From the NCBI GenBank assembly GCA_017460175.1, contig JAFUBO010000005.1, positions 21,082 to 85,081 of the forward strand: a stretch of DNA of 64,000 nt. The letters are read 5' to 3'. Origin of the DNA: Bacilli bacterium. Its GTDB lineage: Bacteria > Bacillota_I > Bacilli_A > RF39 > UBA660. The position numbers and the translations under genes are program-made. How positions within the stretch are numbered: position 1 is the stretch's first letter; every line of letters starts with the position of its first letter. The notes below the pieces were generated by a model. The model ran no database searches. It was not told the DNA's origin and saw only the letters and a program-made list of their open reading frames with translations. This document shows, piece after piece, positions 1 to 64,000 of this stretch.

Positions 1-603
1 ATGAAAAATCAATTAGTGACATTACCTTCCAAAAAATTAGTAAGTATTTATAGTGATATTTCAGATTATAGAATTTTTATTAACTATTTAATAGATTTGA
101 TTAATGATGAATTACCTTTTTTATATCTTGATAAAGAATTTAAATATAAGATAGAAAATGTTATTGAATTACATAGATTTGATGTTTCGAAAGAAGAAAA
201 GGAATCTATAAATCAAATTATATGTGTGTTAAATACTATAAATGATGATTTTAATCTTTCTTTAAAAGAACAAGAAAAAGTAAAAAAAGATTATTTGGAA
301 TATCAACAAAGTATTAGAAAATTAGTTTTTCATAGTTATGATCAATTGGCTAGTAGCTTAGGATATGATGCTATTGTTATGGCTGCTTTAAAAAATGATT
401 TAAGTTTTATAAAAGAAGATCCATACTTTTTAGCTTCAATGAATTATTTATTAGAAGTTGCGCCTGATGGTTTCTTTGATGAAATAATGCTTAAAAATGC
501 TACTATAAAAACAAGTGAGATAAAAGAAAGTTATAGTTATTTGAATTTAGGTATTAAAGCTAATTCAATAAAAATTTTAAATAAGATAAAGCAAATGCAA
601 TAA
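1..603 (+). CDS. hypothetical protein (possibly 5'-truncated by window edge)
   Basis: Open frame from window start. No recognisable motifs. Lies upstream of a spoVID-like gene, where B. subtilis has ysxE, but no kinase motifs are visible. Confidence 0.35.
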   Translation: MKNQLVTLPSKKLVSIYSDISDYRIFINYLIDLINDELPFLYLDKEFKYKIENVIELHRFDVSKEEKESINQIICVLNTINDDFNLSLKEQEKVKKDYLEYQQSIRKLVFHSYDQLASSLGYDAIVMAALKNDLSFIKEDPYFLASMNYLLEVAPDGFFDEIMLKNATIKTSEIKESYSYLNLGIKANSIKILNKIKQMQ

Positions 604-652
604 GAAGAATATTTATTCTTCTTTTTTCATACTATTTTATAGGAGGAATATT

Positions 653-1330
653 ATGAAAAAGAAAGTATCTTTTAATAAAAAAATTGATTTTCCTACTATG
701 ATAGGAGAAATTTGTGAAATAACATTAGAACCAGATTTAAAATTTATTGATGAATCTAATATAGAAGGTAATTTATTATTATCAGGTAAATATAAAATGA
801 CAGAAGCATCAAGATTAGAGGAAGATTTTAATTATCAAATACCTGTTGAAATTGCATTAACTGAAAAAATTGATTTAAATACTAGTAATATAGAAATATC
901 TGATTTCTATTATGAAATAGAAGAAGAATCTTCAATGATATGTTATATTGAATTAACAGTTGATGGTTTAGAAATAATTGATGATAATGAAGAAGAAAAT
1001 GCTACTATTGATGATAGAGAATGTGATGGTGATAGTGTTTTAGAAAAAGAAATAGAAATACCAATACTTGAAAAAACTAATGAAATAGAAGAGGAAGTAG
1101 AAGAGGTAGTTGATAATGATACAAGAGAAAATATTAATTCGTTATTCTCTAATTTAAATGATGAAAATGAAACTTATGGAACTTTTATTGTTTATATTGT
1201 TAGGCAGAATGAAACTATTAATTCAATAATTGAAAAGTATAATACTACAATAGAAGAATTAGAAAAATATAATGATATTAAAGATGTTAATATTGGTACT
1301 AAATTAATAATACCTTTAGTTAATGAATAA
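653..1330 (+). CDS. spoVID: SpoVID-like sporulation protein (N-terminal SPOCS/DUF3794-like domain, acidic linker, C-terminal LysM)
   Basis: RBS aggagg upstream. The N-terminus (LEPDLKFIDESNIEGNLLLSGKY) resembles the SpoVID/SafA SPOCS region. An E-rich acidic stretch follows. C-terminal LysM motif TYIVRQNETINSIIEKYNTTIEELEKYNDI..GTKLIIP. Confidence 0.5.
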   Translation: MKKKVSFNKKIDFPTMIGEICEITLEPDLKFIDESNIEGNLLLSGKYKMTEASRLEEDFNYQIPVEIALTEKIDLNTSNIEISDFYYEIEEESSMICYIELTVDGLEIIDDNEEENATIDDRECDGDSVLEKEIEIPILEKTNEIEEEVEEVVDNDTRENINSLFSNLNDENETYGTFIVYIVRQNETINSIIEKYNTTIEELEKYNDIKDVNIGTKLIIPLVNE

Positions 1331-1676
1331 TATTTATAACAGGATAGATAAAAGAATTAATTATTTAATGGATTATTATTTAGATTGGCAAGATTATATA
1401 GAAAGATTTTCTTTTCCAAGAATAGATTATTATTATTTAATTAATAATATTAGTTCTTTTTATACTATGCTTAAACTTTCAAAAAAATATTTGAAGAAAT
1501 GGAATAATCAGAATAATAATTATTTCTTTTATACATTGATGTGTATACCTAATAAAATTGAATTTAATTCTAGTTCCTATGAAAATATTTTAAAAATAAA
1601 AAAAGAATTAATGTATAATGAAAAAGTATTTAAATTTATTTTAGAAGAGGATAAAGACTATAAGAAAACAGATTAA
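1323..1676 (+). CDS. hypothetical protein
   Basis: ORF overlaps the previous stop by 8 nt. AT-rich with no motif. Coding status uncertain. Confidence 0.3.
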   Translation: MNNIYNRIDKRINYLMDYYLDWQDYIERFSFPRIDYYYLINNISSFYTMLKLSKKYLKKWNNQNNNYFFYTLMCIPNKIEFNSSSYENILKIKKELMYNEKVFKFILEEDKDYKKTD

Positions 1677-1890
1677 AAGAAATTCAAATAATAAAATAAT
1701 TACATTTATTTTAGTGGTTACAAATATAAGTATTAATAATTGATAAAGGATAATAATTGCATTAATAAAAATAGAAGATAGAAATAAGATATTATTTCTT
1801 CTTTTTTGTTTACAAGTATTACATCTACAAAAGAATTTATGTTTTAAATTCATATTATCACCTAATTTATTTTATTCTAATAAAATTAAT

Positions 1891-1919
1891 TTGTTAATTT
1901 GGTTATATTTTGTTATAAT
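1891..1919 (+). promoter_or_regulatory. sigma-A-type promoter (TTGTTA-17-TATAAT) upstream of rubrerythrin
   Basis: Read directly: ttgtta at 1891-1896, 17-nt spacer, tataat at 1914-1919. Confidence 0.4.
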
Positions 1920-1948
1920 TAGTTTAATATAATGAAAGAGGTAATATT

Positions 1949-2491
1949 ATGGATTTAAAAGGAAGTAAAACAGAACAAAATTTAATGACTGCTTTTGCAG
2001 GAGAAAGTCAAGCTAGAAATAAGTATACTTATTTTGCTAGTAAAGCTAAAAAAGATGGTTATGAACAGATAGCTGCTATATTTGAGGAAACTGCTAATAA
2101 TGAAAAGGAACATGCTAAAATGTGGTTTAAAGAGCTTAATGGTGGAAATGTTCCTTCAACAATAGAAAACTTAAAAGCTGCAGCTGATGGTGAAAACTAT
2201 GAGTGGACAGATATGTATGAAAATTTTGCAAAAGAGGCAGAAGAAGAAGGTTTTGATTTAATAGCTAAAAAATTTAGAATGGTTGGAGAAATTGAAAAAC
2301 ATCATGAAGAAAGATATAGACAGTTATTAAAGAATATAGAAGATGAATTAGTATTTTCTAAGGATGGAGAAAAGATTTGGATTTGTCGTAACTGTGGACA
2401 TATTTGTGTAGGTAAAGAAGCTCCAAAAGTATGTCCAGTATGTGCACATCCACAAAGTTATTTTGAAGTTAAAGCAGATAATTATATGTAA
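1949..2491 (+). CDS. rbr: rubrerythrin
   Basis: Ferritin-like diiron E..H motifs ([18 protein letters not shown]) plus a C-terminal rubredoxin-type CxxC...CxxC (CRNCGH...CPVCAH). Confidence 0.9.
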
Positions 2492-2510
2492 AATTCCTTA
2501 GGGAATTTTT

Positions 2511-2873
2511 TTAATTGAAAGCAATTTCTGTTTCAATATTAGTATCATTGATAGATATATATAAAAATATTAAACCAGCTATTAAAACTAAAGTTGTTGC
2601 TATGAATGATAAGTTATCATATTTTGCTTGAGTTTTATTTTTTAAAGATTTTAATGCATCATTTTCAAAATAAATATAAACAAGCACTAAAGTTAAAAAT
2701 ACTAAAGAATTAATTTTTATATATTTATTTTTACTATTATTATTTTTATTTATAAAATAATCTTTTTCATAATAATTAGCTTTATAGGATAAGGCAATTA
2801 TAATTAAATAAATTATCCAAATAAAGTTTTCTGTATCAATTTGTTTAATTCTATTTTGTAAATCATTATTCAT
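2511..2873 (-). CDS. hypothetical small membrane protein
   Basis: Only minus-strand ORF in this interval. Three hydrophobic segments. No homology recognised. Confidence 0.35.
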   Translation of the reverse strand: MNNDLQNRIKQIDTENFIWIIYLIIIALSYKANYYEKDYFINKNNNSKNKYIKINSLVFLTLVLVYIYFENDALKSLKNKTQAKYDNLSFIATTLVLIAGLIFLYISINDTNIETEIAFN

Positions 2874-2925
2874 ATTAAAATATATTGTAATCTGTGTTAT
2901 AATATGTTTGAGTTTTGGAGGTATT

Positions 2926-5097
2926 ATGAAGAAACATGAATTATTAGTTCCTGCTGGTAATATTGATTGTCTATATGAAGCTGTATATAATGGATGCGAT
3001 GCAGTTTATTTAGCGTGTAAAAATTTTGGTGCTAGACGTTTTGCTAATAATTTTACTAATGAAGAAATATTAGAAGCAATAAGATTTTGTCATTTATATG
3101 GAGTTAAAATTTATGTTACTATGAATACTTTAGTTAAAAATAGTGAAGTAGATGCATTTATTGATCAAGCTAGATTTCTACATAAGAATGGTGTAGATGC
3201 TTTAATAGTACAAGATTTTGGAATGATATGTCTTTTAAGAAAAAAATTTCCTAATTTAGAGATTCATGCTTCAACGCAGGCAAATATTTCTTCAAAAGAT
3301 ATTTGTAAATTGTATTACGATTTAGGTGTAAAAAGAGTAGTGTTTTCAAGAGAATTATCTATAGATGAGATAGATAGTATAGATGTTCCTATAGAAAAAG
3401 AGGCTTTTATTCATGGAGCTTTATGTATTTCATATTCAGGATGTTGTTTAATGAGTAGTATGCTGGGTGGAAGAAGTGGAAATAGAGGAGAGTGTGCAGG
3501 TAGTTGTAGGATTCCTTATTCACTTATGGAAAATGATAAAATAATTAAAAATAATAAATATTTGTTAAGTACAAAGGAATTAAATACTTCACCTAAAATA
3601 GATAGATTATTGGATAGTAGTATTTATAGTTTTAAAATTGAAGGTAGAATGAAAAGCCCTTTATATGTTGGTTTTATTACTAATTTTTATAGACATTTAA
3701 TAGATAAAAAAGAATTTGACTTAAAAAATGAGACTGATAAATTAAAAACTATATTTAATAGAGAATTTACTTTAGGTAGAATGTTTAATACAACTGATAA
3801 TGATTTAATGAATATATCTTCTCCTAATCATGTAGGATTAGATATTGGAAAAGTCATAGGTGTGACTAAAAATAAAATTAAAATACAATTAAATAAAGGA
3901 TATGTTTTAAATCAATATGATGCGATTAGATTTAAAAATTCTAATAATGGATTTGTAGTTAATTATTTATATGACAAAAATGATAGATTAATTAATAGTT
4001 CTACTGATATATGTTATGTAGATAATAAAGTTGATCTATTAGAAAATGATATTGTTTCAAAAACACATGATTATCTTTTAGAACAGGAATATTCAAAAAA
4101 AGAAGATAAAAGAAAAATACCTATTACGATTAAAGTAGAAGCATTTGTTGATAAAGAATTAGTTATTGAAGTAGGGGATTCTTTTGATACTATTTCAATG
4201 AAGGGTAGTAAGGTGCAAAAGTCTATTAATTCTCCTATGACTAAAGATAATATAGAGAAACAATTATCTAAACTTGGTAATACTCCATTTATTTGTGATA
4301 ATTTTATTATTAATTGTGATGATAATATATTTATTCAAGTAAAGGAATTGAATGAGATAAGGAGAAATTTAATCGAAAAGTTAATAAATATTCGTCAGGG
4401 TAGAAAAAAAGAATTTATTGAAAATGAATTTAATTTTATAAAAGAAGATTTAAATATAACTGGTATTAAAAATTCATTCTTTGTTAAGAATAAAATTCAA
4501 TTAGAAAAATGTATGTTATATGATAATTCAAGAATATATGTAGATGATATTAATTTATATAATGAATATAAGAATAAGTATAAAGATATATATTATGCTA
4601 TTCCTAGAGAAACTTTTTCTATTAAAGATAGTTTATTAGAAAATAATTTAGTATCTGATTATTGTGATTATAATGGATATAATGTAATTGCTAATTATAC
4701 TTTTAATATTTTTAATATTTATACTTTATATTTTTTGAAGAAATTAGGTATTAAAACTGCATGTTTATCAGTAGAATTAACAGAAGAAGAAATATTAGAT
4801 TTTATTGATTTATATCAAAAAAATATTGGTAAAGAAACTTTTGAAATATTTGGTTATGGAAGAATAGAAAATATGATAATAAAAGGTAATATTATGAATT
4901 TAATTACTAATAAATATGATTATTATTTAGTTGATATTAAAAATAGAAAATTTCCAGTGTACTATGATGGTGTTAATACACATATACTTAATTATGAAAA
5001 GACTAATATAAATATTAATAAATTTAAAAATAGTTGTATAATAAGATATGATTTTTATGATGAAATTGAAAATGATATTATAAAAATAGTTATATAA
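2926..5097 (+). CDS. peptidase U32 family protein (collagenase-like, YhbU/PrtC family), long form
   Basis: N-terminal ELLVPAGN...AVY.G...FGAR.F is the U32 signature, with a Cys-rich segment CISYSGCCLMSS. ATG at 2926 follows a ggagg RBS. The ORF track begins at a TTG at 2908. Confidence 0.85.
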   Translation: MKKHELLVPAGNIDCLYEAVYNGCDAVYLACKNFGARRFANNFTNEEILEAIRFCHLYGVKIYVTMNTLVKNSEVDAFIDQARFLHKNGVDALIVQDFGMICLLRKKFPNLEIHASTQANISSKDICKLYYDLGVKRVVFSRELSIDEIDSIDVPIEKEAFIHGALCISYSGCCLMSSMLGGRSGNRGECAGSCRIPYSLMENDKIIKNNKYLLSTKELNTSPKIDRLLDSSIYSFKIEGRMKSPLYVGFITNFYRHLIDKKEFDLKNETDKLKTIFNREFTLGRMFNTTDNDLMNISSPNHVGLDIGKVIGVTKNKIKIQLNKGYVLNQYDAIRFKNSNNGFVVNYLYDKNDRLINSSTDICYVDNKVDLLENDIVSKTHDYLLEQEYSKKEDKRKIPITIKVEAFVDKELVIEVGDSFDTISMKGSKVQKSINSPMTKDNIEKQLSKLGNTPFICDNFIINCDDNIFIQVKELNEIRRNLIEKLINIRQGRKKEFIENEFNFIKEDLNITGIKNSFFVKNKIQLEKCMLYDNSRIYVDDINLYNEYKNKYKDIYYAIPRETFSIKDSLLENNLVSDYCDYNGYNVIANYTFNIFNIYTLYFLKKLGIKTACLSVELTEEEILDFIDLYQKNIGKETFEIFGYGRIENMIIKGNIMNLITNKYDYYLVDIKNRKFPVYYDGVNTHILNYEKTNININKFKNSCIIRYDFYDEIENDIIKIVI

Positions 5098-5142
5098 AAA
5101 TAAATTATTTTATGTTAAAATAATATTGTAAGGAGTGTTTTT

Positions 5143-5667
5143 ATGAAAGAAATTGACACTAAAAAGGAAAAGAGAAAAATAAAAAATTATATTATTCTTT
5201 TATTATTATTTGTTGCATCATGTTGGTTAGTTTTATATTTATGCCAATTATATAGAATAAATGATGCAGAAAAGAAGAAGATACCTGTAATAGATGGAAT
5301 GATATATGAAATTTATAGTGAAGATTTAGATCACTATGTAGTTGATAATCCTAATACAGTAATATATATGTGTACTGCTAATGATGAGGATTGTAGATTG
5401 TTTGAAAAAAGTTTTAAAAAACTATTAAAAAATTATGATTATAGTGATCAATTAGTATATCTTAATTTAACTGATTTAAATCAAGAGGAATTTGTAGATT
5501 CATTTAATGAAAGATATAATTATAAAAATAAATTAAAAACAAAGTATCCAGCATTTGTATTATTTGAGGATGGTAAAGTAAAGGCAATTTTACAAAATAG
5601 TAATAAAAAAATGGATATAATGAAAGTAAAACAATTTTTAGAAATAAATAAAATAGGAGAAGAATAA
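5143..5667 (+). CDS. membrane-anchored thioredoxin-fold-like hypothetical protein
   Basis: N-terminal TM helix followed by roughly 130 aa that look like an alpha/beta fold. No CxxC motif. Confidence 0.45.
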   Translation: MKEIDTKKEKRKIKNYIILLLLFVASCWLVLYLCQLYRINDAEKKKIPVIDGMIYEIYSEDLDHYVVDNPNTVIYMCTANDEDCRLFEKSFKKLLKNYDYSDQLVYLNLTDLNQEEFVDSFNERYNYKNKLKTKYPAFVLFEDGKVKAILQNSNKKMDIMKVKQFLEINKIGEE

Positions 5668-5690
5668 TCTCCTTTTGTAGTGGAGGAAAT

Positions 5691-6203
5691 ATGAACAATA
5701 TAGTATTATTTGAACCAGAAATACCACAAAATACTGGAAATATAATGAGAACATGTGTAGCTACTGATACAAAGCTACATTTGATTAAACCATTAGGTTT
5801 TGAAATAGATGATGCTCATTTAAAAAGAAGTGGTGTTAATTATATAGATAAATTAGATTATGAAGTATATGATAATTTTGATGAATTTAAATCTAAAAAT
5901 AAAGGAATATATTATTACTTTACTAGATATGGACATAAGCCACATACTAGTTTTGATTATAGTAATAATAGTAATGAAAACTTATACTTTATATTCGGAA
6001 AAGAATCAACAGGTATTCCAAAAGAAATATTAAAGGAAGATTTAGATCATTGTATGAGGATACCTATGACTGATAAAGTTAGAGCTTTGAATGTTTCTAA
6101 TAGTGTAGCTATAGTTATATATGAAGCTTTAAGACAACAAAATTATAATGATTTATTAAGAGAAGAACCTCATAAAGGTAAAGATTTTTTAGAAAGAGAA
6201 TAA
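5691..6203 (+). CDS. trmL: tRNA (cytidine/uridine-2'-O)-methyltransferase TrmL (SpoU/TrmH fold)
   Basis: FEPEIPQNTGNI.R.C... and the C-terminal SpoU knot motifs (FGKESTGIP, IPM...RALNVSNSVAI). Confidence 0.8.
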   Translation: MNNIVLFEPEIPQNTGNIMRTCVATDTKLHLIKPLGFEIDDAHLKRSGVNYIDKLDYEVYDNFDEFKSKNKGIYYYFTRYGHKPHTSFDYSNNSNENLYFIFGKESTGIPKEILKEDLDHCMRIPMTDKVRALNVSNSVAIVIYEALRQQNYNDLLREEPHKGKDFLERE

Positions 6204-6219
6204 TAATTTTCTTTTTTTT

Positions 6220-6249
6220 GTATTAAAATAATAATATTTTTCCATAACT
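6220..6249 (+). promoter_or_regulatory. possible forespore sigma-F/G-type promoter upstream of sigG (GTATT-18-CATAACT)
   Basis: gtatt at 6220-6224 and cataact at 6243-6249. Only an approximate match to the GYATA-N17/18-CATNNTA consensus. Confidence 0.25.
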
Positions 6250-6264
6250 TTCTTGGAGGATAAT

Positions 6265-7038
6265 ATGGGAAAATATAAAGTAGAAATTAGTGGAAAAAAA
6301 ACAAGTGAACTAAGTAAATTGAGTAATGAGGAAATGAATAAATTATTTAAAAAGATTTCTGAAGGTGATTTAGAGTCTAGGGAAATACTTATTAATGGTA
6401 ATTTAAAATTAGTATTATCGGTATTAAAGAAATTTTATAATAAAGCAGATAATTTAGATGATTTATTTCAAATAGGTTGTATTGGATTAATTAAAGCAAT
6501 TGATAATTTTGATTTAAGTTATAATGTAAGATTTTCTACTTATGCAGTTCCGATGATATTGGGTGAAATAAAAAGATATATAAGAGATAATAATAGTATT
6601 AGGATAAGTAGATCATTAAAAGATATTGCTTATAAGACATTAAAATATAAAGAAGATTATTATAGAGAAAATGGAAAAGAACCGGATATTTCATTAATTG
6701 CTAAAGAACTTAATTGTTCTGAATTTGATATTAGTAATGCACTTCAGGCTTTAAAGGATCCTATAAGTATGTATGAAGCAATTTATAATGATGGTGGGGA
6801 TACAATTTATTTATATGATCAAATAGAAGATAAGGCTAATAATACTGATATATCAAATAGATTAGCAGTTCAAAATGCGATAGATGATTTAGAAAAACGT
6901 GAAAAATATATTTTGGATGAAAGATTTATTATTGGAAAATCACAAATGGAAATAGCTAAAGAATTATCTATTAGTCAAGCACAAGTTTCTCGCTTAGAAA
7001 AAAAAGCTATAAAACAATTAAAAAAGGTATTAAGATAA
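6265..7038 (+). CDS. sigG: sporulation sigma factor SigG (sigma-70 family, forespore late)
   Basis: Near-colinear with B. subtilis SigG: KVEISG, LKNEEM.KLF, LVNGNLRLVLSV, FDLSYNVRFSTYAVPMI.GEI.RY.RDNN.IR.SRS, ISQAQVSRLEK. ATG at 6265 follows ggagg. Confidence 0.85.
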   Translation: MGKYKVEISGKKTSELSKLSNEEMNKLFKKISEGDLESREILINGNLKLVLSVLKKFYNKADNLDDLFQIGCIGLIKAIDNFDLSYNVRFSTYAVPMILGEIKRYIRDNNSIRISRSLKDIAYKTLKYKEDYYRENGKEPDISLIAKELNCSEFDISNALQALKDPISMYEAIYNDGGDTIYLYDQIEDKANNTDISNRLAVQNAIDDLEKREKYILDERFIIGKSQMEIAKELSISQAQVSRLEKKAIKQLKKVLR

Positions 7039-7071
7039 AATAATTTTCATAAAATTAATTAGGTGATTTAA

Positions 7072-7296
7072 TTGAGAATGTCTGATTTACAAGCTAAAAA
7101 AATTATTAATATTTCTACTGGTAGAAATATTGGTAATATTGTGGATATAAATATTAATGATAATGGAGTAGTTGATTCTTTGATGATAGAACAATCTAGG
7201 AATATTTTTTCTTTAAATAGAGAAAGTGATATGAGAATTTATTGGAATGATATTACAAAAATAGGGGAAGATGTAATATTAGTAAAAAAAGATTAA
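7072..7296 (+). CDS. ylmC: YlmC/YmxH family sporulation protein (PRC-barrel)
   Basis: 74 aa with the family signature DL..K.IIN...G..IG.I.D..ID..G.V. Immediately downstream of sigG, as in Bacilli and Clostridia. Confidence 0.8.
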   Translation: MRMSDLQAKKIINISTGRNIGNIVDININDNGVVDSLMIEQSRNIFSLNRESDMRIYWNDITKIGEDVILVKKD

Positions 7297-7298
7297 AA

Positions 7299-7949
7299 AC
7301 TAAGTTTTTTACTGGTATTATTTTTGTTTTTGTAATATCATTTTTTTGTCTTTTTTTAATTGATAAAAGAATTAATAAAGTATTAGAACCATATATAAAT
7401 GTAGAAGTAGAAAGATTAGTTAATAATGTTGTAGTTAAAATTATTAATGAAAAAGTAAAAGGTATTAATATAGATGACATTATAATTAATAATAATTCTA
7501 ATGAGTTTTATGATACTACTAAAATAAATTTACTTGAAAAAGAAATAGATGATGCTTTACAAGAAGAAATAATTAAAATAGATGATGGAAAAATAGATGA
7601 TATTTTTATACCTGAAAGAATAAAAAAAAGTAAATTTAAAAAAGTTAAAAATGGTATTTTATGTGATGTTAGTATAGGTTCAATTCGTAATTCTACTTTA
7701 TTTGCTAATGTAGGTCCAGTGATTCCAATTAAACTTACATTTAGTAGTCAATTAAATTCAAATATTGATATAGATATCAAGGAATATGGGATAAATAATG
7801 TAATAGTTGAAGTATATTATGTTGGAGAATTTTATGAACAAATTACTATGCCTATGACTTCAAAAAGAAGAAAGATTGTTGTTAAAAAACCAGTATTAAT
7901 AAATATAATAAAAGGAAAAATCCCTGATTATTATATGGGACATACTTAA
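7299..7949 (+). CDS. yunB: sporulation protein YunB
   Basis: Frame is open from 7251. It encodes an N-terminal TM helix (FTGIIFVFVISFFCLFLI) and a YunB-like core through the 7719-7949 ORF. No in-frame ATG, GTG or TTG lies upstream of 7719, so the true start is non-canonical or there is a frameshift. The 5' boundary is approximate. Confidence 0.5.
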   Translation, partial: TKFFTGIIFVFVISFFCLFLIDKRINKVLEPYINVEVERLVNNVVVKIINEKVKGINIDDIIINNNSNEFYDTTKINLLEKEIDDALQEEIIKIDDGKIDDIFIPERIKKSKFKKVKNGILCDVSIGSIRNSTLFANVGPVIPIKLTFSSQLNSNIDIDIKEYGINNVIVEVYYVGEFYEQITMPMTSKRRKIVVKKPVLINIIKGKIPDYYMGHT

Positions 7950-8001
7950 AATAATTTAATTAGTATTTAATATATGCTATAATTATAATGAGGTGTTTGT
8001 A

Positions 8002-8280
8002 ATGAAAAATGTAATACTAAATGGAGTAAAATATGAAATAATAAGAAACGATAAAGATTGTTTTAATAAAGAAGAAGTAGAAGAAAAAATAACAGATTAT
8101 TTTGATCCATATGATTATATATTTGGTGATTATGCATATGAAAAAATAAGACTTAAAGGTTACTATGAAAGTAATAATAAGAATGTTAATAAGATAAATG
8201 ATATAAAAAATTTAGATGATTATATTAAGAATTATTGTAGTTATGGATCAAAGACTTTTTTATTGAAAAAAATAAAATAA
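8002..8280 (+). CDS. YutD-like protein (DUF1027)
   Basis: About 93 aa with DPYDYIFGDYAYEKIRLKGYY, resembling the YutD family. ATG at 8002 follows gaggtg. The track begins at a GTG at 7993. Confidence 0.5.
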   Translation: MKNVILNGVKYEIIRNDKDCFNKEEVEEKITDYFDPYDYIFGDYAYEKIRLKGYYESNNKNVNKINDIKNLDDYIKNYCSYGSKTFLLKKIK

Positions 8281-8348
8281 AATACTTGTAATTATTTGTA
8301 TTTATGTTAAAATTATATTATATGAATAATAAAGGGAGGTAATTACTT

Positions 8349-8618
8349 ATGGATAATCAAGAAAAGAAAATGATGTCAATTGTAGCTGAAGATGGTTCAG
8401 TTGAAGAAGTAGAAGTAATATTAGCTTTTGAATTTAAAGATACTAAAAAAGAATATGTTATATATACAAAAAATGAAAAAGATGAAAATGATAATATAAC
8501 TGTTTATGTTTCAAATGTTGATCGTTCATCTGGAGAACCTAAATTAATGGGTATTGAAGATGAAGAAGAATGGAACAGAGTAAAAGACGTATTACGTGAA
8601 CTATCAAAAGCAGAATAG
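8349..8618 (+). CDS. DUF1292 family protein (YrzB-like)
   Basis: Pattern V.EDG.EEE.EV...FE....EYV.Y...E.DEN....V...E......L..IEDEEEW..V is typical of DUF1292. Strong RBS. Confidence 0.65.
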   Translation: MDNQEKKMMSIVAEDGSVEEVEVILAFEFKDTKKEYVIYTKNEKDENDNITVYVSNVDRSSGEPKLMGIEDEEEWNRVKDVLRELSKAE

Positions 8619-8636
8619 TATAAGGAGGTTTGTCTT

Positions 8637-9929
8637 ATGGCTTTAGACGATATCGAAGTAAAAGATTATGAAAAAATAGTAAAACCAAGTGAAAAATCAG
8701 ATCGTAATTCTATTAAAGTAAAACCATCATCAAAAGAAAATATTGAAAGAAAAATAGAAGAATTGTATTTAGAAGCAATTAAACATATAAAAGATACTTA
8801 TAATAATTATAAAGATTTAAATGAATTGGATAAAATGGAAGAAAAAGTATTAGATTATGCAAAAAAGATTACAGACTTGGAAACACAAGAAAATCTTACA
8901 ATATTACCAAGAGAGACTAATTCTTATTTACATAATGATACTAGAGCAATTAGATTAAAAGATAAGATGATTAAAAATGTATTTGCTAATTGTGCAGGTA
9001 TTTATGGAATAATAGATAATCGATTTGATGAAAAAAATAATACTATTGATATAGAAAAAATTTCTGATGAAAATAAGGCAGAAGTATCAGAAAATGTTGA
9101 AAAAGCAATTACTGAAGAAGAAAAGCCTCTGGATGTAAAAGGTTTTGAATCATTCTTTGAGGAGAGTATGAAAGAAATGGAAGAAAAAGAAAAAATGAAT
9201 AAGATGACTGAAGCAGTTGTAGAAGGTTCTAAGGATCAAGAAAATAACGAAAAAGTTACAATGCCTATAAGTAATTTATTTGCTGAAAAAGAAGAACCAA
9301 TAAGTGTAGATGACATAGATGAATCTATTAGAGGATACATAGATAAACAAGAACAAGATGTTAAAGAAAAAGAGACAATTGAACCAGTTGTAGAAATTCC
9401 TCCTGTAAAAGAAGAAAGAATAGAACCAGTTGTGGAAATTCCTACTGTAAAGGAAGAACAAATTCGTGATGAAGTTATTCCAGTTACAGAAATATCTAAA
9501 GAGGAAAAAGAAGAGGTTAAAGAGGAAGAAAAAGTAGAAGAAAAACCAGTTGCTAGAAGAGCAATTATTTCAGAAAGAATTAAAGCTGTTCTTGAAGAAA
9601 ATAGAAGAAAAGAAGAAGATATTTCTTATATAGAAGTTGAAAAAGAAAAAGCTCTTGAAGAAGAACAACAAAAATTAAATTATAATGCTAAACTTCAAAG
9701 TGATATACAAGAAATGCAACAAAAAATTATAGCAAAAGAAGAAGCAAAAGGTAAAGAATTAGATGCTAAATGTAGTGAGTTAAAAGGTGATGTTCTAAGT
9801 ATTAATGCTAGAAATAGTAAATTAGATAGTGATAATGAAGAACTATATAGTCAATTTGTTGAATTACAACAAATGCTTGATGAAAAAGACGAAGCTGAAT
9901 TTATGGAAGAAATTCAAAAAACAATGTAA
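8637..9929 (+). CDS. acidic coiled-coil protein with internal tandem repeat (function unknown)
   Basis: 430 aa, highly E/K-rich. Carries an IEPVVEIP.VKEE tandem repeat. The C-terminal third looks like a heptad coiled coil. Confidence 0.55.
   Translation: MALDDIEVKDYEKIVKPSEKSDRNSIKVKPSSKENIERKIEELYLEAIKHIKDTYNNYKDLNELDKMEEKVLDYAKKITDLETQENLTILPRETNSYLHNDTRAIRLKDKMIKNVFANCAGIYGIIDNRFDEKNNTIDIEKISDENKAEVSENVEKAITEEEKPLDVKGFESFFEESMKEMEEKEKMNKMTEAVVEGSKDQENNEKVTMPISNLFAEKEEPISVDDIDESIRGYIDKQEQDVKEKETIEPVVEIPPVKEERIEPVVEIPTVKEEQIRDEVIPVTEISKEEKEEVKEEEKVEEKPVARRAIISERIKAVLEENRRKEEDISYIEVEKEKALEEEQQKLNYNAKLQSDIQEMQQKIIAKEEAKGKELDAKCSELKGDVLSINARNSKLDSDNEELYSQFVELQQMLDEKDEAEFMEEIQKTM
9378..9461 (+). 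repeat. 2 x 42-nt in-frame tandem repeat inside CDS 8637..9929
   Basis: attgaaccagttgtagaaattcctcctgtaaaagaagaaaga, then atagaaccagttgtggaaattcctactgtaaaggaagaacaa. Read directly from the sequence. Confidence 0.8.
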
Positions 9930-9954
9930 GAAGGTATATACCTTCTTTTTTTTT
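9930..9954 (+). terminator. rho-independent terminator (gaaggtatataccttc + T9)
   Basis: Perfect 7-bp palindrome with a 2-nt loop, followed by a T-run. Confidence 0.7.
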
Positions 9955-9965
9955 CATATGATTTA

Positions 9966-10430
9966 TTGGTGATTATTATTTTAAATTTTAGAGATGATTT
10001 AATTAATCAATATAATGATATAACTTTTAAATATCAAAAGATAAAAGGAAAATATTTAATTATTGAAGATAGTATTGATTATTATTTAATTATGTTGGAA
10101 GTAACAATATATTATTTAAAAAAATATAGTAATTATAATATGATAAAGGAATATCAATTTTCTAAGTATTTAAAATATATATATTTTAATAACAAATATA
10201 AAAGTATTGATTTAAAAAGATTAATTACTAGTAACTATAATTTAAATTTTGAAATAGTAATTGCTTTACTTATTTATCCTGATTATTATTTTGATATTTT
10301 TAATAAAATTGTTAATGGTAATGATTTAATAAGTAATTTAAACAAAATAGTGCTTGATAGTTATAAATATGAGCAATATATAAAAGAGATTAATAGTTAT
10401 TTATCAAAAAAAATAATACTATATTTTTAA
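9966..10430 (+). CDS. hypothetical protein
   Basis: Extremely AT-rich ORF with no motif. Coding status uncertain. Confidence 0.3.
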   Translation: MVIIILNFRDDLINQYNDITFKYQKIKGKYLIIEDSIDYYLIMLEVTIYYLKKYSNYNMIKEYQFSKYLKYIYFNNKYKSIDLKRLITSNYNLNFEIVIALLIYPDYYFDIFNKIVNGNDLISNLNKIVLDSYKYEQYIKEINSYLSKKIILYF

Positions 10431-10435
10431 TAGTA

Positions 10436-10690
10436 TTATTCATCAATATTTTTTACTTCTTTTATTTCTGGTATTTCACTTATAAGTATTTCTTCAATGC
10501 CTTCTTTTATTGTTACATCTATAAATGTACAATCTTTACATGCTCCATCTAATCTCACATATACAATATTGTCTTCATATTTTACAAAGTCAATATTGCC
10601 ACCATCACTGATTATAAAAGGCTTAATTCTATCTATAACAGAAATTATTTTTAATTCAATTTCTTCTTTTGTCATAATATCACCAAGCAA
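10436..10690 (-). CDS. NifU-like Fe-S cluster scaffold domain protein (Nfu/YutI-like)
   Basis: 84 aa. IRP.I..DGGDI.FV......V.V.L.GAC..C is the NifU C-terminal domain signature. Confidence 0.75.
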   Translation of the reverse strand: MLGDIMTKEEIELKIISVIDRIKPFIISDGGNIDFVKYEDNIVYVRLDGACKDCTFIDVTIKEGIEEILISEIPEIKEVKNIDE

Positions 10691-10767
10691 ATTATAACAT
10701 TAAATTTAGTATTTAGTAAACAAATTTTAATATTTGTGGTATAATATTTTGGTCGAGGAGTATTAAT

Positions 10768-11124
10768 ATGAAAAATTATAAGACAGGGGATATAGTTAAG
10801 GGAAAAGTAACAGGTATTGAAGATTATGGTATATTTGTATTAGTGGATCAAAATACAACTGGTTTAATTCATATATCTGAAATTTCTGATGGTTTTGTTA
10901 GGAATGTTGAAGATTATGCTACAATAGGTGATATAATAAGCGCTGAAGTTATTGCTTATGATGAAATTAATGATAAGTTGAAACTAAGTATTAAGAAAAA
11001 TGAATGCAAAGATAATGTTAATAAATTAAATCCAATAAAAGAAACAAAGTCAGGTTTTAATACTTTATCAAAATCACTAGATATTTGGATTAGTCAAAAA
11101 CAGGCAGAAATGTTTAAAAAATAA
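10768..11124 (+). CDS. S1 RNA-binding domain protein (YugI/GSP13-like)
   Basis: GDIVKGKVTGIEDYGIFV.......GLIHISEI is an S1 fold motif. Confidence 0.75.
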   Translation: MKNYKTGDIVKGKVTGIEDYGIFVLVDQNTTGLIHISEISDGFVRNVEDYATIGDIISAEVIAYDEINDKLKLSIKKNECKDNVNKLNPIKETKSGFNTLSKSLDIWISQKQAEMFKK

Positions 11125-11133
11125 AAAAATATT

Positions 11134-11162
11134 GTTGACAAATTAGTCAATAATTGGTATAT
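11134..11162 (+). promoter_or_regulatory. consensus sigma-A promoter of the tRNA operon (TTGACA-17-TATATT)
   Basis: ttgaca at 11134-11139, 17-nt spacer, tatatt at 11157-11162, about 38 nt upstream of tRNA-Val. Confidence 0.6.
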
Positions 11163-11199
11163 TTATTACTGTCAACCGATATATAGGTGGGCTGATTTC

Positions 11200-11276
11200 G
11201 GGCGATTAGCTCAGTTGGTTAGAGCACTTGCCTTACAAGCAAGGGGTCACAGGTTCGAGTCCTGTATCGCCCACCA
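11200..11276 (+). tRNA. tRNA-Val (anticodon TAC)
   Basis: Cloverleaf read by hand: gggcgat acceptor, anticodon loop cttacaa, CCA encoded. Confidence 0.85.
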
Positions 11277-11282
11277 TGATGT

Positions 11283-11358
<76 letters not shown>

Positions 11359-11365
11359 TTTTTTT

Positions 11366-11450
11366 GGAGAGGTAGCGAAGAGGCTAAACGCGACAGACTG
11401 TAAATCTGTTCTCATTGAGTTCGATGGTTCGAATCCATCTCTCTCCACCA
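11366..11450 (+). tRNA. tRNA-Tyr (anticodon GTA)
   Basis: Long variable arm, anticodon loop ctgtaaa, CCA encoded. Confidence 0.8.
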
Positions 11451-11461
11451 CTTATGTTTAT

Positions 11462-11536
11462 TGCCTCGTAGCCAAGTGGTAAGGCATCAGACTTTGACTC
11501 TGACATGCGTTAGTTCGAATCTAACCGAGGCAGCCA
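11462..11536 (+). tRNA. tRNA-Gln (anticodon TTG)
   Basis: tgcctcg/cgaggca acceptor stem, anticodon loop ctttgac, CCA encoded. Confidence 0.75.
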
Positions 11537-11547
11537 TTTATTTATAT

Positions 11548-11623
11548 GATCTGTTAGCTCAGTTGGTAGAGCATTTGACTTTTAATCAAAGGGTCATGAG
11601 TTCGAATCTCATACAGGTCACCA
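11548..11623 (+). tRNA. tRNA-Lys (anticodon TTT)
   Basis: Anticodon loop cttttaa, TpsiC arm ggttcgaatc, CCA encoded. Confidence 0.85.
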
Positions 11624-11629
11624 TTTTGT

Positions 11630-11718
11630 GCCTGAGTGGCGGAATTGGTAGACGCACAGGACTTAAAATCCTGCGAGAATCAACCCTCGTGCCGGTTCAA
11701 GTCCGGCCTTAGGCACCA
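11630..11718 (+). tRNA. tRNA-Leu (anticodon TAA)
   Basis: Long variable arm, anticodon loop cttaaaa, CCA encoded. Confidence 0.8.
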
Positions 11719-11755
11719 TTTTAAAAATTTGCCTATTACTTAGTAATAGGTTTTT

Positions 11756-11848
11756 GGAGGAATACCCAAGTCTGGTTGAAGGGACCGGTCTTGAAAACCG
11801 GGAGGTCGTGCAAGCGGCGCAGGGGTTCGAATCCCTTTTCCTCCGCCA
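11756..11848 (+). tRNA. tRNA-Ser (anticodon TGA)
   Basis: Long variable arm, anticodon loop cttgaaa, CCA encoded. Confidence 0.8.
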
Positions 11849-11863
11849 TTTATTACTTACATC

Positions 11864-11939
<76 letters not shown>

Positions 11940-11947
11940 ATTTGTAT

Positions 11948-12024
11948 GGTTCCTTGGTGCAGCTGGTTAACACGTCTGCCTGTCACGCAGAAGATCGCGG
12001 GTTCGAGTCCCGTAGGAACCGCCA
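11948..12024 (+). tRNA. tRNA-Asp (anticodon GTC)
   Basis: Anticodon loop ctgtcac, CCA encoded. Confidence 0.8.
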
Positions 12025-12028
12025 TTAT

Positions 12029-12104
12029 GGCTTCATAGCTCAGTCGGTAGAGCAAGGGACTGAAAATCCCTGTGTCGCTGGTTCGATTCCCGCTGGAGCC
12101 ACCA
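12029..12104 (+). tRNA. tRNA-Phe (anticodon GAA)
   Basis: Anticodon loop ctgaaaa, CCA encoded. Confidence 0.85.
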
Positions 12105-12154
12105 TTTTATTAGACATATATATACAAATATAAAGTAGCTGAACAACATGTCTT

Positions 12155-12231
12155 GCGCTCGTAGCTCAGTTGGATAGAGTGTTTGGCTACGAACCAAAAG
12201 GTCAGGGGTTCGAATCCCTTCGAGCGCACCA
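12155..12231 (+). tRNA. tRNA-Arg (anticodon ACG)
   Basis: Anticodon loop ctacgaa, CCA encoded. Confidence 0.85.
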
Positions 12232-12234
12232 GTT

Positions 12235-12311
12235 CGGGAAGTGGCTCAACTTGGTAGAGCACTTGGTTTGGGACCAAGGGGTTGCAGGTTCAAATCCTGT
12301 CTTCCCGACCA
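12235..12311 (+). tRNA. tRNA-Pro (anticodon TGG)
   Basis: Anticodon loop tttggga, CCA encoded. Confidence 0.85.
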
Positions 12312-12321
12312 TTTTGTATTT

Positions 12322-12351
12322 AAACTAATCATTTATTGATTAGTTTTTTTA
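12322..12351 (+). terminator. rho-independent terminator closing the tRNA operon
   Basis: aactaatcatttattgattagtt hairpin followed by T7. Confidence 0.65.
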
Positions 12352-12396
12352 TTTAATATTATAGATTTACTTTCATATTATTATATAGGTGAATTT

Positions 12397-13458
12397 ATGA
12401 AAAAAATTAAATTTTATTTTTTGTTTATATTTTTATTAATACCTGTGGTTGTCAATGCAGATAGTGCTAGATCAACAATTGTTATGGATGTTAATTCAGG
12501 AAGAATACTATATCAAAACAATATAAATGAAAAAAGATTAATTGCTTCAATTACAAAGATTATGACTTGTATTATAGTTTTAGAAAATAGTGATATTAAT
12601 GAAGATATAAAAATAGGTGATGAAGTTATTGATTCATATGGGACTAATATTTATATAGAACCTGGTGAAATTATGAAAATAAAGGATTTATTATATGGAT
12701 TAATGCTTAGAAGTGGTAATGATGCTGCTACAACATTAGCTTTTCATACTTTAGGTGAAAAAGAATTTGTTGATAAAATGAATGAGAAGGCTAAAGAATT
12801 GGGTATGAATAATACGATATTTAATAATCCCCATGGATTAGATGAAAAAACAAAAAATTATTCTACAGCTCATGATATGGCATTACTCGCAAAATATGCA
12901 TATAAAAATAATAAATATAGAGAGATTATATCTACTAGAAAATATGTTACTAAATCATCTATTAAAAGTTATGTATGGTATAACAGAATGAGTTTACTTA
13001 CTAATTATAAAAAATGTATAGGTGGTAAAAATGGATATACTCCAAGAGCTGGTAAAACGCTAGTTTCTTATGCTAAAGATAATGATTTAGTATTAACTAT
13101 TATTTCTTTAGGAGATTCCTCTATCTATGAAAATCATGAGGAATTATATGACTATTATTTTAGTAAATATAAAAATTATTTAATAGTAGATAAAAATAGA
13201 TTTAAGATAGATTCATTTTCTAATGATAAAAAGTATTATTTAAATAAATCGTTTAGTTATCCATTAAGAGAAAATGAATTAGATAAAGTACAGACTTTAG
13301 TAAAAATAAATCCGAGTATTGATGAAAATAAGTGTGGATTTATAGAGGTTAAATTAGAAGATGGTATTATTGGTAAAGTATATATATATCAAAAAAATAT
13401 ACAAAAAAAAGAAGAAGTTAACTTCCTCAATAAAATTAAAAAATTAATTATTAGATAA
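12397..13458 (+). CDS. D-alanyl-D-alanine carboxypeptidase (peptidase S11, low-MW PBP)
   Basis: Signal peptide. SxxK active site (ASITKIMT), SGN (LMLRSGNDAA) and KTG-like (GGKNGYT) motifs. Confidence 0.8.
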   Translation: MKKIKFYFLFIFLLIPVVVNADSARSTIVMDVNSGRILYQNNINEKRLIASITKIMTCIIVLENSDINEDIKIGDEVIDSYGTNIYIEPGEIMKIKDLLYGLMLRSGNDAATTLAFHTLGEKEFVDKMNEKAKELGMNNTIFNNPHGLDEKTKNYSTAHDMALLAKYAYKNNKYREIISTRKYVTKSSIKSYVWYNRMSLLTNYKKCIGGKNGYTPRAGKTLVSYAKDNDLVLTIISLGDSSIYENHEELYDYYFSKYKNYLIVDKNRFKIDSFSNDKKYYLNKSFSYPLRENELDKVQTLVKINPSIDENKCGFIEVKLEDGIIGKVYIYQKNIQKKEEVNFLNKIKKLIIR

Positions 13459-14352
13459 TCTATAAAAATTAATAGATGGTCTACAAAATAATCTTATTCC
13501 GGATTTTGATCCTAATCCACTAGTTATATATAATTTTGAATTATTAATTTTATAATAATCTTGATTATATTTTTTAGAACCTTTAAATTGAATTATAGGA
13601 TATTTTATAAATGGTATTCTTATTTCTCCATTGTGTGAATGACCGGCTAAGTATAAATTTGAATTATATGTTCCAGAAATATCTTCTACTGTATCTGGTT
13701 CATGAATTAAAGTTATAGTATATATATCACTTTTATGGTTTTCTTCTTTAAAGTAACTGTATGCTTTTTCAAAATCTTTTTCTTTAGATGAGATTCCTAC
13801 AAGAAGAATAGGGTTATTATCATCTTTGTATATTAAATCATATTCATTTCGTAATACTATAAAATTACTTTGATTAAAAATAGTTGAAATTTTTTCATTA
13901 TCCTCATCACCTAGGATAGCATATTTGCCAAGATTAACTTCTATTTCATTTAATTCATTTATCAGTTTTTCTTGTTCTTTAGAGGATAATTTATAGTTTT
14001 TATCAATTAAGTCACCTGTAAAGACTACAATATCAGGTTTTCTTTTATTTATTATTTTTTTAACTTCTTTTACATTTTTTAAAAACATAGTAGTACCATA
14101 ATGAAGATCACTGAATTGAATTATTTTTAAACCATTTAAAGAATTAGGAATATTATTGTTTTTAATACGATATTCTCTAACACTTATCTTTACTGTTGAA
14201 ATATATGTCGTGTATAAAAAGAATACTGTAAAGAAAATAATTAAAAAAAGTATTGTTTTAATAATTATTTTTATTAAACCTTTTATTTTTTCTTGTTTTT
14301 CTTCTTTAAAAAGTTCTTTGTGTATTTCTTTATTTAATTCTTCTCTGGTCAT
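13444..14352 (-). CDS. membrane-anchored metallophosphoesterase (calcineurin-like, YkuE-like)
   Basis: N-terminal TM. MPE motifs: QFSDLHYG, GDLID, GHSHNG. Confidence 0.75.
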   Translation of the reverse strand: MTREELNKEIHKELFKEEKQEKIKGLIKIIIKTILFLIIFFTVFFLYTTYISTVKISVREYRIKNNNIPNSLNGLKIIQFSDLHYGTTMFLKNVKEVKKIINKRKPDIVVFTGDLIDKNYKLSSKEQEKLINELNEIEVNLGKYAILGDEDNEKISTIFNQSNFIVLRNEYDLIYKDDNNPILLVGISSKEKDFEKAYSYFKEENHKSDIYTITLIHEPDTVEDISGTYNSNLYLAGHSHNGEIRIPFIKYPIIQFKGSKKYNQDYYKINNSKLYITSGLGSKSGIRLFCRPSINFYRLSNN

Positions 14353-14471
14353 ATTATCACCAATTATATTTTATCATATCTTGATGATTAGCTGCGATAT
14401 TTTTATAAAAAGTATGTAAAGTTATTTTTTTTGTGTTATTATATATAAGTAGTTTAGAAAGGAAAATTAAT

Positions 14472-15161
14472 ATGAAAAATAAAATTATATTTATAGTAAG
14501 TATTGTAGTATTAGTTATTTTATTGATAGTTAGTATGATTATTCCACAAAAAGAAAAAATATATAAAGAGGATTTATTAGGTATTAATTATAATGTAGAT
14601 AATAATGAAGGTGAAATAAATTATGATAAGACTAATCCTTTAGTTAGTTTTTATATAAAAAATTATGGATCTATAGTTATAGAACTTTATCCTGATATAG
14701 CGCCTAATACTGTTAATAACTTTATATCATTAGTAAAACAGGGCTTTTATGATAATAATAGTTTTCATAGGTTAGTTCCTGGTTTTGTATTACAAGGTGG
14801 GGATCCTGATGGTAACGGTCAAGGAGGACCTGGGTATACTATAAAAGGAGAATTTACGAATAATGGTTATGAGAATAATCTTAAACATGAAAAATGGGTT
14901 GTATCTATGGCTAGAAGTAATGATTATGATTCAGCAGGGAGTCAATTCTTTATATGTCTAGATGAAGCTAGTAATCTAGATGGAAATTATGCTAGTTTCG
15001 GGCGTGTAATAGATGGATTTGATAATATTAAAAATATTGTAGAGAATGAAGATGTTTCTGATACTTCATCTGGTAAATTAAAGAATAATTTAATAATTAA
15101 AAAAGCAATAGTTGATATGAAAAATTATAATTATGAAGATGTTTTAAAAATAACAAAATAA
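14472..15161 (+). CDS. ppiB: peptidyl-prolyl cis-trans isomerase, cyclophilin type, membrane-anchored
   Basis: FHRLVPGFVLQGGDP and GSQFFI motifs. N-terminal TM anchor. ATG at 14472 follows aaaggaaa. The track begins at a GTG at 14433. Confidence 0.85.
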   Translation: MKNKIIFIVSIVVLVILLIVSMIIPQKEKIYKEDLLGINYNVDNNEGEINYDKTNPLVSFYIKNYGSIVIELYPDIAPNTVNNFISLVKQGFYDNNSFHRLVPGFVLQGGDPDGNGQGGPGYTIKGEFTNNGYENNLKHEKWVVSMARSNDYDSAGSQFFICLDEASNLDGNYASFGRVIDGFDNIKNIVENEDVSDTSSGKLKNNLIIKKAIVDMKNYNYEDVLKITK

Positions 15162-15163
15162 AG

Positions 15164-15184
15164 AGCTTTTTATAAAGCTTTTTT
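15164..15184 (+). terminator. rho-independent terminator after ppiB
   Basis: agcttt-ttat-aaagct hairpin followed by T5. Confidence 0.5.
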
Positions 15185-15209
15185 ATTATGTTTTAAATTT
15201 TTAAAAACT

Positions 15210-15238
15210 TGATTTTTTTACTGTTTTATGGTATAATA
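15210..15238 (+). promoter_or_regulatory. sigma-A promoter TTGATT-17-TATAAT
   Basis: Read directly, upstream of 15287. Confidence 0.45.
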
Positions 15239-15286
15239 TACGCACATTTAGAGATACTAATGGTGACTTTAAATTAGGGGGTTCAA

Positions 15287-15745
15287 ATGAAATATATAAA
15301 GGTAATGTTAGTAGGATTACTAGCTCTTATAGGTGTTGGTTATCGTAGCTTTGCTGCTGAAACGGATACTAATTTAAAAGGCGGTATATACTATGATAAT
15401 ATAGAGTATACTGATAACGTAGTTTTTAATGGTGTTGATGGTGTTAATTTAGATTATAATGCTTCTTTTACAACTCCTGGCGAATATTATGAATTATACT
15501 TTGATATAGTCAACTCTACTAAGTATGATATAGAAATATCCGAATATCTATGTAATGATGATGATAGACATATAGATTATGAATTAGTTTATGAAGATGG
15601 TTCTATGATTAATACTGGTGATATTATAGAAAAAGGTCAATCTAAAAGAATAAAATATAGAGTTTTATATAAAGAAGCTATTAAACAAGAAGAAGATTAT
15701 AAATTTGACACAAGTTTTTCAATATTGTATGAACAAGTAATGTAA
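15287..15745 (+). CDS. secreted protein, distant paralog of the TasA/camelysin-like family in this window (Sec-type signal peptide)
   Basis: Signal peptide with an AxA-like FAA|E cleavage site. The core (TTPGEYYELYFDIVNSTKYDIEI ... YELVYEDGSMINTGDIIEKGQSKRIKYRVLYKE) follows the same pattern as 19588, 20997 and 48987. Confidence 0.45.
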   Translation: MKYIKVMLVGLLALIGVGYRSFAAETDTNLKGGIYYDNIEYTDNVVFNGVDGVNLDYNASFTTPGEYYELYFDIVNSTKYDIEISEYLCNDDDRHIDYELVYEDGSMINTGDIIEKGQSKRIKYRVLYKEAIKQEEDYKFDTSFSILYEQVM

Positions 15746-15761
15746 ATATGTTTTTGTGTTC

Positions 15762-15918
15762 TTGACTTTTCTAAAAAAAAAGATTATAGTTATTTCATAA
15801 GTGTGATGACGGGTGTGGAAAGCCAAGAGCAGTATACTAGTTTAAAGATGATTCGTCTAGAATAAGTAAGGTGGAACCGCGGGGTAACTCGTCCTTACAT
15901 TATTCTAGATTTTTTTGT
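15762..15918 (+). promoter_or_regulatory. promoter (TTGACT-17-TATAGT) plus short T-box riboswitch leader (Gly specifier) with terminator
   Basis: T-box core aaGGTGGaACCGCGg at about 15869-15885. Terminator ctagaataagtaagg / ccttacattattctag followed by T7. The short leader has no visible stem II, as in glyQS leaders. A candidate GGA specifier lies in gtgtGGAaagcc. Confidence 0.6.
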
Positions 15919-15933
15919 TTTAAGGAGGATTTT

Positions 15934-16290
15934 ATGGAAAAAGTATGTTTAAGTGAATTAAATAAGGAAGTACAAGAAAAGATTTTAGGGGCAGGTTATG
16001 ATTTAGGTGAATATGATAATTCAAATAATTGCGTTATATTACCATTTGGAGGACTTGAATCATTAAGATGTTTTGTGGGTGGTATGCAAGATAAAAAGAC
16101 TATCTACGTATGTAATTCAAAAAATTATTATAAAGGAATTATTGATCAAATAAAAGATATGGCTGATAACGGAGTTATAAATATTAGCTTTGGAGAAGAT
16201 ATTATTGTCGAAGATAGTATTGATAATATAATTGCAAGAATGGAGGAAAAGAAAAATGCTAACAATGGAGAAAATAGTAAATTATTGTAA
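15934..16290 (+). CDS. hypothetical 118-aa protein, first gene of the T-box-glyS transcript
   Basis: ATG at 15934, 6 nt after the taaggagg RBS and directly after the T-box terminator. Its 3' end overlaps the glyS start by about 35 nt. No family recognised. Confidence 0.45.
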   Translation: MEKVCLSELNKEVQEKILGAGYDLGEYDNSNNCVILPFGGLESLRCFVGGMQDKKTIYVCNSKNYYKGIIDQIKDMADNGVINISFGEDIIVEDSIDNIIARMEEKKNANNGENSKLL

Positions 16291-17629
16291 GCAATATGGA
16301 TTTATATTTCAAGGATCAGAAATATATGGTGGTCTTTCTAATTCATGGGATTATGGACCGCTTGGAAGAGAATTAAAAGAAAATATAAAAAAAGCTTGGT
16401 GGAAAAAATTTATCCAAGAAGAAAAAAATAGTTATGGATTAGATGCAGCTATTATAATGAATCCAGAAGTTTGGGTGGCATCAGGTCATGTTGCTAGCTT
16501 TGCTGATCCTTTAATAGATTGTAAGAGTTGTAAATCAAGACATCGTGCTGATAAACTAATAGAAGATTTTACAGAAGGAAAAGAAACTGGCGACGGATGG
16601 GCAAATGATAAGTTAGAAAAATATATTAGTGATAATAAGATAGTTTGTCCTAAATGTGGAAAAAGTGATTTTACTGGTATTCGTCAATTTAATTTATTAT
16701 TTGAGACGCATATTGGTGTTACTGAAGATTCAGCATCTAAAGTATATCTAAGAGGAGAAACTGCTCAAGGAATATTTGTTAATTTCAATAATGTTTTAAG
16801 AAGTCAAAGAGCTAAAGTTCCTTTTGGTATAGGTCAAATAGGTAAGGCTTTTAGAAATGAAATTACTCCAGGTAACTTTATTTTTAGAACTCGTGAGTTT
16901 GAACAAATGGAATATGAATTTTTCTGTAAACCTGATACTGATTTAGAGTGGCATGCATATTTTAAACAAAAATGTTTGGATTTCTTAAAAGAAATAGGGA
17001 TAAAAGAAGAAAATTTAAGATATAGAGATCATGCTAAGGAAGAATTAGCTTTCTATAGTAAAGCTACAACTGATATTGAATATAAATACCCAATGGGTTG
17101 GGGAGAATTATGGGGAATAGCTGATAGAACTGATTATGATTTATCTGTTCATCAAGATCATTCTAAAACTGAGTTAAAATACTTAGATCCAGAAACAAAT
17201 GAAAAATATGTTCCTTATGTTATTGAACCTAGTGTTGGTGTTGATAGATTATTATTATCAGTATTATGTGATGCTTATGAGGAAGAAGAAATATCTGATG
17301 GAGATGTAAGAGAAGTTTTACATATTGATTCTAGATTGGCTCCATATAAAGTGTGTGTATTACCTTTAGCTAAGAAGTATCACGGTGATAAGGCTACAGA
17401 AATTTACAATGAACTTTCTAAATACTTTATGACTAGTTATGATGAATCTGGAAGTATTGGAAAACGTTATAGAAGAAATGATGCTATTGGTACTCCATGG
17501 TGTATTACTGTAGATGATGAAACTATAAATAATGGTACTGTTACGGTTAGAGATAGAGATACTATGGAACAAATAACTTTAAAATTAGATGAAGTTGTTA
17601 ATTATGTAGAAGAAAGAATTAAATTTTAA
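16256..17629 (+). CDS. glyQS: glycine--tRNA ligase (dimeric class II, GlyQS type)
   Basis: IV.YCKQ.GF.F.GSEIYGG.....DYGPLG and FRNEITP/FRTREFEQME class II motifs. ATG at 16256 lies 10 nt after ggagg. Confidence 0.9.
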   Translation: MLTMEKIVNYCKQYGFIFQGSEIYGGLSNSWDYGPLGRELKENIKKAWWKKFIQEEKNSYGLDAAIIMNPEVWVASGHVASFADPLIDCKSCKSRHRADKLIEDFTEGKETGDGWANDKLEKYISDNKIVCPKCGKSDFTGIRQFNLLFETHIGVTEDSASKVYLRGETAQGIFVNFNNVLRSQRAKVPFGIGQIGKAFRNEITPGNFIFRTREFEQMEYEFFCKPDTDLEWHAYFKQKCLDFLKEIGIKEENLRYRDHAKEELAFYSKATTDIEYKYPMGWGELWGIADRTDYDLSVHQDHSKTELKYLDPETNEKYVPYVIEPSVGVDRLLLSVLCDAYEEEEISDGDVREVLHIDSRLAPYKVCVLPLAKKYHGDKATEIYNELSKYFMTSYDESGSIGKRYRRNDAIGTPWCITVDDETINNGTVTVRDRDTMEQITLKLDEVVNYVEERIKF

Positions 17630-17633
17630 TTCT

Positions 17634-17657
17634 TTTTTTTTGTCAATTGACAAAAAA
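17634..17657. terminator. palindromic terminator (tttttttgtcaattgacaaaaaa)
   Basis: Perfect palindrome flanked by T-run and A-run. Could function in either direction. Confidence 0.6.
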
Positions 17658-17772
17658 GCAATTAATAATTATTGAAAAAAAGAGCATACTTATAATATAA
17701 TTTCTATATATAGTAGAGGGTTTTTGTTGTGTAATAAAAATTTAAATTATATATAACAAAAAGGGGAATAGT

Positions 17773-18921
17773 ATGAAGTTAAGAAGTTTAAAGAATACAT
17801 TTGTATTGTTGATGTTAACTATTTATGTTGTTTTATATAAATTGTTTATATTTCAAAAATACATGCAGTATTCAGAAATAATAACAGCATCATTTTTAGC
17901 AGTTTTATTAGCAATTTCTATTGCTTTATTAGGATTTAGAAAAGATAAAAATAGTGTGCTTGGAAAGAATGTTTTTAAAATAGTAGTTTTTTATTTAGCA
18001 TTAACTTTTTTGGTAATGTATGGTTTAGGAATGATGGTAGGATTCTTAAAAAATGCGTATTCTAGAGATTTTAGTAGTATATTTGATAATATTTTTTCTC
18101 CAATAATTATAATAATAATGGTTGAGTTTATTAGATATACAGTAATAAATGCTAATAAAGATAAAAAAATTGTAGTTATATTAATTACATTGTTGTTAAT
18201 ACTATTAGAGTTAGTTATAAGTATTCGTAGTTTTGATTTTACTGATTTAGCAGGGTCATTTAATATAACTGCTACTATAATATTGCCATGTATATTTAAG
18301 AATTACTTATTAAGTTATTTTGCATACCATATTGGATACAAAATTCCAATTATGTATAGATTAATAATGGATATATATGTGTTTATAGTTCCATTAATAC
18401 CAAATTTAGGTGATTACGTTAATTCAATGATATCAATATCATTACCAATACTTATTTATATTAGTGTTTTTTCAATGATAGATGATAGAGTTAGTAGATC
18501 AGAACCAATCTTTAATAAAAAGACATTTACTGTTTGGGATATACCAGTAGCTATAGTGCTTATTTCTTTAGTTGCATTAATATCTGGATTTTTCCCACAT
18601 TATATGGTTGGTATAGGAAGTAATTCTATGAGTCCAGTCATTCGTAAAGGTGATGCTGTTATATTAAAAAAAGTAAATGACAAGACAGAATTAAGAAAAG
18701 GTGATATAATAGCATATAGTAATGGTAAATTAATTATAGTACATAGGATAAAACAAATTAACCATGAAGGTAATAAAATTACATATACTATGAAGGGAGA
18801 TGCTAATAATAGCAATGACCCTAGAAATGTATCAAGACAGCAAATAAAAGGTATAGTTAAATTTAGAATACCAGTAATAGCATGGCCAACTGTTTGGTTA
18901 ACTGAATTATTTAATAGTTAG
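17773..18921 (+). CDS. polytopic membrane domain (about 8 TM) fused to a C-terminal S26 type I signal peptidase of the SipW/archaeal-type
   Basis: C-terminal 100 aa carry S26 boxes: GSNSMSPVIRKGD (Ser box SMxP), IVHRI (His box), GDANNSNDP (box E). The N-terminal ~280 aa are eight hydrophobic segments with no recognised family. Confidence 0.7.
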   Translation: MKLRSLKNTFVLLMLTIYVVLYKLFIFQKYMQYSEIITASFLAVLLAISIALLGFRKDKNSVLGKNVFKIVVFYLALTFLVMYGLGMMVGFLKNAYSRDFSSIFDNIFSPIIIIIMVEFIRYTVINANKDKKIVVILITLLLILLELVISIRSFDFTDLAGSFNITATIILPCIFKNYLLSYFAYHIGYKIPIMYRLIMDIYVFIVPLIPNLGDYVNSMISISLPILIYISVFSMIDDRVSRSEPIFNKKTFTVWDIPVAIVLISLVALISGFFPHYMVGIGSNSMSPVIRKGDAVILKKVNDKTELRKGDIIAYSNGKLIIVHRIKQINHEGNKITYTMKGDANNSNDPRNVSRQQIKGIVKFRIPVIAWPTVWLTELFNS

Positions 18922-18931
18922 GAGAGATATA

Positions 18932-19549
18932 ATGAGAGAGAATAATAAGGGGATACTTTTGATTGTTATTGCGATAATTGCAGGGTTAGGTGGATATTTT
19001 TTACTAAATACAGAGTATAAAGGATATAGTATTTTATGTTTTACTGCTGCTGTAATTTTAGTAGGATTTGGAATAAAGTTTATTATAGATGGTCTTAATC
19101 CAGAAAAAGCATATCAAAGTAACATTAAGAATATATTAAATACATTTGATTCTATTTTAGTCAAAAGTAATTCAGTTCCTAAATTAGTAGGGAGAAATAT
19201 TATCATTGTAGAAGATATGGAAGATATGGTTGATGCTCAATTAGAAATAAGAAAACCAATTTGTTATTATAAACAAACTGAATCATGTTCATTTGTTTTA
19301 TTAGACGATAAAGAAGCTTATGTTTATGTTGAAAAATTAAATCCAGATGTAATTTCTCCAGTAGAAATAGAAATAAATGAGATACAATTAAAACAAAAAA
19401 ATACTGATGATATAGATTCTGAAATGTTAAAAGATATAGAGAAAACAACTATTGTTAGATTATCTAATAAAAAAAGTTATAAGGTATCACCAATTAGAAA
19501 AGATCATAAACAAAGAAAAACATCTATTGAAGATGTTGAAATCATATAA
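18932..19549 (+). CDS. two-TM membrane protein with cytoplasmic domain (unknown; possible accessory factor of the SipW/TasA-like locus)
   Basis: Starts 11 nt after the peptidase stop. Two N-terminal TM helices. No family recognised. Confidence 0.5.
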   Translation: MRENNKGILLIVIAIIAGLGGYFLLNTEYKGYSILCFTAAVILVGFGIKFIIDGLNPEKAYQSNIKNILNTFDSILVKSNSVPKLVGRNIIIVEDMEDMVDAQLEIRKPICYYKQTESCSFVLLDDKEAYVYVEKLNPDVISPVEIEINEIQLKQKNTDDIDSEMLKDIEKTTIVRLSNKKSYKVSPIRKDHKQRKTSIEDVEII

Positions 19550-19587
19550 TAATTTTATATTAATTTAAATATAGTAGGAGGGATAAG

Positions 19588-20136
19588 ATGAAGATAAAAT
19601 GGATGAAGTATAATAGAAAAAAAGTATTCATGTTCTTATCTCTTTTTTTGATATTATTTGGATTAACTTTTGGATATGCATCATTGACTACTAAAATTTC
19701 AATAGATGGTATTTCTAATGTAAAGGATGCTAAATGGAGTTTAAAATTTGATAATTTTAGTTCTATAGATGGTAGTGTTAGTCCATTGGAAGAACCAATA
19801 ATTGCAGATACAAGTGTGACTTTTTCAGCTAAAGTAAATGAACCAGGTGATTTTTATGGATTTACAGTGGATGTAGTAAATGAAGGAACAATAAATGCAA
19901 AAATAGGCAGTATTTCAATAACTCCTGATTTTTCAAATATAGATTATATAGATTCATTTATTGAATATTATGATGGTACTCCTATTTCGGTTAGTGATAC
20001 TTTAGATGCAGGAGAAACTAAAAAAATAAAAGTTTATTTAAAATATAAAGAAGGAATAGATGAGGATTTGTATCCAACAGAAAATCAACAGTTTCCTGTA
20101 ACAATTTCCCTAAAATATATTCAAGATATTAGCTAA
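19588..20136 (+). CDS. TasA/camelysin-like secreted protein with SipW-cognate-type N-terminal signal (paralog 1)
   Basis: N-terminus: basic stretch, TM helix, then GYASLTTKISIDG. Compare the TasA/CalY GTFAYFSD motif. The core EPGDFYGFTVDVVNEGTINAKI resembles the TasA PGDKLTKDFQFENNGSLAIK stretch. Ends ...YDGTPISVSDTLDAGETKKIKVYLKYKEG. Confidence 0.55.
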   Translation: MKIKWMKYNRKKVFMFLSLFLILFGLTFGYASLTTKISIDGISNVKDAKWSLKFDNFSSIDGSVSPLEEPIIADTSVTFSAKVNEPGDFYGFTVDVVNEGTINAKIGSISITPDFSNIDYIDSFIEYYDGTPISVSDTLDAGETKKIKVYLKYKEGIDEDLYPTENQQFPVTISLKYIQDIS

Positions 20137-20229
20137 GTATTATAATGAGTAATGTAAATAATAAAAAGAATAGATTTCTATTCTTTTCTTATTATGTATG
20201 ATATTATATATTTATAGTTGGAGGTAGTT

Positions 20230-20925
20230 ATGATAGTTATAGGTATTCCATTGAGATATGCACATTTAGAAGATGGAAGATGTATTTTATATTTGAGCGA
20301 GACAGTTCGAAGAACATTTCAAAGTGCAGGAGCATTAATATTACCGATAGTACAGGTACAGGATGTTAATTATGCTGACACTAGATATAATGAGTTTAAT
20401 GAATTAACAGATAAAGAAAAAGAAAATATTGATAAATATTTAAATATGGTTGATGGGGTGATATTACCTGGTGGATTTAAAATTACTCCTTTTGATGAAT
20501 ATGTATTAGAAAGATGTATTGAACGTGATATTCCAACTCTTGGAATTTGCTTGGGTATGCAGTTAATGAGTTGTTATAAAGAAGAATTTAAGGTTTTAGA
20601 AAATAATTCATTCATAAATCATAAACAAGAAAATGACGATGATCTTAGTCATAGTGTTATTGTGAACAAAGATTCTTATTTATATAAGATACTTGAAAAG
20701 GATGAAATTATGGTAAATAGTTTTCATAGATATCATGTTAGTGAGAATAGTTATTTTAATGTTTCTAGTAGAAGTGAAGATAATTATATAGAGGCAATTG
20801 AAATGAAAAATAAAAAATTTATTATGGGTGTTCAATGGCATCCTGAAATTAGTTATAATTTTGATGATAATTCTAAAAAAATTATCGATTATTTTATTAA
20901 TATATGTAAAGAAAGTGACAATTAA
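20230..20925 (+). CDS. class I glutamine amidotransferase-like hydrolase (peptidase C26, gamma-glutamyl-GABA hydrolase PuuD-like)
   Basis: GILPGG, nucleophile elbow LGICLGMQLM, and the His motif GVQWHPE. ATG at 20230 lies 5 nt after ggagg. The track begins at a TTG at 20218. Confidence 0.75.
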   Translation: MIVIGIPLRYAHLEDGRCILYLSETVRRTFQSAGALILPIVQVQDVNYADTRYNEFNELTDKEKENIDKYLNMVDGVILPGGFKITPFDEYVLERCIERDIPTLGICLGMQLMSCYKEEFKVLENNSFINHKQENDDDLSHSVIVNKDSYLYKILEKDEIMVNSFHRYHVSENSYFNVSSRSEDNYIEAIEMKNKKFIMGVQWHPEISYNFDDNSKKIIDYFINICKESDN

Positions 20926-20996
20926 TTTATACGTGATATTCATTTAACATATTATGTGTGTTATAATTTTTTTTATAGGATAGGAGTTGTTTATTA

Positions 20997-21731
20997 ATGG
21001 AAAATCAAGAACAAGTTTATAATAAACAAAAAAAAGGAAAAGATAAAAAAACAATAGTATTAATGGTTTTGTTACTATTATTAGTAACAGTAACAATAGG
21101 GTATGCAATATTATCTACAACAATAAAAATTAATGGGTCATCTACAATTCAACCAATTGCGAAATGGTGTATAGGTCCAAAGTGTGCGATTGAAGGTCAA
21201 GATGAATGTACTGATATTTCTAGTTGTAGTAATCCACCTGTGGAATGTCCAGCAAACGAAAAGTGTACAATTTTAGATTGTGATGCTAATCCAAATTCAT
21301 GTGATAATATTCCTGATCCAGAATATTGTGAAGATCAAAATAATTGTGATACAGGTTCTGTAATTTGGATGGAAGGAGATACAATTTATTTTAAACATAT
21401 TTTAGCTAAACCAGGGGATACTTTTATATTTTATGTTAAATATAATAATGGTGGTAATATAGATGCAAAGGTTAAAGATGTAGCTAAAAGTGCTTTAAAT
21501 GCTACTGCTCAAAGGTTTATGACTTATGATGTTACATATAACGATGGTAGTACTATTTCTCAAAATGATATATTAGCTGCAGGTGAAACTGCGATATTTA
21601 AAGTAACTGTAACATATAAATCTACTATTACAACTTTACCAACTGATGCGGAAATTGCACTTATAAATGAAATAGAAGATGGTCATACAGGTGCTACTTC
21701 ATTATTTACAGTTAATTATGAACAAAAGTGA
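20997..21731 (+). CDS. TasA/camelysin-like secreted protein with a 60-aa cysteine-rich insert (paralog 2)
   Basis: Same N-terminal motif (TIGYAILSTTIKINGSSTI), then a 10-Cys low-complexity module, then the KPGDTFIFYVKYNNGGNIDAKV and YDVTYNDGSTISQNDILAAGETAIFKVTVTYK core. Confidence 0.55.
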   Translation: MENQEQVYNKQKKGKDKKTIVLMVLLLLLVTVTIGYAILSTTIKINGSSTIQPIAKWCIGPKCAIEGQDECTDISSCSNPPVECPANEKCTILDCDANPNSCDNIPDPEYCEDQNNCDTGSVIWMEGDTIYFKHILAKPGDTFIFYVKYNNGGNIDAKVKDVAKSALNATAQRFMTYDVTYNDGSTISQNDILAAGETAIFKVTVTYKSTITTLPTDAEIALINEIEDGHTGATSLFTVNYEQK

Positions 21732-21783
21732 GACTAGATTTCTAGCCTTTTTTTTGTATAATAAAACGCAATTAGGTGATTTT

Positions 21784-22692
21784 ATGACTAAAAAAGAACT
21801 TCAAAAACTTATTGAATATACTAGTATAAGTGGTGGTTTAAATAATAATTTTTGTAATTATTCTAAATTATATAGTATGACTACTGAAAATATATATGGT
21901 TTTTTAAGTAAATATAATTTAAAAAATAAAAAAATTTTAACAGTAGCAGGTAGCGGAGATCAAAGATTAAATTGTTATTCTTTAGGAGCAGATGAGGTTA
22001 CTTGTTTTGATATTAATTTATTAAGTCATTTTCAATTACAATTAAAGGATGAAGCAATTAAACATTTAAATTATAATGAGTTCTTGGATTTTTTTGGTAT
22101 TATAAGAGACAATACTAATAATTTTTTAAAAGATGATTTGTTTGATAAAATTAAAGTTTATTTAAACGATGATGTATATGGTTTTTATAATTTTTTAATT
22201 AATGAATTTAGAAGAGATCCGTTAAGAAATATTTATTATGATTTTGATAATGATTTAAAATTAATAAAAAAAATAAATCATTATATTAATGAAGATAATT
22301 ATTATGATTTGTCACATTCGCTTAATAATAAGCAAAATATGTTTATTGAAGCTAATGTTGATAATTTACCTGAAATCTTAGATGGTGAGAAGTTTGATAT
22401 GATTTTGTTATCTAATATTAGTGATTACATACATTATATTTATAGTGATAATAACTTAGAAAGATATAGAGAATTAATTGATAAATTAATAGGTAATTTA
22501 AATTTATATGGAATTATTCAAGTTGGTTATATTTATTCTAGATATAGTAAGGGTGAAGATGTCAGTAAGTTTCATTTTAATGAAATTAGAAATAAGGTAT
22601 TTCCAAATGATATTTTTCATAGTATATTTGTAGATTCTTATTATAATGATGGTACATATGATAAAGTAATTACTTATCAAAAATTAAAATAG
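21784..22692 (+). CDS. hypothetical protein with possible Rossmann SAM-methyltransferase-like motif
   Basis: ATG at 21784 follows aggtga. The track ORF begins further upstream, overlapping the previous gene. ILTVAGSGDQ resembles MTase motif I and CFDIN resembles motif II. Weak evidence. Confidence 0.4.
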   Translation: MTKKELQKLIEYTSISGGLNNNFCNYSKLYSMTTENIYGFLSKYNLKNKKILTVAGSGDQRLNCYSLGADEVTCFDINLLSHFQLQLKDEAIKHLNYNEFLDFFGIIRDNTNNFLKDDLFDKIKVYLNDDVYGFYNFLINEFRRDPLRNIYYDFDNDLKLIKKINHYINEDNYYDLSHSLNNKQNMFIEANVDNLPEILDGEKFDMILLSNISDYIHYIYSDNNLERYRELIDKLIGNLNLYGIIQVGYIYSRYSKGEDVSKFHFNEIRNKVFPNDIFHSIFVDSYYNDGTYDKVITYQKLK

Positions 22693-22703
22693 TAAAAAAA
22701 GTG

Positions 22704-22732
22704 TTGACAAATAAGGGGTTTTAGCATAAAAT
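22704..22732 (+). promoter_or_regulatory. consensus sigma-A promoter (TTGACA-17-TAAAAT) of the infC-rpmI-rplT operon
   Basis: ttgaca at 22704-22709, tataat-like taaaat at 22727-22732. Confidence 0.55.
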
Positions 22733-22874
22733 ATTACTAGTCAAGAAAAAAGGAAAGAGATTTATATCCACCTGATCTGCGAATAGCGATAGGTAAAAAG
22801 CCGAAAATAAAATATATTTATTTTAATTATGGTTTTTAAGTGGATATAAATTTTATATCTGCTTTTCTTATTTT
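22733..22874 (+). promoter_or_regulatory. structured infC leader (candidate L20-responsive attenuator)
   Basis: Perfect 12-bp long-range inverted repeat: atttatatccac at 22760-22771 pairs with gtggatataaat at 22850-22861, enclosing about 78 nt, just upstream of the infC RBS. Firmicute infC operons are autoregulated by L20 through leader RNA structures. Confidence 0.4.
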
Positions 22875-23420
22875 ATGGAGGTGTTAGATATCGCAAAAGA
22901 TAATAATAACATGTTGATCAATGATCAAATTAAGGTTCCTGAAGTATTAGTAATTGGACCTAATGGTGAGCAAGTAGGAGTTAAATCAATTAATGATGCA
23001 TTAACTTTGGCTAGTTATGCAGCACTTGATTTAGTTTTAATAAGCCCAAATGCAAATCCGCCAGTTTGTAAAGTAATGGATTATAATAAATTCCGTTATG
23101 AAAAACAAAAAAAGGCTAAAGAAGCTTTGAAGAAACAAAAGGCTACTATGTCAGAACTTAAAGAGTATCGTTTATCACCAGTTATTGATGTTGGAGATTT
23201 TGAAACAAAATTAAGAAATGCAACTAAGTATCTAGAAAAGGGAGATAGAATTAAACTTACAATTCGTTTTAAGGGTCGTCAAATGGCTCATACAGAATTA
23301 GGTATGGAAGTTCTTGAACGCTTTGCCGACAGAGTTAAAGATTATGCAGATATAGAACAAAGTCCTAAGTTAGATGGTAGAACTATGACTTGTGTTTTAG
23401 TACCAAAGAAAGACAAATAA
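22875..23420 (+). CDS. infC: translation initiation factor IF-3
   Basis: MLINDQIKVPEVLVIGPNGEQVGV...ALTLA...LDLVLISPNANPPVCKVMDY.KF.YE is colinear with IF3. The exact start is uncertain, as IF3 genes often use non-AUG starts. Confidence 0.85.
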   Translation: MEVLDIAKDNNNMLINDQIKVPEVLVIGPNGEQVGVKSINDALTLASYAALDLVLISPNANPPVCKVMDYNKFRYEKQKKAKEALKKQKATMSELKEYRLSPVIDVGDFETKLRNATKYLEKGDRIKLTIRFKGRQMAHTELGMEVLERFADRVKDYADIEQSPKLDGRTMTCVLVPKKDK

Positions 23421-23439
23421 ATTTAAGGAGGAGTTAAAT

Positions 23440-23625
23440 ATGCCAAAAATTAAGACACATAAAGGTACAGCTAAAGTATGTACTAAAAGAAAAAATGATA
23501 TAAAAATTGGAAAACCAGGTAGTAGACATAATACTGGTAGTAAAAGTGCAAGCTTCAATAGAAGTTTTAGAAAGGGATCAAGCATAAGTAAAGCTGATCA
23601 AAATAGATTAAAAAATATAATCTAA
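23440..23625 (+). CDS. rpmI: 50S ribosomal protein L35
   Basis: MPKIKTHKGTAK... is basic, about 61 aa, and sits between infC and rplT. Confidence 0.8.
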   Translation: MPKIKTHKGTAKVCTKRKNDIKIGKPGSRHNTGSKSASFNRSFRKGSSISKADQNRLKNII

Positions 23626-23649
23626 TAAATTTTGAAGGAGGAATAAAAC

Positions 23650-24252
23650 ATGGCAAGAGTAAAGAATGGAGCAGTTACAAAAGCTCGTCATAAAAAAGTT
23701 TTAAAAGAAGCTAAAGGTTACTTTGGTAGTAAGCATAGATTATATAAAACAGCAAAAGAACAATTAATGCACTCTGGACAATATGCATTCAGAGATAGAA
23801 AACAAAAGAAAAGAGATTTCAGAAAATTATGGATTACAAGAATCAATGCTGCTTGTAGACAAAATGATATTTCTTATTCAAGATTTATTGAAGGTTTAAC
23901 AAAAGCAGGAGTTGAAGTTAATAGAAAGATGCTAAGTGAAATCGCTATTAATGATCCAAAAGCATTTAGTAATTTAGTAAAAACTGCTAAAGATGGTAAG
24001 GCTGGAAAAATCAAACCAGCTACTGAAGTTACTGGAAATGAAGTAACTATTGGTGCTAAAAAAGCTACAACAGTAAAAAAAGCAGAAGTAAAAGATGATA
24101 AAAAAGAAGTAAAGAAAACAACAACAAAGAAAACTACAACAGCAAAGAAAGAAGTTAAAGAAGAAAAGAAAACAACAACTAAAAAAACAACAAGTACTGC
24201 TAAAAAGACAACAACAACTAAAAAAGCAAGTACTACTAAAAAGGAAAAATAG
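23650..24252 (+). CDS. rplT: 50S ribosomal protein L20 with ~80-aa Lys/Thr-rich C-terminal extension
   Basis: [24 protein letters not shown]...[33 protein letters not shown] matches canonical L20 for about 118 aa. The tail is [13 protein letters not shown]... repeats. Confidence 0.85.
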
Positions 24253-24346
24253 AAATAAACATACTAATGAATTGACTAGTCTAGTGCCTAAGGGTGATTA
24301 GTTTTAGAAATTAGTAGATGATTAAAACGAAAAGGAGAATTAAAAA

Positions 24347-25339
24347 ATGACTGTTATATCAATGAATTATTTATTAGAAGCTGGTGTTCAATTTGGACAT
24401 CAAAAAAGAAGATGGAATCCAAAAATGAAGGAATATATCTTCACTACAAGAGATGATATTTATATTATCGATTTACAAAAAACTGTAAAAAAATTAGAAG
24501 AAGCTTATGAAGCTTTAAAAGAAATTGCTCAAAATGAAGGAAAAGTATTATTTGTAGGTACTAAGAAACAAGCTCAAGAAGCTGCTGAAGAATGTGCTAC
24601 AAGAACTAACATGTATTTTGTTAATGAAAGATGGTTAGGTGGAACTTTAACTAACTTCAAAACTATTCGTTCTAGAATTAGAAGAATGGAAGAAATCGAA
24701 AAAATGGAAACTGATGGAACTTTCGAAGCTTTACCAAAGAAAGAAGTAATTGGTTTAAAGAAGGAATATGAAAAATTAAATAAAAACTTAAGAGGAATTC
24801 GTGAAATGAAAAGAATGCCTCAAGCAATGATAATTGTAGATCCTCGTAAAGAAGAAATTGCAATTAAAGAAGCTCGTATTTTAGGTATCCCAGTATTTGG
24901 TGTAGTTGATACAAACTGTGATCCAGATATGGTTGATTATGTTATTCCAGGTAATGATGATGCAGTTAGATCTGTTAAATTGTTAATTGGTGCTTTAACT
25001 AATGCAATTGCTGAAGTTAATGGTAATGAAGTAATTGATTATATTAGTGAAGATGATAAAAATGTTAAAGAAGAAGTAGTTGCAAAAGAAGAAGTAAAAG
25101 AAGAAAAGAAAACAACTAAGAAAGTAGAAAAAGAAGTAAAAGAGGATAAAAAAGTAGAAAAAGCTCCTAAAGAAGAAGTTAAAGAAGAGAAAAAAGAAAC
25201 TAAAAAAGTAGCTAAAAAAGTAGAAGAAGATTTAAGTTCATTAACATTAGCTGATTTAAAGGCAAAAGCAAAAGAAGCAGGAATTAAAGGATATTCTACA
25301 ATGAAAAAAGCTGAATTAGTTGAAGCTTTAACTAAATAG
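24347..25339 (+). CDS. rpsB: 30S ribosomal protein S2 with K/E-rich C-terminal extension ending in a Rho_N/SAP-like helix motif
   Basis: [30 protein letters not shown] and VVDTNCDPD match S2. The extra ~90 aa are a KEEVKEEKK low-complexity region followed by [30 protein letters not shown]. Confidence 0.9.
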
Positions 25340-25351
25340 TAAATCAAAAAA

Positions 25352-25379
25352 GGAGTGAATTTATTCATTCCTTTTTTTT
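25352..25379 (+). terminator. rho-independent terminator after rpsB
   Basis: ggagtgaat-tt-attcattcc hairpin followed by T8. Confidence 0.6.
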
Positions 25380-25422
25380 AAAAATTATTATATAATTATT
25401 AGGAAAAGAATGGAGGATAAAT

Positions 25423-26316
25423 ATGTTTAGTGCAAGTGATGTAAAAGAATTAAGAGAAAAAACTGGTGCAGGAATGATGGATTGTAAAAAAGCATTAGAT
25501 GCCTGCGAAGGAAATATGGAAAAGGCAGTTGACTGGTTAAGAGAAAAGGGTATTGCTAAAGCAGCTAAGAAAGAATCAAGAATTGCTGCTGAAGGAATTA
25601 CTGAAGTATTAGAAAATGGTAATGAAGCAATTATCCTTGAAGTTAACTGTGAAACAGATTTCGTTACTAAAAATGAAAAATTTACAGATTTAGTAAAAGA
25701 AATTAGAGATACTTTAATGAGTAGTAAAGCTAATACAACAGAAGAAGCTAAAGAAGTTAAATTAGCTAATGGTAAAACTGTTGAAGAAGCTATCGTTGAA
25801 GCTACTGCTACAATCGGAGAAAAAATTTCATTCAGAAGATTCGAAAGAATTACTAAGAATGATGATGAAGTATTCGGAATTTACTCTCATATGGGTGGAA
25901 AAATTACTGTAGTAGTTGTTGTAAAAGGATCAGATAAAGATGTAGCTAGAGATATAGCTATGCAAGCATGTGCTATGAGCCCAATTGCTGTAAATCGTGA
26001 TAATGTTCCAGCTGAAATGGTAGAACATGAAAAAGAAATGATTTTGGCTGAAATTAAGAATGATCCTAAGAATGAATCTAAATCAGAAGAAATCTTAGAT
26101 AAGATGGCTACTGGTAGATTATCTAAATTCTTTAAAGAAAATTGTTTAGTAGAACAAGATTTTATTAAAGATTCATCAATGACTGTAGCTAAATATGCTG
26201 AAGCAAATGGATGCGAAGTTTTAAGTATGGTAAGATATGCTGTTGGTGAAGGTATTGAAAAACGTCAAGAAAACTTTGCTGAAGAAGTAGCTGCACAAAT
26301 GAATGCTGTTAATTAA
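25423..26316 (+). CDS. tsf: elongation factor Ts
   Basis: VKELREKTGAGMMDCKKAL, KKAAKKESR.AAEG, and ILEVNCETDFV match EF-Ts. Confidence 0.9.
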   Translation: MFSASDVKELREKTGAGMMDCKKALDACEGNMEKAVDWLREKGIAKAAKKESRIAAEGITEVLENGNEAIILEVNCETDFVTKNEKFTDLVKEIRDTLMSSKANTTEEAKEVKLANGKTVEEAIVEATATIGEKISFRRFERITKNDDEVFGIYSHMGGKITVVVVVKGSDKDVARDIAMQACAMSPIAVNRDNVPAEMVEHEKEMILAEIKNDPKNESKSEEILDKMATGRLSKFFKENCLVEQDFIKDSSMTVAKYAEANGCEVLSMVRYAVGEGIEKRQENFAEEVAAQMNAVN

Positions 26317-26386
26317 AAAAGAAAGAAAAATCTTTCTTTTTTTTTGGTTTTCTAATATACTTAATATATATAATAGAGGTGGATAT

Positions 26387-28483
26387 ATGAAGACAAATGA
26401 TGAAGAAAAAATAGATAAACAAATACAAAGTATTAAAGATATAGAAAATAAAATGAAAAAAAAGAAAGATAGTCAAGAGATTATAATAGATAAAAAATAT
26501 AAGTATGATGATATTAGTGATGGAGATACTATAAAAATTGATAAGATAGAAGAAGTAAATGAAATAAGCGATGAAAAAACAAAAGAATTAGAAGTTGTTT
26601 CAGGTGATTTAAATACAGAAATAGAGGAAGATAAAGATAATGCTTTAGAAGAGAAAATAGATAAAAATGATAAAAAGAAAAATCGATTACCAATATTTAT
26701 AATAACAGGAGTTATTCTATTAATATTAATTATTATTTTAATAATAGTATTAATTCCAAAGAAAGAGGAAAAAAAGCAAAGTGTTAGTAAAAAACTAAGT
26801 AAGAATGAACAAAAAGAAATTATTAAAGGTTATGGAGATGCTTTAAAAGGAATATTTGCGGTTTATTATGAAAAACAAAATGTAATGTTGGAATATAATG
26901 ATGCTATTAAATTAGTTGATTATGATTATAAAGTTAAATGTCGTGTACATGAAGTATATGAAGATGGATCTATTTATTTAAACAATTGTAGTATTAATAA
27001 TAAAAATACGAAGTATTCTTATGGAAAAAAACAAGAAAAAGAAGAAAAGAAAATTAGTGATGATGCGATTAAAGTTTATGTTTCTAAAAAGAATGGTAAT
27101 ATAGTATTAAATAAACCTAATAATATAGATGATTATGATATATATAGTTTTGAAATAGATGGTAAATATAGTGATTTGACATTACTTGGTAATAATAGTG
27201 ATTATATCTTTTATACTGATGAGAATTACAATGTTCATATGATTAATTTTAAAACTGGTAAAAAAGTACTTGATTATTTAAATTATGCTTCTGTTTTACC
27301 TATTAAAACGAATGGTAATTATGATACAAAATATATTGCTATAAAAATGAATGACAAATGGGGAATTTATAATATTAGTAATAATGAGAGGGTAGTATCT
27401 CATAAATATGATAGTGTTACTCCAACACTTTCAATGGGTGTTAGTGGCCCAGCAGTAGAAGTTAATACCTTAGATGATGGTGTTATTGCTGTAGTTAATT
27501 ATGCAAAATCAAGTGATAGTATTTCTCAATATGGAGTTATTAATTATCGTACTGGTGAAGAGATAATTAAACAAGAATATAAACAAATGTTAAAATCAGG
27601 TAATTATATATGGTCAATAGACAATTATGATGGTGGACACATATTTGATTATAAAGGAGAGGAATATTTAAATAATTATAATAAAATTTATTGGGCTGTA
27701 GATGGAAAATATATATTAGTTAATGATAATGATGACATAAAAGTGATTTCTATAAAAGGAAAAGAGTTATATAATTATGGTAAATTAAAATTAGGTAATA
27801 TTAATTATGGTATATCTTATAATAATGGAGCTTTATATCAATTTAGTAATCCAAATGAAAGTGGAAATAATAATTGTATTGAATTGATATATGATTCGGT
27901 AGAGAAAAAAGGTGAAGTTAAAGATGTAATGTGTGGAGGAATAGCTAAACCAATACTTTATTTATACCCAAAGAAAACTACTAAAGTGACTGTTAGTTTT
28001 GAACATCCAGAATATTTACAAACAACATATCCAAAGTTTGATGGTAAATGGGAAGTTAAAGCTCACAGTAACGGTGATTTATATGATAATAATGGAGCTT
28101 ATTACTATGCACTTTATTGGGATGAAGCTAAAATTCATAATGTTGATTTTAGCGAGGGATATTATGTTACTAAAGAAGATGCAATTGATTTCTTAGAAAA
28201 GAAATTGGCATATATTGGTTTATCTAGGAAAGAGGCTAATGAATTTATAATGTACTGGTTACCAATATTAGAAAAAAATGAAAAAAATTTGGTATATTTT
28301 GAATTAACAGAAGAAAGAGAAAGTTATAATAAAATTAATATTAATCCAAAACCAGATTCATTATTAAGATTGGTTATTCATATTAAAAAGGTAGATAAGA
28401 AAGTTGAAATTTCTAAACAAAATTTAATAAAATTTCAAAGAAAAGGTTTTGTTGCTGTTGAATGGGGAGGTACAGTTTATTAA
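26387..28483 (+). CDS. large single-pass membrane protein of unknown function (acidic cytoplasmic N-terminus, ~550-aa extracytoplasmic Tyr/Asn/Gly-rich domain)
   Basis: ATG at 26387 follows gaggtgg. TM helix LPIFIITGVILLILIIILIIVLI. No family recognised. Occupies the position where pyrH normally sits between tsf and frr. Confidence 0.55.
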   Translation: MKTNDEEKIDKQIQSIKDIENKMKKKKDSQEIIIDKKYKYDDISDGDTIKIDKIEEVNEISDEKTKELEVVSGDLNTEIEEDKDNALEEKIDKNDKKKNRLPIFIITGVILLILIIILIIVLIPKKEEKKQSVSKKLSKNEQKEIIKGYGDALKGIFAVYYEKQNVMLEYNDAIKLVDYDYKVKCRVHEVYEDGSIYLNNCSINNKNTKYSYGKKQEKEEKKISDDAIKVYVSKKNGNIVLNKPNNIDDYDIYSFEIDGKYSDLTLLGNNSDYIFYTDENYNVHMINFKTGKKVLDYLNYASVLPIKTNGNYDTKYIAIKMNDKWGIYNISNNERVVSHKYDSVTPTLSMGVSGPAVEVNTLDDGVIAVVNYAKSSDSISQYGVINYRTGEEIIKQEYKQMLKSGNYIWSIDNYDGGHIFDYKGEEYLNNYNKIYWAVDGKYILVNDNDDIKVISIKGKELYNYGKLKLGNINYGISYNNGALYQFSNPNESGNNNCIELIYDSVEKKGEVKDVMCGGIAKPILYLYPKKTTKVTVSFEHPEYLQTTYPKFDGKWEVKAHSNGDLYDNNGAYYYALYWDEAKIHNVDFSEGYYVTKEDAIDFLEKKLAYIGLSRKEANEFIMYWLPILEKNEKNLVYFELTEERESYNKININPKPDSLLRLVIHIKKVDKKVEISKQNLIKFQRKGFVAVEWGGTVY

Positions 28484-28490
28484 AAAAAAT

Positions 28491-28521
28491 AACAAGTAGT
28501 AAAATACTACTTGTTTTTTTT
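28491..28521 (+). terminator. rho-independent terminator
   Basis: aacaagtagtaaaatactacttgtt hairpin followed by T8. Confidence 0.65.
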
Positions 28522-28564
28522 CAAATTTTTGATATAATATAGTCGCATATAAGGGGATGAGTAT

Positions 28565-29188
28565 ATGGCTAATACTAAGAAAAAAAGTACTACTTCTAAA
28601 AATAAAAAAGTAGATAAGAAACTTAATAATTTATTGAAGGATAAGAAAGAAATAGAAGATATACCTGTAGTAGATAATAAGACTTCTTTGAAGAAAATAA
28701 AAACAAATAAAGAAACCACTACGAAACCATCGGCTAAAAAGACTAGTGTAAAGAAGTCAAATGTTAAAAATACACCTGTTAAGAAAACTACTACAAAAAA
28801 AACTTCTTCTAAAACAAAACAATCTACTACTAGTAGTAAGAAAAGTACTACTAAAAAGAATAACGCTATAACAATTACCACTAAAGAAAAAAATAGTTTA
28901 AAGAAGAATAATAAAGTTAGTGAATCTACTTTAAAAATGAAGCAGTTAACTAAACATATTAAAAATCTATATGAAAACGTAGAAGATATTCAAAAAGATC
29001 TTCCTGAAGATAAGAAGAATACTAAAATAAATATTGAAAGATTTATAGTTCAGGAAAAATATGTTGATGAAGCAATTGATAATAAGAGTTATAAGATATT
29101 AAATATAATTGTTTGGATATTATTTATTATTTTTATGATTTTATTACTTACTATAATTGCACTTATTGTTTTTATATGTACTTATTAG
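28565..29188 (+). CDS. Lys/Thr/Ser-rich (histone H1-like) protein with C-terminal TM tail anchor
   Basis: The N-terminal 110 aa are KK/TT/S low complexity. The C-terminal ILNIIVWILFIIFMILLLTIIALIVFI is a single TM helix at the extreme C-terminus. Confidence 0.5.
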   Translation: MANTKKKSTTSKNKKVDKKLNNLLKDKKEIEDIPVVDNKTSLKKIKTNKETTTKPSAKKTSVKKSNVKNTPVKKTTTKKTSSKTKQSTTSSKKSTTKKNNAITITTKEKNSLKKNNKVSESTLKMKQLTKHIKNLYENVEDIQKDLPEDKKNTKINIERFIVQEKYVDEAIDNKSYKILNIIVWILFIIFMILLLTIIALIVFICTY

Positions 29189-29250
29189 TACATTTTTTCT
29201 TTATTTTAAATTTAAAATATAATATAATGTTTTTAAGGAGAGATGATTAA

Positions 29251-29799
29251 ATGGATAGTGATATGATTATTTTAGATATTACTGATAAAATGGATAAAAC
29301 AATTGAAAATTTAGGAAAAAAATTCGCAACAGTTAGAGCAGGAAGAGCTAATCCTTCTAGTTTAGATGGGGTTATGGTTGAATATTATGGAGTTATGACA
29401 CCATTAAAACAATTAGCTACTATTTCAGTTCCTGAAGCTAGACAATTATTAATTAAACCTTTTGATAAAGGAGCTTTAGCTTCAATAGAAAAAGCAATTT
29501 TATCTTCAAATCTTGGTTATAATCCAGGAAATGATGGTGAAACTATCAGAATTGTTATACCGGAACTTACAGAAGAAAGAAGACATGAACTTGCTAAACA
29601 AGTAAAGGCAATTTCAGAAGAAGCAAAAGTATCTGTAAGAAATATTAGACATGATGGAATAGAAGCAGTAGAAAAATTAGAACTTCCAGAAGATGAAGAA
29701 AAAGGTATGGAAAAAGATATTCAAGATTTAGTAAATGAATATAATAAAAAAATAGAAAATTTATTAAAAGAAAAAGAAGAAGAATTACTTACTGTATAG
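29251..29799 (+). CDS. frr: ribosome recycling factor
   Basis: F..VRAGRANPS.LD...V.YYG..TPL.Q.A.ISVPE.R.L.I.P.DK and IPELTEERR match RRF. Confidence 0.9.
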   Translation: MDSDMIILDITDKMDKTIENLGKKFATVRAGRANPSSLDGVMVEYYGVMTPLKQLATISVPEARQLLIKPFDKGALASIEKAILSSNLGYNPGNDGETIRIVIPELTEERRHELAKQVKAISEEAKVSVRNIRHDGIEAVEKLELPEDEEKGMEKDIQDLVNEYNKKIENLLKEKEEELLTV

Positions 29800-29828
29800 T
29801 GGGTAATTTTTAAATATCAGGTGAGGTT

Positions 29829-30425
29829 ATGGATTTAAGCAAAATAATAAGTGAGCTAGATGATGAAGAAAAAAAACAGTATTTAAAACAAAATGCAAGT
29901 GGGTATTTTCGATACTTATATTATTCTAAACCATTTATTCCTATTTTAAAGAAATTGGAAAGTAATGATAAATTAATTGATGAAGAATGGAACTATTTAA
30001 TTAGAAGATTATTTTTAGTTACATATAAGGCAATAGATGAGGAAAATAATACTAGTTTTAAAGATGATGTGATTTATATATTAAGTAAAATAGGTATTAA
30101 AATTACTATAAAAAATGGACATTTATATAATGAATGTTATAAAATGATTAATTTTATTGAATCTATGCAAAAAGAAAAAGATATTAATGTAGATTTATTA
30201 AATGGAATTAATATTGTTGATAGTAATAAGAATATGACAGATTTAGATATATTATTAAAACAACATAGAGAGGCTAGTATTTTTAGAGATAATCAAAATG
30301 CTTATTATGCAGCATATGATAGCTCATTTAAGGGATTTGTAACTGAATCTGAGAAAAATTATATTTATTCGATGAATAGAAGTTATATTCGTGAAAAAAA
30401 TCTTGTAAATAAATATAATAAGTGA
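29829..30425 (+). CDS. hypothetical protein
   Basis: 198 aa with RBS aggtgagg. No motif recognised. Confidence 0.45.
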   Translation: MDLSKIISELDDEEKKQYLKQNASGYFRYLYYSKPFIPILKKLESNDKLIDEEWNYLIRRLFLVTYKAIDEENNTSFKDDVIYILSKIGIKITIKNGHLYNECYKMINFIESMQKEKDINVDLLNGINIVDSNKNMTDLDILLKQHREASIFRDNQNAYYAAYDSSFKGFVTESEKNYIYSMNRSYIREKNLVNKYNK

Positions 30426-30655
30426 TATAATTTGTGTATCAACGGGGATATAGGAGTAGTAATAAATGATTTATTAAAAGAGAGAGTATGGTTGGTGAAA
30501 ATACTTAATAATAATTTATGAATTCGCCTATGGAGTTCTTATTAATAATAAGCGTAATTCTTGCGTTAAAAGAATAGAGAGTATAGTAATAACTATAAAA
30601 TAAGGTGGTACCGCGAGAAATCGTCCTTATATTTTATAGTTATTTTTTTTGGAGG
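30398..30655 (+). promoter_or_regulatory. promoter (TTGTAA-17-TGaTATAAT) plus T-box riboswitch leader of pheST (Phe specifier) with terminator
   Basis: T-box core aaGGTGGTACCGCGag near 30602-30617. Terminator aactataaaata ... tattttatagtt followed by T8 at about 30586-30655. A TTC codon lies within gaattcgcc, the candidate specifier. Confidence 0.7.
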
Positions 30656-30661
30656 TATTTT

Positions 30662-31711
30662 ATGGAAAATAAAAAAATATTAGAAGTAAAGGAATTAATG
30701 AAGAATGATTTAGTTGATTCTATTGATATGAATGAATTAAATGATTTAAAAGTTAAATATTTAGGTAAAAAAGGTCTTATTACAGAACTTAATAGTGAAA
30801 TTAAGAATATTCCAAATGAAGGAAAGAAAGAATTTGGAATGTTAGTAAATGAGTTAAGAAATGAGTTTAATAATTATTATGATTCTACTAAAGAAAAACT
30901 AGATAGTATAGAATTAAATAAGAAATTAGAAAGTGAAACAGTAGATATTACTCTTCCAAGTACTAAGGTTAAATTAGGTGCTCCTCATATATTAGAAAAA
31001 GTAATAGAAGAAGTAGAGGATGTATTTATGTCTATGGGGTATGATGTAGTAGATGGACCTGAAATAGAGGAAGATAAATATAATTTTGAAATGTTAAATA
31101 TACCTAAAGGACACCCTGCAAGGGATGCTCAAGATACTTTCTATATTGAAGGTGAGGAAATACTTCTTCGTAGTCAAACAAGTCCTGTTCAAGTTAGAAC
31201 TATGTTAAAAGGAGAAGGTAAGACTCCAATTAGAATGATTTGTCCAGGTAAGACATATAGAAGAGATGATGATGATGCATCTCATTCACATCAATTTATG
31301 CAAATTGAAGGATTACTTGTTGATAAAGATATTAGTTTATCTGATTTAAAAGGTACTATGGATGTTTTATTTAAAAGATTATTTGGACAAAATATAGAAA
31401 CTCGTTTTAGACCAAGTTATTATCAATTTACAGAGCCATCTGTAGAAGTAGATATTACATGTGTTAATTGTCATGGAAAAGGATGTAATGTATGTAAGAA
31501 TAGTGGTTGGGTTACTGTAGTAGGAGCTGGTGTAGTTCACCCTAATGTACTTAGAATGAGTGGATATGATCCAGAAGTATGGAGTGGATTTGCTTTTGGA
31601 TTTGGTGCAGAACGTCTTGCGATGATGAAATATGATATTAATGATATAAGAACTTTCTATAATGCAGATTTAAGAGAAGTACATACATTTGATAGGGAGG
31701 ATGAAGAATAA
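30662..31711 (+). CDS. pheS: phenylalanine--tRNA ligase alpha subunit
   Basis: Class II motifs (GHPARD, FRPSYYQFTEPS, GFAFGFGAERLAM) plus the zinc-ribbon insert CVNCHGKGCNVCK seen in Bacillus PheS. ATG at 30662 follows ggagg. Confidence 0.9.
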   Translation: MENKKILEVKELMKNDLVDSIDMNELNDLKVKYLGKKGLITELNSEIKNIPNEGKKEFGMLVNELRNEFNNYYDSTKEKLDSIELNKKLESETVDITLPSTKVKLGAPHILEKVIEEVEDVFMSMGYDVVDGPEIEEDKYNFEMLNIPKGHPARDAQDTFYIEGEEILLRSQTSPVQVRTMLKGEGKTPIRMICPGKTYRRDDDDASHSHQFMQIEGLLVDKDISLSDLKGTMDVLFKRLFGQNIETRFRPSYYQFTEPSVEVDITCVNCHGKGCNVCKNSGWVTVVGAGVVHPNVLRMSGYDPEVWSGFAFGFGAERLAMMKYDINDIRTFYNADLREVHTFDREDEE

Positions 31712-34074
31712 TGATAAGTTTAAATTGGGTAAAAGATTATATAGATATAGAAGATCAAGATGTTTATGAACTTGCTACAAAAATTACTAAAGCCGGAATT
31801 AATATTGAAAATGTTTATACTAAAAAAATTGATAATTTAGTAATTGGTGAAGTTATAGAATGTGTTGATCATCCTGATAGTGATCATTTACATGTTTGTA
31901 AGGTTAATATTGGAGAAGATGTTCTACAAATAGTTTGTGGAGCCCATAATGTACGTGAAGGAATCAAAGTAATAGTAGCTAAAGTAGGGGCTGTATTACC
32001 AGGTAATTTTGAAATTAAACAAAGTAAGATTCGTGGTGTAGAATCATCAGGTATGATCTGTGCATTATTTGAATTAGGTTTAGAAGAGAAGACTGAAGAA
32101 AACTATAATAAAGGAATAGAAGAGTTAAATAGTGATGCTCCAGTTGGAGAAGATCCTATTACTTATTTAGGACTTGATGATACCTTATATGATTTAGATA
32201 TTCATAAACATCGTAATAATGATTGTTATTATCATATTGGATTTGCTTATGAAATAGCTTGTATTTTAAATAGAAAGGTAACTTTACCAAGTTTAGAGTA
32301 TAGTCCAATTGATGATAAAATTAAATTTAATTTAGAGGTGGAAACTCCTAAATGTAGTTATTATGTTGCACGTGAAGTTAGAAATATAAAAATTGGAGAA
32401 AGTCCAGATTTTATCAAAAAAAGATTAATTGCTGCTGGTATGAGACCAATTAATAATGTAGTAGATATTTCTAATTATGTAATGTTAGAGTTTGGTCAAC
32501 CACTTCATTTCTTTGATAGAGATAAATTAGGTGACACTATTGTTGTAAGAGATGCTAAAGAAAATGAAAAGATTACTACTTTAGATGGAAAGGAAAGAAC
32601 TCTTGATTCTAATGATATAGTTATTACTGATGGTAAGAAACCTGTATGTATTGCTGGAGTTATGGGTGGAGAAAATACTGAAGTAGATCTTAATACTAAA
32701 AATATTTTAATTGAAGCTGCTATATTTGATCCTGTTAGTATTAGATATACTGCTCGCAAATTAGAATTACCTAGTGAAGCAAGTATTCGTTATGGTAAAG
32801 GACTTTCTTTTGAATATACAGAAATGGCTAGTAGACGTGCTTGTCACTTACTAGAAAAATATGCGGATGCAGAAGTAGTAGATAGTTTTGTATTGGTAGA
32901 TAATGAGGATCATGCTGAGAAAATATTGGAATTTGTGCCAAGTGATGTTGATAAGATACTTGGTATAACTATTTCAGAAGATGATATGAAAAATGAACTT
33001 GATAGATTAGATTTTCCATATGAATTAAAGAATGGTAAATTTATTGTAACTATTCCAAGAAGAAGATTAGATATTGATGCTAATGTTAATGATATTGCTG
33101 AAGAAATTGGAAGACTTTTTGGTTATAATAACTTAGTAAGTTCACTTCCTTCTGTAGAAATTAGACGTGGTGAATATATTGGTGATGTTAAATATCGTAA
33201 GATGGTATCAAAGAGGCTTCGTAGTTTAGGATTAAATGAAGTAAAGACTTATACTTTAGTAAATCCTCTAATGGCTAGTAAGTTTATTTATGAAGATAGA
33301 AAGCCAGTTGTTTTACCAAATCCAATGAGTGTAGATAAGAGCGTAGTTAGAACTACATTAATTCCATCACTTATGAATGTATATGAGTATAATAAAGATA
33401 GAGGAGTTAAAGATATTTCTATTTATGAAATAGCTAAGACTTATGATGTTAATTATTTAGAAACAACTAAAGTATGTGGATTAATGACTGGAAACTATTT
33501 AACAAGTAGTTGGAGGGAAAATGTTAAAATTGATTTCTTTGTAGTTAAAGGTATTGTAGAAGATTTGTTAGATTTTATGGGTTATAATGGACGTTATTCA
33601 TTTGTAAGAAGTGAATGCGATGATCTTCATCCTGGAGTACAAGCAAATATTATTTTAGATGGTAAAGTAATAGGAATACTTGGTAAAGTTCATCCATCAA
33701 TACTTAAGAAAGATGTATTTGTATTTGAATTAAATTTAGATAGTATTTATGGAAAAACTAGTAAATTAAAATATAAAGAAGCATTTAAATATCCAAGTAT
33801 TTCTAAAGATATGGCTTATGCATTAGATAGAAATATATTAGTTAGTGATGTTATTAAAACTATTAAAAAAGCATCTAGTAAGATTCTACAAGATGTAGAA
33901 GTGTTTGATATATATGAAGGTGAAAATATTGATTCTAATAAGAAAAGTGTTGCTTTTAAATTAATATTTAATGGAATTGATAGAACATTAACTGATGAAG
34001 AAGTAATGATAGATTTCAATAAAATAATTGACAAAGTAGTGTCAAGTTTCAATGCTGAATTAAGAGATAAGTAA
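31711..34074 (+). CDS. pheT: phenylalanine--tRNA ligase beta subunit
   Basis: 787 aa. MISLNWVKDYIDI, the tRNA-binding domain, and B3/4, B5 and FDX-ACB-like regions. Start overlaps the pheS stop (ATGA). Confidence 0.9.
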   Translation: MISLNWVKDYIDIEDQDVYELATKITKAGINIENVYTKKIDNLVIGEVIECVDHPDSDHLHVCKVNIGEDVLQIVCGAHNVREGIKVIVAKVGAVLPGNFEIKQSKIRGVESSGMICALFELGLEEKTEENYNKGIEELNSDAPVGEDPITYLGLDDTLYDLDIHKHRNNDCYYHIGFAYEIACILNRKVTLPSLEYSPIDDKIKFNLEVETPKCSYYVAREVRNIKIGESPDFIKKRLIAAGMRPINNVVDISNYVMLEFGQPLHFFDRDKLGDTIVVRDAKENEKITTLDGKERTLDSNDIVITDGKKPVCIAGVMGGENTEVDLNTKNILIEAAIFDPVSIRYTARKLELPSEASIRYGKGLSFEYTEMASRRACHLLEKYADAEVVDSFVLVDNEDHAEKILEFVPSDVDKILGITISEDDMKNELDRLDFPYELKNGKFIVTIPRRRLDIDANVNDIAEEIGRLFGYNNLVSSLPSVEIRRGEYIGDVKYRKMVSKRLRSLGLNEVKTYTLVNPLMASKFIYEDRKPVVLPNPMSVDKSVVRTTLIPSLMNVYEYNKDRGVKDISIYEIAKTYDVNYLETTKVCGLMTGNYLTSSWRENVKIDFFVVKGIVEDLLDFMGYNGRYSFVRSECDDLHPGVQANIILDGKVIGILGKVHPSILKKDVFVFELNLDSIYGKTSKLKYKEAFKYPSISKDMAYALDRNILVSDVIKTIKKASSKILQDVEVFDIYEGENIDSNKKSVAFKLIFNGIDRTLTDEEVMIDFNKIIDKVVSSFNAELRDK

Positions 34075-34131
34075 TTTATCTCTTTTATTTTTTATTTCTT
34101 AGTTATAAAATTATATTAGGAGAGTGAAATT

Positions 34132-34290
34132 ATGAAGAGTACTGACAAAGATATTGAAATTTTAAGCGAAACAAATTCTGTGGATAATAAGAATAGTAAT
34201 CTTAATAAAGATAGTGTTATGTTAATGTTTATAGTTATGGGGGCTATGTTATTTATTATGGTTATGTTTGGCATTTATTTTTTGTTTTAA
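34132..34290 (+). CDS. small (52 aa) membrane protein, hypothetical
   Basis: Not in the ORF track because it is under 60 aa. RBS aggagag lies 8 nt upstream. C-terminal TM helix LMFIVMGAMLFIMVMFGIYFLF. Followed by a terminator. Confidence 0.3.
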   Translation: MKSTDKDIEILSETNSVDNKNSNLNKDSVMLMFIVMGAMLFIMVMFGIYFLF

Positions 34291-34313
34291 TATAAGATGA
34301 TTTAATAATTAAA

Positions 34314-34337
34314 GGACTAGTAACTAGCCTTTTTTTG
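34314..34337 (+). terminator. rho-independent terminator after pheST
   Basis: ggactagt/actagcc imperfect hairpin followed by T7. Confidence 0.45.
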
Positions 34338-34381
34338 TTTTAATTTAATTTAATTTGTTGTAAAATAAAGTTGGTGGTAGT

Positions 34382-35020
34382 ATGCAACTAACTTATAATA
34401 ATAAAGATTATGATATTGTTATAAATAAGAAATTAAATCAAAAAAATACTTATATACGTGTAAAAAAAGATTTAAAAGTAACCATAACTACTAATTATTT
34501 TGTGACTAATTATTCTATAGAAAAATTAGTTCGAGATAATTTTGATAAAATATGTAAAATGATTGATTTTCAGGAAAAGAAAATCAAAAATAATAATGGG
34601 TTCTTTTATCTAGGAAAACAATACGTTGTAGTATATTCTGATAATCCTGGTATTAAATTTGATAATAATAAGGTATATATAAACTATGATCTTGATATAG
34701 ATTCTTGGTATAAGAAAGAAGCAAAAAAATTATTTTTGGAAAGGCTTGATTATAATTATTCTAAATTTACTAAGACAATACCTTATCCTAAACTTAGAAT
34801 TAGGAAGATGAGTACTAGATGGGGTGTATGTAATATAAAGACTCATATTATTACGTTGAATTTAGAACTTATTAAAAGGGATATTTCATATTTAGATTAT
34901 GTTATTATTCATGAAATGAGTCATTTAGTTCATGGCGATCATTCAAGAAGTTTTTGGAAATTAGTAGAGAATAATATGCCTGAATATAAAAAATACAAAG
35001 AAGAAATGAAGGAATTTTAA
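34382..35020 (+). CDS. YgjP-like M48-family metal-dependent hydrolase (DUF45)
   Basis: C-terminal HEMSHLVH zinc motif and the overall YgjP pattern (W....R.....YIRV). Confidence 0.7.
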   Translation: MQLTYNNKDYDIVINKKLNQKNTYIRVKKDLKVTITTNYFVTNYSIEKLVRDNFDKICKMIDFQEKKIKNNNGFFYLGKQYVVVYSDNPGIKFDNNKVYINYDLDIDSWYKKEAKKLFLERLDYNYSKFTKTIPYPKLRIRKMSTRWGVCNIKTHIITLNLELIKRDISYLDYVIIHEMSHLVHGDHSRSFWKLVENNMPEYKKYKEEMKEF

Positions 35021-35748
35021 TGGTAATTACGAGTTTAGATAATAATAAAATTAAAGATTTAATAAAATTGAGTATGAAAAAATATCGAGATTTAACTAAT
35101 ACTTTTATAGTAGAAACACCACATTTAGTAGAAGAGGCTTATAAAAGTGGAATTGTAAAAGAGATATATTTGATTGAAGGAGAAACAGTTGATTATGACA
35201 TTCCAGTTACTTATGTTAGTAATGAGGTAATGAAGAAAATTACTACTATGGATAATCCTAGTACTATGATAGCTTTATGTGAAAAGAAAAATAGTAATGA
35301 AATTATTGGAAATAAAATATTATTATTAGATAATATTCAGGATCCAGGTAATTTAGGAACTATTATACGTAGTAGTGTAGCTTTTAATGTTGATACTATC
35401 GTATTATCATTAGAAACAGTAGATTTATATAATCCAAAGGTATTAAGGTCAACACAAGGAATGTTTTGTCATGTAAATATAATTACTATGAATGTAATTG
35501 ATGCTATTAACGAGATTAAAAAGAGAGGTATAAAAGTATATGGTACTAATGTTAATAGTGGAAATGATGTTAGAGATATAGATAATACTTCCAGTTATGC
35601 ATTAGTTATGGGAAATGAAGGTAATGGGGTAAAACAGGAAATACTAGATATGTGTGATAGTAATTTATATATAAAAATGAATAAAAAAGCTGAGAGCTTA
35701 AATGTAGGGGTAGCTTGTAGTATATTATTATATGAATTGGAGAGATAA
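35020..35748 (+). CDS. TrmH/SpoU family RNA 2'-O-methyltransferase
   Basis: LLDNIQDPGNLGTIIRS..AF and the C-terminal knot motifs (LVMGNEGNGV, SLNVGVACSILLYE). Confidence 0.75.
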   Translation: MVITSLDNNKIKDLIKLSMKKYRDLTNTFIVETPHLVEEAYKSGIVKEIYLIEGETVDYDIPVTYVSNEVMKKITTMDNPSTMIALCEKKNSNEIIGNKILLLDNIQDPGNLGTIIRSSVAFNVDTIVLSLETVDLYNPKVLRSTQGMFCHVNIITMNVIDAINEIKKRGIKVYGTNVNSGNDVRDIDNTSSYALVMGNEGNGVKQEILDMCDSNLYIKMNKKAESLNVGVACSILLYELER

Positions 35749-35749
35749 T

Positions 35750-36229
35750 ATGAATGTATTAATTGGTAAAATTGTATCTTGCCATGGTATTAAAGGAGAA
35801 TTAAAAATATTAAGTGATTTTCCATATAAATATAAAGTGTTTAAAATAGGTAATAAATTAATAATAGATAACAAAGAATATATTATTAAGAGTTATCGTG
35901 TTCATAAAAATTTTGATATGGTAACTTTAAATGATTATACTGATATTAATGAAGTTTTATTTTTATTAAAAAAGAATGTTTATTTTTCTGAAGAAAATTT
36001 AGATTTAGATGATAATCAGGTATTAGATGAAGATTTAATAAAGTATGATGTATTGACAAATGATGGAAAAAAAGGCAAAATAAAAGAGATTTTTTTGGCA
36101 AGTCCAAATAATAAAATAATTAGAGTGTTATTTGATAGGGAAGTATTAATTCCTATGAATTCTCCATTTATTAAAAATATTGATAAGAATAAAAAAGTAT
36201 TATATGTAGAATTAGTAGATGGAATGTAA
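35750..36229 (+). CDS. rimM: 16S rRNA processing protein RimM
   Basis: MNVLIGKIVSCHGIKGELKI matches the RimM N-terminus. ATG lies directly after the upstream stop. The track begins at an in-frame ATG at 35732. Confidence 0.8.
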   Translation: MNVLIGKIVSCHGIKGELKILSDFPYKYKVFKIGNKLIIDNKEYIIKSYRVHKNFDMVTLNDYTDINEVLFLLKKNVYFSEENLDLDDNQVLDEDLIKYDVLTNDGKKGKIKEIFLASPNNKIIRVLFDREVLIPMNSPFIKNIDKNKKVLYVELVDGM

Positions 36230-36239
36230 AGGTGGTATT

Positions 36240-36905
36240 ATGAAAATAGATATTTTAACTTTATTTCCTAATATGTTTGATGGTGTTTTTACAGAGTCAA
36301 TTATCAAAAGAGCTTGTGAATTAGGTAAAGTAGAAATTAATCTAATTAATTTTAGAGATTTCACAAAAGATCCTCATAATAAGGTTGATGATACACCTTA
36401 TGGTGGAGGAGCAGGTATGGTACTAATGGCTCAACCAATATTTGATTGTGTAAAATCTTTAAAAACAGATGATAGTAAAGTTATTTTATTAACACCTAGT
36501 GGTATTAAATATAAACAGGAAATTGCTTATGATTTAAAAAATGAAAAACATTTAATAATTATTTGTGGACATTATGAAGGTTTTGATGAAAGAATTAAAA
36601 GTATTTGTGATTTAGAACTTAGTATAGGTGATTATGTTTTAACTGGTGGTGAAATTCCTGCTATGGTTTTAGTTGATTCAATAACTAGGTTATTAGATGG
36701 TGTAATTACAAGTGAATCTCATATTAATGATTCATTTAATAATAATTTATTAGATTACCCTTCATATACAAAACCTAGAGTATATGAAGGTATGGAGGTT
36801 CCTGAAGTTTTACTTTCAGGAAATCATAAAAAAATTGATGAATATCGTCATCAAGAACAAATAAGAATTACAAAAGAAAATAGACCAGATTTATTAGATG
36901 AGTAG
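36240..36905 (+). CDS. trmD: tRNA (guanine37-N1)-methyltransferase
   Basis: MKIDILTLFPNMF, YGGGAGMVL and IICGHYEGFDER match TrmD. Confidence 0.9.
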   Translation: MKIDILTLFPNMFDGVFTESIIKRACELGKVEINLINFRDFTKDPHNKVDDTPYGGGAGMVLMAQPIFDCVKSLKTDDSKVILLTPSGIKYKQEIAYDLKNEKHLIIICGHYEGFDERIKSICDLELSIGDYVLTGGEIPAMVLVDSITRLLDGVITSESHINDSFNNNLLDYPSYTKPRVYEGMEVPEVLLSGNHKKIDEYRHQEQIRITKENRPDLLDE

Positions 36906-36913
36906 GTGGTATT

Positions 36914-37366
36914 ATGTATTCTCTTAATAATAAAAAATACAAAAATAAAGGTAAATTAATTGATAAAGCAGATATTTTAAATATAGAAGGTTTTATGATG
37001 GGATCAAAAAATAAAATCTTTAAAATTGATGGAGAAAGTATTAAAGATATAAGAGTAGTTGATACAAAGTTAGCATCTAGTTTGGTTAGTAAACAGGTAT
37101 TTAAAAAATATAATAAACTAATTAATTATTTAACAGAGTTATTGACATCAGATGATGATAGTGGAGAAAGTTGTAGACAAGCTTTAAATCAAATAGAAAG
37201 ATTTAGAGTTGAAATAAAAACTAAATATAGAAAATTTTTAAAGCAAAAAGAATTAGAGACCATGTCTAAGCAATTAATTATATTACAAAAAGAAGCTCAT
37301 AAAAAAATGATAGAAATTGCTGAGAAATTAAATGAATATAAAAATGAAAATAAAAGAAGTAAATGA
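36914..37366 (+). CDS. hypothetical protein, occupying the position where rplS usually follows trmD
   Basis: 150 aa, coiled-coil-like C-terminus, not similar to L19. Confidence 0.4.
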   Translation: MYSLNNKKYKNKGKLIDKADILNIEGFMMGSKNKIFKIDGESIKDIRVVDTKLASSLVSKQVFKKYNKLINYLTELLTSDDDSGESCRQALNQIERFRVEIKTKYRKFLKQKELETMSKQLIILQKEAHKKMIEIAEKLNEYKNENKRSK

Positions 37367-37463
37367 TATTTCTTTTTCTTGTTATGTTATGGTATACTTT
37401 TAATAGAATAATATTTTATGTTATTCATATATTGATATAAAGGGCTGGTTAAGAGGTGATATT

Positions 37464-38594
37464 ATGAGAAAAAATGATGATAAATTTGAATTTGTTGATA
37501 TAGAAGAATTAATTAATGATAATTCTAGTGAAAAAGAAAAAGTACCAGCTTTAGAAAAGGCTAATTCAAATGATGAGGATACTGGTAAAAAAAAGGGTTT
37601 TAGAATACATTTTAGTTTTGAAGTTAGAATTATTACATTTATTGTATTAATATTATTTTTATTCTTTACTGCTTGTTTTCTAGCTTTTAATGTTATTAAT
37701 CATACAACTCATGAAGAATTAATATATAAAGAATATACTACAGTAAACTATAAAGTATGTTTGAAGAATTCAAGTTGTGTGGATGAGAATAATCACTATA
37801 ATGTAGATGATTTAGATAATATAAAAATTTCTTTTGATTATAATGCTGATTATGATGAAATAATTAAATATAATAATTCTTATTATATAAATGCAATATC
37901 AAGAGTTTATAATAAAGAAGATAATTCAATTATTTATTATGAAAAAGAAAATTATTTAGTCGATAATACAGAATTAAAAGGTAAAGATAAAAGTTTTTCT
38001 ATTAATGAATCAGTTACTTTAGATTATAACAAATATAAAGAGTTAATAAATGATTATAATAGAGATGATTCATATTCTGAAGTTGAAGTAGTATTATATT
38101 TAACAGATAAAAATGAAACTAGAAAAATATCATCGTTAGTAATACCTTTAGTTAATGATAATATGGTAATAAGTAAAAATAATAAGGACGAATTAACTAG
38201 AATTGAAGATAGAGAAGTTAGTTTATGGGATAGTTATAGTATTACATGTGCAATTTTTTCTTCATTATTGACTATTTGTTCTTTATTTGCAATTTATAAA
38301 GTATCTAAATTAGTATTTGATGTTTATAATAATAGAAGTAGATATGAACAAGAAGTAGATAATATTCTTAAAAAATATGACAGTATTATAGTAGTTGCAC
38401 GAGATGGTTATGAAACAATTTCAGAAAAAGAAATTGTTAAATTAGATACATTTGATAATTTATTAGAAGTAAAGAATAATATAAATAAGCCAGTTATATT
38501 TTCTAAGATAAATGATGTAAAATGTGAATTTATTATAGAAGATGATGAAAAATTGTATAAATATGTGTTAAAGGAAGCTGATTTTCAAAAATAA
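37464..38594 (+). CDS. hypothetical two-TM membrane protein
   Basis: 376 aa. TM helices at ~55-75 and ~255-275. No motif recognised. Confidence 0.45.
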   Translation: MRKNDDKFEFVDIEELINDNSSEKEKVPALEKANSNDEDTGKKKGFRIHFSFEVRIITFIVLILFLFFTACFLAFNVINHTTHEELIYKEYTTVNYKVCLKNSSCVDENNHYNVDDLDNIKISFDYNADYDEIIKYNNSYYINAISRVYNKEDNSIIYYEKENYLVDNTELKGKDKSFSINESVTLDYNKYKELINDYNRDDSYSEVEVVLYLTDKNETRKISSLVIPLVNDNMVISKNNKDELTRIEDREVSLWDSYSITCAIFSSLLTICSLFAIYKVSKLVFDVYNNRSRYEQEVDNILKKYDSIIVVARDGYETISEKEIVKLDTFDNLLEVKNNINKPVIFSKINDVKCEFIIEDDEKLYKYVLKEADFQK

Positions 38595-38681
38595 TTCTTG
38601 AAAATACAATAAATTGTGTTATAATACATACAGAAAGGAGTGAGAATATAGTTTCTCACTCTTATTATTTGGGAGGTGTTT

Positions 38682-38933
38682 ATGAAAGATAAAATTGCTA
38701 GTTTAGTAAATGATGAGATCAAAGATTTAAATGTTTTTGTTGATGATGCATTTACTAGTTCTGAAGAAGGGAAAAAGATATTTAATATTGTCCTTGATAG
38801 TGAAGAAATTATTGATTTAAACAAAATAACTGAAGCCTCAAGAATAATAAATAAAATAATGGATAATAATGCTAATTTATTAGAAGATATTGATGAATTA
38901 GATATTTATTCAAAAGAAAAGGGAGATAATTAA
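38682..38933 (+). CDS. rimP: short RimP-like ribosome maturation factor (N-terminal domain only)
   Basis: Sits immediately upstream of nusA, as rimP/ylxS does. It is 83 aa, against ~150 aa for typical RimP. Confidence 0.45.
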   Translation: MKDKIASLVNDEIKDLNVFVDDAFTSSEEGKKIFNIVLDSEEIIDLNKITEASRIINKIMDNNANLLEDIDELDIYSKEKGDN

Positions 38934-38934
38934 G

Positions 38935-40137
38935 ATGGACAAAATGAATGGTAAAGAATTTAAAAAAGCATTAGATAACATAGTAGCAGAAAAAGATATA
39001 GATCCAGAAGTAGTATATAGTGCTATGGAGTTAGCTTTAACTTCTGCTTATAAAAAGAATTTTAATTCTAAAACTAATGTAAAAGTATTATTTGATCGTA
39101 ATACAGGTGATATTAAAGTATATTCATTTCTTACTGTTGTTCCTGATGATAAGATGACAAAAGAAGAATATGATGATGCTTTATTTGAAAAATATGCTGA
39201 TGATGAAGAACTTGATACTGAAAAAGAAGATAAAAATGAAGAAAAAGAAGAAGAAAGTGAAAAAGAAACTATTTCATTCTTTAATCCTGAAACAGAAATT
39301 AAGTTAAGTGATGCTAAGAAAATTGATAAGACATTAGAAATTGGAGATACTATTGATACAGAAGTTACTCCACATGATTTTGGTAGAGTTGCTGCTAGTA
39401 CTGCAAAACAAGTAGTAGTTCAAAAAATACGTGAAGCTGAAAGAAATAGTATAATGGATGATTTTGGAGATAAACAAGATGAATTACTAATTGGTACAGT
39501 TGCTTTAGAAGATACTGATAATTACTTTATTGATTTAGGTAGAACTAATGGTATTTTACCTAAGAAAGATTGTATTCCAGGAGAAAAAATTGAAATGGGA
39601 AGTCAGATTAAAGTATATGTATCTAAAGTAGACAATAATGGTAAGAATTTATTAATTCTTTTAAGTAGAACTCACTATGGTTTTGTTAAAAGATTATTTG
39701 AACTTGAAATACCTGAAATAAATGATGGTACAGTAATGATTTATAGTGTTGCAAGAGATGCTGGAAATCGTAGTAAAGTTGCAGTATATTCAGATAATCC
39801 TAATGTAGATCCAATTGGTGCTTGTATTGGTGAAAAAGGAAGCAGAATTGCTAGAATTATAGAAGAATTACATGGTGAAAAATTAGATGTAGTTAAATAT
39901 GATTCTGATCCTGCTGTATTTATTGAAAATGCATTATCACCTGCAAAAGAATTAACAGTGGCTATTACAGATCCTAAAAAGTTAGAGGCGATGGTTATAG
40001 CTGATGGTGATAATTTCTCATTGGCTATTGGTAAAAAAGGACAAAATGCTCGTCTTGCGACACGTTTAACTAAATTCAAAAAGATTGATATTAAGACAAG
40101 TGAACAAGCACGTGAAGCAGGAATTAATTTTAGATAG
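38935..40137 (+). CDS. nusA: transcription termination/antitermination factor NusA (with acidic insert)
   Basis: N-terminal domain, S1 and two KH regions (IGACIGEKGSRIARI, GKKGQNARLA). An acidic DEE-rich insert lies at ~aa 75-110. Confidence 0.9.
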   Translation: MDKMNGKEFKKALDNIVAEKDIDPEVVYSAMELALTSAYKKNFNSKTNVKVLFDRNTGDIKVYSFLTVVPDDKMTKEEYDDALFEKYADDEELDTEKEDKNEEKEEESEKETISFFNPETEIKLSDAKKIDKTLEIGDTIDTEVTPHDFGRVAASTAKQVVVQKIREAERNSIMDDFGDKQDELLIGTVALEDTDNYFIDLGRTNGILPKKDCIPGEKIEMGSQIKVYVSKVDNNGKNLLILLSRTHYGFVKRLFELEIPEINDGTVMIYSVARDAGNRSKVAVYSDNPNVDPIGACIGEKGSRIARIIEELHGEKLDVVKYDSDPAVFIENALSPAKELTVAITDPKKLEAMVIADGDNFSLAIGKKGQNARLATRLTKFKKIDIKTSEQAREAGINFR

Positions 40138-40145
40138 AGGTTATT

Positions 40146-40409
40146 ATGAAAAATAGAAAAATACCTGTAAGAACATGTGTAGTTACACAAGAGGCTTTTC
40201 CAAAAAGTGAATTACTTCGTATAGTTCGTACTCCAGAAGGAGATATTGAAGTAGATGAATCTGGAAAATTAAATGGAAGAGGAGCATATATAAAAAAAGA
40301 TTTAGATGTATTAGAAAAAGCTATGAAATCTAAGATTTTAGAAAAAAGATTAGAATGTAAAATAGAGGATTCGATATATGAAACAATAAAAAATATAATA
40401 GAAAAGTGA
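40146..40409 (+). CDS. ylxR: YlxR family RNA-binding protein (DUF448)
   Basis: IP.RTCV....F.K.EL.R.V......EVD..GK..GRGAY matches YlxR. Sits in the canonical nusA-ylxR-infB position. Confidence 0.75.
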   Translation: MKNRKIPVRTCVVTQEAFPKSELLRIVRTPEGDIEVDESGKLNGRGAYIKKDLDVLEKAMKSKILEKRLECKIEDSIYETIKNIIEK

Positions 40410-40423
40410 GGTGGTCAATAGTG

Positions 40424-42568
40424 ATGACATTAGAAGATTATGCTAATGACGTTGGTAAAACAACAGAAGAGATTAAAGCTTTATGTGATAAAATTGGAAT
40501 TACTTACCAAGACGAAAATACATTATTAGATGATATTAGTATTACTCTTTTAGATAATGAAATGCAAGATGCTGAAGATTATGTAGAAGGAGATATTGAA
40601 GACTTAGAGGAAAAAAGACTAGAAGAAGAAGTAAAATTATCTGCAGAAGAGTTAGCACAAGATACTAGAATAGATATGGATAATGAACAGTCATTCACTA
40701 AAGTTAAACAAAATAAACGTGGTGAGATTAAAAAAACTGAGGCTGTTAAAAAAGATTTCTTAAAAGAAAGAAAGAAAATGTACAAAAATAAAGAAAAACT
40801 TCAAAGTAATGAAACAGTACAAGATGAAAATGTTATTCTTTATAAAGATGGTATGACAGTTACAGAACTTGCTAATGCTTTAGATGTAGCACCAGTTGAA
40901 CTTGTTAAAAAATGTATGGGTTTAGGTGTTATGGCAAGTGTTAATCAATCAATTGATTTTGATACGGCAGAAATATTAGTAACTGATTATAGTAAGATAT
41001 TAAAGAAAGAAGAACAAGCTGATATTTCTAATTTTGAAAACTATGAAATAGAAGATAAAACTGAGGATTTAATTGAAAGACCTCCGGTAGTTACTATTAT
41101 GGGTCATGTTGATCATGGTAAAACTACACTTCTTGATTACATTAGAAAAAGTGATGTAGTTAGTGGAGAAGCAGGAGGAATTACTCAAGCAATTGGAGCA
41201 TATTCAGTTAAATGTAATGGTAAGGTAATTACATTTATTGATACTCCAGGACATGCTGCATTTACAGAAATGCGTGCACGTGGAGCTCAAATTACAGATA
41301 TAGTTATTATAATAGTAGCTGCAGATGATGGTGTTATGCCTCAAACTAAGGAGGCAATTGATCATGCTAAAGCAGCAGGTGTTCCAATAATTGTAGCTAT
41401 TAACAAGATAGATAAGCCAGAAGCTAATATTGATAAAGTAATGGCAGGTTTGGTTGAAAATGGTCTTACTCCTGAAGAATGGGGAGGAGATATTGTAGTT
41501 AATAAAATATCTGCTAAGAGTGGATTAGGTGTAGATGAATTATTAGAAAATATCTTATTAGTTGCTGAAATGCAAGAATATAAAGCTAATCCAAATAGAT
41601 ATGCAACTGGAGCAGTAGTAGAAGCTAGAAAAGATTCTAAAGTTGGTTCTATTGCTACATTATTAATTCAAAATGGTACTCTTCGTTTAGGTGATCCAAT
41701 TGTTATTGGTAACTATGCAGGAAAGGTACGTACTTTAAAAAATGATAAAGGTCAAAATATCGTAGAAGCAGGTCCATCTACACCCGTAGAAGTAACAGGA
41801 ATTAGTGAAGTTGCAACTGCTGGAGATAAATTTATGGCTTTTGAATCTGAAAAGAAAGCTAAAGAAATTGCAGAAGCTAGAGCATTAAGATCTAAAGAAA
41901 AAGATACTAACTTTAGTGGAATGAGCCTTGAAGACTTATTCGGAAGAATAAAAGAGGGTGAAAAAGAAATTAATGTAGTACTTAAAGCTGATGTTAATGG
42001 TAGTTTAGAAGCAGTTAAAAATGCGTTAGAGAAGATTAATATTGAGGGAGTTAGTGTTAAAGTAATTCGTGGTGGCGTAGGTGCTATTACTGAAAGTGAT
42101 GTTGTACTTGCTAGTGCTTCAAGTGCATTAATAATTGGTTTTAATGTACGTGCTAATTCATCAACATTTGATATGGCAAAACAATATGGTATTGATATTA
42201 AAACATATGATATTATTTATAAAGTAGTAGAAGATATGGAAAATGCTATGAAAGGTATGCTAGATCCAGAATATGAAGAAAAAGTAATTGGTACACTTGA
42301 AATTAGACAAATATTTAAATTCTCAAAAGTTGGTTTAATAGCAGGATGCCATGTAACTAGCGGACTTGTTAAAATTAATTCTAAAGCACGAATTATAAGA
42401 GATGATATAGTTGTTTATAATGGTTCTATTAAAACATTACAACATGAAAAAGAACAAGTAAAAGAAATGAAAAAAGATATGGATTGTGGTGTTACACTTG
42501 ATGCTTGCCAAGACTATAAAGAAGGAGACATCATAGAAGTATACGAATTAGTTGAAATTAAAAGATAA
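40424..42568 (+). CDS. infB: translation initiation factor IF-2
   Basis: G-domain motifs GHVDHGKTTLLD, DTPGH and NKID, plus the C-terminal beta-barrels. ATG at 40424. Confidence 0.9.
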   Translation: MTLEDYANDVGKTTEEIKALCDKIGITYQDENTLLDDISITLLDNEMQDAEDYVEGDIEDLEEKRLEEEVKLSAEELAQDTRIDMDNEQSFTKVKQNKRGEIKKTEAVKKDFLKERKKMYKNKEKLQSNETVQDENVILYKDGMTVTELANALDVAPVELVKKCMGLGVMASVNQSIDFDTAEILVTDYSKILKKEEQADISNFENYEIEDKTEDLIERPPVVTIMGHVDHGKTTLLDYIRKSDVVSGEAGGITQAIGAYSVKCNGKVITFIDTPGHAAFTEMRARGAQITDIVIIIVAADDGVMPQTKEAIDHAKAAGVPIIVAINKIDKPEANIDKVMAGLVENGLTPEEWGGDIVVNKISAKSGLGVDELLENILLVAEMQEYKANPNRYATGAVVEARKDSKVGSIATLLIQNGTLRLGDPIVIGNYAGKVRTLKNDKGQNIVEAGPSTPVEVTGISEVATAGDKFMAFESEKKAKEIAEARALRSKEKDTNFSGMSLEDLFGRIKEGEKEINVVLKADVNGSLEAVKNALEKINIEGVSVKVIRGGVGAITESDVVLASASSALIIGFNVRANSSTFDMAKQYGIDIKTYDIIYKVVEDMENAMKGMLDPEYEEKVIGTLEIRQIFKFSKVGLIAGCHVTSGLVKINSKARIIRDDIVVYNGSIKTLQHEKEQVKEMKKDMDCGVTLDACQDYKEGDIIEVYELVEIKR

Positions 42569-42582
42569 TATAGGGTGATATT

Positions 42583-42927
42583 ATGAGTATAAAAATACAA
42601 AGGTTGAATCATGCTATTCAAGAAGAAATTAGTATGATATTGATGAAAGAAATAAAAGATAGTAATATTAAATTTGTAACAATAACAGGTGTTGATACTA
42701 CTAATGATTTAAGTTTTTCAAAAGTATATTATACAGTACTTAATAAAGAAAAAATGGTTGAAACTAAAGAGGCTTTAGAAAAAGCATCATCATTTATAAG
42801 AACAAAGTTAGCAGAAAGAATTGATATAAGACATACTCCAGAATTAAAATTTATTTATGATACATCTATTGCTTATGGAGAACATATAGAAGAATTAATT
42901 GAAAAAATAAAAGAGGAAGATAAATAA
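42583..42927 (+). CDS. rbfA: ribosome-binding factor A
   Basis: 114 aa. R.N..I.EEIS.IL..EIKD......TIT.V..T.DL...KVY is an RbfA KH-like motif. Confidence 0.85.
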   Translation: MSIKIQRLNHAIQEEISMILMKEIKDSNIKFVTITGVDTTNDLSFSKVYYTVLNKEKMVETKEALEKASSFIRTKLAERIDIRHTPELKFIYDTSIAYGEHIEELIEKIKEEDK

Positions 42928-42984
42928 CTTTCTCTTTTATTATTTTATTTGTTGTGTTAAAATTAAGATGATAGGAGTGATGAT

Positions 42985-43626
42985 ATGAAAAAAGTATTAT
43001 TAATATTAGTATTATTATTGTTTCCAATGATTGTAAATGCTAAAACTCCAAATTTAGAAGAAACATTAAAAGTAATTAAGAATATTGAAAATGTTTTAGT
43101 TGATGAAAATATAAAAATTGAATCTACTAGTGTTGATGATAATAATATTATTTTTAATATAAATGGTGAAAAAAAGATGATACCATATGAATTTAAAAAT
43201 AATAAGTTTTCATTTACGGGAGGTAGTTTTATCATTAATAATGATAAGAAGATAGTTGGAGAAATAAAAGATAACGAATATGCTTTCTATCTATATTCAA
43301 TATTAGAAAATAAGTCAACGATACCATATGATATTAATAATTATTATAATAATGATAATATAATTAAATTGGTTAATGAAAATTATAAAGATAATTATAT
43401 CGAAGATACAAATACTTTTGGTATTACTTTAAAAAATTCTGCTAATAAAGTAACAATAGTATATGATTATTATTTAGATGGTGATTATCCTGTGTTAGAA
43501 ATAGAAAATTTAACTGATGATTTAAAAAATCCAGCTACAGGTAATATTAGTTTGTTGATAACGATAATGTTGATATCAGTTGTTTTAATAGGTGCATATA
43601 CTTGTTTAGGATCTAGAAAAGAATAA
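42985..43626 (+). CDS. secreted protein with C-terminal PxTG-like sorting signal (NPATG + TM + basic tail)
   Basis: Signal peptide MKKVLLILVLLLFPMIVNA. C-terminus KNPATGNISLLITIMLISVVLIGAYTCLGSRKE. Confidence 0.45.
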   Translation: MKKVLLILVLLLFPMIVNAKTPNLEETLKVIKNIENVLVDENIKIESTSVDDNNIIFNINGEKKMIPYEFKNNKFSFTGGSFIINNDKKIVGEIKDNEYAFYLYSILENKSTIPYDINNYYNNDNIIKLVNENYKDNYIEDTNTFGITLKNSANKVTIVYDYYLDGDYPVLEIENLTDDLKNPATGNISLLITIMLISVVLIGAYTCLGSRKE

Positions 43627-43632
43627 ATAGAG

Positions 43633-44202
43633 GTGTTTATGAAAAAAAACCAAGATATTGTATATAATGATTGTTGGATATTTATTTTACTTTTAACGAC
43701 TTTGGTTATATTAACAGAGTCAATGAAAGTATATACTTTTAATATTTTTGAAATTGATTTAACATATGCATTGTTTTTATTACCATTTTCATATTTTATA
43801 GTTAATTATATAGCTAAAAAATATGATTATAAAAAAGCTATTGCAGCTATCGCAATATCAGGTGTTATATTTGTTAGTTTTACATGTATAATATCATATT
43901 TAGTTAGTAATAATTTAATGCTTGATAGTATAGCTGGTGAACTTTGCGCATATGTAGTTAGTCAGTTTATTAATTTAACTATTTATATGTTTTTATTAAA
44001 TAACACTCCTTCCTTATTTGTATTAGTGTTGTTTAATTATTTATTTGCTTTAGTTGTATATTATATGATTTATACATTACTATATTTAAATATGGTTGTT
44101 GGAGATACTTATTGGATTGGGTATTTTATTACGTTAATTATTCAATTTATATTGTGCATTATAATTACAATAATAGATAAAAAAATAAAAAGAGGGCAAT
44201 AA
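43633..44202 (+). CDS. polytopic membrane protein (possibly VUT/YhhQ-like transporter)
   Basis: Five or six TM helices. Weak resemblance only. Confidence 0.35.
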   Translation: MFMKKNQDIVYNDCWIFILLLTTLVILTESMKVYTFNIFEIDLTYALFLLPFSYFIVNYIAKKYDYKKAIAAIAISGVIFVSFTCIISYLVSNNLMLDSIAGELCAYVVSQFINLTIYMFLLNNTPSLFVLVLFNYLFALVVYYMIYTLLYLNMVVGDTYWIGYFITLIIQFILCIIITIIDKKIKRGQ

Positions 44203-44232
44203 AAAATAGGATTTAAATCCTATTTTTTTATA
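44203..44232. terminator. bidirectional terminator between convergent genes (taggatttaaatccta flanked by A and T runs)
   Basis: Perfect palindrome flanked by a6 and t7. Confidence 0.6.
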
Positions 44233-44929
44233 TCATTAATGAAGTAAATATTGAGAGCATTATTAATATTAAATTGTGAGTAGTATGCATGAATATTGAA
44301 GTAAATATATTATTTGTTTTATAGTAAGAATAGGCAAATGCTGCACCTAAAGCTCCATATGGAATTATATATAAATAATCAGTTAATACTTTTGTGCTAC
44401 TAATTACATGTGCACCACCAAATAATAAGAATGATAATATTATAAATATCCATTTATTATCAAATATGTCTTTAAGTGTTTTTCTAAATACTATTTCTTC
44501 ATTGAATGGAGCAAGTATACCAGCATCAATAATCATTAATACAGGAAAAGCTTTTATCATAGCTTGTACTGTTTTTTCATTATTAGCCCCACCTATTTTG
44601 AATACAAAATTAAGAATAAAATTTGTAATCATCATGACTAATATACCAATCATCCAATATCTAAAACCAATGTTTGTATATTCTTCTTTATTCTTAATAA
44701 AATTTTTAAAATCTTTCTTTAATTCTTTTCTGTATATTAAAAAGTATATAAAAAATAGTATAAGAGTAGAGAATGTTGATAATACAGTAATAGTTGTATT
44801 ACTCATATTTTTTATATCTAATTTGAAAATATAAATTGGTATATATTGAAGAAATTTGCTATACCAAAAAATTAGAAATACTAATATTCCTCTTATTATA
44901 TAATTTATCTTTTTATCTATCATTTTCAT
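44228..44929 (-). CDS. CPBP family intramembrane metalloprotease (CAAX protease/Abi-like)
   Basis: EE..FR motif (FNEEIVFRKTL), F...H (FGGAHV) and H...N (FMHTTHNL) across TM helices. Confidence 0.75.
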   Translation of the reverse strand: MKMIDKKINYIIRGILVFLIFWYSKFLQYIPIYIFKLDIKNMSNTTITVLSTFSTLILFFIYFLIYRKELKKDFKNFIKNKEEYTNIGFRYWMIGILVMMITNFILNFVFKIGGANNEKTVQAMIKAFPVLMIIDAGILAPFNEEIVFRKTLKDIFDNKWIFIILSFLLFGGAHVISSTKVLTDYLYIIPYGALGAAFAYSYYKTNNIFTSIFMHTTHNLILIMLSIFTSLMI

Positions 44930-45016
44930 ATAATCACCATAATAAGAATATCATAAAATATTTAAAAATAAAAGATATAGATTAGTATTAAAATTTTATA
45001 AACATTATAATAATAC

Positions 45017-45126
45017 TTGCAAAAAACTTATAAAAGTAGTATAATCCTAGTAGTTGCCGGTACTCAGAGTAAGAATTTCCGACTTACCCTTAGTTCCAGG
45101 TGAATTATAAGAAAGGAAGTGTAAGA
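45017..45126 (+). promoter_or_regulatory. sigma-A promoter (TTGCAA-17-TATAAT) and ~80-nt rpsO leader
   Basis: ttgcaa at 45017-45022, tataat at 45040-45045. The leader may carry an S15 autoregulatory structure. Not folded here. Confidence 0.45.
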
Positions 45127-45396
45127 ATGGCTCTAACAAAAGAGGCAAAACAAGATATCATCAAGAAATTTGCAAAGAGTAAAAATGATACTGGTTCTGC
45201 AGAAGTTCAAATAGCAATTTTAACACAAGAAATTAATGAATTAACAGAACATTTAAAAGTACATATTCACGATTATCATTCTCGTAGAGGTCTTCTTAAA
45301 AAAGTTGGTCAACGTAGAAATATGTTACAATACTTAGCTAAGAAAGATATTCAAAGTTATCGTGAAGTAATTAAAAAATTAGGATTAAGAAAGTAG
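45127..45396 (+). CDS. rpsO: 30S ribosomal protein S15
   Basis: MALTKE.K..II..F....DTGS.EVQIA.LT..I..LT.HLK.H..D.HSRRGLL..V..RR.LL.YL matches S15. Confidence 0.9.
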
Positions 45397-45424
45397 ACAC
45401 AAATTTTTTCGTGTCTATTTTTTT
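45394..45424 (+). terminator. rpsO-pnp intergenic hairpin (partial terminator/processing site)
   Basis: tagacac-aaattttttc-gtgtcta followed by T7. Confidence 0.6.
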
Positions 45425-45440
45425 GGAAAAGAGGTAATTT

Positions 45441-47621
45441 ATGAAAAGTAAGAAAAAGGTATTTGAATTAGATTTCTATGGTAGAAAAATAGTTGTTGAA
45501 CATGGTGAACTTGCTAAACAAGCTGATGGTGCAGTGCTTGTAAGATACAATGATACAGTTATTTTAACTGCAGCAGTTGTTTCTAAGAGTGTTAATCTTT
45601 TATCAGATTTTTTCCCATTAACAGTTAACTATCAAGAAAAATTATATTCAGTAGGTAAAATCCCTGGTGGATTTATTAAAAGAGAAAGTAGACCAAGTGA
45701 AGCTGCAACATTAGCTGCACGTATGATTGATAGACCAATGCGTCCATTATTCCCAGAAGGATTTAAAAATGAAGTACAAGTTATTTCTACAGTTTTATCA
45801 GTAGATCAAGATTGTTCTCCAGAATTAACTGCTATGTTAGCTTCAAGTTTAGCAGTATCTATTTCAAAAATTCCATTTAATGGACCAATTGCTGGTGTTA
45901 AAGTTGGTAGAGTAGATGGAAAATTTGTAATTAACCCAACTCCAGAAGAATTAGAAAGAAGTGAGTTAGAGTTAACAGTTGCTGGTACAAAAGATGCAAT
46001 TAACATGGTAGAATCAAGTGCTAAACAAGTTAGTGAAGACATTATGTTAGAAGCATTAATGTTTGGACATAAAGCAATTAAAGAATTAATTAAGTTTGAA
46101 GAGAAAATCATCAAAGAAATTGGTGTAGAAAAAATGGAATATGAAACTTTAGTTCCTGAAGAAGAATTAGTAGAAAGAATTAAAGGATTAGTAACTAAGA
46201 GAATGGATAAAGCTCTTAGAATTAAGGATAAGTTAAAAAAATATGCTGAGATTGATGCAATTAAAGAAGAAATGAATGACTTATTTACAAAAGAAAATGA
46301 AGATACAATGAAAGAACAAGAATTAAAAGAATTATTAGTTAAAGTTCAAATGGTTGTATCTGATATTGAATATGAATTATTCAGAAGTATCGTAGTTAAA
46401 GAAAAAATAAGAGCTGATGGAAGAAAGATGGATGAAATTAGACCACTTTCAACTGATATTGATTTATTACCAAGAACTCATGGTTCTGCATTATTCACAA
46501 GAGGTGAGACTCAAGCTTTATCTATTACTACATTAGGTGCATTAAATGAGCATCAAGTAATAGATGGTTTATCTATGGAAGATCAAAAACGTTTCATGTT
46601 ACATTATAACTTTCCACAATTTTCAGTTGGAGAAACTGGAAGATATGGTGCTCCAGGAAGACGTGAAATTGGTCATGGTGCTTTAGGAGAAAAGGCTCTA
46701 GCTCAAGTTATTCCAAGTGAAGATGAATTTCCATATACAATTCGTGTTGTATCTGAAATTCTTGAATCTAATGGTTCATCATCTCAAGCAAGTATTTGTG
46801 CTGGATGTATGTCTCTAATGGCTGCAGGTGTTCCTATTAAAGCACCAGTTGCTGGTATCGCAATGGGATTAATCACACATGGTGATGATTATATAATTTT
46901 AACAGATATTCAAGGTATGGAAGATCATTTAGGTGATATGGACTTTAAAGTAGCTGGTACTGAAGATGGTATTACTGCACTTCAAATGGATATCAAAATA
47001 AGTGGTATCAATGAGCAAATCTTAAAAGAAGCTTTAGCTCAAGCTAAGAAAGCTCGTATGGAAATTTTAAAAGTAATTAAAAAACAAATTAAAGAACCTC
47101 GTAAAGAAGTTAGTAAATATGCTCCTAAGATGGTTACATTTAATATTAATCCATTAAAGATTAAAGATGTAATCGGAAAAGGTGGAGAAATGATTACTAA
47201 GATTATTTGTGAAGCTTCAGGAGTTAATGAAGTTACAAATATAAATGCTGTTAAAGTAGAGTTAGAAGACGATGGTAGAGTAATTATCTATCATTCAGAC
47301 CAAGCTATTATTGATAAGACTCGTGCTATGATTGAAGAAATAGTAAGAGAAGTAGAAGTTGGAAAAGTTTATGAAGCTAAAGTAGTAAAAGTTGAAGACT
47401 TTGGATGTTTTGTTCAATTATGGCCAGGTTGTGAAGGTATGGTACATGTTTCTCAACTTGCTCATGAAAGAGTTGATAAAGCAGGAGATGTTGTTAAAGT
47501 AGGCGATGAAATAATCGTTAAGGCTTTAGGTACAGACAAAAAAGGTAGACAAAATTTTTCAAGAAAAGATGCATTACCAGTTCCAAAGAAAAAAGAAAAA
47601 AAGGAAGTTACTGAAAAGTAA
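45441..47621 (+). CDS. pnp: polyribonucleotide nucleotidyltransferase (PNPase)
   Basis: Two RNase PH domains, KH (IKDVIGKGG) and S1 ([20 protein letters not shown]). Basic K-rich C-terminal tail. Confidence 0.9.
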
Positions 47622-47669
47622 TTCCTTTTTTTATATATTTGTGTTATAGTACAAGTAGGAGGGCTTTAT

Positions 47670-48056
47670 ATGGGTGAATTTATCAGAAGACTTATACGTT
47701 GGATTATTTTTATAATTATTGTTGTGCTATTTATATTACTAATCATAAAACTTGCTAATAAGAATAATACTACTAAAAAAACAAAAAGGGTTTTAAATAC
47801 AGGTGTTGAGAAAATAAAAAAAGAAAAGAATAAATTTAGTAATGACAAAAAAAGTAAAAAGAATATAAATAGTAATTCTACAAAAGATAATAAAGAAACA
47901 ATAAATAAAGATAATGATAGTAATAATATTGTTACTTCAACATTAGAAGTAAATACTCCAGATACTGGTACAGATAGTTACTTATATATATTAGGTGTTG
48001 CAGTAATTAGTAGTGGAGTATATTATATTTACAAAAACAGAGAATTAAGTAATTAA
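47670..48056 (+). CDS. small Lys-rich surface protein with N-terminal TM/signal and C-terminal PxTG-like sorting signal (TPDTG + TM + KNRELSN)
   Basis: RBS gtaggaggg. C-terminus NTPDTGTDSYLYILGVAVISSGVYYIYKNRELSN. Confidence 0.45.
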   Translation: MGEFIRRLIRWIIFIIIVVLFILLIIKLANKNNTTKKTKRVLNTGVEKIKKEKNKFSNDKKSKKNINSNSTKDNKETINKDNDSNNIVTSTLEVNTPDTGTDSYLYILGVAVISSGVYYIYKNRELSN

Positions 48057-48081
48057 AGATTCATTATTGAATCTTTTTTTC
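48057..48081 (+). terminator. rho-independent terminator
   Basis: agattca-ttat-tgaatct followed by T7. Confidence 0.6.
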
Positions 48082-48103
48082 ATATATATTAATAGGTGAG
48101 ATT

Positions 48104-48952
48104 ATGAATAAAACTATTAGAAGATTATTTGTAATACTATTATTAATGTTTAGTTTTTATTATACTAATAGAATAATAGATTTTTTGAAAGAACAAGATC
48201 CTATTATGAAAGAAATAAAAAAAACAAAAGATAAATATAAAATTAAATCAGTAAATGCTAAAATAATAGATAATAATATGATACCTGGTAAAGATGGAAA
48301 AAATATTGATTATAAAAAATCTTATAATAAAATGAAGCATTATGGTATGTATAATGAATCATTAACTGTTTTGAAGGAAGTAAAACCAGAAATTTCAATA
48401 GATGATAATTATGACAAGTATATAATTAGTGGTAATGAAGATAGTAGAAGTGTATCATTGGTTTTTGTTGTAAAAAAAGAAGATAATATAGATAAAATAT
48501 TAAAAATATTAGAAAAAGAAAAAGTATCAGGCAATTTTTTTATAGATGGTACTTATTTAGAAAATAATGTATTAAAATTAAAAAGTATGGAAAATCATGA
48601 AATAGAAATATTAAGTTATGATAATTCATATAATAAATCTTTATTTGAAACATCTATATCGTATTTAGAAAATATAGTGAATGATGATGTTAAATATTGT
48701 TATAGTGAAAAAGATAATAATAAATTAATTGATTTGTGTAAAAAAAATAAACTTCATACTATAAAACCTACACTAATTATTAAAAAGAATTTATATATGC
48801 AAGTTAAACAAAATTTAAGTAATGGAATTATTGTTTCTATTGATATTAATAATTATAATGAAAAAGAATTAATCCCAACAATAGATTATATAATTGAAAA
48901 AGGTTATAAAATAGTAAAATTAAATGAATTGTTATCTGAAAAAGACATGTAA
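48104..48952 (+). CDS. polysaccharide deacetylase family protein (NodB homology; YlxY/PdaB-like sporulation protein)
   Basis: N-terminal TM. NodB-like segment (SLVFVV..., FFIDGTYLENN). Sits downstream of pnp, as ylxY does in B. subtilis. Confidence 0.65.
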   Translation: MNKTIRRLFVILLLMFSFYYTNRIIDFLKEQDPIMKEIKKTKDKYKIKSVNAKIIDNNMIPGKDGKNIDYKKSYNKMKHYGMYNESLTVLKEVKPEISIDDNYDKYIISGNEDSRSVSLVFVVKKEDNIDKILKILEKEKVSGNFFIDGTYLENNVLKLKSMENHEIEILSYDNSYNKSLFETSISYLENIVNDDVKYCYSEKDNNKLIDLCKKNKLHTIKPTLIIKKNLYMQVKQNLSNGIIVSIDINNYNEKELIPTIDYIIEKGYKIVKLNELLSEKDM

Positions 48953-48986
48953 ATAGAAATGTAAATTAACAATAATATACATTTTT

Positions 48987-50297
48987 TTGATATTTTTTAA
49001 TAATCTATTTGATAAAATAGTAATAGGTGGTAGTATGAAAAACAAGAAAAAAAATAGATATTTATTTTTGTTTTTACTTTTATTGGGAATAAGTGTAGGA
49101 TATGCTTTTTTATCAACAACATTAAAAATAAATGGAACGACAAATATTACAAAACAATCATGGAATGTTTATTGGGATAATGTAGAGGTTTCGAGTGGTA
49201 GTATAAGTCAGAATTTGCCAATTATTACACAAAACCAAGGAGATCAAGTAAATACAAAAATATCATGGAATGTAACATTAACTAAGCCAAAAGATTTTTA
49301 TGAATTTACAGTTGATGCGGTGAATGCAGGTTCAATTGATGCGATGATAACAAATATAGATAATAGTATTTCTCCAGAATTACCAAGTTATATTAAATAT
49401 TATGTAACATATGCAGATGGAATAGTTCCAGAAGAAAAACATTTACTAGCGAAAAAGATTGGAAATACACCATCTAGAGAAAAATATAAAATTAGAGTAG
49501 AATTTAGTGATGATATTACAAGAGAAGAATTTGATAGTATTCCTTCTACTGCGCTTTCATTTACATTTGATTATAATGTTACTTATTCTCAAGCAAGTAA
49601 TGAGGCTATTAATATGAAAACTTGGATATTACCAGAGGGTAAAGAAGTATCAACATTACAAGTAGGAGATGAATTATGTTATAGAGGGCAATGCTTCAAT
49701 TTTATAAAGTATGATGGTGATAATATAGTAATGCTTGCAAAATATAATTTGAAGGTTGGAAAGAATTTTACTAATAGTGGGATTGAAACAAGTGAATATA
49801 AAATTAATGATCCTTTATATGGCTTACAAAGTCCAGATTCAAGAGGTTATATAGATGGAGCTAGTAATTATAATGGTCAAGTACAATTTTCTCAATTAAA
49901 TTATTGGCAAAATACAGGATTATCATATCCTAGTTATATTTATGATTCTATAAATAAGAAAGGTATTTCGGGTACAAATAATTATTCAATAGCTTATTAT
50001 GTAGAATTGTATAAAAATAATTTAGAAAATATAGGTGTTGATGTAGAAAGTGCAAGATTGTTAAATTATAATGATGTAATAGATAATAGTATAGGATGTT
50101 CTTACGGAACAGATAATTGTCCAACAGAAGGGAATCTTTCATTTATAACAAATACATCATTCTGGATTGGTTCAGCATTTTCTGATTATACTGTGTGTGT
50201 TATAAATTCAAATGGTTATTTTGTTTCTACTGGTTGGAATTCTTATGGAGGATGGGGAGTACGTCCGGTTATAGAAGTAAATAAAAATAATATTTAA
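48987..50297 (+). CDS. TasA/camelysin-like secreted protein (paralog 3) with ~250-aa C-terminal extension
   Basis: N-terminal ...LGISVGYAFLSTTLKINGTTNI has the same motif as 19588 and 20997. Core KPKDFYEFTVDAVNAGSIDAMI. The long C-terminal region is rich in Tyr/Asn/Gly. Confidence 0.55.
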   Translation: MIFFNNLFDKIVIGGSMKNKKKNRYLFLFLLLLGISVGYAFLSTTLKINGTTNITKQSWNVYWDNVEVSSGSISQNLPIITQNQGDQVNTKISWNVTLTKPKDFYEFTVDAVNAGSIDAMITNIDNSISPELPSYIKYYVTYADGIVPEEKHLLAKKIGNTPSREKYKIRVEFSDDITREEFDSIPSTALSFTFDYNVTYSQASNEAINMKTWILPEGKEVSTLQVGDELCYRGQCFNFIKYDGDNIVMLAKYNLKVGKNFTNSGIETSEYKINDPLYGLQSPDSRGYIDGASNYNGQVQFSQLNYWQNTGLSYPSYIYDSINKKGISGTNNYSIAYYVELYKNNLENIGVDVESARLLNYNDVIDNSIGCSYGTDNCPTEGNLSFITNTSFWIGSAFSDYTVCVINSNGYFVSTGWNSYGGWGVRPVIEVNKNNI

Positions 50298-50308
50298 TTG
50301 ATGTTAAT

Positions 50309-50337
50309 AAATCTTTGGATAATCCAAAGATTTTTTT
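50309..50337 (+). terminator. rho-independent terminator
   Basis: aaatctttgg-ataat-ccaaagattt followed by T7. Confidence 0.65.
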
Positions 50338-50398
50338 ATGCAAATAGTTCTTTGAAAAATATGTATTTTATTGTATAATAAGTGATAGGGTGAAAGAT

Positions 50399-53353
50399 AT
50401 GTATTTAAAAGGGATAACAACTTCTGGTTTTAAATCATTTGCTGATAAGTTAGAAATAAAATTAGATGGTAAAATTACGTGTATTGTAGGACCAAATGGT
50501 TCAGGTAAAAGTAATGTTGTAGATGCAGTACGTTGGGTTTTAGGAGAACAATCAATTAAATCACTTCGTGGAGATGGATCTATGTCTGATGTAATATTTT
50601 CAGGGTCTAAATCAAGAAGTCCTTTAAATGTTGCTTCTGTTGAATTATTATTTGATAATACAGATCATTTTTTAAATGTCCCTTATACAGAAATATCTAT
50701 TAAAAGAAGAGTATATCGTAGTGGAGAAAATGAGTATTACTTAAATAATGAGAAATGTAGATTAAAGGATATAATTAATTTACTTATGGATACGGGTATG
50801 GGTAAAGAATCTTTTAATATTATATCCCAAGGAGAAGTAGATAAAATTTTATCTAACTCTGCATATGATAGAAGAGTTATTTTTGAAGAAGCATCAGGTA
50901 TTTTAAAATATAAAAAACGTAAAGAAGAAGCACTTAGAAAACTAGATAGAACTCATAACAATATTGATAGGGTAAATGATATTATTACTGAGCTAGAGAT
51001 GCAAGTTGGTCCATTGAAAGAACAAAGTATTAAAGCTAAAGAATATTTAGAAAATAAGCAAGGATTAGATAAATATGAAGTAGCAATTTTAGCATATGAT
51101 ATAGAAAATTTAAATAAGGACATTGAGAATACTAAAAAAAGAAAAGAAAAATTAGATAATGATATTCAAACTATTTATAATGAATCTAGTAAGAGTGATG
51201 CTAGAAATATTAGTAATACTAATAAATTGTCTAAATTAGAAAATGAAAAACAAGAATTAAATACAAAATTATTACAAGTAACAGAAGAGAAAGAAAAAAT
51301 TGCTTCTGAGAAAGAATTATTAAGAGAAAGAAGTAAAACTACTAAAGAAGAAAATGTTATAAAAGAAGAAATAAGATTAGCGTTAGATAATAAAGAAAAA
51401 TTGTCTAGTAGTATTTCTATAGTAGAAGATGATATTAAAGTTATAGTTAATAATGCAAGTAAATTAGATAATGAATCTATTTTAGTAGAAAAAGAATTAC
51501 AAAGTTTAAAATTAAAGAAAAATATGCTTAATAATGATTATTCTACTCATAATCAAGAATATATTTCTACTATACATAAAATTGATAATTTAAAAATAGA
51601 AATAGATCAAAATGGTGATATGCCTAATAGTGTTAGAAAAGTACTTAATAATCCTAATTTAACTGGTATACATAATACTATTGGTAATATATTAACTACT
51701 GAAGATAAGTTCGTTAAAGCTCTTAATACAGCAATAGCTTCTAATAAAAATTTTATTATTACTAAAGATGAAGAATCTGCAAAAAGAGCAATTTCTTATT
51801 TGAAGGATAGTCATTTAGGAAGAGCAACATTCTTTCCATTAAGTATTATTAAAGAAAGATATGTAGATTCTGAAAGTTTAAATATAGTAAAAAATAGTGA
51901 AGATTTCTTAGGAGTTATGTCTGACTTAGTATTATATAATAGAGAATATGATAATATTATTAGAAATCAATTAGGTATAGTTTTGGTATCTACTAATATG
52001 GATAGTGCTATAAGACTTTCTCATATGATTAAAGGTAGATATAAAATAGTAACTCTTGAAGGAGACCAAGTAAATGTAGGTGGAAGTTTAACTGGTGGAT
52101 CTATTTATAATGGAAAGAGTACAGTTATCTTAAAACAAGAATTAAAACATTTAGAAGATAAAGCTAATTTATTAAAATTAGAAGAAGAAGAAATTTCTAA
52201 AGAATTAATAGAAAATGATAGTATAATTAGTAAGACAGAAGAAAAATTGTTTGCTTTGAGTAAAGAAAAAGTTTCTTTAAAAGAACTACATGATACTAAG
52301 AATAATGAATTAAATACGATTAAAGAAAATCTTGAACTTACTAAAAAAGAATATGATTCTTTAAAAGCTATAAGTAATAATTCTGTTAGTAAAAAAGAAG
52401 AGGAATTAATTAAATTATTCCATGAAAAAGAAGCATTAAAAGAAAAATTAGAAAGCAAGTTAAAAAATATTAATAAAGAAATTAGTGATTTAAAAGAAAA
52501 TATTGAAAAAGATATAGCAGATGATAAATTAAAAAATAGTGAATTGCGTAATTTAGAAAAGGAATCACGTGAAGCTGAAATATTTATTAATAGAAGTGAT
52601 GTTAAATTAGATAATATGTTAGAAATACTTGCAACTGATTATGAGTTAACATATGAAAAAGCTAAAAGTGATTATGTACTTGATATTGAACCTGATGAAG
52701 CAAGAAGCCTTGTTAACAAATATAGGGCTAATATTAAACGTATTGGTATGGTTAATTTGGATGCAATAGAAGAGTATGAAAAAGTAAATACAAGATATGT
52801 TTTCTTAACTAATCAGAGAGAGGATTTATTAAGTGCTGAAAATACATTACTTGAAATTATGAATGAAATGGATGAAGTAATGAAAGAAGAATTTGGAGTT
52901 ACTTTTGAAAAAATAAGAGAAGAATTTCAAAAAGTATTTAAAGAGTTATTTAAAGGTGGTAAAGCAGATCTTAAACTTACAAATCCAGAAGATTTATTAA
53001 ATACTGGCGTTGATATAGTTGCTTCTCCTCCAGGTAAGAAACTTACTACTATTTCGTTATTAAGTGGTGGTGAGAAAACTTTAACTGCAATTAGTTTATT
53101 ATTTGCAATACTTAATGTAAGAACAGTACCATTTTGTATATTTGATGAAGTTGAAGCTGCACTAGATGAAGCAAATGTTGCAACATTTGGAGAGTATTTA
53201 TCAAATTATAAAGATAAAACACAATTTTTAATTATTACACATAAGAAAAAAACAATGGAATATGCTAATACATTATATGGTATTACAATGCAGGAATCTG
53301 GTGTTTCTAAATTAGTTAGTGTTAAGTTAGAACAACATGAAGAATTTCTATAA
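50399..53353 (+). CDS. smc: chromosome segregation protein SMC (shorter than typical, ~985 aa)
   Basis: N-terminal IVGPNGSGKSNVVDAVRWVLGEQS.KSLRG..M.DVIF.GS. Hinge region (GIHNTIGNIL...). C-terminal LSGGEKTLTAISLLFAI and D-loop IFDEVEAALDEANV. ATG at 50399. Confidence 0.8.
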   Translation: MYLKGITTSGFKSFADKLEIKLDGKITCIVGPNGSGKSNVVDAVRWVLGEQSIKSLRGDGSMSDVIFSGSKSRSPLNVASVELLFDNTDHFLNVPYTEISIKRRVYRSGENEYYLNNEKCRLKDIINLLMDTGMGKESFNIISQGEVDKILSNSAYDRRVIFEEASGILKYKKRKEEALRKLDRTHNNIDRVNDIITELEMQVGPLKEQSIKAKEYLENKQGLDKYEVAILAYDIENLNKDIENTKKRKEKLDNDIQTIYNESSKSDARNISNTNKLSKLENEKQELNTKLLQVTEEKEKIASEKELLRERSKTTKEENVIKEEIRLALDNKEKLSSSISIVEDDIKVIVNNASKLDNESILVEKELQSLKLKKNMLNNDYSTHNQEYISTIHKIDNLKIEIDQNGDMPNSVRKVLNNPNLTGIHNTIGNILTTEDKFVKALNTAIASNKNFIITKDEESAKRAISYLKDSHLGRATFFPLSIIKERYVDSESLNIVKNSEDFLGVMSDLVLYNREYDNIIRNQLGIVLVSTNMDSAIRLSHMIKGRYKIVTLEGDQVNVGGSLTGGSIYNGKSTVILKQELKHLEDKANLLKLEEEEISKELIENDSIISKTEEKLFALSKEKVSLKELHDTKNNELNTIKENLELTKKEYDSLKAISNNSVSKKEEELIKLFHEKEALKEKLESKLKNINKEISDLKENIEKDIADDKLKNSELRNLEKESREAEIFINRSDVKLDNMLEILATDYELTYEKAKSDYVLDIEPDEARSLVNKYRANIKRIGMVNLDAIEEYEKVNTRYVFLTNQREDLLSAENTLLEIMNEMDEVMKEEFGVTFEKIREEFQKVFKELFKGGKADLKLTNPEDLLNTGVDIVASPPGKKLTTISLLSGGEKTLTAISLLFAILNVRTVPFCIFDEVEAALDEANVATFGEYLSNYKDKTQFLIITHKKKTMEYANTLYGITMQESGVSKLVSVKLEQHEEFL

Positions 53354-53354
53354 A

Positions 53355-53379
53355 AGGTAAAATTATTTACCTTTTTTTG
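53355..53379 (+). terminator. rho-independent terminator after smc
   Basis: aaggtaaa-atta-tttacctt followed by T5. Confidence 0.6.
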
Positions 53380-53417
53380 TGGACATATTTTTAATAAAAT
53401 GTTAATATATCACATAC

Positions 53418-54296
53418 GTGGTGAATTATATGAATGAGATTGCATTAAAAGAAAGTGATATATCTAAATTAAAGAAATATCCATTAGATGGTATTTGGAG
53501 TACTGAAAGTATAATTTATTATTATAAAAAAGATACTGATATGAAGAGTATTTTATTAAAAAAATTATTTCTAACAGCCGATAAGAGGGTAAACAGAAAA
53601 ATAGAAACAATTAATAAAATAAAAGAAAGTGAACTTTCAACATATCAAGAATTAGTAGTACCAGATGATATTATTACAGTAGGTGGGATAAAAGCAGGAT
53701 TTACTATTTCTGAAGTAGAAAATTCTATTAATCTACATACATATTTAGAAAATATTAATATTTCTAATAAAGATAAAATTAATGTATTAAAGAAAATAGG
53801 TAAGTTAGTAAGAAAAGTACAATGTCAAAAACAAGAATTTTATTTTGGTGATCTTCAAGAATTTAATTTTTTGATTGGAAATAATAATGATATATATGTA
53901 GTTGATTTAGATAGTTCATCTGTAACTAGAAAAAAACCTTTAGAGACTAAATATATTATTATGGATAAAAAAACTCATATTATTTCAAAATATAAAGTTA
54001 ATAAGGCAACTAGATCTTACCCTAGTATTAATAATGATAATTACTGTTATAATACAATGGTTCTTAATTTTTTGGCAGGAGAATATATTAATAGATTAGA
54101 TTTTTTTCAATATTTTGATTATTTAGAATATTTATATAATGTAGGTATAATACCTCGTGAAATGAGAGATATTTATATGAATCATTATACAGATAAAACA
54201 AATGAATTAGTTTTAGATTATTTAGACGATATACCTAATGAAATAGGTAGGGGATGTTATAATGTTTATAAAGCATTACAAAAAATAAAAAAATAA
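53418..54296 (+). CDS. hypothetical protein with possible protein-kinase-like/phosphotransferase fold
   Basis: YFGDLQEFNFLIGNNNDIYVVDLDSS resembles a kinase catalytic loop (D....N) followed by a DxD metal-binding motif. Weak evidence. Confidence 0.35.
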   Translation: MVNYMNEIALKESDISKLKKYPLDGIWSTESIIYYYKKDTDMKSILLKKLFLTADKRVNRKIETINKIKESELSTYQELVVPDDIITVGGIKAGFTISEVENSINLHTYLENINISNKDKINVLKKIGKLVRKVQCQKQEFYFGDLQEFNFLIGNNNDIYVVDLDSSSVTRKKPLETKYIIMDKKTHIISKYKVNKATRSYPSINNDNYCYNTMVLNFLAGEYINRLDFFQYFDYLEYLYNVGIIPREMRDIYMNHYTDKTNELVLDYLDDIPNEIGRGCYNVYKALQKIKK

Positions 54297-54302
54297 AAAA
54301 GA

Positions 54303-54875
54303 CTAAATGCCTCGCATTTGGTCTTTTCCTTTGAATGGATTTTTTGGATCAATATGATCTGTAAATAATATACCATTTAAATGATCAAGTTCATGTTGGA
54401 AACATATTGCTACTTCTTCTCTTCCACGAACATGAATTTTTCTTCCTTCCATATCATATGCTTCCATTGTAACTCGTGCATATCTTGGAACAATTCCTTC
54501 GACAGGTCGATTAACTGATAGACATCCTTCTCCTTCTTCTACATAGATTTGTTCCATGGAATTACTTATGATTTTTGGATTAATTAATACATAAGTTTCA
54601 AATTCTTTTTTCTCATCTTCTGGATCACTTATTTCATTAACTACAACAAAGTATCTTTTTAATACTCCTAATTGAACTGCACTCATTCCCATACCAGGGC
54701 GTAAGTCATATTTTTCAGAAAGTTCATCTATTTGACTATCATGTAAATATTTAATCATTTTATCTATTGTTTCTTTATCTTCTTTAGTAAGAGGAAAAGT
54801 AACTTCTTTACTAATTTGTCTTAATCTTTTATCTTTTTCATCCAGTATATCTTTAGTTTTTAACACTAGTACCAC
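54303..54875 (-). CDS. def: peptide deformylase
   Basis: GxGxAAxQ-like GMGMSAVQLG, EGCLS, and HELDH. The start may instead be the second GTG at 54866. Confidence 0.85.
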   Translation of the reverse strand: MVLVLKTKDILDEKDKRLRQISKEVTFPLTKEDKETIDKMIKYLHDSQIDELSEKYDLRPGMGMSAVQLGVLKRYFVVVNEISDPEDEKKEFETYVLINPKIISNSMEQIYVEEGEGCLSVNRPVEGIVPRYARVTMEAYDMEGRKIHVRGREEVAICFQHELDHLNGILFTDHIDPKNPFKGKDQMRGI

Positions 54876-54924
54876 CTCAACGTCTATATTTTATCATATT
54901 TTTTGTTATTTTGGAAGTTTTTAT

Positions 54925-54948
54925 TAAAAAAAAGAGCTAATGCTCTTT
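54925..54948. terminator. bidirectional terminator between def and the tiny TM gene (agagc-taat-gctct with A/T runs)
   Basis: aaaaaaaagagctaatgctcttt. Confidence 0.5.
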
Positions 54949-54949
54949 A

Positions 54950-55093
54950 TTAATTTGCCCATCTAGTACCAATGATGATTACTAATAAAATGAATAATAC
55001 TAATATAATTGCATAATTATTATTATTACCTTGTATAGGATAATAGTAAGAATTTGTATTAGGACAACAAGATCCTCCACCATAATAATACAT
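54950..55093 (-). CDS. YjcZ-like tiny transmembrane sporulation-associated protein (47 aa)
   Basis: Not in the ORF track because it is under 60 aa. Minus-strand ATG at 55093 lies 7 nt after a perfect aaggagg. Translation MYYYGGGSCCPNTNSYYYPIQGNNNNYAIILVLFILLVIIIGTRWAN: a Gly/Tyr head plus an ILVLFILLVII helix, as in the Bacillus/Clostridium YjcZ tiny-TM family. Confidence 0.5.
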   Translation of the reverse strand: MYYYGGGSCCPNTNSYYYPIQGNNNNYAIILVLFILLVIIIGTRWAN

Positions 55094-55208
55094 AAAATAT
55101 CCTCCTTTACTTATCTAATATAAAGTATGTTAATTTACATTTTTTGTGAGTGTTATTTTTTCTAAATATAGAAAAATATGATATATTTATTATAGAAGGG
55201 AGAATGCT

Positions 55209-56342
55209 ATGAAAAGAATAATAAAATATATAGATAAACCATTATTAGTAGTTACTATAATATTATTTGTTTTTGGACTTATTATGGTGTTCTCTGCATC
55301 TAATGTAACTGCTTATATGACTCATGCAGTTAGTCCATATAATTATTTTATAAAGCAAGGAATATTTTTGTTAGTTGGATTATTATTTGCTTTAATTATG
55401 ATTAGATTTAATACTAAATCTTATGGAATGTTTTCTAAAGGTTTATTATTAATATCAATAGCCAGTTTAATAGTTTTATTATTATATGGAACTGCTAAAA
55501 ATAGGGCATACAGTTGGTTTGATTTGGGTTTTGTTAGTATTCAACCTAGTGAATTTATAAAAATAATTACAATTGTTTTTTTAGGTGATTATTATGAAAA
55601 AAATATTAAGAAATTAAATGGTTGGGGAGCAAGTTTATTTCCTATAGGTTTATGTGCAATAGTTGCAGGTTTAATATTTATTCAACCTGATTTGGGTACT
55701 ACAATAATATATTGTGCAATTGTTGGAATTATTTTTTTAGCAGTACCAATAAATAAAGAAATAAAATTTAAAACTTGTTTTGCAATATTAGGTTTAATTG
55801 TTTTTGGAGTATTTATGCTTTTTGGTAGTGGTAAAGGAGTCTTATTGGAAAGACAAATGGAAAGATTTAATTTTTCTAATCCATGCGAAAGAATATTAGA
55901 TACTGGTAACCAAGTATGTAATTGTTATATTGCAATTAATAATGGCGGATTAACTGGTGTAGGACTTGGTAATTCTACACAAAAGTATTTGTATTTACCA
56001 GAACCTTATACTGACTTTATATTTGCAATTATAGTTGAAGAATTAGGAGTTGTTACAGGTATAATTTTAATATTATTATATATATTTATATTATATCGGA
56101 TATTAGTTATAGGAAGACGTAGTCCTAATAATAGAGGTGCTGTATTTTGTTATGGAGTAGCTACCTATATATTTTTACATATAACTATTAATTTATTAGG
56201 TATTATGGGACTTATGCCTATGACTGGTGTTCCTTTACCGTTTATGAGTTATGGTGGTAGTTTTACAATTTGTTTAATTGCGGCTTTAACAATAGTACAA
56301 AGAGTAAGCATAGAAAACGGAATATTGCGTGAAAGAAAATAG
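55209..56342 (+). CDS. FtsW/RodA/SpoVE family (SEDS) peptidoglycan polymerase
   Basis: Ten TM helices. IQPSEF.KI, PDLGT, and GLMPMTGVPLPFMSYGGS. Confidence 0.85.
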   Translation: MKRIIKYIDKPLLVVTIILFVFGLIMVFSASNVTAYMTHAVSPYNYFIKQGIFLLVGLLFALIMIRFNTKSYGMFSKGLLLISIASLIVLLLYGTAKNRAYSWFDLGFVSIQPSEFIKIITIVFLGDYYEKNIKKLNGWGASLFPIGLCAIVAGLIFIQPDLGTTIIYCAIVGIIFLAVPINKEIKFKTCFAILGLIVFGVFMLFGSGKGVLLERQMERFNFSNPCERILDTGNQVCNCYIAINNGGLTGVGLGNSTQKYLYLPEPYTDFIFAIIVEELGVVTGIILILLYIFILYRILVIGRRSPNNRGAVFCYGVATYIFLHITINLLGIMGLMPMTGVPLPFMSYGGSFTICLIAALTIVQRVSIENGILRERK

Positions 56343-56402
56343 AAAGTTATTTGCTTTCTTTTTTTTCTTTTGATATAATAAATCACTGTATAGGAGATTA
56401 TT

Positions 56403-57494
56403 ATGAGCATAACTAGTATTAAAAATTTAAAAGAGTTACTAGAATTAGAACTAAATGATAAAGATTGTTCTAATGTTTTTATTGTTGGGCATAATAGTCC
56501 GGATTTTGATGCATTAGGTTCTGCCATTGGTTTATCAGAACTTGCAAAAAAATTTAATAAAGATAGTTATATTATTATAGATGATAAAGATACTACATTG
56601 GATTCAAGTATTAAGAAAATGATTGATCAATACAAAAGTGATTATAGTTTTATAAAGAAAAAAGATCTAAATAAATTTAATATTGAAAAATCATTATTAA
56701 TAGTTACTGATGTTAATAAAATAAATATGATTTCTGTTGGTGATATATTAGATGAATTTATGTATGTTAATGTTATTGATCATCATACTGAAAATGAATT
56801 TACTATTGATACAGATAATAAGTTTATTAGTTTAGATGTATCTAGTGCTTCTGAAGTTGTTGCTAGGATATTAAATGCTTTAAAAATTAAGTATGATAGT
56901 AAAGTAAGTAATGCATTACTTGCTGGAATATGTTTAGATACTAAAAGATTTAAACAAAATACTAGTTTATTTACACATGATGTAGCAGAAAAATTAATTA
57001 AAAATGGTGCAGATGTTGATTATGTGAATAATTTGTTTTTAGAAGAATTTGAAAGTTATTGTAGAATAAGTAATTTAATTATTAATGGAACTATAATAAA
57101 AAAATATAGTAAATCATTACTTGCTCCTATTCAAGTATCATTTACTTTAAATAGAAATAATCCCCGTGAAATATATTTAAAAGAGGACTGTGCAAAGGCA
57201 GCAGATCAGATGTTAACATTTAATGGAATAGATGCAAGTTTTACTTTAGGGTATGTTGATGAAAATAATATTCATATATCTGCTAGAAGTAATAAAAAGG
57301 TAAATGTAGCTCTCATCATGGAACAATTAGGTGGGGGAGGAAATTTTCAGTGTGCTGGTGCCAAAATAGAAGCAGATGATATATTAAAAGTTGAAAAGAA
57401 TTTGATGTCAAAGATACGTATCGGTATAAGTGATGAAGTTAAAATTTTAGAAGAACCAGAAGTAATAAAGGTAAAAAGAATAAAAAAAGCATAG
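56403..57494 (+). CDS. DHH-DHHA1 family phosphoesterase (NrnA-like oligoribonuclease/pAp phosphatase)
   Basis: VGHNSPDFDALGS, DHH motif VIDHHTE, and DHHA1 GGGGNFQCAG. Confidence 0.75.
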   Translation: MSITSIKNLKELLELELNDKDCSNVFIVGHNSPDFDALGSAIGLSELAKKFNKDSYIIIDDKDTTLDSSIKKMIDQYKSDYSFIKKKDLNKFNIEKSLLIVTDVNKINMISVGDILDEFMYVNVIDHHTENEFTIDTDNKFISLDVSSASEVVARILNALKIKYDSKVSNALLAGICLDTKRFKQNTSLFTHDVAEKLIKNGADVDYVNNLFLEEFESYCRISNLIINGTIIKKYSKSLLAPIQVSFTLNRNNPREIYLKEDCAKAADQMLTFNGIDASFTLGYVDENNIHISARSNKKVNVALIMEQLGGGGNFQCAGAKIEADDILKVEKNLMSKIRIGISDEVKILEEPEVIKVKRIKKA

Positions 57495-57499
57495 AAAAG

Positions 57500-58216
57500 T
57501 TGGAAAACTTTTCTTTTTTTTCGAATAATAAAGTAGGAGGTGATAATTTGACATTTAAATATCGTTATCGAAAGCAGATATTAATTGGTAGTTTTCTTTT
57601 TTTAATTTTAGGTTGTGGACTAACATTTATTATATATAAATTTAAAGATAACTTTAAAAATAAAAGTAAAGATATAGTCATTAGTAAGAAGTTAGAAAAA
57701 AAAGAAAATAAAATTGATACAAAATATCAAGTTGATATTAAAGGCGAAGTAAATTATCCTGGTATTTATAAATTAGATATTAATTCACGAGTCATTGACG
57801 TTATAAAACTAGCTGGTGATTTAACAGAAAATGCAGATACATCAGTCATTAATTTAAGTAAAAAAATAAATGATGAAATGGTAATAATTATTTATAGTAA
57901 ACAGCAAGTTGAAGATTTTAAAAAAACGAAAGAAGTTGAAAAACAAGTACAAGAATTATGTATACAAGCAGATGATGATTCACTTAAAAACGATGCATGT
58001 ATTGATTGTGATAATAGTATTAGTGGAAAAATTAACATTAATACTGCAGGTATTGAAGAATTAAAAAAATTATCTGGTGTTGGTGATAAAAAAGCTAAAG
58101 ATATAATTAATTATAGAGAAAAGAATGGTTTGTTTGAAAAAATAGAAGATATTATGAAAGTATCTGGAATAGGAGAAAATGCTTTTGCTCAAATTAAGAA
58201 AGATATTACTGTGTGA
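57500..58216 (+). CDS. comEA: competence protein ComEA (membrane-anchored helix-hairpin-helix DNA receptor)
   Basis: TM helix, SLBB-like VNYPGIY, and C-terminal tandem HhH ININTAGIEELKKLSGVGDKKAKDII.YRE..G.F. Start uncertain. Confidence 0.75.
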   Translation: MENFSFFSNNKVGGDNLTFKYRYRKQILIGSFLFLILGCGLTFIIYKFKDNFKNKSKDIVISKKLEKKENKIDTKYQVDIKGEVNYPGIYKLDINSRVIDVIKLAGDLTENADTSVINLSKKINDEMVIIIYSKQQVEDFKKTKEVEKQVQELCIQADDDSLKNDACIDCDNSISGKININTAGIEELKKLSGVGDKKAKDIINYREKNGLFEKIEDIMKVSGIGENAFAQIKKDITV

Positions 58217-60104
58217 TTCTTTATATTATATTTTTCTTGGCTTAGTAGTTATTACTACTATATTTAGATTGTGTATTATTAATAATAATTATAAAATTCC
58301 ATATACTGGTATAGTGACAAAAATAGTTAAAAATTATGATAAAACTACTATTTGTATAGATAATAAAGTAGTAAGTAATATTTATAAAAATATAGATGTT
58401 TCATTAGGTGATAAAATAAAAATATATGGTGAATTTAATGATAAATATGTAACTATTAATAAATATAAAATATTAAGTAAAAATAAAAGTATATATTATT
58501 ATAATAAAAGTATTATTACTAAGTCATTTAATAATAATGCTTATTTATATACATTTATATTAGGAGATAAATCTTATGTTGATAAGAAAGTAATTAGATC
58601 TTATCAAGAAAATGGTATAAGTCATTTATTTGCGATTAGTGGAATGCATATTAGTTTATTAGTTTTAATTATTAATAAATTATTAAAAAAAATTAATGAA
58701 TATAAAAGATTTAAAATTACTAGTATTATTTTATTTATATATTTATTATTAGTAGGATTTTCTCCTTCTATATTAAGAGGTGTATTATTTTATTTTTTAT
58801 TTGGTATTAATGATATATATTATTTTTATATAAAGAAAATAAATTTGTTTATATTAATCATTTCAATAGCTTTATTAATAAATCCTAGATATGTATATGA
58901 TGTAGGATTTTTATATTCTTATAGTATTAGTTTATCTTTACTTGTTTTTTCTAATTACTTAAAAGGTAATTATTTTATTAGTTTATTAAAAGTATCAATT
59001 ATTTCTAATATAGTTAGTATTCCGATTACTCTTTATAATTTTTATCAAATTAATTTATTAAGTATTGTTTATAATTTATTTTTTGTTCCATTAGTAAGTT
59101 TTATTATATTTCCTTTTACTTTAGTATTATTAATTATTAAACCATTAGAACCTATTTATAATTTATTAATTAAAGTATTAGAAAATAGTTCATTATTTCT
59201 TAGTAATATAGATATATTTAAATTTAGTTTTAGAAAACTGAGTATTTTTGTTTATATTTTTTACTTTATTTTAGTTATGTTTTTTTTATTTAAAAATAAA
59301 AAAATATATTTATATATATTTTTATGTTTACTAATAATCCATTTCTTTTTACCTAGTAATAATTATGTAGAATTTATTGATGTAGGACAGGGTGATTCTA
59401 GTTTAATACATTTAGATAATAAAAATATAATGATTGATACTGGTGGTAATAGAAATAGAGAAATATATTTTTATAATATTCAGCCTGTCTTAAGAAAAAA
59501 TGGGATTAATCATATTAATTATTTAATACTTACTCATGGTGATTATGATCATATGGGAGAAACAATTAATTTAGTAGAAAATTTTAAAGTAGAAAAAATA
59601 ATTTTTAATTGTGGTGAATTTAATAATTTAGAAAAAGAATTAATTAAAGTATTAGATAAGAAAAAGATTAAATATTATTCGTGTATTAAAGAATTAAATG
59701 TAGATAAAAATAAATTATATTTTTTACAAACAAAAGATTATGATAATGAGAATGATAATAGTAATGTTATATATACAGAACTTAATGGTTATAAATTTAT
59801 GTTCATGGGAGATGCATCTATAACTACTGAAAAAGAAATTATGAATAAATATAATTTACCAGATATAGATGTACTTAAAGTAGGACATCATGGAAGTAAA
59901 ACAAGTAGTAGTAAAGAGTTTATAAACGAGATTAATCCAAGATATTCTGTTATTAGTGTAGGTAAGAAAAATCGTTATGGACATCCAAACGAAGAAGTGA
60001 TAAACAATTTAGAAGATTCAAAAATATATAGGACAGATATAGATGGTAGTATTATGTTTAAGATTAAAAATAATAAGTTAAAAATAGAGACTTGTAGTCC
60101 ATAG
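58179..60104 (+). CDS. comEC: DNA internalization competence protein ComEC/Rec2 (competence domain plus C-terminal MBL-fold domain)
   Basis: Polytopic core with GISHLFAISGMHISL. The C-terminal metallo-beta-lactamase motifs are ILTHGDYDHMGE and VLKVGHHGS. Overlaps the comEA end. Confidence 0.8.
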   Translation: MLLLKLRKILLCDSLYYIFLGLVVITTIFRLCIINNNYKIPYTGIVTKIVKNYDKTTICIDNKVVSNIYKNIDVSLGDKIKIYGEFNDKYVTINKYKILSKNKSIYYYNKSIITKSFNNNAYLYTFILGDKSYVDKKVIRSYQENGISHLFAISGMHISLLVLIINKLLKKINEYKRFKITSIILFIYLLLVGFSPSILRGVLFYFLFGINDIYYFYIKKINLFILIISIALLINPRYVYDVGFLYSYSISLSLLVFSNYLKGNYFISLLKVSIISNIVSIPITLYNFYQINLLSIVYNLFFVPLVSFIIFPFTLVLLIIKPLEPIYNLLIKVLENSSLFLSNIDIFKFSFRKLSIFVYIFYFILVMFFLFKNKKIYLYIFLCLLIIHFFLPSNNYVEFIDVGQGDSSLIHLDNKNIMIDTGGNRNREIYFYNIQPVLRKNGINHINYLILTHGDYDHMGETINLVENFKVEKIIFNCGEFNNLEKELIKVLDKKKIKYYSCIKELNVDKNKLYFLQTKDYDNENDNSNVIYTELNGYKFMFMGDASITTEKEIMNKYNLPDIDVLKVGHHGSKTSSSKEFINEINPRYSVISVGKKNRYGHPNEEVINNLEDSKIYRTDIDGSIMFKIKNNKLKIETCSP

Positions 60105-60105
60105 G

Positions 60106-60128
60106 AAAAATTGCACCCAGTGGGTGCA
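60106..60128 (+). terminator. palindromic hairpin after comEC (ttgcacccagtgggtgcaa)
   Basis: 8-bp perfect stem. GC-rich, unusual in this AT-rich DNA. No T-run follows, so it may be a processing or stability element rather than a terminator. Confidence 0.4.
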
Positions 60129-60133
60129 AAATT

Positions 60134-61039
60134 ATGAGAGGAGTAGATATGAATTATTATAATGAAATAAAAAATGAATTAATAAACAATGAAATTAATA
60201 GAAAAGTTAAGAATTATTCAATTAACAAAAGTGATTTAAATTCTTACTATAATGTTGGAAAAATATTAAATGAAGCAGGTAAGCATTATGGCGAAGGAAT
60301 AATAAAAGAGTATTCACAAAAACTAAAATATGATTTAAATAAAAATTATAGTGTTAGATTATTATATAGGATGTTGAAATACTATAATTTTGTATCAGAA
60401 GAAAAATTGCCGACAGTGTCGGCAAAATTATCATGGAGTCACTACGACGAAATTTTAAGATTTGATGATATTAATAAAATTGCATTTTATATTAAAATCA
60501 GTGAGCAGCAAAATTTATCAGTTAGGCAGCTAAGAGAAAGAATAAAGTCTAATGTATATGAAAGATTACCAGAATCTACTAAGGATAAATTGATAAAGCA
60601 AGATGAATCTAATGTGGTTGACTTTGTAAAAAATCCAATTGTGATTAAAAATGGTAATAAATATGATATATTTTCAGAGAAGGTATTACAAAAACTAATC
60701 TTAGAAGATATTGAAAATTTTTTAGATGAGTTAGGAAATGGATTCACATTTATTAAAAGTGAATATCCAATTAAATTAGGTAATCGATATAATTATATAG
60801 ATTTACTTCTTTATAATATTAAATACAAATGCTATGTAGTAGTTGAATTAAAAGTAACAGAATTAAAGAAAGAACATACAGGTCAAATCATGACTTATAT
60901 GAATTATATTGATAAGAATATAAAAACTATTGAAGAAAATGATACAGTGGGTATTATTATTTGTAAACAAGATAATGAGTATGTAATTAAATATTGTTCT
61001 GATGAAAGGATAATTGCTAGAAAATATGAATTAGTATAA
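60134..61039 (+). CDS. DUF1016/YhcG-like PDDEXK-family nuclease domain protein
   Basis: N-terminal LSWSHY..IL motif and C-terminal D...VVELK (PD-(D/E)xK-like) motif. Pattern matches the YhcG family. Confidence 0.6.
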   Translation: MRGVDMNYYNEIKNELINNEINRKVKNYSINKSDLNSYYNVGKILNEAGKHYGEGIIKEYSQKLKYDLNKNYSVRLLYRMLKYYNFVSEEKLPTVSAKLSWSHYDEILRFDDINKIAFYIKISEQQNLSVRQLRERIKSNVYERLPESTKDKLIKQDESNVVDFVKNPIVIKNGNKYDIFSEKVLQKLILEDIENFLDELGNGFTFIKSEYPIKLGNRYNYIDLLLYNIKYKCYVVVELKVTELKKEHTGQIMTYMNYIDKNIKTIEENDTVGIIICKQDNEYVIKYCSDERIIARKYELV

Positions 61040-61079
61040 AAGTGTGATACAATTATATTAGTCAATTGGAGGTTATTTT

Positions 61080-61661
61080 ATGGAATATAAAAAAATGAGA
61101 GAGTATACACATGAAGAATTTGTTAATCTTATATTAAATTTAAATGAAGAACAATTATTAGAACTTAGTGCAAGATATGGTGGATACCCAGTATTATTTA
61201 GAATGGCTTTAGATGATAGAATTAGCCATATACCTTTTATACAAACTGGTGCTGCTATTATTATTAGAAATGAAAATGGGCAAATATTATTACAAGAAAG
61301 AACTGACAGAAATAAATGGGGACTTCCTGGTGGATGTCAAGATTTAGGTGAAGATTTAAGAGTGACTGCTGTCAGGGAAGCTTACGAGGAAACAGGAATT
61401 AAACTTGATCCTAATGAAATTGAACTTATAGATACATTATCTGGTGAATCTAGAAAAAATAGTTATCCAAATGGAGATATCGTTTATAATAATACATCAT
61501 TATATTTGGCAGATGTTTCAATAAGTGATGAATCTACTTTAAAAGGAGATTCAGAAACAAAACGTTTAAGATTTTTCAATCCTGATGAAGTACCAGAAAA
61601 TCTTATGGATGCAGATTTAATAAAAGCATATTTAAATTATACAAAGAAGAGACATTTATAA
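61080..61661 (+). CDS. NUDIX hydrolase
   Basis: Nudix box GLPGGCQDLGEDLRVTAVREAYEETGI (GX5EX7REUXEEXGU). Confidence 0.8.
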   Translation: MEYKKMREYTHEEFVNLILNLNEEQLLELSARYGGYPVLFRMALDDRISHIPFIQTGAAIIIRNENGQILLQERTDRNKWGLPGGCQDLGEDLRVTAVREAYEETGIKLDPNEIELIDTLSGESRKNSYPNGDIVYNNTSLYLADVSISDESTLKGDSETKRLRFFNPDEVPENLMDADLIKAYLNYTKKRHL

Positions 61662-61670
61662 TGTCTACTT

Positions 61671-61701
61671 AAGAACTATCAATATTGATAGTTCTTTTTT
61701 T
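61671..61701 (+). terminator. rho-independent terminator after NUDIX gene
   Basis: aagaactatcaatattgatagttctt hairpin followed by T7. Confidence 0.65.
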
Positions 61702-61735
61702 GTGTTTTAAATTCGACTTACTTTTTGACAATCAC

Positions 61736-61792
61736 CACATGGTGATTATGATCATATGGGAGAAGCAATTAATTTAGTAGAAAATTTTAAAG
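61736..61792 (+). pseudogene. 57-nt comEC internal fragment (56/57 identical to 59535..59591, MBL HGDYDHMGE motif region)
   Basis: Direct comparison: catggtgattatgatcatatgggagaaGcaattaatttagtagaaaattttaaagta against the comEC copy, which has A at the capitalised position. Flanks diverge. It is out of frame with the downstream ORF. Confidence 0.7.
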
Positions 61793-61856
61793 TAAAGTGT
61801 ATTTTTAGTGACAAATTAATGGCTTTGTGTTATAATATGTGCCGAGGTGGACTTAT

Positions 61857-62231
61857 ATGGATATATATACTAGACGTAATATTTCACATGATAATATGAT
61901 GCAATTAATTACTGTTTATTTTAGAGAACAAGAACGTGATGTTAAAGCAAGAATTAATTGTAATGAAAATGGATCTCAAATTAAATTAAGAGAAACAGTT
62001 TCATTTGATGGAATTACTAAAACTGCAGAAAGAGAAATGAAAAATGAGCAATTAGAAGAAATAGTTTGTGATATTTTTTCAAGAGCAGGTCAACAAGTAA
62101 TGAGTATAATTAATTATGCAAAAGCAGGCGCAAAAGTAATAGATTGTGGTTTTGAACATGTGGTTAAACCTAATGAAGAAAAACAATTTATAGTTATAAC
62201 TAAAGAAAAAAGTAAAGTAGGTTATAGATAA
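61857..62231 (+). CDS. hypothetical protein
   Basis: 125 aa from the ATG at 61857 with RBS gaggtgg. No motif recognised. Followed by a terminator. Confidence 0.4.
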   Translation: MDIYTRRNISHDNMMQLITVYFREQERDVKARINCNENGSQIKLRETVSFDGITKTAEREMKNEQLEEIVCDIFSRAGQQVMSIINYAKAGAKVIDCGFEHVVKPNEEKQFIVITKEKSKVGYR

Positions 62232-62262
62232 TTTAAAAACAACTTTTTTTGTTGTTTTTTTA
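62231..62262 (+). terminator. rho-independent terminator
   Basis: aaaaacaac-tttttttt-gttgttttt. Confidence 0.55.
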
Positions 62263-62438
62263 ATTTATTATTATGCTATAATTATAATGTTATGTTGTGA
62301 GAGATAATTTAATTAAACTATAATACTTTTTTGAACTTGAAATAGATAAAAGAAGATATTTGTGTTGTGCAAACTATGTAAAAGTATTTACTAATATATA
62401 TTTTTTGGTTATAATTTTCTATAAGGAAGTGATGAATT

Positions 62439-63362
62439 ATGAAAAAAATTACTGATATATATAAAGTTGATGAAAATTCGTTAATTCATGCTTTTCAAGA
62501 TGCTTGTAGTGATAAAGAATTTAAAGATTATGTATATAATTTAAATATAAAAGAAGATATATTAATGAAATATACTTCGTCATTAGAAGAAGCTTATAAT
62601 GAATGTAAAAATTGTAAAAAATGTAAAAATATTGATAATTGTTTAAATAAAATAAGAGGGTATGCATATACCCCAATATTTGAAAATAATATTATAACTT
62701 TTTCTTATGATGCGTGTGATAAATTAAAGAAAGAATTAAAGCAAAATTCTTATAAAGATAATGTTGATTTGTATGAAATGCCTAAAGAAATGGCTAGTGC
62801 ATCATTTAAAGAAGTTTATAAAGATGATAAAAGTAGAATTCCAATTATTAAATATTTTAAAGAGTTTATGGATCATTATAATGATTTAGAAAAACCAAAA
62901 GGGGTTTATTTAACTGGATCATTTGGTAGTGGTAAAACTTATTTAATATCATGTCTTTTTAACGAGATGGCAAAAAAAGGAATCAAAAGTGCTGCTGTAT
63001 ATTATCCAGAATTTTTAGTAAATTTAAAAGGTTCTTTTTCAAGAGCAAAGGATTCTGAAGATAGAAGTTTTGAAGAAAAAAGGGAATATATAAAAAGAAT
63101 TCCTCTATTATTATTAGATGATATAGGAGCAGAAAATACAAGTAATTGGTCTAGAGATGAAGTTTTAGGACCAATACTTCAATATAGAATGGAAAACCAT
63201 TTACCAACATTTTTTACTTCTAATTTAACATTAGATGAATTGGAAAAATCCCTTTCAATAACAAGTAGTGGTGTTGATAAAGTAAAAGCAAGAAGAATAA
63301 TAGAGAGGATAAAACAGTTAACTGTAACATTAGACCTAATTAGTAAAAACAGGAGAAGTTAA
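62439..63362 (+). CDS. dnaI: primosomal helicase loader DnaI (AAA+ DnaC-like with N-terminal zinc-binding domain)
   Basis: N-terminal Cys cluster CKNCKKCKNIDNC. Walker A GSFGSGKTYL, Walker B LLLDDIG, and sensor FTSN. Confidence 0.75.
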   Translation: MKKITDIYKVDENSLIHAFQDACSDKEFKDYVYNLNIKEDILMKYTSSLEEAYNECKNCKKCKNIDNCLNKIRGYAYTPIFENNIITFSYDACDKLKKELKQNSYKDNVDLYEMPKEMASASFKEVYKDDKSRIPIIKYFKEFMDHYNDLEKPKGVYLTGSFGSGKTYLISCLFNEMAKKGIKSAAVYYPEFLVNLKGSFSRAKDSEDRSFEEKREYIKRIPLLLLDDIGAENTSNWSRDEVLGPILQYRMENHLPTFFTSNLTLDELEKSLSITSSGVDKVKARRIIERIKQLTVTLDLISKNRRS

Positions 63363-63365
63363 TAA

Positions 63366-64000
63366 ATGAAGAGTATCGAGAAGTCATTAACAAATTTTTT
63401 AAAAGGTACAGGATTTAGAGTATCTGAGGATGAATTGTGCGCTTATGCTTCAAAAAGCGAGAAACAAGCAAATGAACTTATCGATATTCTTTTTAATGTT
63501 GTAAATGATTTTTTAGATAATTATAATGGGGTTGATTCTCTTGATAAGGAAAGAGATTTGTTAGTTTGTATTAGTAATGTCATGTTAAATTCCAGTGATG
63601 TAAATAGGGGAATAGTAGCTAGAAGAAGTCATAAATTAGATTACAAACTTTCTCATTTGTTGGAAGAAAACAAGAATAAAATAATTGATAAAGATAATGC
63701 GTATACTGAAATAGAAAAAACAAGATTAGCTGTTACTGCGTTAGAAGATCAAACTGTTGCGACAGAAACAAAACAATATGATTTTGTTAATTATTTAGTA
63801 GATGCAATTAAAAATATTGCTTACTTAGAATACTCTTTTAATAAAATGCCATCTTTAGTAAATGCAAAAGATAAAGAAGAAATTTGTTTATTTCAAAATA
63901 TTGTTATGAAATATATGGATAGTGTAAGAATAGGTAATGAAGAAGATATATTGTATTATAGTAATTTATTGTCTCTTATTATGTCTCAAAAGAATTTTGA
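63366..64000 (+). CDS. hypothetical protein (3' end beyond window)
   Basis: ATG at 63366, 3 nt after the dnaI stop. Frame is open to the window edge. No motif recognised. Confidence 0.35.
   Translation, partial: MKSIEKSLTNFLKGTGFRVSEDELCAYASKSEKQANELIDILFNVVNDFLDNYNGVDSLDKERDLLVCISNVMLNSSDVNRGIVARRSHKLDYKLSHLLEENKNKIIDKDNAYTEIEKTRLAVTALEDQTVATETKQYDFVNYLVDAIKNIAYLEYSFNKMPSLVNAKDKEEICLFQNIVMKYMDSVRIGNEEDILYYSNLLSLIMSQKNF

Follow-up and report, generated by a model that had tools for sequence, protein, structure and literature searches.

Exported proteins of uncultured gut and rumen Bacilli form a large family with a shared N-terminal module and linkage to an ER-type signal peptidase

Introduction

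The TasA fibre forms by donor-strand exchange (PDB 8AUR, 5OF1), and membership of the TasA superfamily (sensu Sleutel et al.) has been defined by an HH probability of 80-95% to established members. AbpX loci have been described as encoding a 10-TM signal peptidase I, a DUF5305 accessory protein, minor subunits and tip proteins (bioRxiv 10.64898/2026.01.04.697558). In Haloarcula, TafA is not processed unless its dedicated peptidase TafD is present, and the DUF5305 protein there is TafG (PMC11821415).

Here, we analyse a 64,000-nucleotide stretch of Bacilli DNA (the window), in which a sequence-only reading had proposed four dispersed paralogs of a TasA-like family, processed by a SipW-like peptidase and forming surface proteins, fibres or spore appendages. 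We refer to genes by the first position of their reading frames in the window.

Results

Four diversified paralogs in the window

Open reading frames 15287, 19588, 20997 and 48987 are all present on the forward strand (Table 1). In pairwise phmmer searches against the window's own open reading frames, 48987 matched 19588 (E = 4e-21) and 20997 (5e-12), 19588 matched 20997 (5e-14), and 15287 was connected to both 19588 (8e-11) and 20997 (2e-6). A 269-sequence family profile was then run over the 240 stop-to-stop reading frames, 50 aa or longer, in all six frames of the window. Exactly these four were matched, with E values of 2e-64, 5e-57, 3e-39 and 2.5e-30, of which 5e-57 belongs to 48987. The likeness is not merely compositional; it is positional, with invariant or near-invariant columns that include G-Y, W, P-G-D, N-x-G, Y-x-D-G and Y-x-Q. 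The proposal that these are diversified paralogs, secreted or at the surface, is supported.

In 19588, 20997 and 48987, the motif G-Y-A-x-L-[ST]-T directly follows a basic, hydrophobic N-terminus. A six-frame translation of the window contains the more permissive pattern G[YFWT][AS]x[LFIM][ST][TDS] in these three genes and nowhere else, which confirms that they share the motif. In 15287, GVGYRSFA/AETD (the slash marks the proposed cut) replaces the motif, and the protein has, as had been suggested, the same beta-sandwich core behind an ordinary AxA-type site. The predicted mature forms of all four paralogs are acidic (pI 4.1-4.6; D+E 11-22%).

The paralogs differ in what is added to the module. 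The 19588 product consists of a signal (residues 1-31, ending ..FGYA), an extension (32-47) that is unstructured in the monomer model, and a sandwich (50-179); a Foldseek search of the PDB with this model returned nothing at E < 1e-3. The Cys-rich insert reported for 20997 is real: it comprises 60 residues with 10 Cys (residues 58-117, nt 21168-21347) and lies between the first strand and the remainder of the sandwich. For 48987, the TTG at which the gene had been started would lengthen the product by 16 residues, and the true start is probably the ATG at 49035, which has GGTGG 6 nt upstream and agrees with the 420-aa call in public assemblies. A promoter scan was uninformative (32 sites against 28.6 expected in 25% GC DNA).

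Table 1. Features of the paralogs and of the peptidase locus, in window coordinates
Feature	Position	Strand	Basis
Paralog with ordinary signal (..SFA/AE), no N-terminal extension, 152 aa	15287..15745	+	phmmer, family profile
Dedicated signal peptidase I, 382 aa	17773..18921	+	TIGR02228 75.1 bits, cut-off 51.85
DUF5305 protein, short form, 205 aa	18932..19549	+	PF17231 E 3.7e-11, 43.3 bits, cut-off 29
Short paralog, module alone, 182 aa	19588..20136	+	phmmer, family profile
Paralog with motif TIGYA/ILSTTIKING, 244 aa	20997..21731	+	phmmer, family profile
Gene 48987 with probable start at 49035, 420-aa product: N-terminal pilin-like module and predicted C-terminal lectin-like domain	49035..50297	+	GGTGG ribosome-binding site, public assemblies, profile
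Predicted signal peptide of 48987, MKNKKKNRYLFLFLLLLGISVGYA	49035..49106	+	basic n-region, hydrophobic core, G-Y-A end (-3 G, -1 A); helix 8-26 in model
Conserved amphipathic N-terminal extension of 48987, FLSTTLKINGTTNITK, candidate donor strand	49107..49154	+	column conservation; analogy to AbpX
Beta-sandwich core of 48987, W43 to Q186	49161..49592	+	
C-terminal alpha/beta domain of 48987, predicted C-type-lectin-like fold	49647..50294	+	
Terminator-like hairpin, 11-bp stem and T-run, directly after the stop codon	50309..50333	+	

A large family with many passenger domains

The four proteins belong to a large and so far unannotated family of exported proteins with a shared N-terminal module. 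Searches of Pfam, NCBIfam and PDB sequences with the single proteins and with a four-sequence profile gave nothing usable, and a word-indexed homolog search found 9 relatives only; the family became visible by exhaustive profile search, with 7,692 cluster representatives passing E <= 1e-3, of which 1,700 passed E <= 1e-30. The hosts of related loci are uncultured low-GC gut and rumen Bacilli.

The module spans about 180 aa and is N-terminal throughout, starting within the first 20 or so residues in the best 150 of the 7,692 matches. C-terminal extensions are present in 132 of 157 retrieved relatives (about 84%), the other 16% being module only. Passenger domains among family members include DUF6273, DUF285, Flg_new, ricin, Pmp, LRR, Big_2, ALK/LTK glycine-rich and lectin-like domains, and adhesin-like passengers reach more than 3,000 aa. 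In one member, P0010, three sandwiches in tandem share a single signal and a single extension, which shows that extension and sandwich are separate elements. We found no LPXTG-type C-terminal sorting signal in any of the 157 relatives or in the four window proteins, and on this ground we rejected a sortase-assembled pilin.

A conserved putative cleavage site and N-terminal strand

A putative cleavage context after the helix is conserved across the family, as the sequence-only reading implied. In the family alignment, position -3 relative to the proposed cut is G in 90% of sequences, position -2 is Y or F in 92%, and position -1 is A or S in 93%; the small residues at -3 and -1 fit a type I signal peptidase site. 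After the cut, conserved L/I and T/S alternate and are followed by L (80%), I (82%) and G (91%); conservation here exceeds that of the preceding hydrophobic core. The combined motif is G-[YF]-[AS]/x-[LI]-[ST]-T-x-L-x-I-x-G. A type IV pilin (class III) signal was rejected: the family lacks both a conserved Gly ahead of the hydrophobic segment and a Glu at +5, and its conserved site lies after the helix.

Cleavage of the 48987 product would occur after A24. In the predicted mature numbering, its candidate donor strand has L2, T4, L6, I8 and G10; the AbpX counterparts are W2/E4/L6/L8/A10/I12 (bioRxiv 10.64898/2026.01.04.697558). Among 148 motif-bearing relatives, position 2 is L, I or V in 143 and F in 3, and position 4 is T or S in 120 and D or E in 4. 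As judged from these alignments, the aromatic and acidic residues that AbpX and TasA have in this strand are missing from the putative donor strand; hence, calcium-dependent clamping is not expected in the window family.

Two observations bear on the assignment of this strand. In the 48987 model, strand 30-40 has lower pLDDT and the extension folds back in a cis hairpin, such that it could be just the first edge strand of the domain. In hhalign comparisons, the cleavage and donor region of TasA aligns with the first sandwich strand of the family (W-D-V-H-F-x-N) and not with the extension, such that either strand may be the one donated. The sandwich of 48987 carries the motifs W-x-V-x-[FW]-x-N, P-[GK]-D-F-Y-x-F-x-V-D-x-V-N-x-G-[ST]-I-D-A, Y-x-D-G and Y-x-Q.

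Linkage to a signal peptidase I and a DUF5305 protein

The window encodes the expected SipW-like signal peptidase I of the ER/archaeal type (TIGR02228), two genes upstream of 19588. Judged by hydropathy only, 17773 spans the membrane about 8-9 times before its catalytic domain and has a hydrophobic C-terminal segment; the catalytic domain contains SNSMSP at residue 283, HRI at 324 and GDAN at 342. On the SipW equivalog model it scores 58 bits, against a cut-off of 190. The protein encoded by 18932 has two TM helices and only the C-terminal part of the DUF5305 profile, and by analogy we presume that it is an accessory subunit of the peptidase. Gene 19588 lies directly downstream of this pair.

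We retrieved related loci with a 7-sequence alignment of closer relatives. About 20 of 65 such loci have the order short member, multi-TM signal peptidase I, DUF5305, and then further members that are often long; the peptidase-DUF5305-19588 arrangement of the window is the same. A module-only member usually adjoins the peptidase in related loci, and extension-less orthologs of the 15287 type adjoin the peptidase operon in five of them. A neighbouring deacetylase was considered as YlxY, a hint of sporulation, and rejected (it scores 84 bits, whereas the cut-off is 391). The majority of paralogs are scattered and do not adjoin the peptidase; 48987 itself is 31 kb from it, a distance that counts against the fibre model favoured below.

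Dispersal is one reason to consider that the helix might stay in the membrane as an uncleaved signal anchor, with the strand and sandwich acting as a monomeric stalk that displays the C-terminal domains, and the peptidase acting on some members or on other substrates. An n-region that is unusually basic (median of 5 K/R), as in signal anchors, and the in-cis pairing of the conserved strand in the 48987 model are compatible with this; so is a module that is always N-terminal and fused to many adhesin-like passengers, and in proteins with no sortase signal an N-terminal anchor would account for retention at the cell. We nevertheless consider this reading unlikely. The hydrophobic segment ends in a strongly conserved G-[YF]-[AS], whose small residues at -3 and -1 are typical of cleaved type I signals. 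The family keeps its linkage to a dedicated signal peptidase I and DUF5305, a pairing seen elsewhere with filament subunits that undergo processing. Also conserved is a separate paralog that has a cleavable signal of the ordinary kind and no extension; and a bare stalk would have no obvious use in the 16% of relatives that are module only, one of which usually sits beside the peptidase.

Alternatively, the module could be cleaved and remain a monomeric Ig-like carrier, serving as a folding or spacer domain or binding the wall non-covalently in the manner of WxL-interacting or CARDB/DUF11-type domains, with no polymerisation. Family members give weak Pfam matches to DUF11, CARDB, fn3 and DUF4352, and one matches WxLIP_PGBD at 3e-4. 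A carrier of this kind is quite improbable: it leaves the peptidase-DUF5305 operon, the conserved amphipathic strand and the conserved extension-less paralog unexplained, and the best sequence and structure neighbours of the family include four different donor-strand filament families.

A predicted lectin-like domain at the C-terminus of 48987

The C-terminal part of 48987 had been described as a Tyr/Asn/Gly-rich tail. In the predicted model, its last 215-230 or so residues instead adopt a confident alpha/beta fold (pLDDT mostly 85-97), and the domain is common to many homologs, with conserved C-x(2,3)-C-F, G-C...C, [FY]-W and a terminal G-V-R-P-V-I. A fold search places it among proteins of the CTLD (FGE-like) fold. 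Modelling thus assigns this extension to a folded C-type-lectin-like domain rather than a low-complexity tail. When a profile of the full 48987-type alignment was searched against the PDB, the domain had no relative by sequence. DUF6273 (PF19789), considered for this 'W...GVRPVI' domain, was rejected: 48987 did not match it at E <= 1, nor did ten close relatives of the C-terminal domain at E <= 0.01. Of 77 other family members, 10 carry DUF6273 as their passenger.

Placement relative to the TasA superfamily

The label 'TasA-like family' did not hold in the form in which it was given. None of the four window proteins matches PF12389 (TasA/camelysin) or the NCBIfam SipW-substrate models at E <= 1, and a TasA-type GGGTWA/AFND signal is absent from them. 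Stray sub-threshold matches to PF12389 occurred in 1 of 77 members (E = 5.6e-4) and in 2 of 45 (best E = 7.6e-3). Against 177,635 PDB sequences, the two best matches of the family profile were both AbpX (9sj2_C, E = 0.085; 9rhp_A, E = 0.13), collinear over 110 positions that include PG...N.GTI.A. A homolog search seeded with an AbpX fragment (residues 49-160) returned nothing. Profile-profile comparison with hhalign, run without secondary structure, gave 61% for the AbpX fragment (P = 8e-5), 60% for a 111-sequence TasA alignment (P = 9e-5) and 36% for another TasA alignment; these probabilities (36-61%) are below the 80-95% of the published definition, and none of the matches to characterised filament proteins is significant. 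The evidence fits better with a new family that lies inside the wider TasA superfamily or borders on it, with AbpX as the nearest type.

That these are genuine TasA/camelysin proteins, SipW-dependent and associated with biofilm matrix or spore coat, is very improbable and, from sequence comparison, largely refuted: PGD-x(5,6)-F-x-[VF]-x-N-x-G-[ST] does align with TasA KPGDKLTKDFQFENNGSL, hhalign reaches 60%, rare weak PF12389 matches occur and an ER-type peptidase is adjacent, but the PF12389 and SipW-substrate models are silent on the window proteins, the signal and donor motif differs, the module is smaller and is missing the insertions and tail of TasA, the peptidase falls far below the SipW cut-off, and we found no link to sporulation, nor any support for the suggested spore-appendage role.

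Discussion

We favour a model in which these are TasA/AbpX-like surface proteins that form or decorate a fibre and are matured by 17773-18932, and we put its probability at about 0.55. Family proteins begin with a basic hydrophobic signal running to G-[YF]-[AS], followed by the amphipathic strand x-[LI]-[ST]-T-x-L-x-I-x-G and an acidic beta-sandwich of about 135 residues. After export by Sec, the multi-TM ER-type peptidase 17773 and its DUF5305 partner 18932 would cut after G-Y-A, and the freed N-terminal strand would be donated to the sandwich of a neighbouring subunit, as in TasA, AbpA, AbpX, Tafi and thread filaments. Module-only subunits would build the fibre, with 19588 as the candidate major subunit, and passenger-bearing subunits would be displayed on it; 48987 would display its C-type-lectin-like domain, which presumably binds a ligand or glycan. 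The extension-less 15287 type may form a cap or tip, since it would be able to accept but not to donate a strand. We identified no component that would anchor the fibre to the cell, which counts against the model.

If the model is right, an unannotated family of thousands of clusters gains a testable function as a pilin or anchor module for adhesin display, and the TasA superfamily extends to host-associated bacteria, with a donor strand that is without the aromatic/acidic signature and with direct pilin-adhesin fusions. Many 'hypothetical proteins' would become candidates for host or glycan binding, tied to one processing peptidase. Should the helix instead stay uncleaved as an anchor, the family would remain a widespread N-terminal display module that deserves a name. 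More tentatively, an entire lineage of uncultured gut and rumen Bacilli with small genomes could rely on this as its main system of surface display: a TasA/AbpX-related donor-strand fibre whose pilin module is fused to dozens of passengers (adhesin, lectin, LRR, Pmp-repeat and enzyme-like, in thousands of clusters), with one 10-TM peptidase-DUF5305 pair, a calcium-independent strand with no aromatic clamp, and an extension-less cap. Such a system would be a Gram-positive counterpart to chaperone-usher display of tip adhesins, needing neither sortase nor chaperone.

Comparison with known systems

The closest described system is that of AbpX, from Pyrodictium abyssi and bacterial and archaeal AbpX-like loci. 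AbpX and the window family have in common a small acidic subunit, with a beta-sandwich that is predicted in the window family, and an amphipathic extension of about 16 residues following a type I signal; a multi-TM (about 10 TM) TIGR02228 peptidase with a DUF5305 accessory, 'minor' subunits and larger 'tip' proteins in the locus; an extension that is unstructured in AbpX monomer predictions and unstructured or of low confidence in the window models; and acidic mature proteins (pI about 4 and about 15% D+E for AbpX homologs). They differ in that their sequences do not match significantly (E = 0.085; hhalign 61%), most members of the window family are direct fusions to large passenger domains, the window DUF5305 is a short form with no extracellular domain, and the hosts are uncultured gut and rumen Bacilli.

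The TasA/TapA/SipW system of Bacillus subtilis (PF12389; 8AUR, 5OF1) likewise has an ER-type peptidase encoded beside its substrates, an N-terminal strand straight after the cleavage site, which is putative in the window family, a beta-sandwich core like that predicted here and a PGD...N.G[ST] motif. However, its signal is G-G-G-T-[WF]-A/[AY]-F-[NS]-D rather than G-Y-A/x-L-S-T-T, and its module is about 230 aa, with helical insertions and a C-terminal tail, whereas the window sandwich of about 135 aa has neither. In the TasA register, the window family has about 21 extra N-terminal residues; its peptidase has about 8 more TM helices than SipW, and we saw no TapA homolog.

Thread filaments (Saci_0406, 7PNB), the AbpA bundling pilus (7UEG) and Tafi (9P0A) are archaeal. 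Tafi loci also pair a dedicated peptidase with DUF5305, and TafD is experimentally required for subunit processing, but Tafi uses Tat signals. Sequence similarity between the window family and these three systems is not detectable, and passenger fusions of such diversity are absent from them.

For the C-terminal domain of 48987, the closest known systems are bacterial domains of the CTLD/FGE fold: the N-terminal C-type-lectin-like domain of the Thomasclavelia ramosa IgA peptidase (9QA6), the C-terminal domain of Legionella Lcl (8Q4E) and the DGR variable proteins TvpA/Mtd. We detected no sequence similarity to any of these. In 48987, the predicted lectin-like domain sits C-terminal to a pilin-like module, whereas that of 9QA6 is part of a sortase-anchored protease.

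Four paralogous genes in the window

The + strand carries almost all genes of the window (GC content 25.2%). Among them are four, named by start coordinate (15287, 19588, 20997 and 48987), that a sequence-only reading had described as paralogs. All four ORFs are present, and their homology is beyond doubt: phmmer E-values run from 2e-6 for the least similar pair (20997-15287) to 4e-21 for the most similar (48987-19588). A family profile scanned against every stop-to-stop frame of ≥50 aa (240 in the window) matched exactly these four genes (E 2.5e-30 to 2e-64). The proposed shared motif, G-Y-A-x-L-[ST]-T, was found by six-frame scan in 19588, 20997 and 48987 only. As had been noted, 15287 combines the sandwich core of its paralogs with an ordinary signal ('..SFA|AE'); it lacks the strand that comes after the signal in the others. 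The Cys-rich insert reported for 20997 contains 10 Cys in residues 58-117. The 3' end of 20997 shares 53 nt with a listed ORF at 21679-22692 (+), whose true start is therefore likely to be an ATG further inside.

Two earlier assignments for 48987 had to be revised. Its start is most likely ATG 49035, where there is a GGTGG ribosome-binding site; the 420-aa product from this ATG is called in public assemblies (a 636,720-bp metagenomic contig). The C-terminal ~215-230 residues, previously described as a Tyr/Asn/Gly-rich C-terminus, are a folded domain rather than a compositional tail; the domain is without a Pfam match and is present in at least 26 retrieved relatives (in tandem in four), with two conserved Cys pairs, [FY]-W and a terminal G-V-R-P-V-I.

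Features of the window
Feature	Position	Strand	Details
12 tRNA genes in a row	11200-12311	+	Val, Thr, Tyr, Gln, Lys, Leu, Ser, Met, Asp, Phe, Arg, Pro
Signal peptidase I (17773)	17773-18921	+	8-9 hydrophobic segments, ER/archaeal-type catalytic domain, C-terminal hydrophobic segment
DUF5305 protein (18932)	18932-19549	+	205 aa; 43.3 bits (cut-off 29); gene after 17773
T-box leader	30436-30631	+	115.9 bits (gathering score 93)

The T-box leader lies just upstream of, and slightly overlaps, ORF 30605-31711; the next ORF is 31711-34074.

A large family with an N-terminal module

None of the four proteins gave a match of meaningful E-value in Pfam, NCBIfam or PDB sequences. An exhaustive profile search showed how large the family is, with 7,692 cluster representatives passing E ≤ 1e-3, of which 1,700 also pass E ≤ 1e-30; in every one of the 150 best matches a module of ~180 residues occupies the extreme N-terminus. 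Among 157 retrieved relatives, 25 consist of the module only (≤215 aa) and 132 continue beyond it at the C-terminus, by as much as 1,639 aa; ORFs in related loci reach ~3,500 aa. No Pfam family could be assigned to the module in these relatives. A wide range of surface-protein domains occurs in the C-terminal extensions, namely DUF6273, DUF285, Listeria-Bacteroides repeats, ricin lectins, Pmp repeats, LRRs, Big_2 and an ALK/LTK-type glycine-rich domain. The 65 related loci from reference genomes all derive from MAGs sampled in rumen, gut or comparable environments, and several loci share a MAG. Their labels are Bacilli, Erysipelotrichaceae, Bacillales or Tenericutes, except for two Muribaculaceae.

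Across 269 non-redundant sequences, a basic n-region (median 5 K/R) precedes a variable hydrophobic core, after which come G (90%), Y/F (92%) and A/S (93%). There follow x-[LI]-[ST]-[TS]-x-L(80%)-x-I(82%)-x-G(91%), then W(89%)-D-[VI]-[HY]-F-x-N(84%), and the sandwich signature P-G-D-[FY]-Y-x-F-x-V-D-V-x-N(97%)-x-G-[TS]. The proteins thus have a signal-peptidase-compatible site; the predicted mature forms of the four window proteins are acidic in composition. A metagenomic homolog of 480 aa (P0010) has a single signal and degenerate motif followed by three tandem sandwiches, each running from W-[DE]-V-x-F-x-N to Y-[VI]-Q, which shows that the N-terminal strand is an element separate from the sandwich. 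Structure prediction gives the fold class: 19588 is modelled (pLDDT 83) as a sandwich of eight strands, its conserved extension being disordered, and in the model of 48987 (pLDDT 84.6) the extension is a strand of lower confidence. Foldseek found no significant PDB match for the 19588 model.

A conserved peptidase-DUF5305 operon

The catalytic domain of 17773 reaches 75.1 bits against TIGR02228 (cut-off 51.85), with the motifs SNSMSP, HRI and GDAN; a SipW equivalog was ruled out (58 bits versus 190). The DUF5305 protein is a short form, covering profile positions 117-217 only, with two TM helices; versions of ~360 aa occur in more distant loci (e.g., L048:10802-11899 and L061:2878-3948). 19588 is directly downstream of 18932, and 20997 is one gene beyond. 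This linkage is conserved: in about 20 of the 65 related loci, a short family member, a multi-TM peptidase and DUF5305 are followed by more members, often long. The remaining loci have family genes without a peptidase, suggesting one processing operon with dispersed substrates. These would include 48987, located 31 kb from the peptidase between polysaccharide deacetylase and smc genes. The extension-less 15287 type ('GIYYD[NH]V.Y.DNV') is itself conserved near the peptidase operon, in five loci (L001, L003, L004, L005 and L009). In the window, glyRS (16232-17629) separates 15287 from the peptidase; glyRS homologs occur in 6 related loci.

Two genes upstream of 48987, 47670-48056 (+) encodes a 128-aa Lys/Asn-rich protein with no homology to the family. 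A TM helix stands at its N-terminus, and its C-terminus, with 'TPDTG', a hydrophobic stretch and a basic tail, barely passes the LPXTG anchor model TIGR01167 (16.9 bits, cut-off 15.9); it is a possible wall-anchored partner.

Proposed processing and assembly

Cleavage of the signal, exchange of strands, assembly into fibres and the binding of ligands are inferred. In the best-supported reading, the proteins would be exported by Sec and cut after G-Y-A by a 17773/18932 peptidase complex. The amphipathic strand so exposed, a candidate donor, would complement the sandwich of a neighbouring subunit. 19588-type subunits would build the fibre, 48987-type subunits would display passenger domains, and 15287-type subunits would be caps that accept a strand and donate none. 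The main rival, an uncleaved signal-anchor stalk, would account for how the proteins stay on the cell when they have no sortase signal, and is consistent with the hairpin formed in cis in the model of 48987. It leaves unexplained why the -3/-1 site is conserved, why the family is linked to a dedicated peptidase-DUF5305 pair, and why module-only and extension-less paralogs exist. The sequence-only reading of SipW-processed surface or fibre proteins is probably right as to SipW-like peptidase substrates with a fibre or surface role; its spore-appendage suggestion drew support from no result.

Comparison with AbpX, Tafi and TasA

In the literature searched, DUF5305 occurs only with donor-strand filaments of the TasA superfamily. 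In Haloarcula, processing of the fimbrial subunit TafA needs a dedicated peptidase, TafD, and TafG is a DUF5305 protein (PMC11821415). Archaeal and bacterial AbpX loci, whose architecture the window locus matches, combine a signal peptidase I of ten TM segments with a DUF5305 accessory protein, and also encode minor subunits and tip proteins of varied structure. AbpX subunits are acidic, and a 16-residue N-terminal extension, unstructured in the monomer, turns into the donor strand, to which W2, E4, L6, L8, A10 and I12 belong (10.64898/2026.01.04.697558). When a profile of 45 module-only members was searched against 177,635 PDB sequences, the two best matches were AbpX (9sj2_C, E 0.085; 9rhp_A, E 0.13), collinear over about 110 positions. 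Hhalign probabilities were 61% to an AbpX fragment and 36% and 60% to two TasA alignments, below the 80-95% that defines the TasA superfamily; these scores are suggestive of a relationship.

The earlier assignment to the TasA family itself does not hold, since the proteins fail PF12389 and lack the GGGTWA|AFND motif. Hhalign places the TasA cleavage and donor region on the first sandwich strand of the family (W-D-V-H-F-x-N); in both, 32-33 residues separate this region from the PGD motif, so the family has ~21 extra N-terminal residues relative to TasA. At predicted mature position 2, 143 of 148 relatives have an aliphatic residue (L/I/V), and at position 4, 120 of 148 have T/S (4 have an acidic residue); hence the family lacks the aromatic clamp and the calcium ligand that AbpX and TasA have. 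We conclude that this is a new, very large family, probably within the TasA superfamily and closest to the AbpX type, which is set apart by its donor-strand signature and by how extensively pilin modules are fused to adhesins.

What the first reader, a model, noticed from the sequence alone, without database searches (positions are those of the whole stretch)
61736..61792. Internal comEC segment duplicated 2.2 kb downstream of the intact gene
A 57-nt stretch encoding the MBL-domain motif HGDYDHMGE(T/A)INLVENFKV occurs at 59535-59591 in intact comEC. It occurs again with 56/57 identity at 61736-61792, in an intergenic region and out of frame with neighbours. Flanks diverge immediately. This suggests a remnant of a second or ancestral comEC copy, or a recombination scar bracketing the intervening DUF1016 and NUDIX genes.
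Basis: seen in the sequence. Interest (0 to 1): 0.5.

Follow-up and report, generated by a model that had tools for sequence, protein, structure and literature searches.

The report
Phage attachment scar beside comEC
The repeated 57 bases are the leftover junction (attR type) of a phage serine-integrase recombination at the active-site codons of the DNA-uptake gene comEC. They mark the end of a 2.2-kb gene cassette of a kind found stacked behind comEC in half of the related gut bacteria examined.

Summary
The duplication is real. Five independent assemblies carry it identically.

It is not a random fragment. The 27 nt before copy 2 (61711-61737) are identical to the P half-site of an attP. That attP is a 27+2+27 dyad lying next to a large serine recombinase gene in a temperate phage. 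Free phage (attP), lysogen attL (comEC 5' + P') and lysogen attR (P arm + comEC 3') were all recovered. All four site types meet at the CA of the His codon in HGDYDH. Copy 2 is therefore an attR-type hybrid site, truncated after 57 nt.

comEC upstream is nevertheless intact. In 40 of 80 genomes, 52 such junctions delimit units of about 2 kb: comEC 3' end, usually a YhcG or Bro-N gene, a variable cargo gene, a terminator and a P arm. None carries a recombinase. Across relatives the comEC 3' end is about 82% identical, against about 40% for the rest of the gene, and the two histories are uncorrelated. Whole units are shared between species.

How the units move is not shown. This is a new variant of known kinds: target-gene 3' replacement and SCC-like or integron-like arrays.

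The parts
58179..60104 (+). Intact comEC (641 aa): Competence domain at residues 127-371 and metallo-beta-lactamase domain at 401-595
   Evidence: ORF list; Pfam
59508..59563 (+). Inferred attB: B half-site 59508-59534, crossover CA 59535-59536 (first two bases of the His codon of HGDYDH), B' half-site 59537-59563
   Evidence: Extent inferred from the 27+2+27 attP. Lysogen attL junctions join comEC 5' sequence to P' at exactly this CA.
59535..59591 (+). Repeat copy 1, inside comEC
59535..60104 (+). comEC 3' segment (residues 453-641) that moves horizontally, independently of the 5' part
   Evidence: Median 82% aa identity to relatives versus 37-46% for residues 1-452. Pairwise nt identity is 0.82 versus 0.56, with correlation 0.00. 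In L020 versus L042 the divergent block starts exactly at the CA.
60149..61039 (+). YhcG/DUF1016 PD-(D/E)XK nuclease gene (ORF list start 60134; the gene call in L089 corresponds to 60149). It is the usual first gene of these units.
   Evidence: Pfam DUF1016_N + YhcG_C. An ORF-level homologue lies downstream of comEC in 51 relatives' loci and tblastn finds one in 59 of the 81 sequences searched, at 32-95% identity.
61080..61661 (+). NUDIX hydrolase gene in the cargo position of the unit
   Evidence: Pfam. Its only homologue in the 80 loci is L016, at 65% aa, directly after a native-type comEC 3' end.
61671..61696 (+). Terminator hairpin plus T-run. It belongs to a hairpin family (AGAACTATCAA..TTGATAGTTCT) shared by units with different cargo.
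   Evidence: registered flanks (L032_1, L070_1, L073_3, L051_1)
61711..61737 (+). P arm: 27-nt P half-site of a serine-integrase phage attP (ATTCGACTTACTTTTTGACAATCACCA)
   Evidence: Single exact copy in the window. Identical to the attP half next to the LSR gene in L082/L084/L098 and to attR in lysogens L099-L104.
61738..61794 (+). Repeat copy 2: crossover CA plus the first 55 nt of a displaced comEC 3' end (B' side), truncated by deletion
   Evidence: Full-length displaced 3' ends sit in the same position in relatives.
59535..61737 (+). The whole 2,203-nt unit from crossover CA to the end of the P arm
   Evidence: CA-to-CA unit length in 52 junctions has median 2,048 nt and IQR 1,809-2,187.
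61725..61752 (+). Promoter-like site created by the junction: TTGACA in the P arm, 16 nt, TATGAT in the comEC part. This is a consensus match only.
   Evidence: 11/12 match, but the count of such sites in the region does not exceed the shuffle expectation.
61857..62231 (+). 124-aa ORF with no family, preceded by its own promoter-like site (61808-61836). It is species-specific filler between the scar and dnaI.
   Evidence: No homologue in the 80 loci. Same arrangement in 5 assemblies.

Best explanation
Copy 2 is the chromosomal (B') part of an attR-type hybrid attachment site. A family of temperate phages of uncultured gut and rumen Bacilli encodes a large serine recombinase (LSR). Its attP is a 56-bp dyad centred on a CA dinucleotide. 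Its attB is the comEC sequence around the His codon of the metallo-beta-lactamase motif HGDYDH. In the window, the P half of that attP (61711-61737) is joined at the CA to the first 55 nt of a comEC 3' end (61738-61794).

This junction closes a 2.2-kb unit that starts at the same CA inside comEC. The unit holds the 3' third of comEC now in use, a YhcG nuclease gene, a NUDIX gene, a terminator and the P arm. Units of this design are discrete and horizontally mobile, and they carry no recombinase. When one enters at the CA it supplies a new in-frame comEC 3' end and pushes the previous one downstream. There the old end decays, here to 57 nt.

Shown: the identity of the sites, the four-way att relationship, the unit boundaries and the horizontal transfer. 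Inferred: that an LSR made the window's junctions, and by which route. My preferred route uses only canonical LSR reactions. A prophage in comEC excises by attL x a distal attR and so picks up a unit. It integrates in a new host and excises by the proximal attR, which leaves the unit behind.
For: 1. P arm plus CATGG (32 nt) is identical to an attP lying about 25 nt from the stop of a 473-aa Resolvase + Recombinase + Zn_ribbon_recom gene. That attP is 27+2+27, with perfect 12-nt outer inverted repeats. Five related LSRs (65-100% identity) have attPs of the same design, all centred on CCA-CA-TGG.
2. attL junctions (comEC 5' + CA + P') are present in L083, L094 and L095.
3. attR junctions of the same phage, joined to at least four different comEC 3' sequences, are present in L099-L104. 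The free attP form is L098.
4. The four-way alignment of attP, attL, attR and attB shares only CATGG.
5. 52 P-arm junctions occur downstream of intact comEC in 40 of 80 genomes, all on the same strand, with median unit length 2,048 nt.
6. ComEC identity jumps at residue 453: 37-46% before and 82% after. Histories of the 3' and 5' parts are uncorrelated, r = 0.00 over 2,346 pairs.
7. One whole unit is 94.8% identical over 2,054 nt between L014 (second position) and L019 (first position), while their comEC 5' parts are 57% identical.
8. In L008, arm B precedes an intact native-type 3' ORF only 63% identical in nt to the incoming one. That junction cannot come from homologous recombination.
9. 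L020 and L042 are 98-100% identical except for a block that starts exactly at the CA.
Against: 1. No LSR gene and no P' arm lie in the 64-kb window or within 10 kb of any of the 80 comEC loci.
2. Canonical LSRs do not recombine an attR-type site with attB (PMC3783163 abstract). Simple circle insertion would therefore be non-canonical.
3. No phage genome carrying a unit or a comEC 3' end was found in IMG/VR. That pattern has only about 35% sensitivity, and few phages of this family are held there.
4. No phage with arm types B or C was found.
5. NUDIX looks like a vertically inherited neighbour of comEC (L016: 65% aa, similar to host genes). Yet it lies left of the P arm, which simple import does not predict.
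6. Copy 2 is closer to the window's own comEC (0.98) than to any other genome's (maximum 0.95). A local duplication or gene conversion therefore contributed or is an alternative origin.
Confidence: 0.75

Rival explanations
1. Ordinary decayed prophage. A phage integrated in comEC and later lost almost all its genes by deletion. DUF1016 and NUDIX are phage leftovers between attL and attR.
For: Copy 2 with its arm is a true attR-type junction. Prophage decay is common.
Against: The left end is not attL. comEC reads through the CA into a full in-frame 3' end, and no P' sequence exists in the window. Deletion alone cannot regenerate the gene. No phage DNA is retained left of the 27-nt half-site in any of 20 type-A junctions. 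DUF1016, NUDIX and the other cargo have no homologues in the phage contigs held.
Confidence: 0.07
2. The units spread and stack mainly by homologous recombination, for example after natural transformation. They use the conserved comEC 3' end and the YhcG gene as homology arms. The phage integrase made only the first P-arm junction long ago.
For: The right border of the swapped block in L020/L042 lies inside the YhcG gene, a homologous crossover. In 14 of 49 junctions the displaced start is closest to the genome's own comEC, which suggests gene conversion. Scars that fuse YhcG and comEC 3' pieces exist (L011, L099). The hosts encode ComEA and ComEC.
Against: Left borders are always exactly at the CA, even where the resident 3' end is too divergent to pair (L008, 63% nt). 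Three arm types, each resembling a half-attP, imply repeated integrase events.
Confidence: 0.15
3. Local tandem duplication in a former lysogen. The host segment to the right of the prophage (P arm, comEC 3', YhcG, NUDIX) was duplicated. The phage then excised through the proximal attR, and most of the second copy was later deleted.
For: It explains the 56/57 identity of the two copies and why copy 2 is closest to the window's own comEC. It explains why a host-like NUDIX (L016 synteny) lies inside the unit. It needs only canonical excision.
Against: The duplication endpoint would have to fall at the outer edge of the 27-nt half-site. The terminator, spacer and P-arm module after NUDIX is shared with units of other cargo in other species and is absent after NUDIX in L016.
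Confidence: 0.2
4. Copy 2 plus its upstream flank is a conserved regulatory element (promoter/operator or small RNA) that only resembles comEC.
For: TTGACA-16-TATGAT and the dyad AATCACCA-CA-TGGTGATT overlap it. The flank is conserved across species.
Against: The conserved flank is exactly one half of a phage attP. Copies in relatives continue as whole comEC 3' ends or are truncated at varying points. There is no Rfam match. Promoter-like sites are not enriched over shuffles.
Confidence: 0.03
5. Assembly artefact: a collapsed repeat or chimera.
For: The contigs of relatives L002, L081 and L102 break at this repeat.
Against: Five independent assemblies from different samples carry copy 2 and both junctions identically.
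Confidence: 0.01

Closest known systems
Prophage Phi1207.3 / Phi10394.4 / Tn1207.1 in comEC (celB) of streptococci
   Same: A serine-recombinase element integrates at a specific dinucleotide inside the comEC coding sequence (PMC4260502).
   Different: There the crossover is a GA at another position, the gene is simply split, and no replacement 3' end or stacked small units are described. The hosts and recombinases are unrelated to those here.
A118-type comK prophage of Listeria (serine integrase, 'active lysogeny')
   Same: A temperate phage with a serine integrase interrupts a competence gene and restores it on excision (abstract of PMC7397523; integrase type from my own knowledge).
   Different: Different target gene. 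No integrase-less units remain, and no mobile gene end is involved.
e14 and phage 21 in icd of E. coli, and tRNA-gene islands (my own knowledge)
   Same: The integrating element carries a substitute 3' end of the target gene, so the gene stays intact. The displaced original 3' end remains as a fragment at the far junction. The 3' end of the gene becomes mosaic among strains.
   Different: Those elements use tyrosine integrases with a shared core and encode their own integrase. Here the far junction is a serine-integrase half-site, the units are about 2 kb with no recombinase, and they stack.
SCC / pseudo-SCC composite islands at rlmH (orfX) in staphylococci (my own knowledge)
   Same: Large serine recombinases are involved. 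Insertion is into the 3' part of a conserved gene, which is restored. Elements stack in tandem and are bounded by direct repeats, and some lack recombinase genes and depend on one supplied in trans.
   Different: SCC repeats are 15-20 nt at the last codons, and the elements are 3-60 kb. Here 567 nt of coding sequence travel with each unit, and the arm derives from a phage attP.
Integron cassette arrays (my own knowledge)
   Same: Co-oriented arrays of single-gene units with very diverse small cargo. New units appear to enter at the promoter-proximal end.
   Different: No IntI tyrosine recombinase, no attI and no folded attC sites. Each unit carries a gene fragment and usually a YhcG or Bro-N gene.
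Lambda bio/gal specialised transducing phages with hybrid att sites (my own knowledge)
   Same: The P-O-B' hybrid site next to host DNA from the right of the prophage is formally what the units carry.
   Different: Lambda transducing phages arise by imprecise, rare excision. Here the boundaries are precise and recurrent.

Membership tests
attR hybrid site of a large-serine-recombinase prophage | The left half is identical to the P half of an attP that lies beside an LSR gene | tested here: met
   27/27 nt plus CATGG are identical to L082/L084/L098. The adjacent 473-aa ORF has Resolvase, Recombinase and Zn_ribbon_recom domains.
attR hybrid site of a large-serine-recombinase prophage | attP has dyad symmetry about a central crossover dinucleotide | tested here: met
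   27+2+27 with 12-nt perfect outer inverted repeats around CA. The same design occurs in five related phages.
attR hybrid site of a large-serine-recombinase prophage | The right half is the B' side of attB, and a matching attL (B + P') exists in lysogens | tested here: met
   attL in L083, L094 and L095. attR in L099-L104. Four-way alignment.
attR hybrid site of a large-serine-recombinase prophage | A prophage with its integrase lies between attL and this attR | tested here: not met
   comEC is intact, and there is no P' and no LSR homologue in the window. The site is a relic or part of an integrase-less unit, not the end of a resident prophage.
attR hybrid site of a large-serine-recombinase prophage | The integrase recombines these sites | not testable with these tools
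   Needs a recombination assay.
Integrative element carrying a replacement 3' end of its target gene (icd/e14 type) | Direct repeats of target-gene sequence at both ends, with the gene intact across the proximal one | tested here: met
   59535-59591 and 61738-61794; comEC ORF intact.
Integrative element carrying a replacement 3' end of its target gene (icd/e14 type) | The 3' end in use is foreign to the rest of the gene | tested here: met
   Identity step at residue 453, uncorrelated histories, and L020/L042 block replacement.
Integrative element carrying a replacement 3' end of its target gene (icd/e14 type) | The displaced original 3' end lies at the distal junction | tested here: met
   Full native-type ORFs behind arms in L008, L034 and L014. 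In the window only 57 nt remain.
Integrative element carrying a replacement 3' end of its target gene (icd/e14 type) | The element encodes its own integrase | tested here: not met
   No recombinase family was reported among the 56 cargo ORFs scanned as a set (top 25 of 33 matched families shown) or among the 20 scanned individually. There is no LSR homologue in the arrays.
Integron | intI gene with an adjacent attI, and attC sites that fold as imperfect hairpins at cassette ends | tested here: not met
   No tyrosine recombinase was seen in the window ORFs scanned, and the ORF clusters downstream of comEC hold no array-associated integrase. Unit ends are half-attP arms, not attC.
SCC-like island | Ccr-type serine recombinase acting at the 3' end of rlmH | tested here: not met
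   The target is comEC at codon 453 of 641. The associated recombinase is a phage LSR, and no ccr genes are present.
Silent-cassette or diversity systems (pilS-like, DGR, polymorphic-toxin orphan tips) | The stored copies are variable, so that swapping changes the protein | tested here: not met
   The stored 3' ends are the most conserved part of the gene (0.80 mean pairwise aa identity). What varies is the neighbouring cargo.

The most novel reading that the evidence does not exclude
The units are a phage-dependent gene-shuttle system. They are integrase-less 1-3 kb cassettes whose only recombination signal is a hybrid (attR-type) site. Serine-integrase phages pick them up and set them down through alternative choice among several attR sites, or the cassettes act as satellites that recombine with attL. 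The result is an integron-like array behind comEC in about half of the species of a large uncultured gut clade. The last third of comEC itself becomes a selfish, horizontally spreading gene fragment that repairs the damage done by the phage.
Probability: 0.35. Interest if true: 0.8.

Novelty: new variant of a known kind. Interest (0 to 1): 0.6.

Why it matters
It identifies the attachment site, at single-dinucleotide resolution, of a family of serine-integrase phages of uncultured gut and rumen Bacilli. Together, several data sets supply the four att forms (attP, attB, attL, attR). That gives new integrase/att pairs that could be tested as genome-engineering tools.

It shows that part of a core competence gene has an evolutionary history separate from the rest of the gene. 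This matters for phylogeny and for annotation of comEC in these genomes.

Phages that split competence genes are thought to protect themselves from removal by transformation (abstract of 10.1101/2024.08.13.607808). Units that rebuild comEC at the same site would be a counter-move, or a hitch-hiker in that conflict.

If the units are mobilised through their hybrid sites, that would be a way of moving genes with serine integrases that the standard attP x attB / attL x attR scheme does not describe.

Tried and rejected
1. Known RNA family: no Rfam match in 60000-62500 at E up to 1.

2. Cultured references: the 2.2-kb unit has only weak MBL or PDDEXK matches in 50,697 phage and 72,556 plasmid records.

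3. Phages with arm types B or C: two exact or degenerate scans of IMG/VR found none.

4. Phages carrying a comEC 3' end: a conserved 32-mer had 0 hits in IMG/VR, but it detects only 28 of 80 comEC loci. No cargo, YhcG or ComEC 3'-end (residues 453-641) homologue is present in the phage contigs held.

5. Recombinase inside or near the arrays: none reported by Pfam and none by tblastn with two LSRs.

6. Defence-system content: PADLOC gave only a few weak hits.

7. L014/L050 as a clean before-and-after pair. I first read L014's displaced copy as L050's resident 3' end, but overall identity is only 81%. I dropped the claim.

8. L079's 34% 'displaced copy' is a different MBL gene, not a comEC 3' end.

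9. The phage variant with a 95% identical GmrSD protein (P0003) has a different right end and no P arm. It says nothing about comEC.

10. A literature search for integrase-less units with serine-integrase sites returned only noise.

Full report
OBSERVATION. The window holds two direct copies of a 57-nt stretch. One lies at 59535-59591, inside comEC (ORF 58179-60104). The other lies at 61738-61794. The copies match at 56 of 57 positions, both borders are sharp, there is no third copy, and no match appeared in 100 shuffles. Copy 2 sits after the NUDIX gene and its terminator and before a 124-aa ORF. A 101-nt stretch spanning copy 2 and both junctions is identical in five independent assemblies of the same species. 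It is therefore not an assembly artefact.

CONTEXT. The gene order is ftsW/rodA, a DHH phosphoesterase, comEA, comEC, a YhcG/DUF1016 PD-(D/E)XK nuclease, NUDIX, the 124-aa ORF, and a dnaI-like gene. The repeat starts at codon 453 of ComEC. That is the His of HGDYDH, inside the metallo-beta-lactamase domain (residues 401-595). Relatives found with ComEC are uncultured gut and rumen Bacilli labelled variously as Bacilli, Erysipelotrichaceae, Tenericutes and Clostridium sp. CAG.

COPY 2 IS PART OF A CONSERVED ELEMENT.
- A search of the 80 related loci showed that many carry extra copies of the stretch downstream of comEC, always on the same strand.
- The roughly 30 nt upstream of copy 2 are conserved at over 90% in genomes whose ComEC is only about 50% identical.
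- Printed in register, the extra copies mostly continue as whole comEC 3' ends.
- Each extra copy is preceded by a terminator and a 27-nt arm of one of three types. The window has type A.
- The homology with comEC always begins at CATGG.

THE ARM IS HALF OF A PHAGE attP.
- The type-A arm plus CATGG occurs exactly in two IMG/VR contigs.
- In L082 it is the left half of ATTCGACTTACTTTTTGACAATCACCA-CA-TGGAGGTATGTGGTTAGTAAGTCGAAT. This is a 27+2+27 dyad with perfect 12-nt outer inverted repeats.
- The dyad lies about 25 nt from the stop of a 473-aa large serine recombinase gene (Resolvase, Recombinase and Zn_ribbon_recom domains). A CI-like repressor gene lies on the far side of that integrase gene.
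- Five related integrases (65-100% identity) have attPs of the same design, all centred on CCA-CA-TGG.

ALL FOUR ATT FORMS WERE FOUND.
- Lysogen attL junctions (comEC 5' sequence, CA, then the phage P' arm) occur in L083, L094 and L095.
- I used a phage protein 1.4 kb from the arm as a handle. This recovered the free phage (L098, attP) and prophage right ends in which the same arm is joined at the CA to comEC 3' ends of at least four different sequences (L099-L104).
- In L099 the comEC 3' end, apart from a short YhcG/comEC 3' fusion scar, is followed by holA, the usual neighbour.
- The four-way alignment of attP, attL, the window's copy 2 (attR type) and the window's comEC (attB) shares only CATGG.
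- By the symmetry of attP, the crossover is the CA of the His codon.
- The phage P' arm is not comEC-like, so integration truncates ComEC (...LTHGGMWLVSRIT*).

THE PUZZLE: comEC IS INTACT. The window has no P' arm and no integrase, and comEC reads through the CA. The same holds across the clade.
- 40 of 80 genomes carry 52 P-arm junctions behind an intact comEC (type A 20, type B 27, type C 5).
- CA-to-CA spacing has a median of 2,048 nt; the window's is 2,203 nt.
- A unit consists of the comEC 3' end (567 nt), usually a YhcG gene (present in 51-59 loci) or a Bro-N/DinD-like gene, one variable cargo gene, a terminator and the arm.
- Cargo is very diverse: 61 ORFs fall in about 49 clusters, 81 of 88 ORFs in the arrays are co-oriented with comEC, and they are assorted small enzymes.
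- No recombinase family was reported among the cargo ORFs.

THE UNITS AND THE comEC 3' END MOVE HORIZONTALLY.
- Identity to the window's ComEC is 37%, 41% and 46% for residues 1-200, 201-400 and 401-452. It is 82% for residues 453-641.
- Among 69 ComECs the mean pairwise identity is 0.38 before the site and 0.80 after it. Codon identity at identical residues rises from 0.57 to 0.70.
- Pairwise nt identity of the 3' part (median 0.82) is uncorrelated with that of the preceding 567 nt (median 0.56). The correlation is r = 0.00 over 2,346 pairs. For example, L019/L022 are 97% versus 61%.
- One whole unit is 94.8% identical over 2,054 nt between L014, where it is second in the array, and L019, where it forms the working end of comEC. 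Their 5' parts are 57% identical.
- L020 and L042 are 98-100% identical except for a block running from exactly the CA to about +1,090 nt. That block ends inside the YhcG gene.
- In L008, a perfect arm B precedes an intact but divergent 3' ORF that is 63% identical in nt to the incoming type. Host genes shared with its relative L049 follow directly. That junction cannot have been made by homologous pairing.
- Distal copies are often the most divergent (L008 47%, L035 50%, L014 57%, L034 58%). This fits entry of new units at the comEC-proximal end.

WHAT THE WINDOW SHOWS. Positions 59535-61737 form one such unit. Positions 61711-61737 are its P arm. Positions 61738-61794 are the start of the 3' end that it displaced, or that was duplicated with it, now cut down to 57 nt.

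Two details do not fit a simple import.
- NUDIX has its only homologue in L016. There it directly follows a native-type comEC 3' end and is as diverged as host genes.
- Copy 2 is closer to the window's own comEC than to any other genome's (0.98 versus 0.95 at most). This pattern holds for 14 of 49 junctions.

Local duplication in a former lysogen, or gene conversion between the repeats, may therefore have shaped this particular locus.

MECHANISM. Three things are shown: the sites are serine-integrase products, the units are discrete, and they transfer between species. How they move is inferred.
- Route a: a circle bearing the hybrid site recombines with attB. This conflicts with the known directionality of serine integrases (PMC3783163 abstract).
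- Route b: the hybrid site recombines with the attL of a resident prophage in an excision-type reaction.
- Route c: a prophage sits in a host that already has a downstream attR. It excises through the distal site and carries the unit next to its attP. It integrates in a new host and later excises through the proximal attR, leaving the unit behind.

I prefer route c because it needs only standard reactions. It would also explain the small unit size (packaging slack), the proximal entry, the match between unit arms and phage arms, and the cross-species spread. The same phage is found in at least four comEC backgrounds.

There is no direct evidence for route c. No phage carrying a unit was found, although the test was weak. 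Homologous recombination clearly acts afterwards, deleting and fusing pieces.

COMPARISON WITH KNOWN SYSTEMS. Serine-recombinase prophages in comEC are known in streptococci (PMC4260502). Elements that bring a substitute 3' end for their target gene are classical (icd with e14 or phage 21; tRNA islands). Tandem, partly recombinase-less elements at a serine-recombinase site are known as SCC composites. Co-oriented arrays of small diverse cassettes are known as integrons.

The present case shares one or two features with each of these and fails a defining feature of each (see the membership table). I therefore call it a new variant of a known kind. The single 57-nt repeat is, by itself, an ordinary att scar. 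The interest lies in the clade-wide cassette arrays and the mobile gene end that it led to.

Noticed in passing
window 60100-60135 and 60396-60431: These are 36-nt direct repeats (78% identical). One lies between comEC and the YhcG gene and the other inside that gene. Each holds a GC-rich hairpin (TTGCACCC-AGT-GGGTGCAA versus TTGCCGAC-AGT-GTCGGCAA) with compensatory stem changes. Both score as terminator-like on the minus strand.
   Followed up: no
L034 13007-13597 and other type-B junctions: Arm B supplies an in-frame ATG (MHKRMSP-HGDYDH...). Displaced 3' ends behind it are therefore intact stand-alone ORFs of about 196 aa that cover the C-terminal half of the MBL domain. They might be expressed.
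   Followed up: partly
L024 11400-19300; L037 and L080 arrays: L024 has six tandem copies of the last 130-250 nt of comEC, each followed by a different cargo gene. A shared 'mini 3' end' (core + 36 nt + last 50 codons) occurs in L024, L037 and L080, so a deletion variant is itself propagated.
   Followed up: partly
L059 11492-18383: A two-unit block of about 3.4 kb is duplicated in tandem. The same arm B, cargo and partial comEC 3' ends appear twice.
   Followed up: no
L095 11440-11700: In this lysogen only about 57 codons of comEC remain upstream of attL, and unrelated convergent genes follow. The split gene seems to have decayed.
   Followed up: partly
L099 10255-10390: Directly after the attR-linked comEC 3' end there is a scar: 12 codons of a YhcG N-terminus fused to residues about 37-62 of a comEC 3' end. 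This suggests a collapsed earlier array in a current lysogen.
   Followed up: no
window 60105-62438 versus L004, L005, L007, L016, L052, L059: The stretch between comEC and the dnaI-like gene differs in gene content in every close relative. It is a hypervariable spot even where no arms are left.
   Followed up: partly
window 61857-62231: A 124-aa ORF with no Pfam family and no homologue in the 80 related loci. It has a strong extended -10 promoter-like site (61808-61836). It is present unchanged in five assemblies.
   Followed up: partly
L081 1384-3748; L098 8890-11182: The right end of the comEC-targeting phage carries a GmrSD-like DUF262+HNH nuclease and an EcoRI-type methylase. This is defence-like cargo within about 1.4-3.7 kb of the attachment site.
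   Followed up: no
L002 end, L081 start, L102 end: Contigs of relatives and of the phage break exactly in or at the repeat. This shows that short-read assemblies of this clade are systematically fragmented at comEC.
   Followed up: partly
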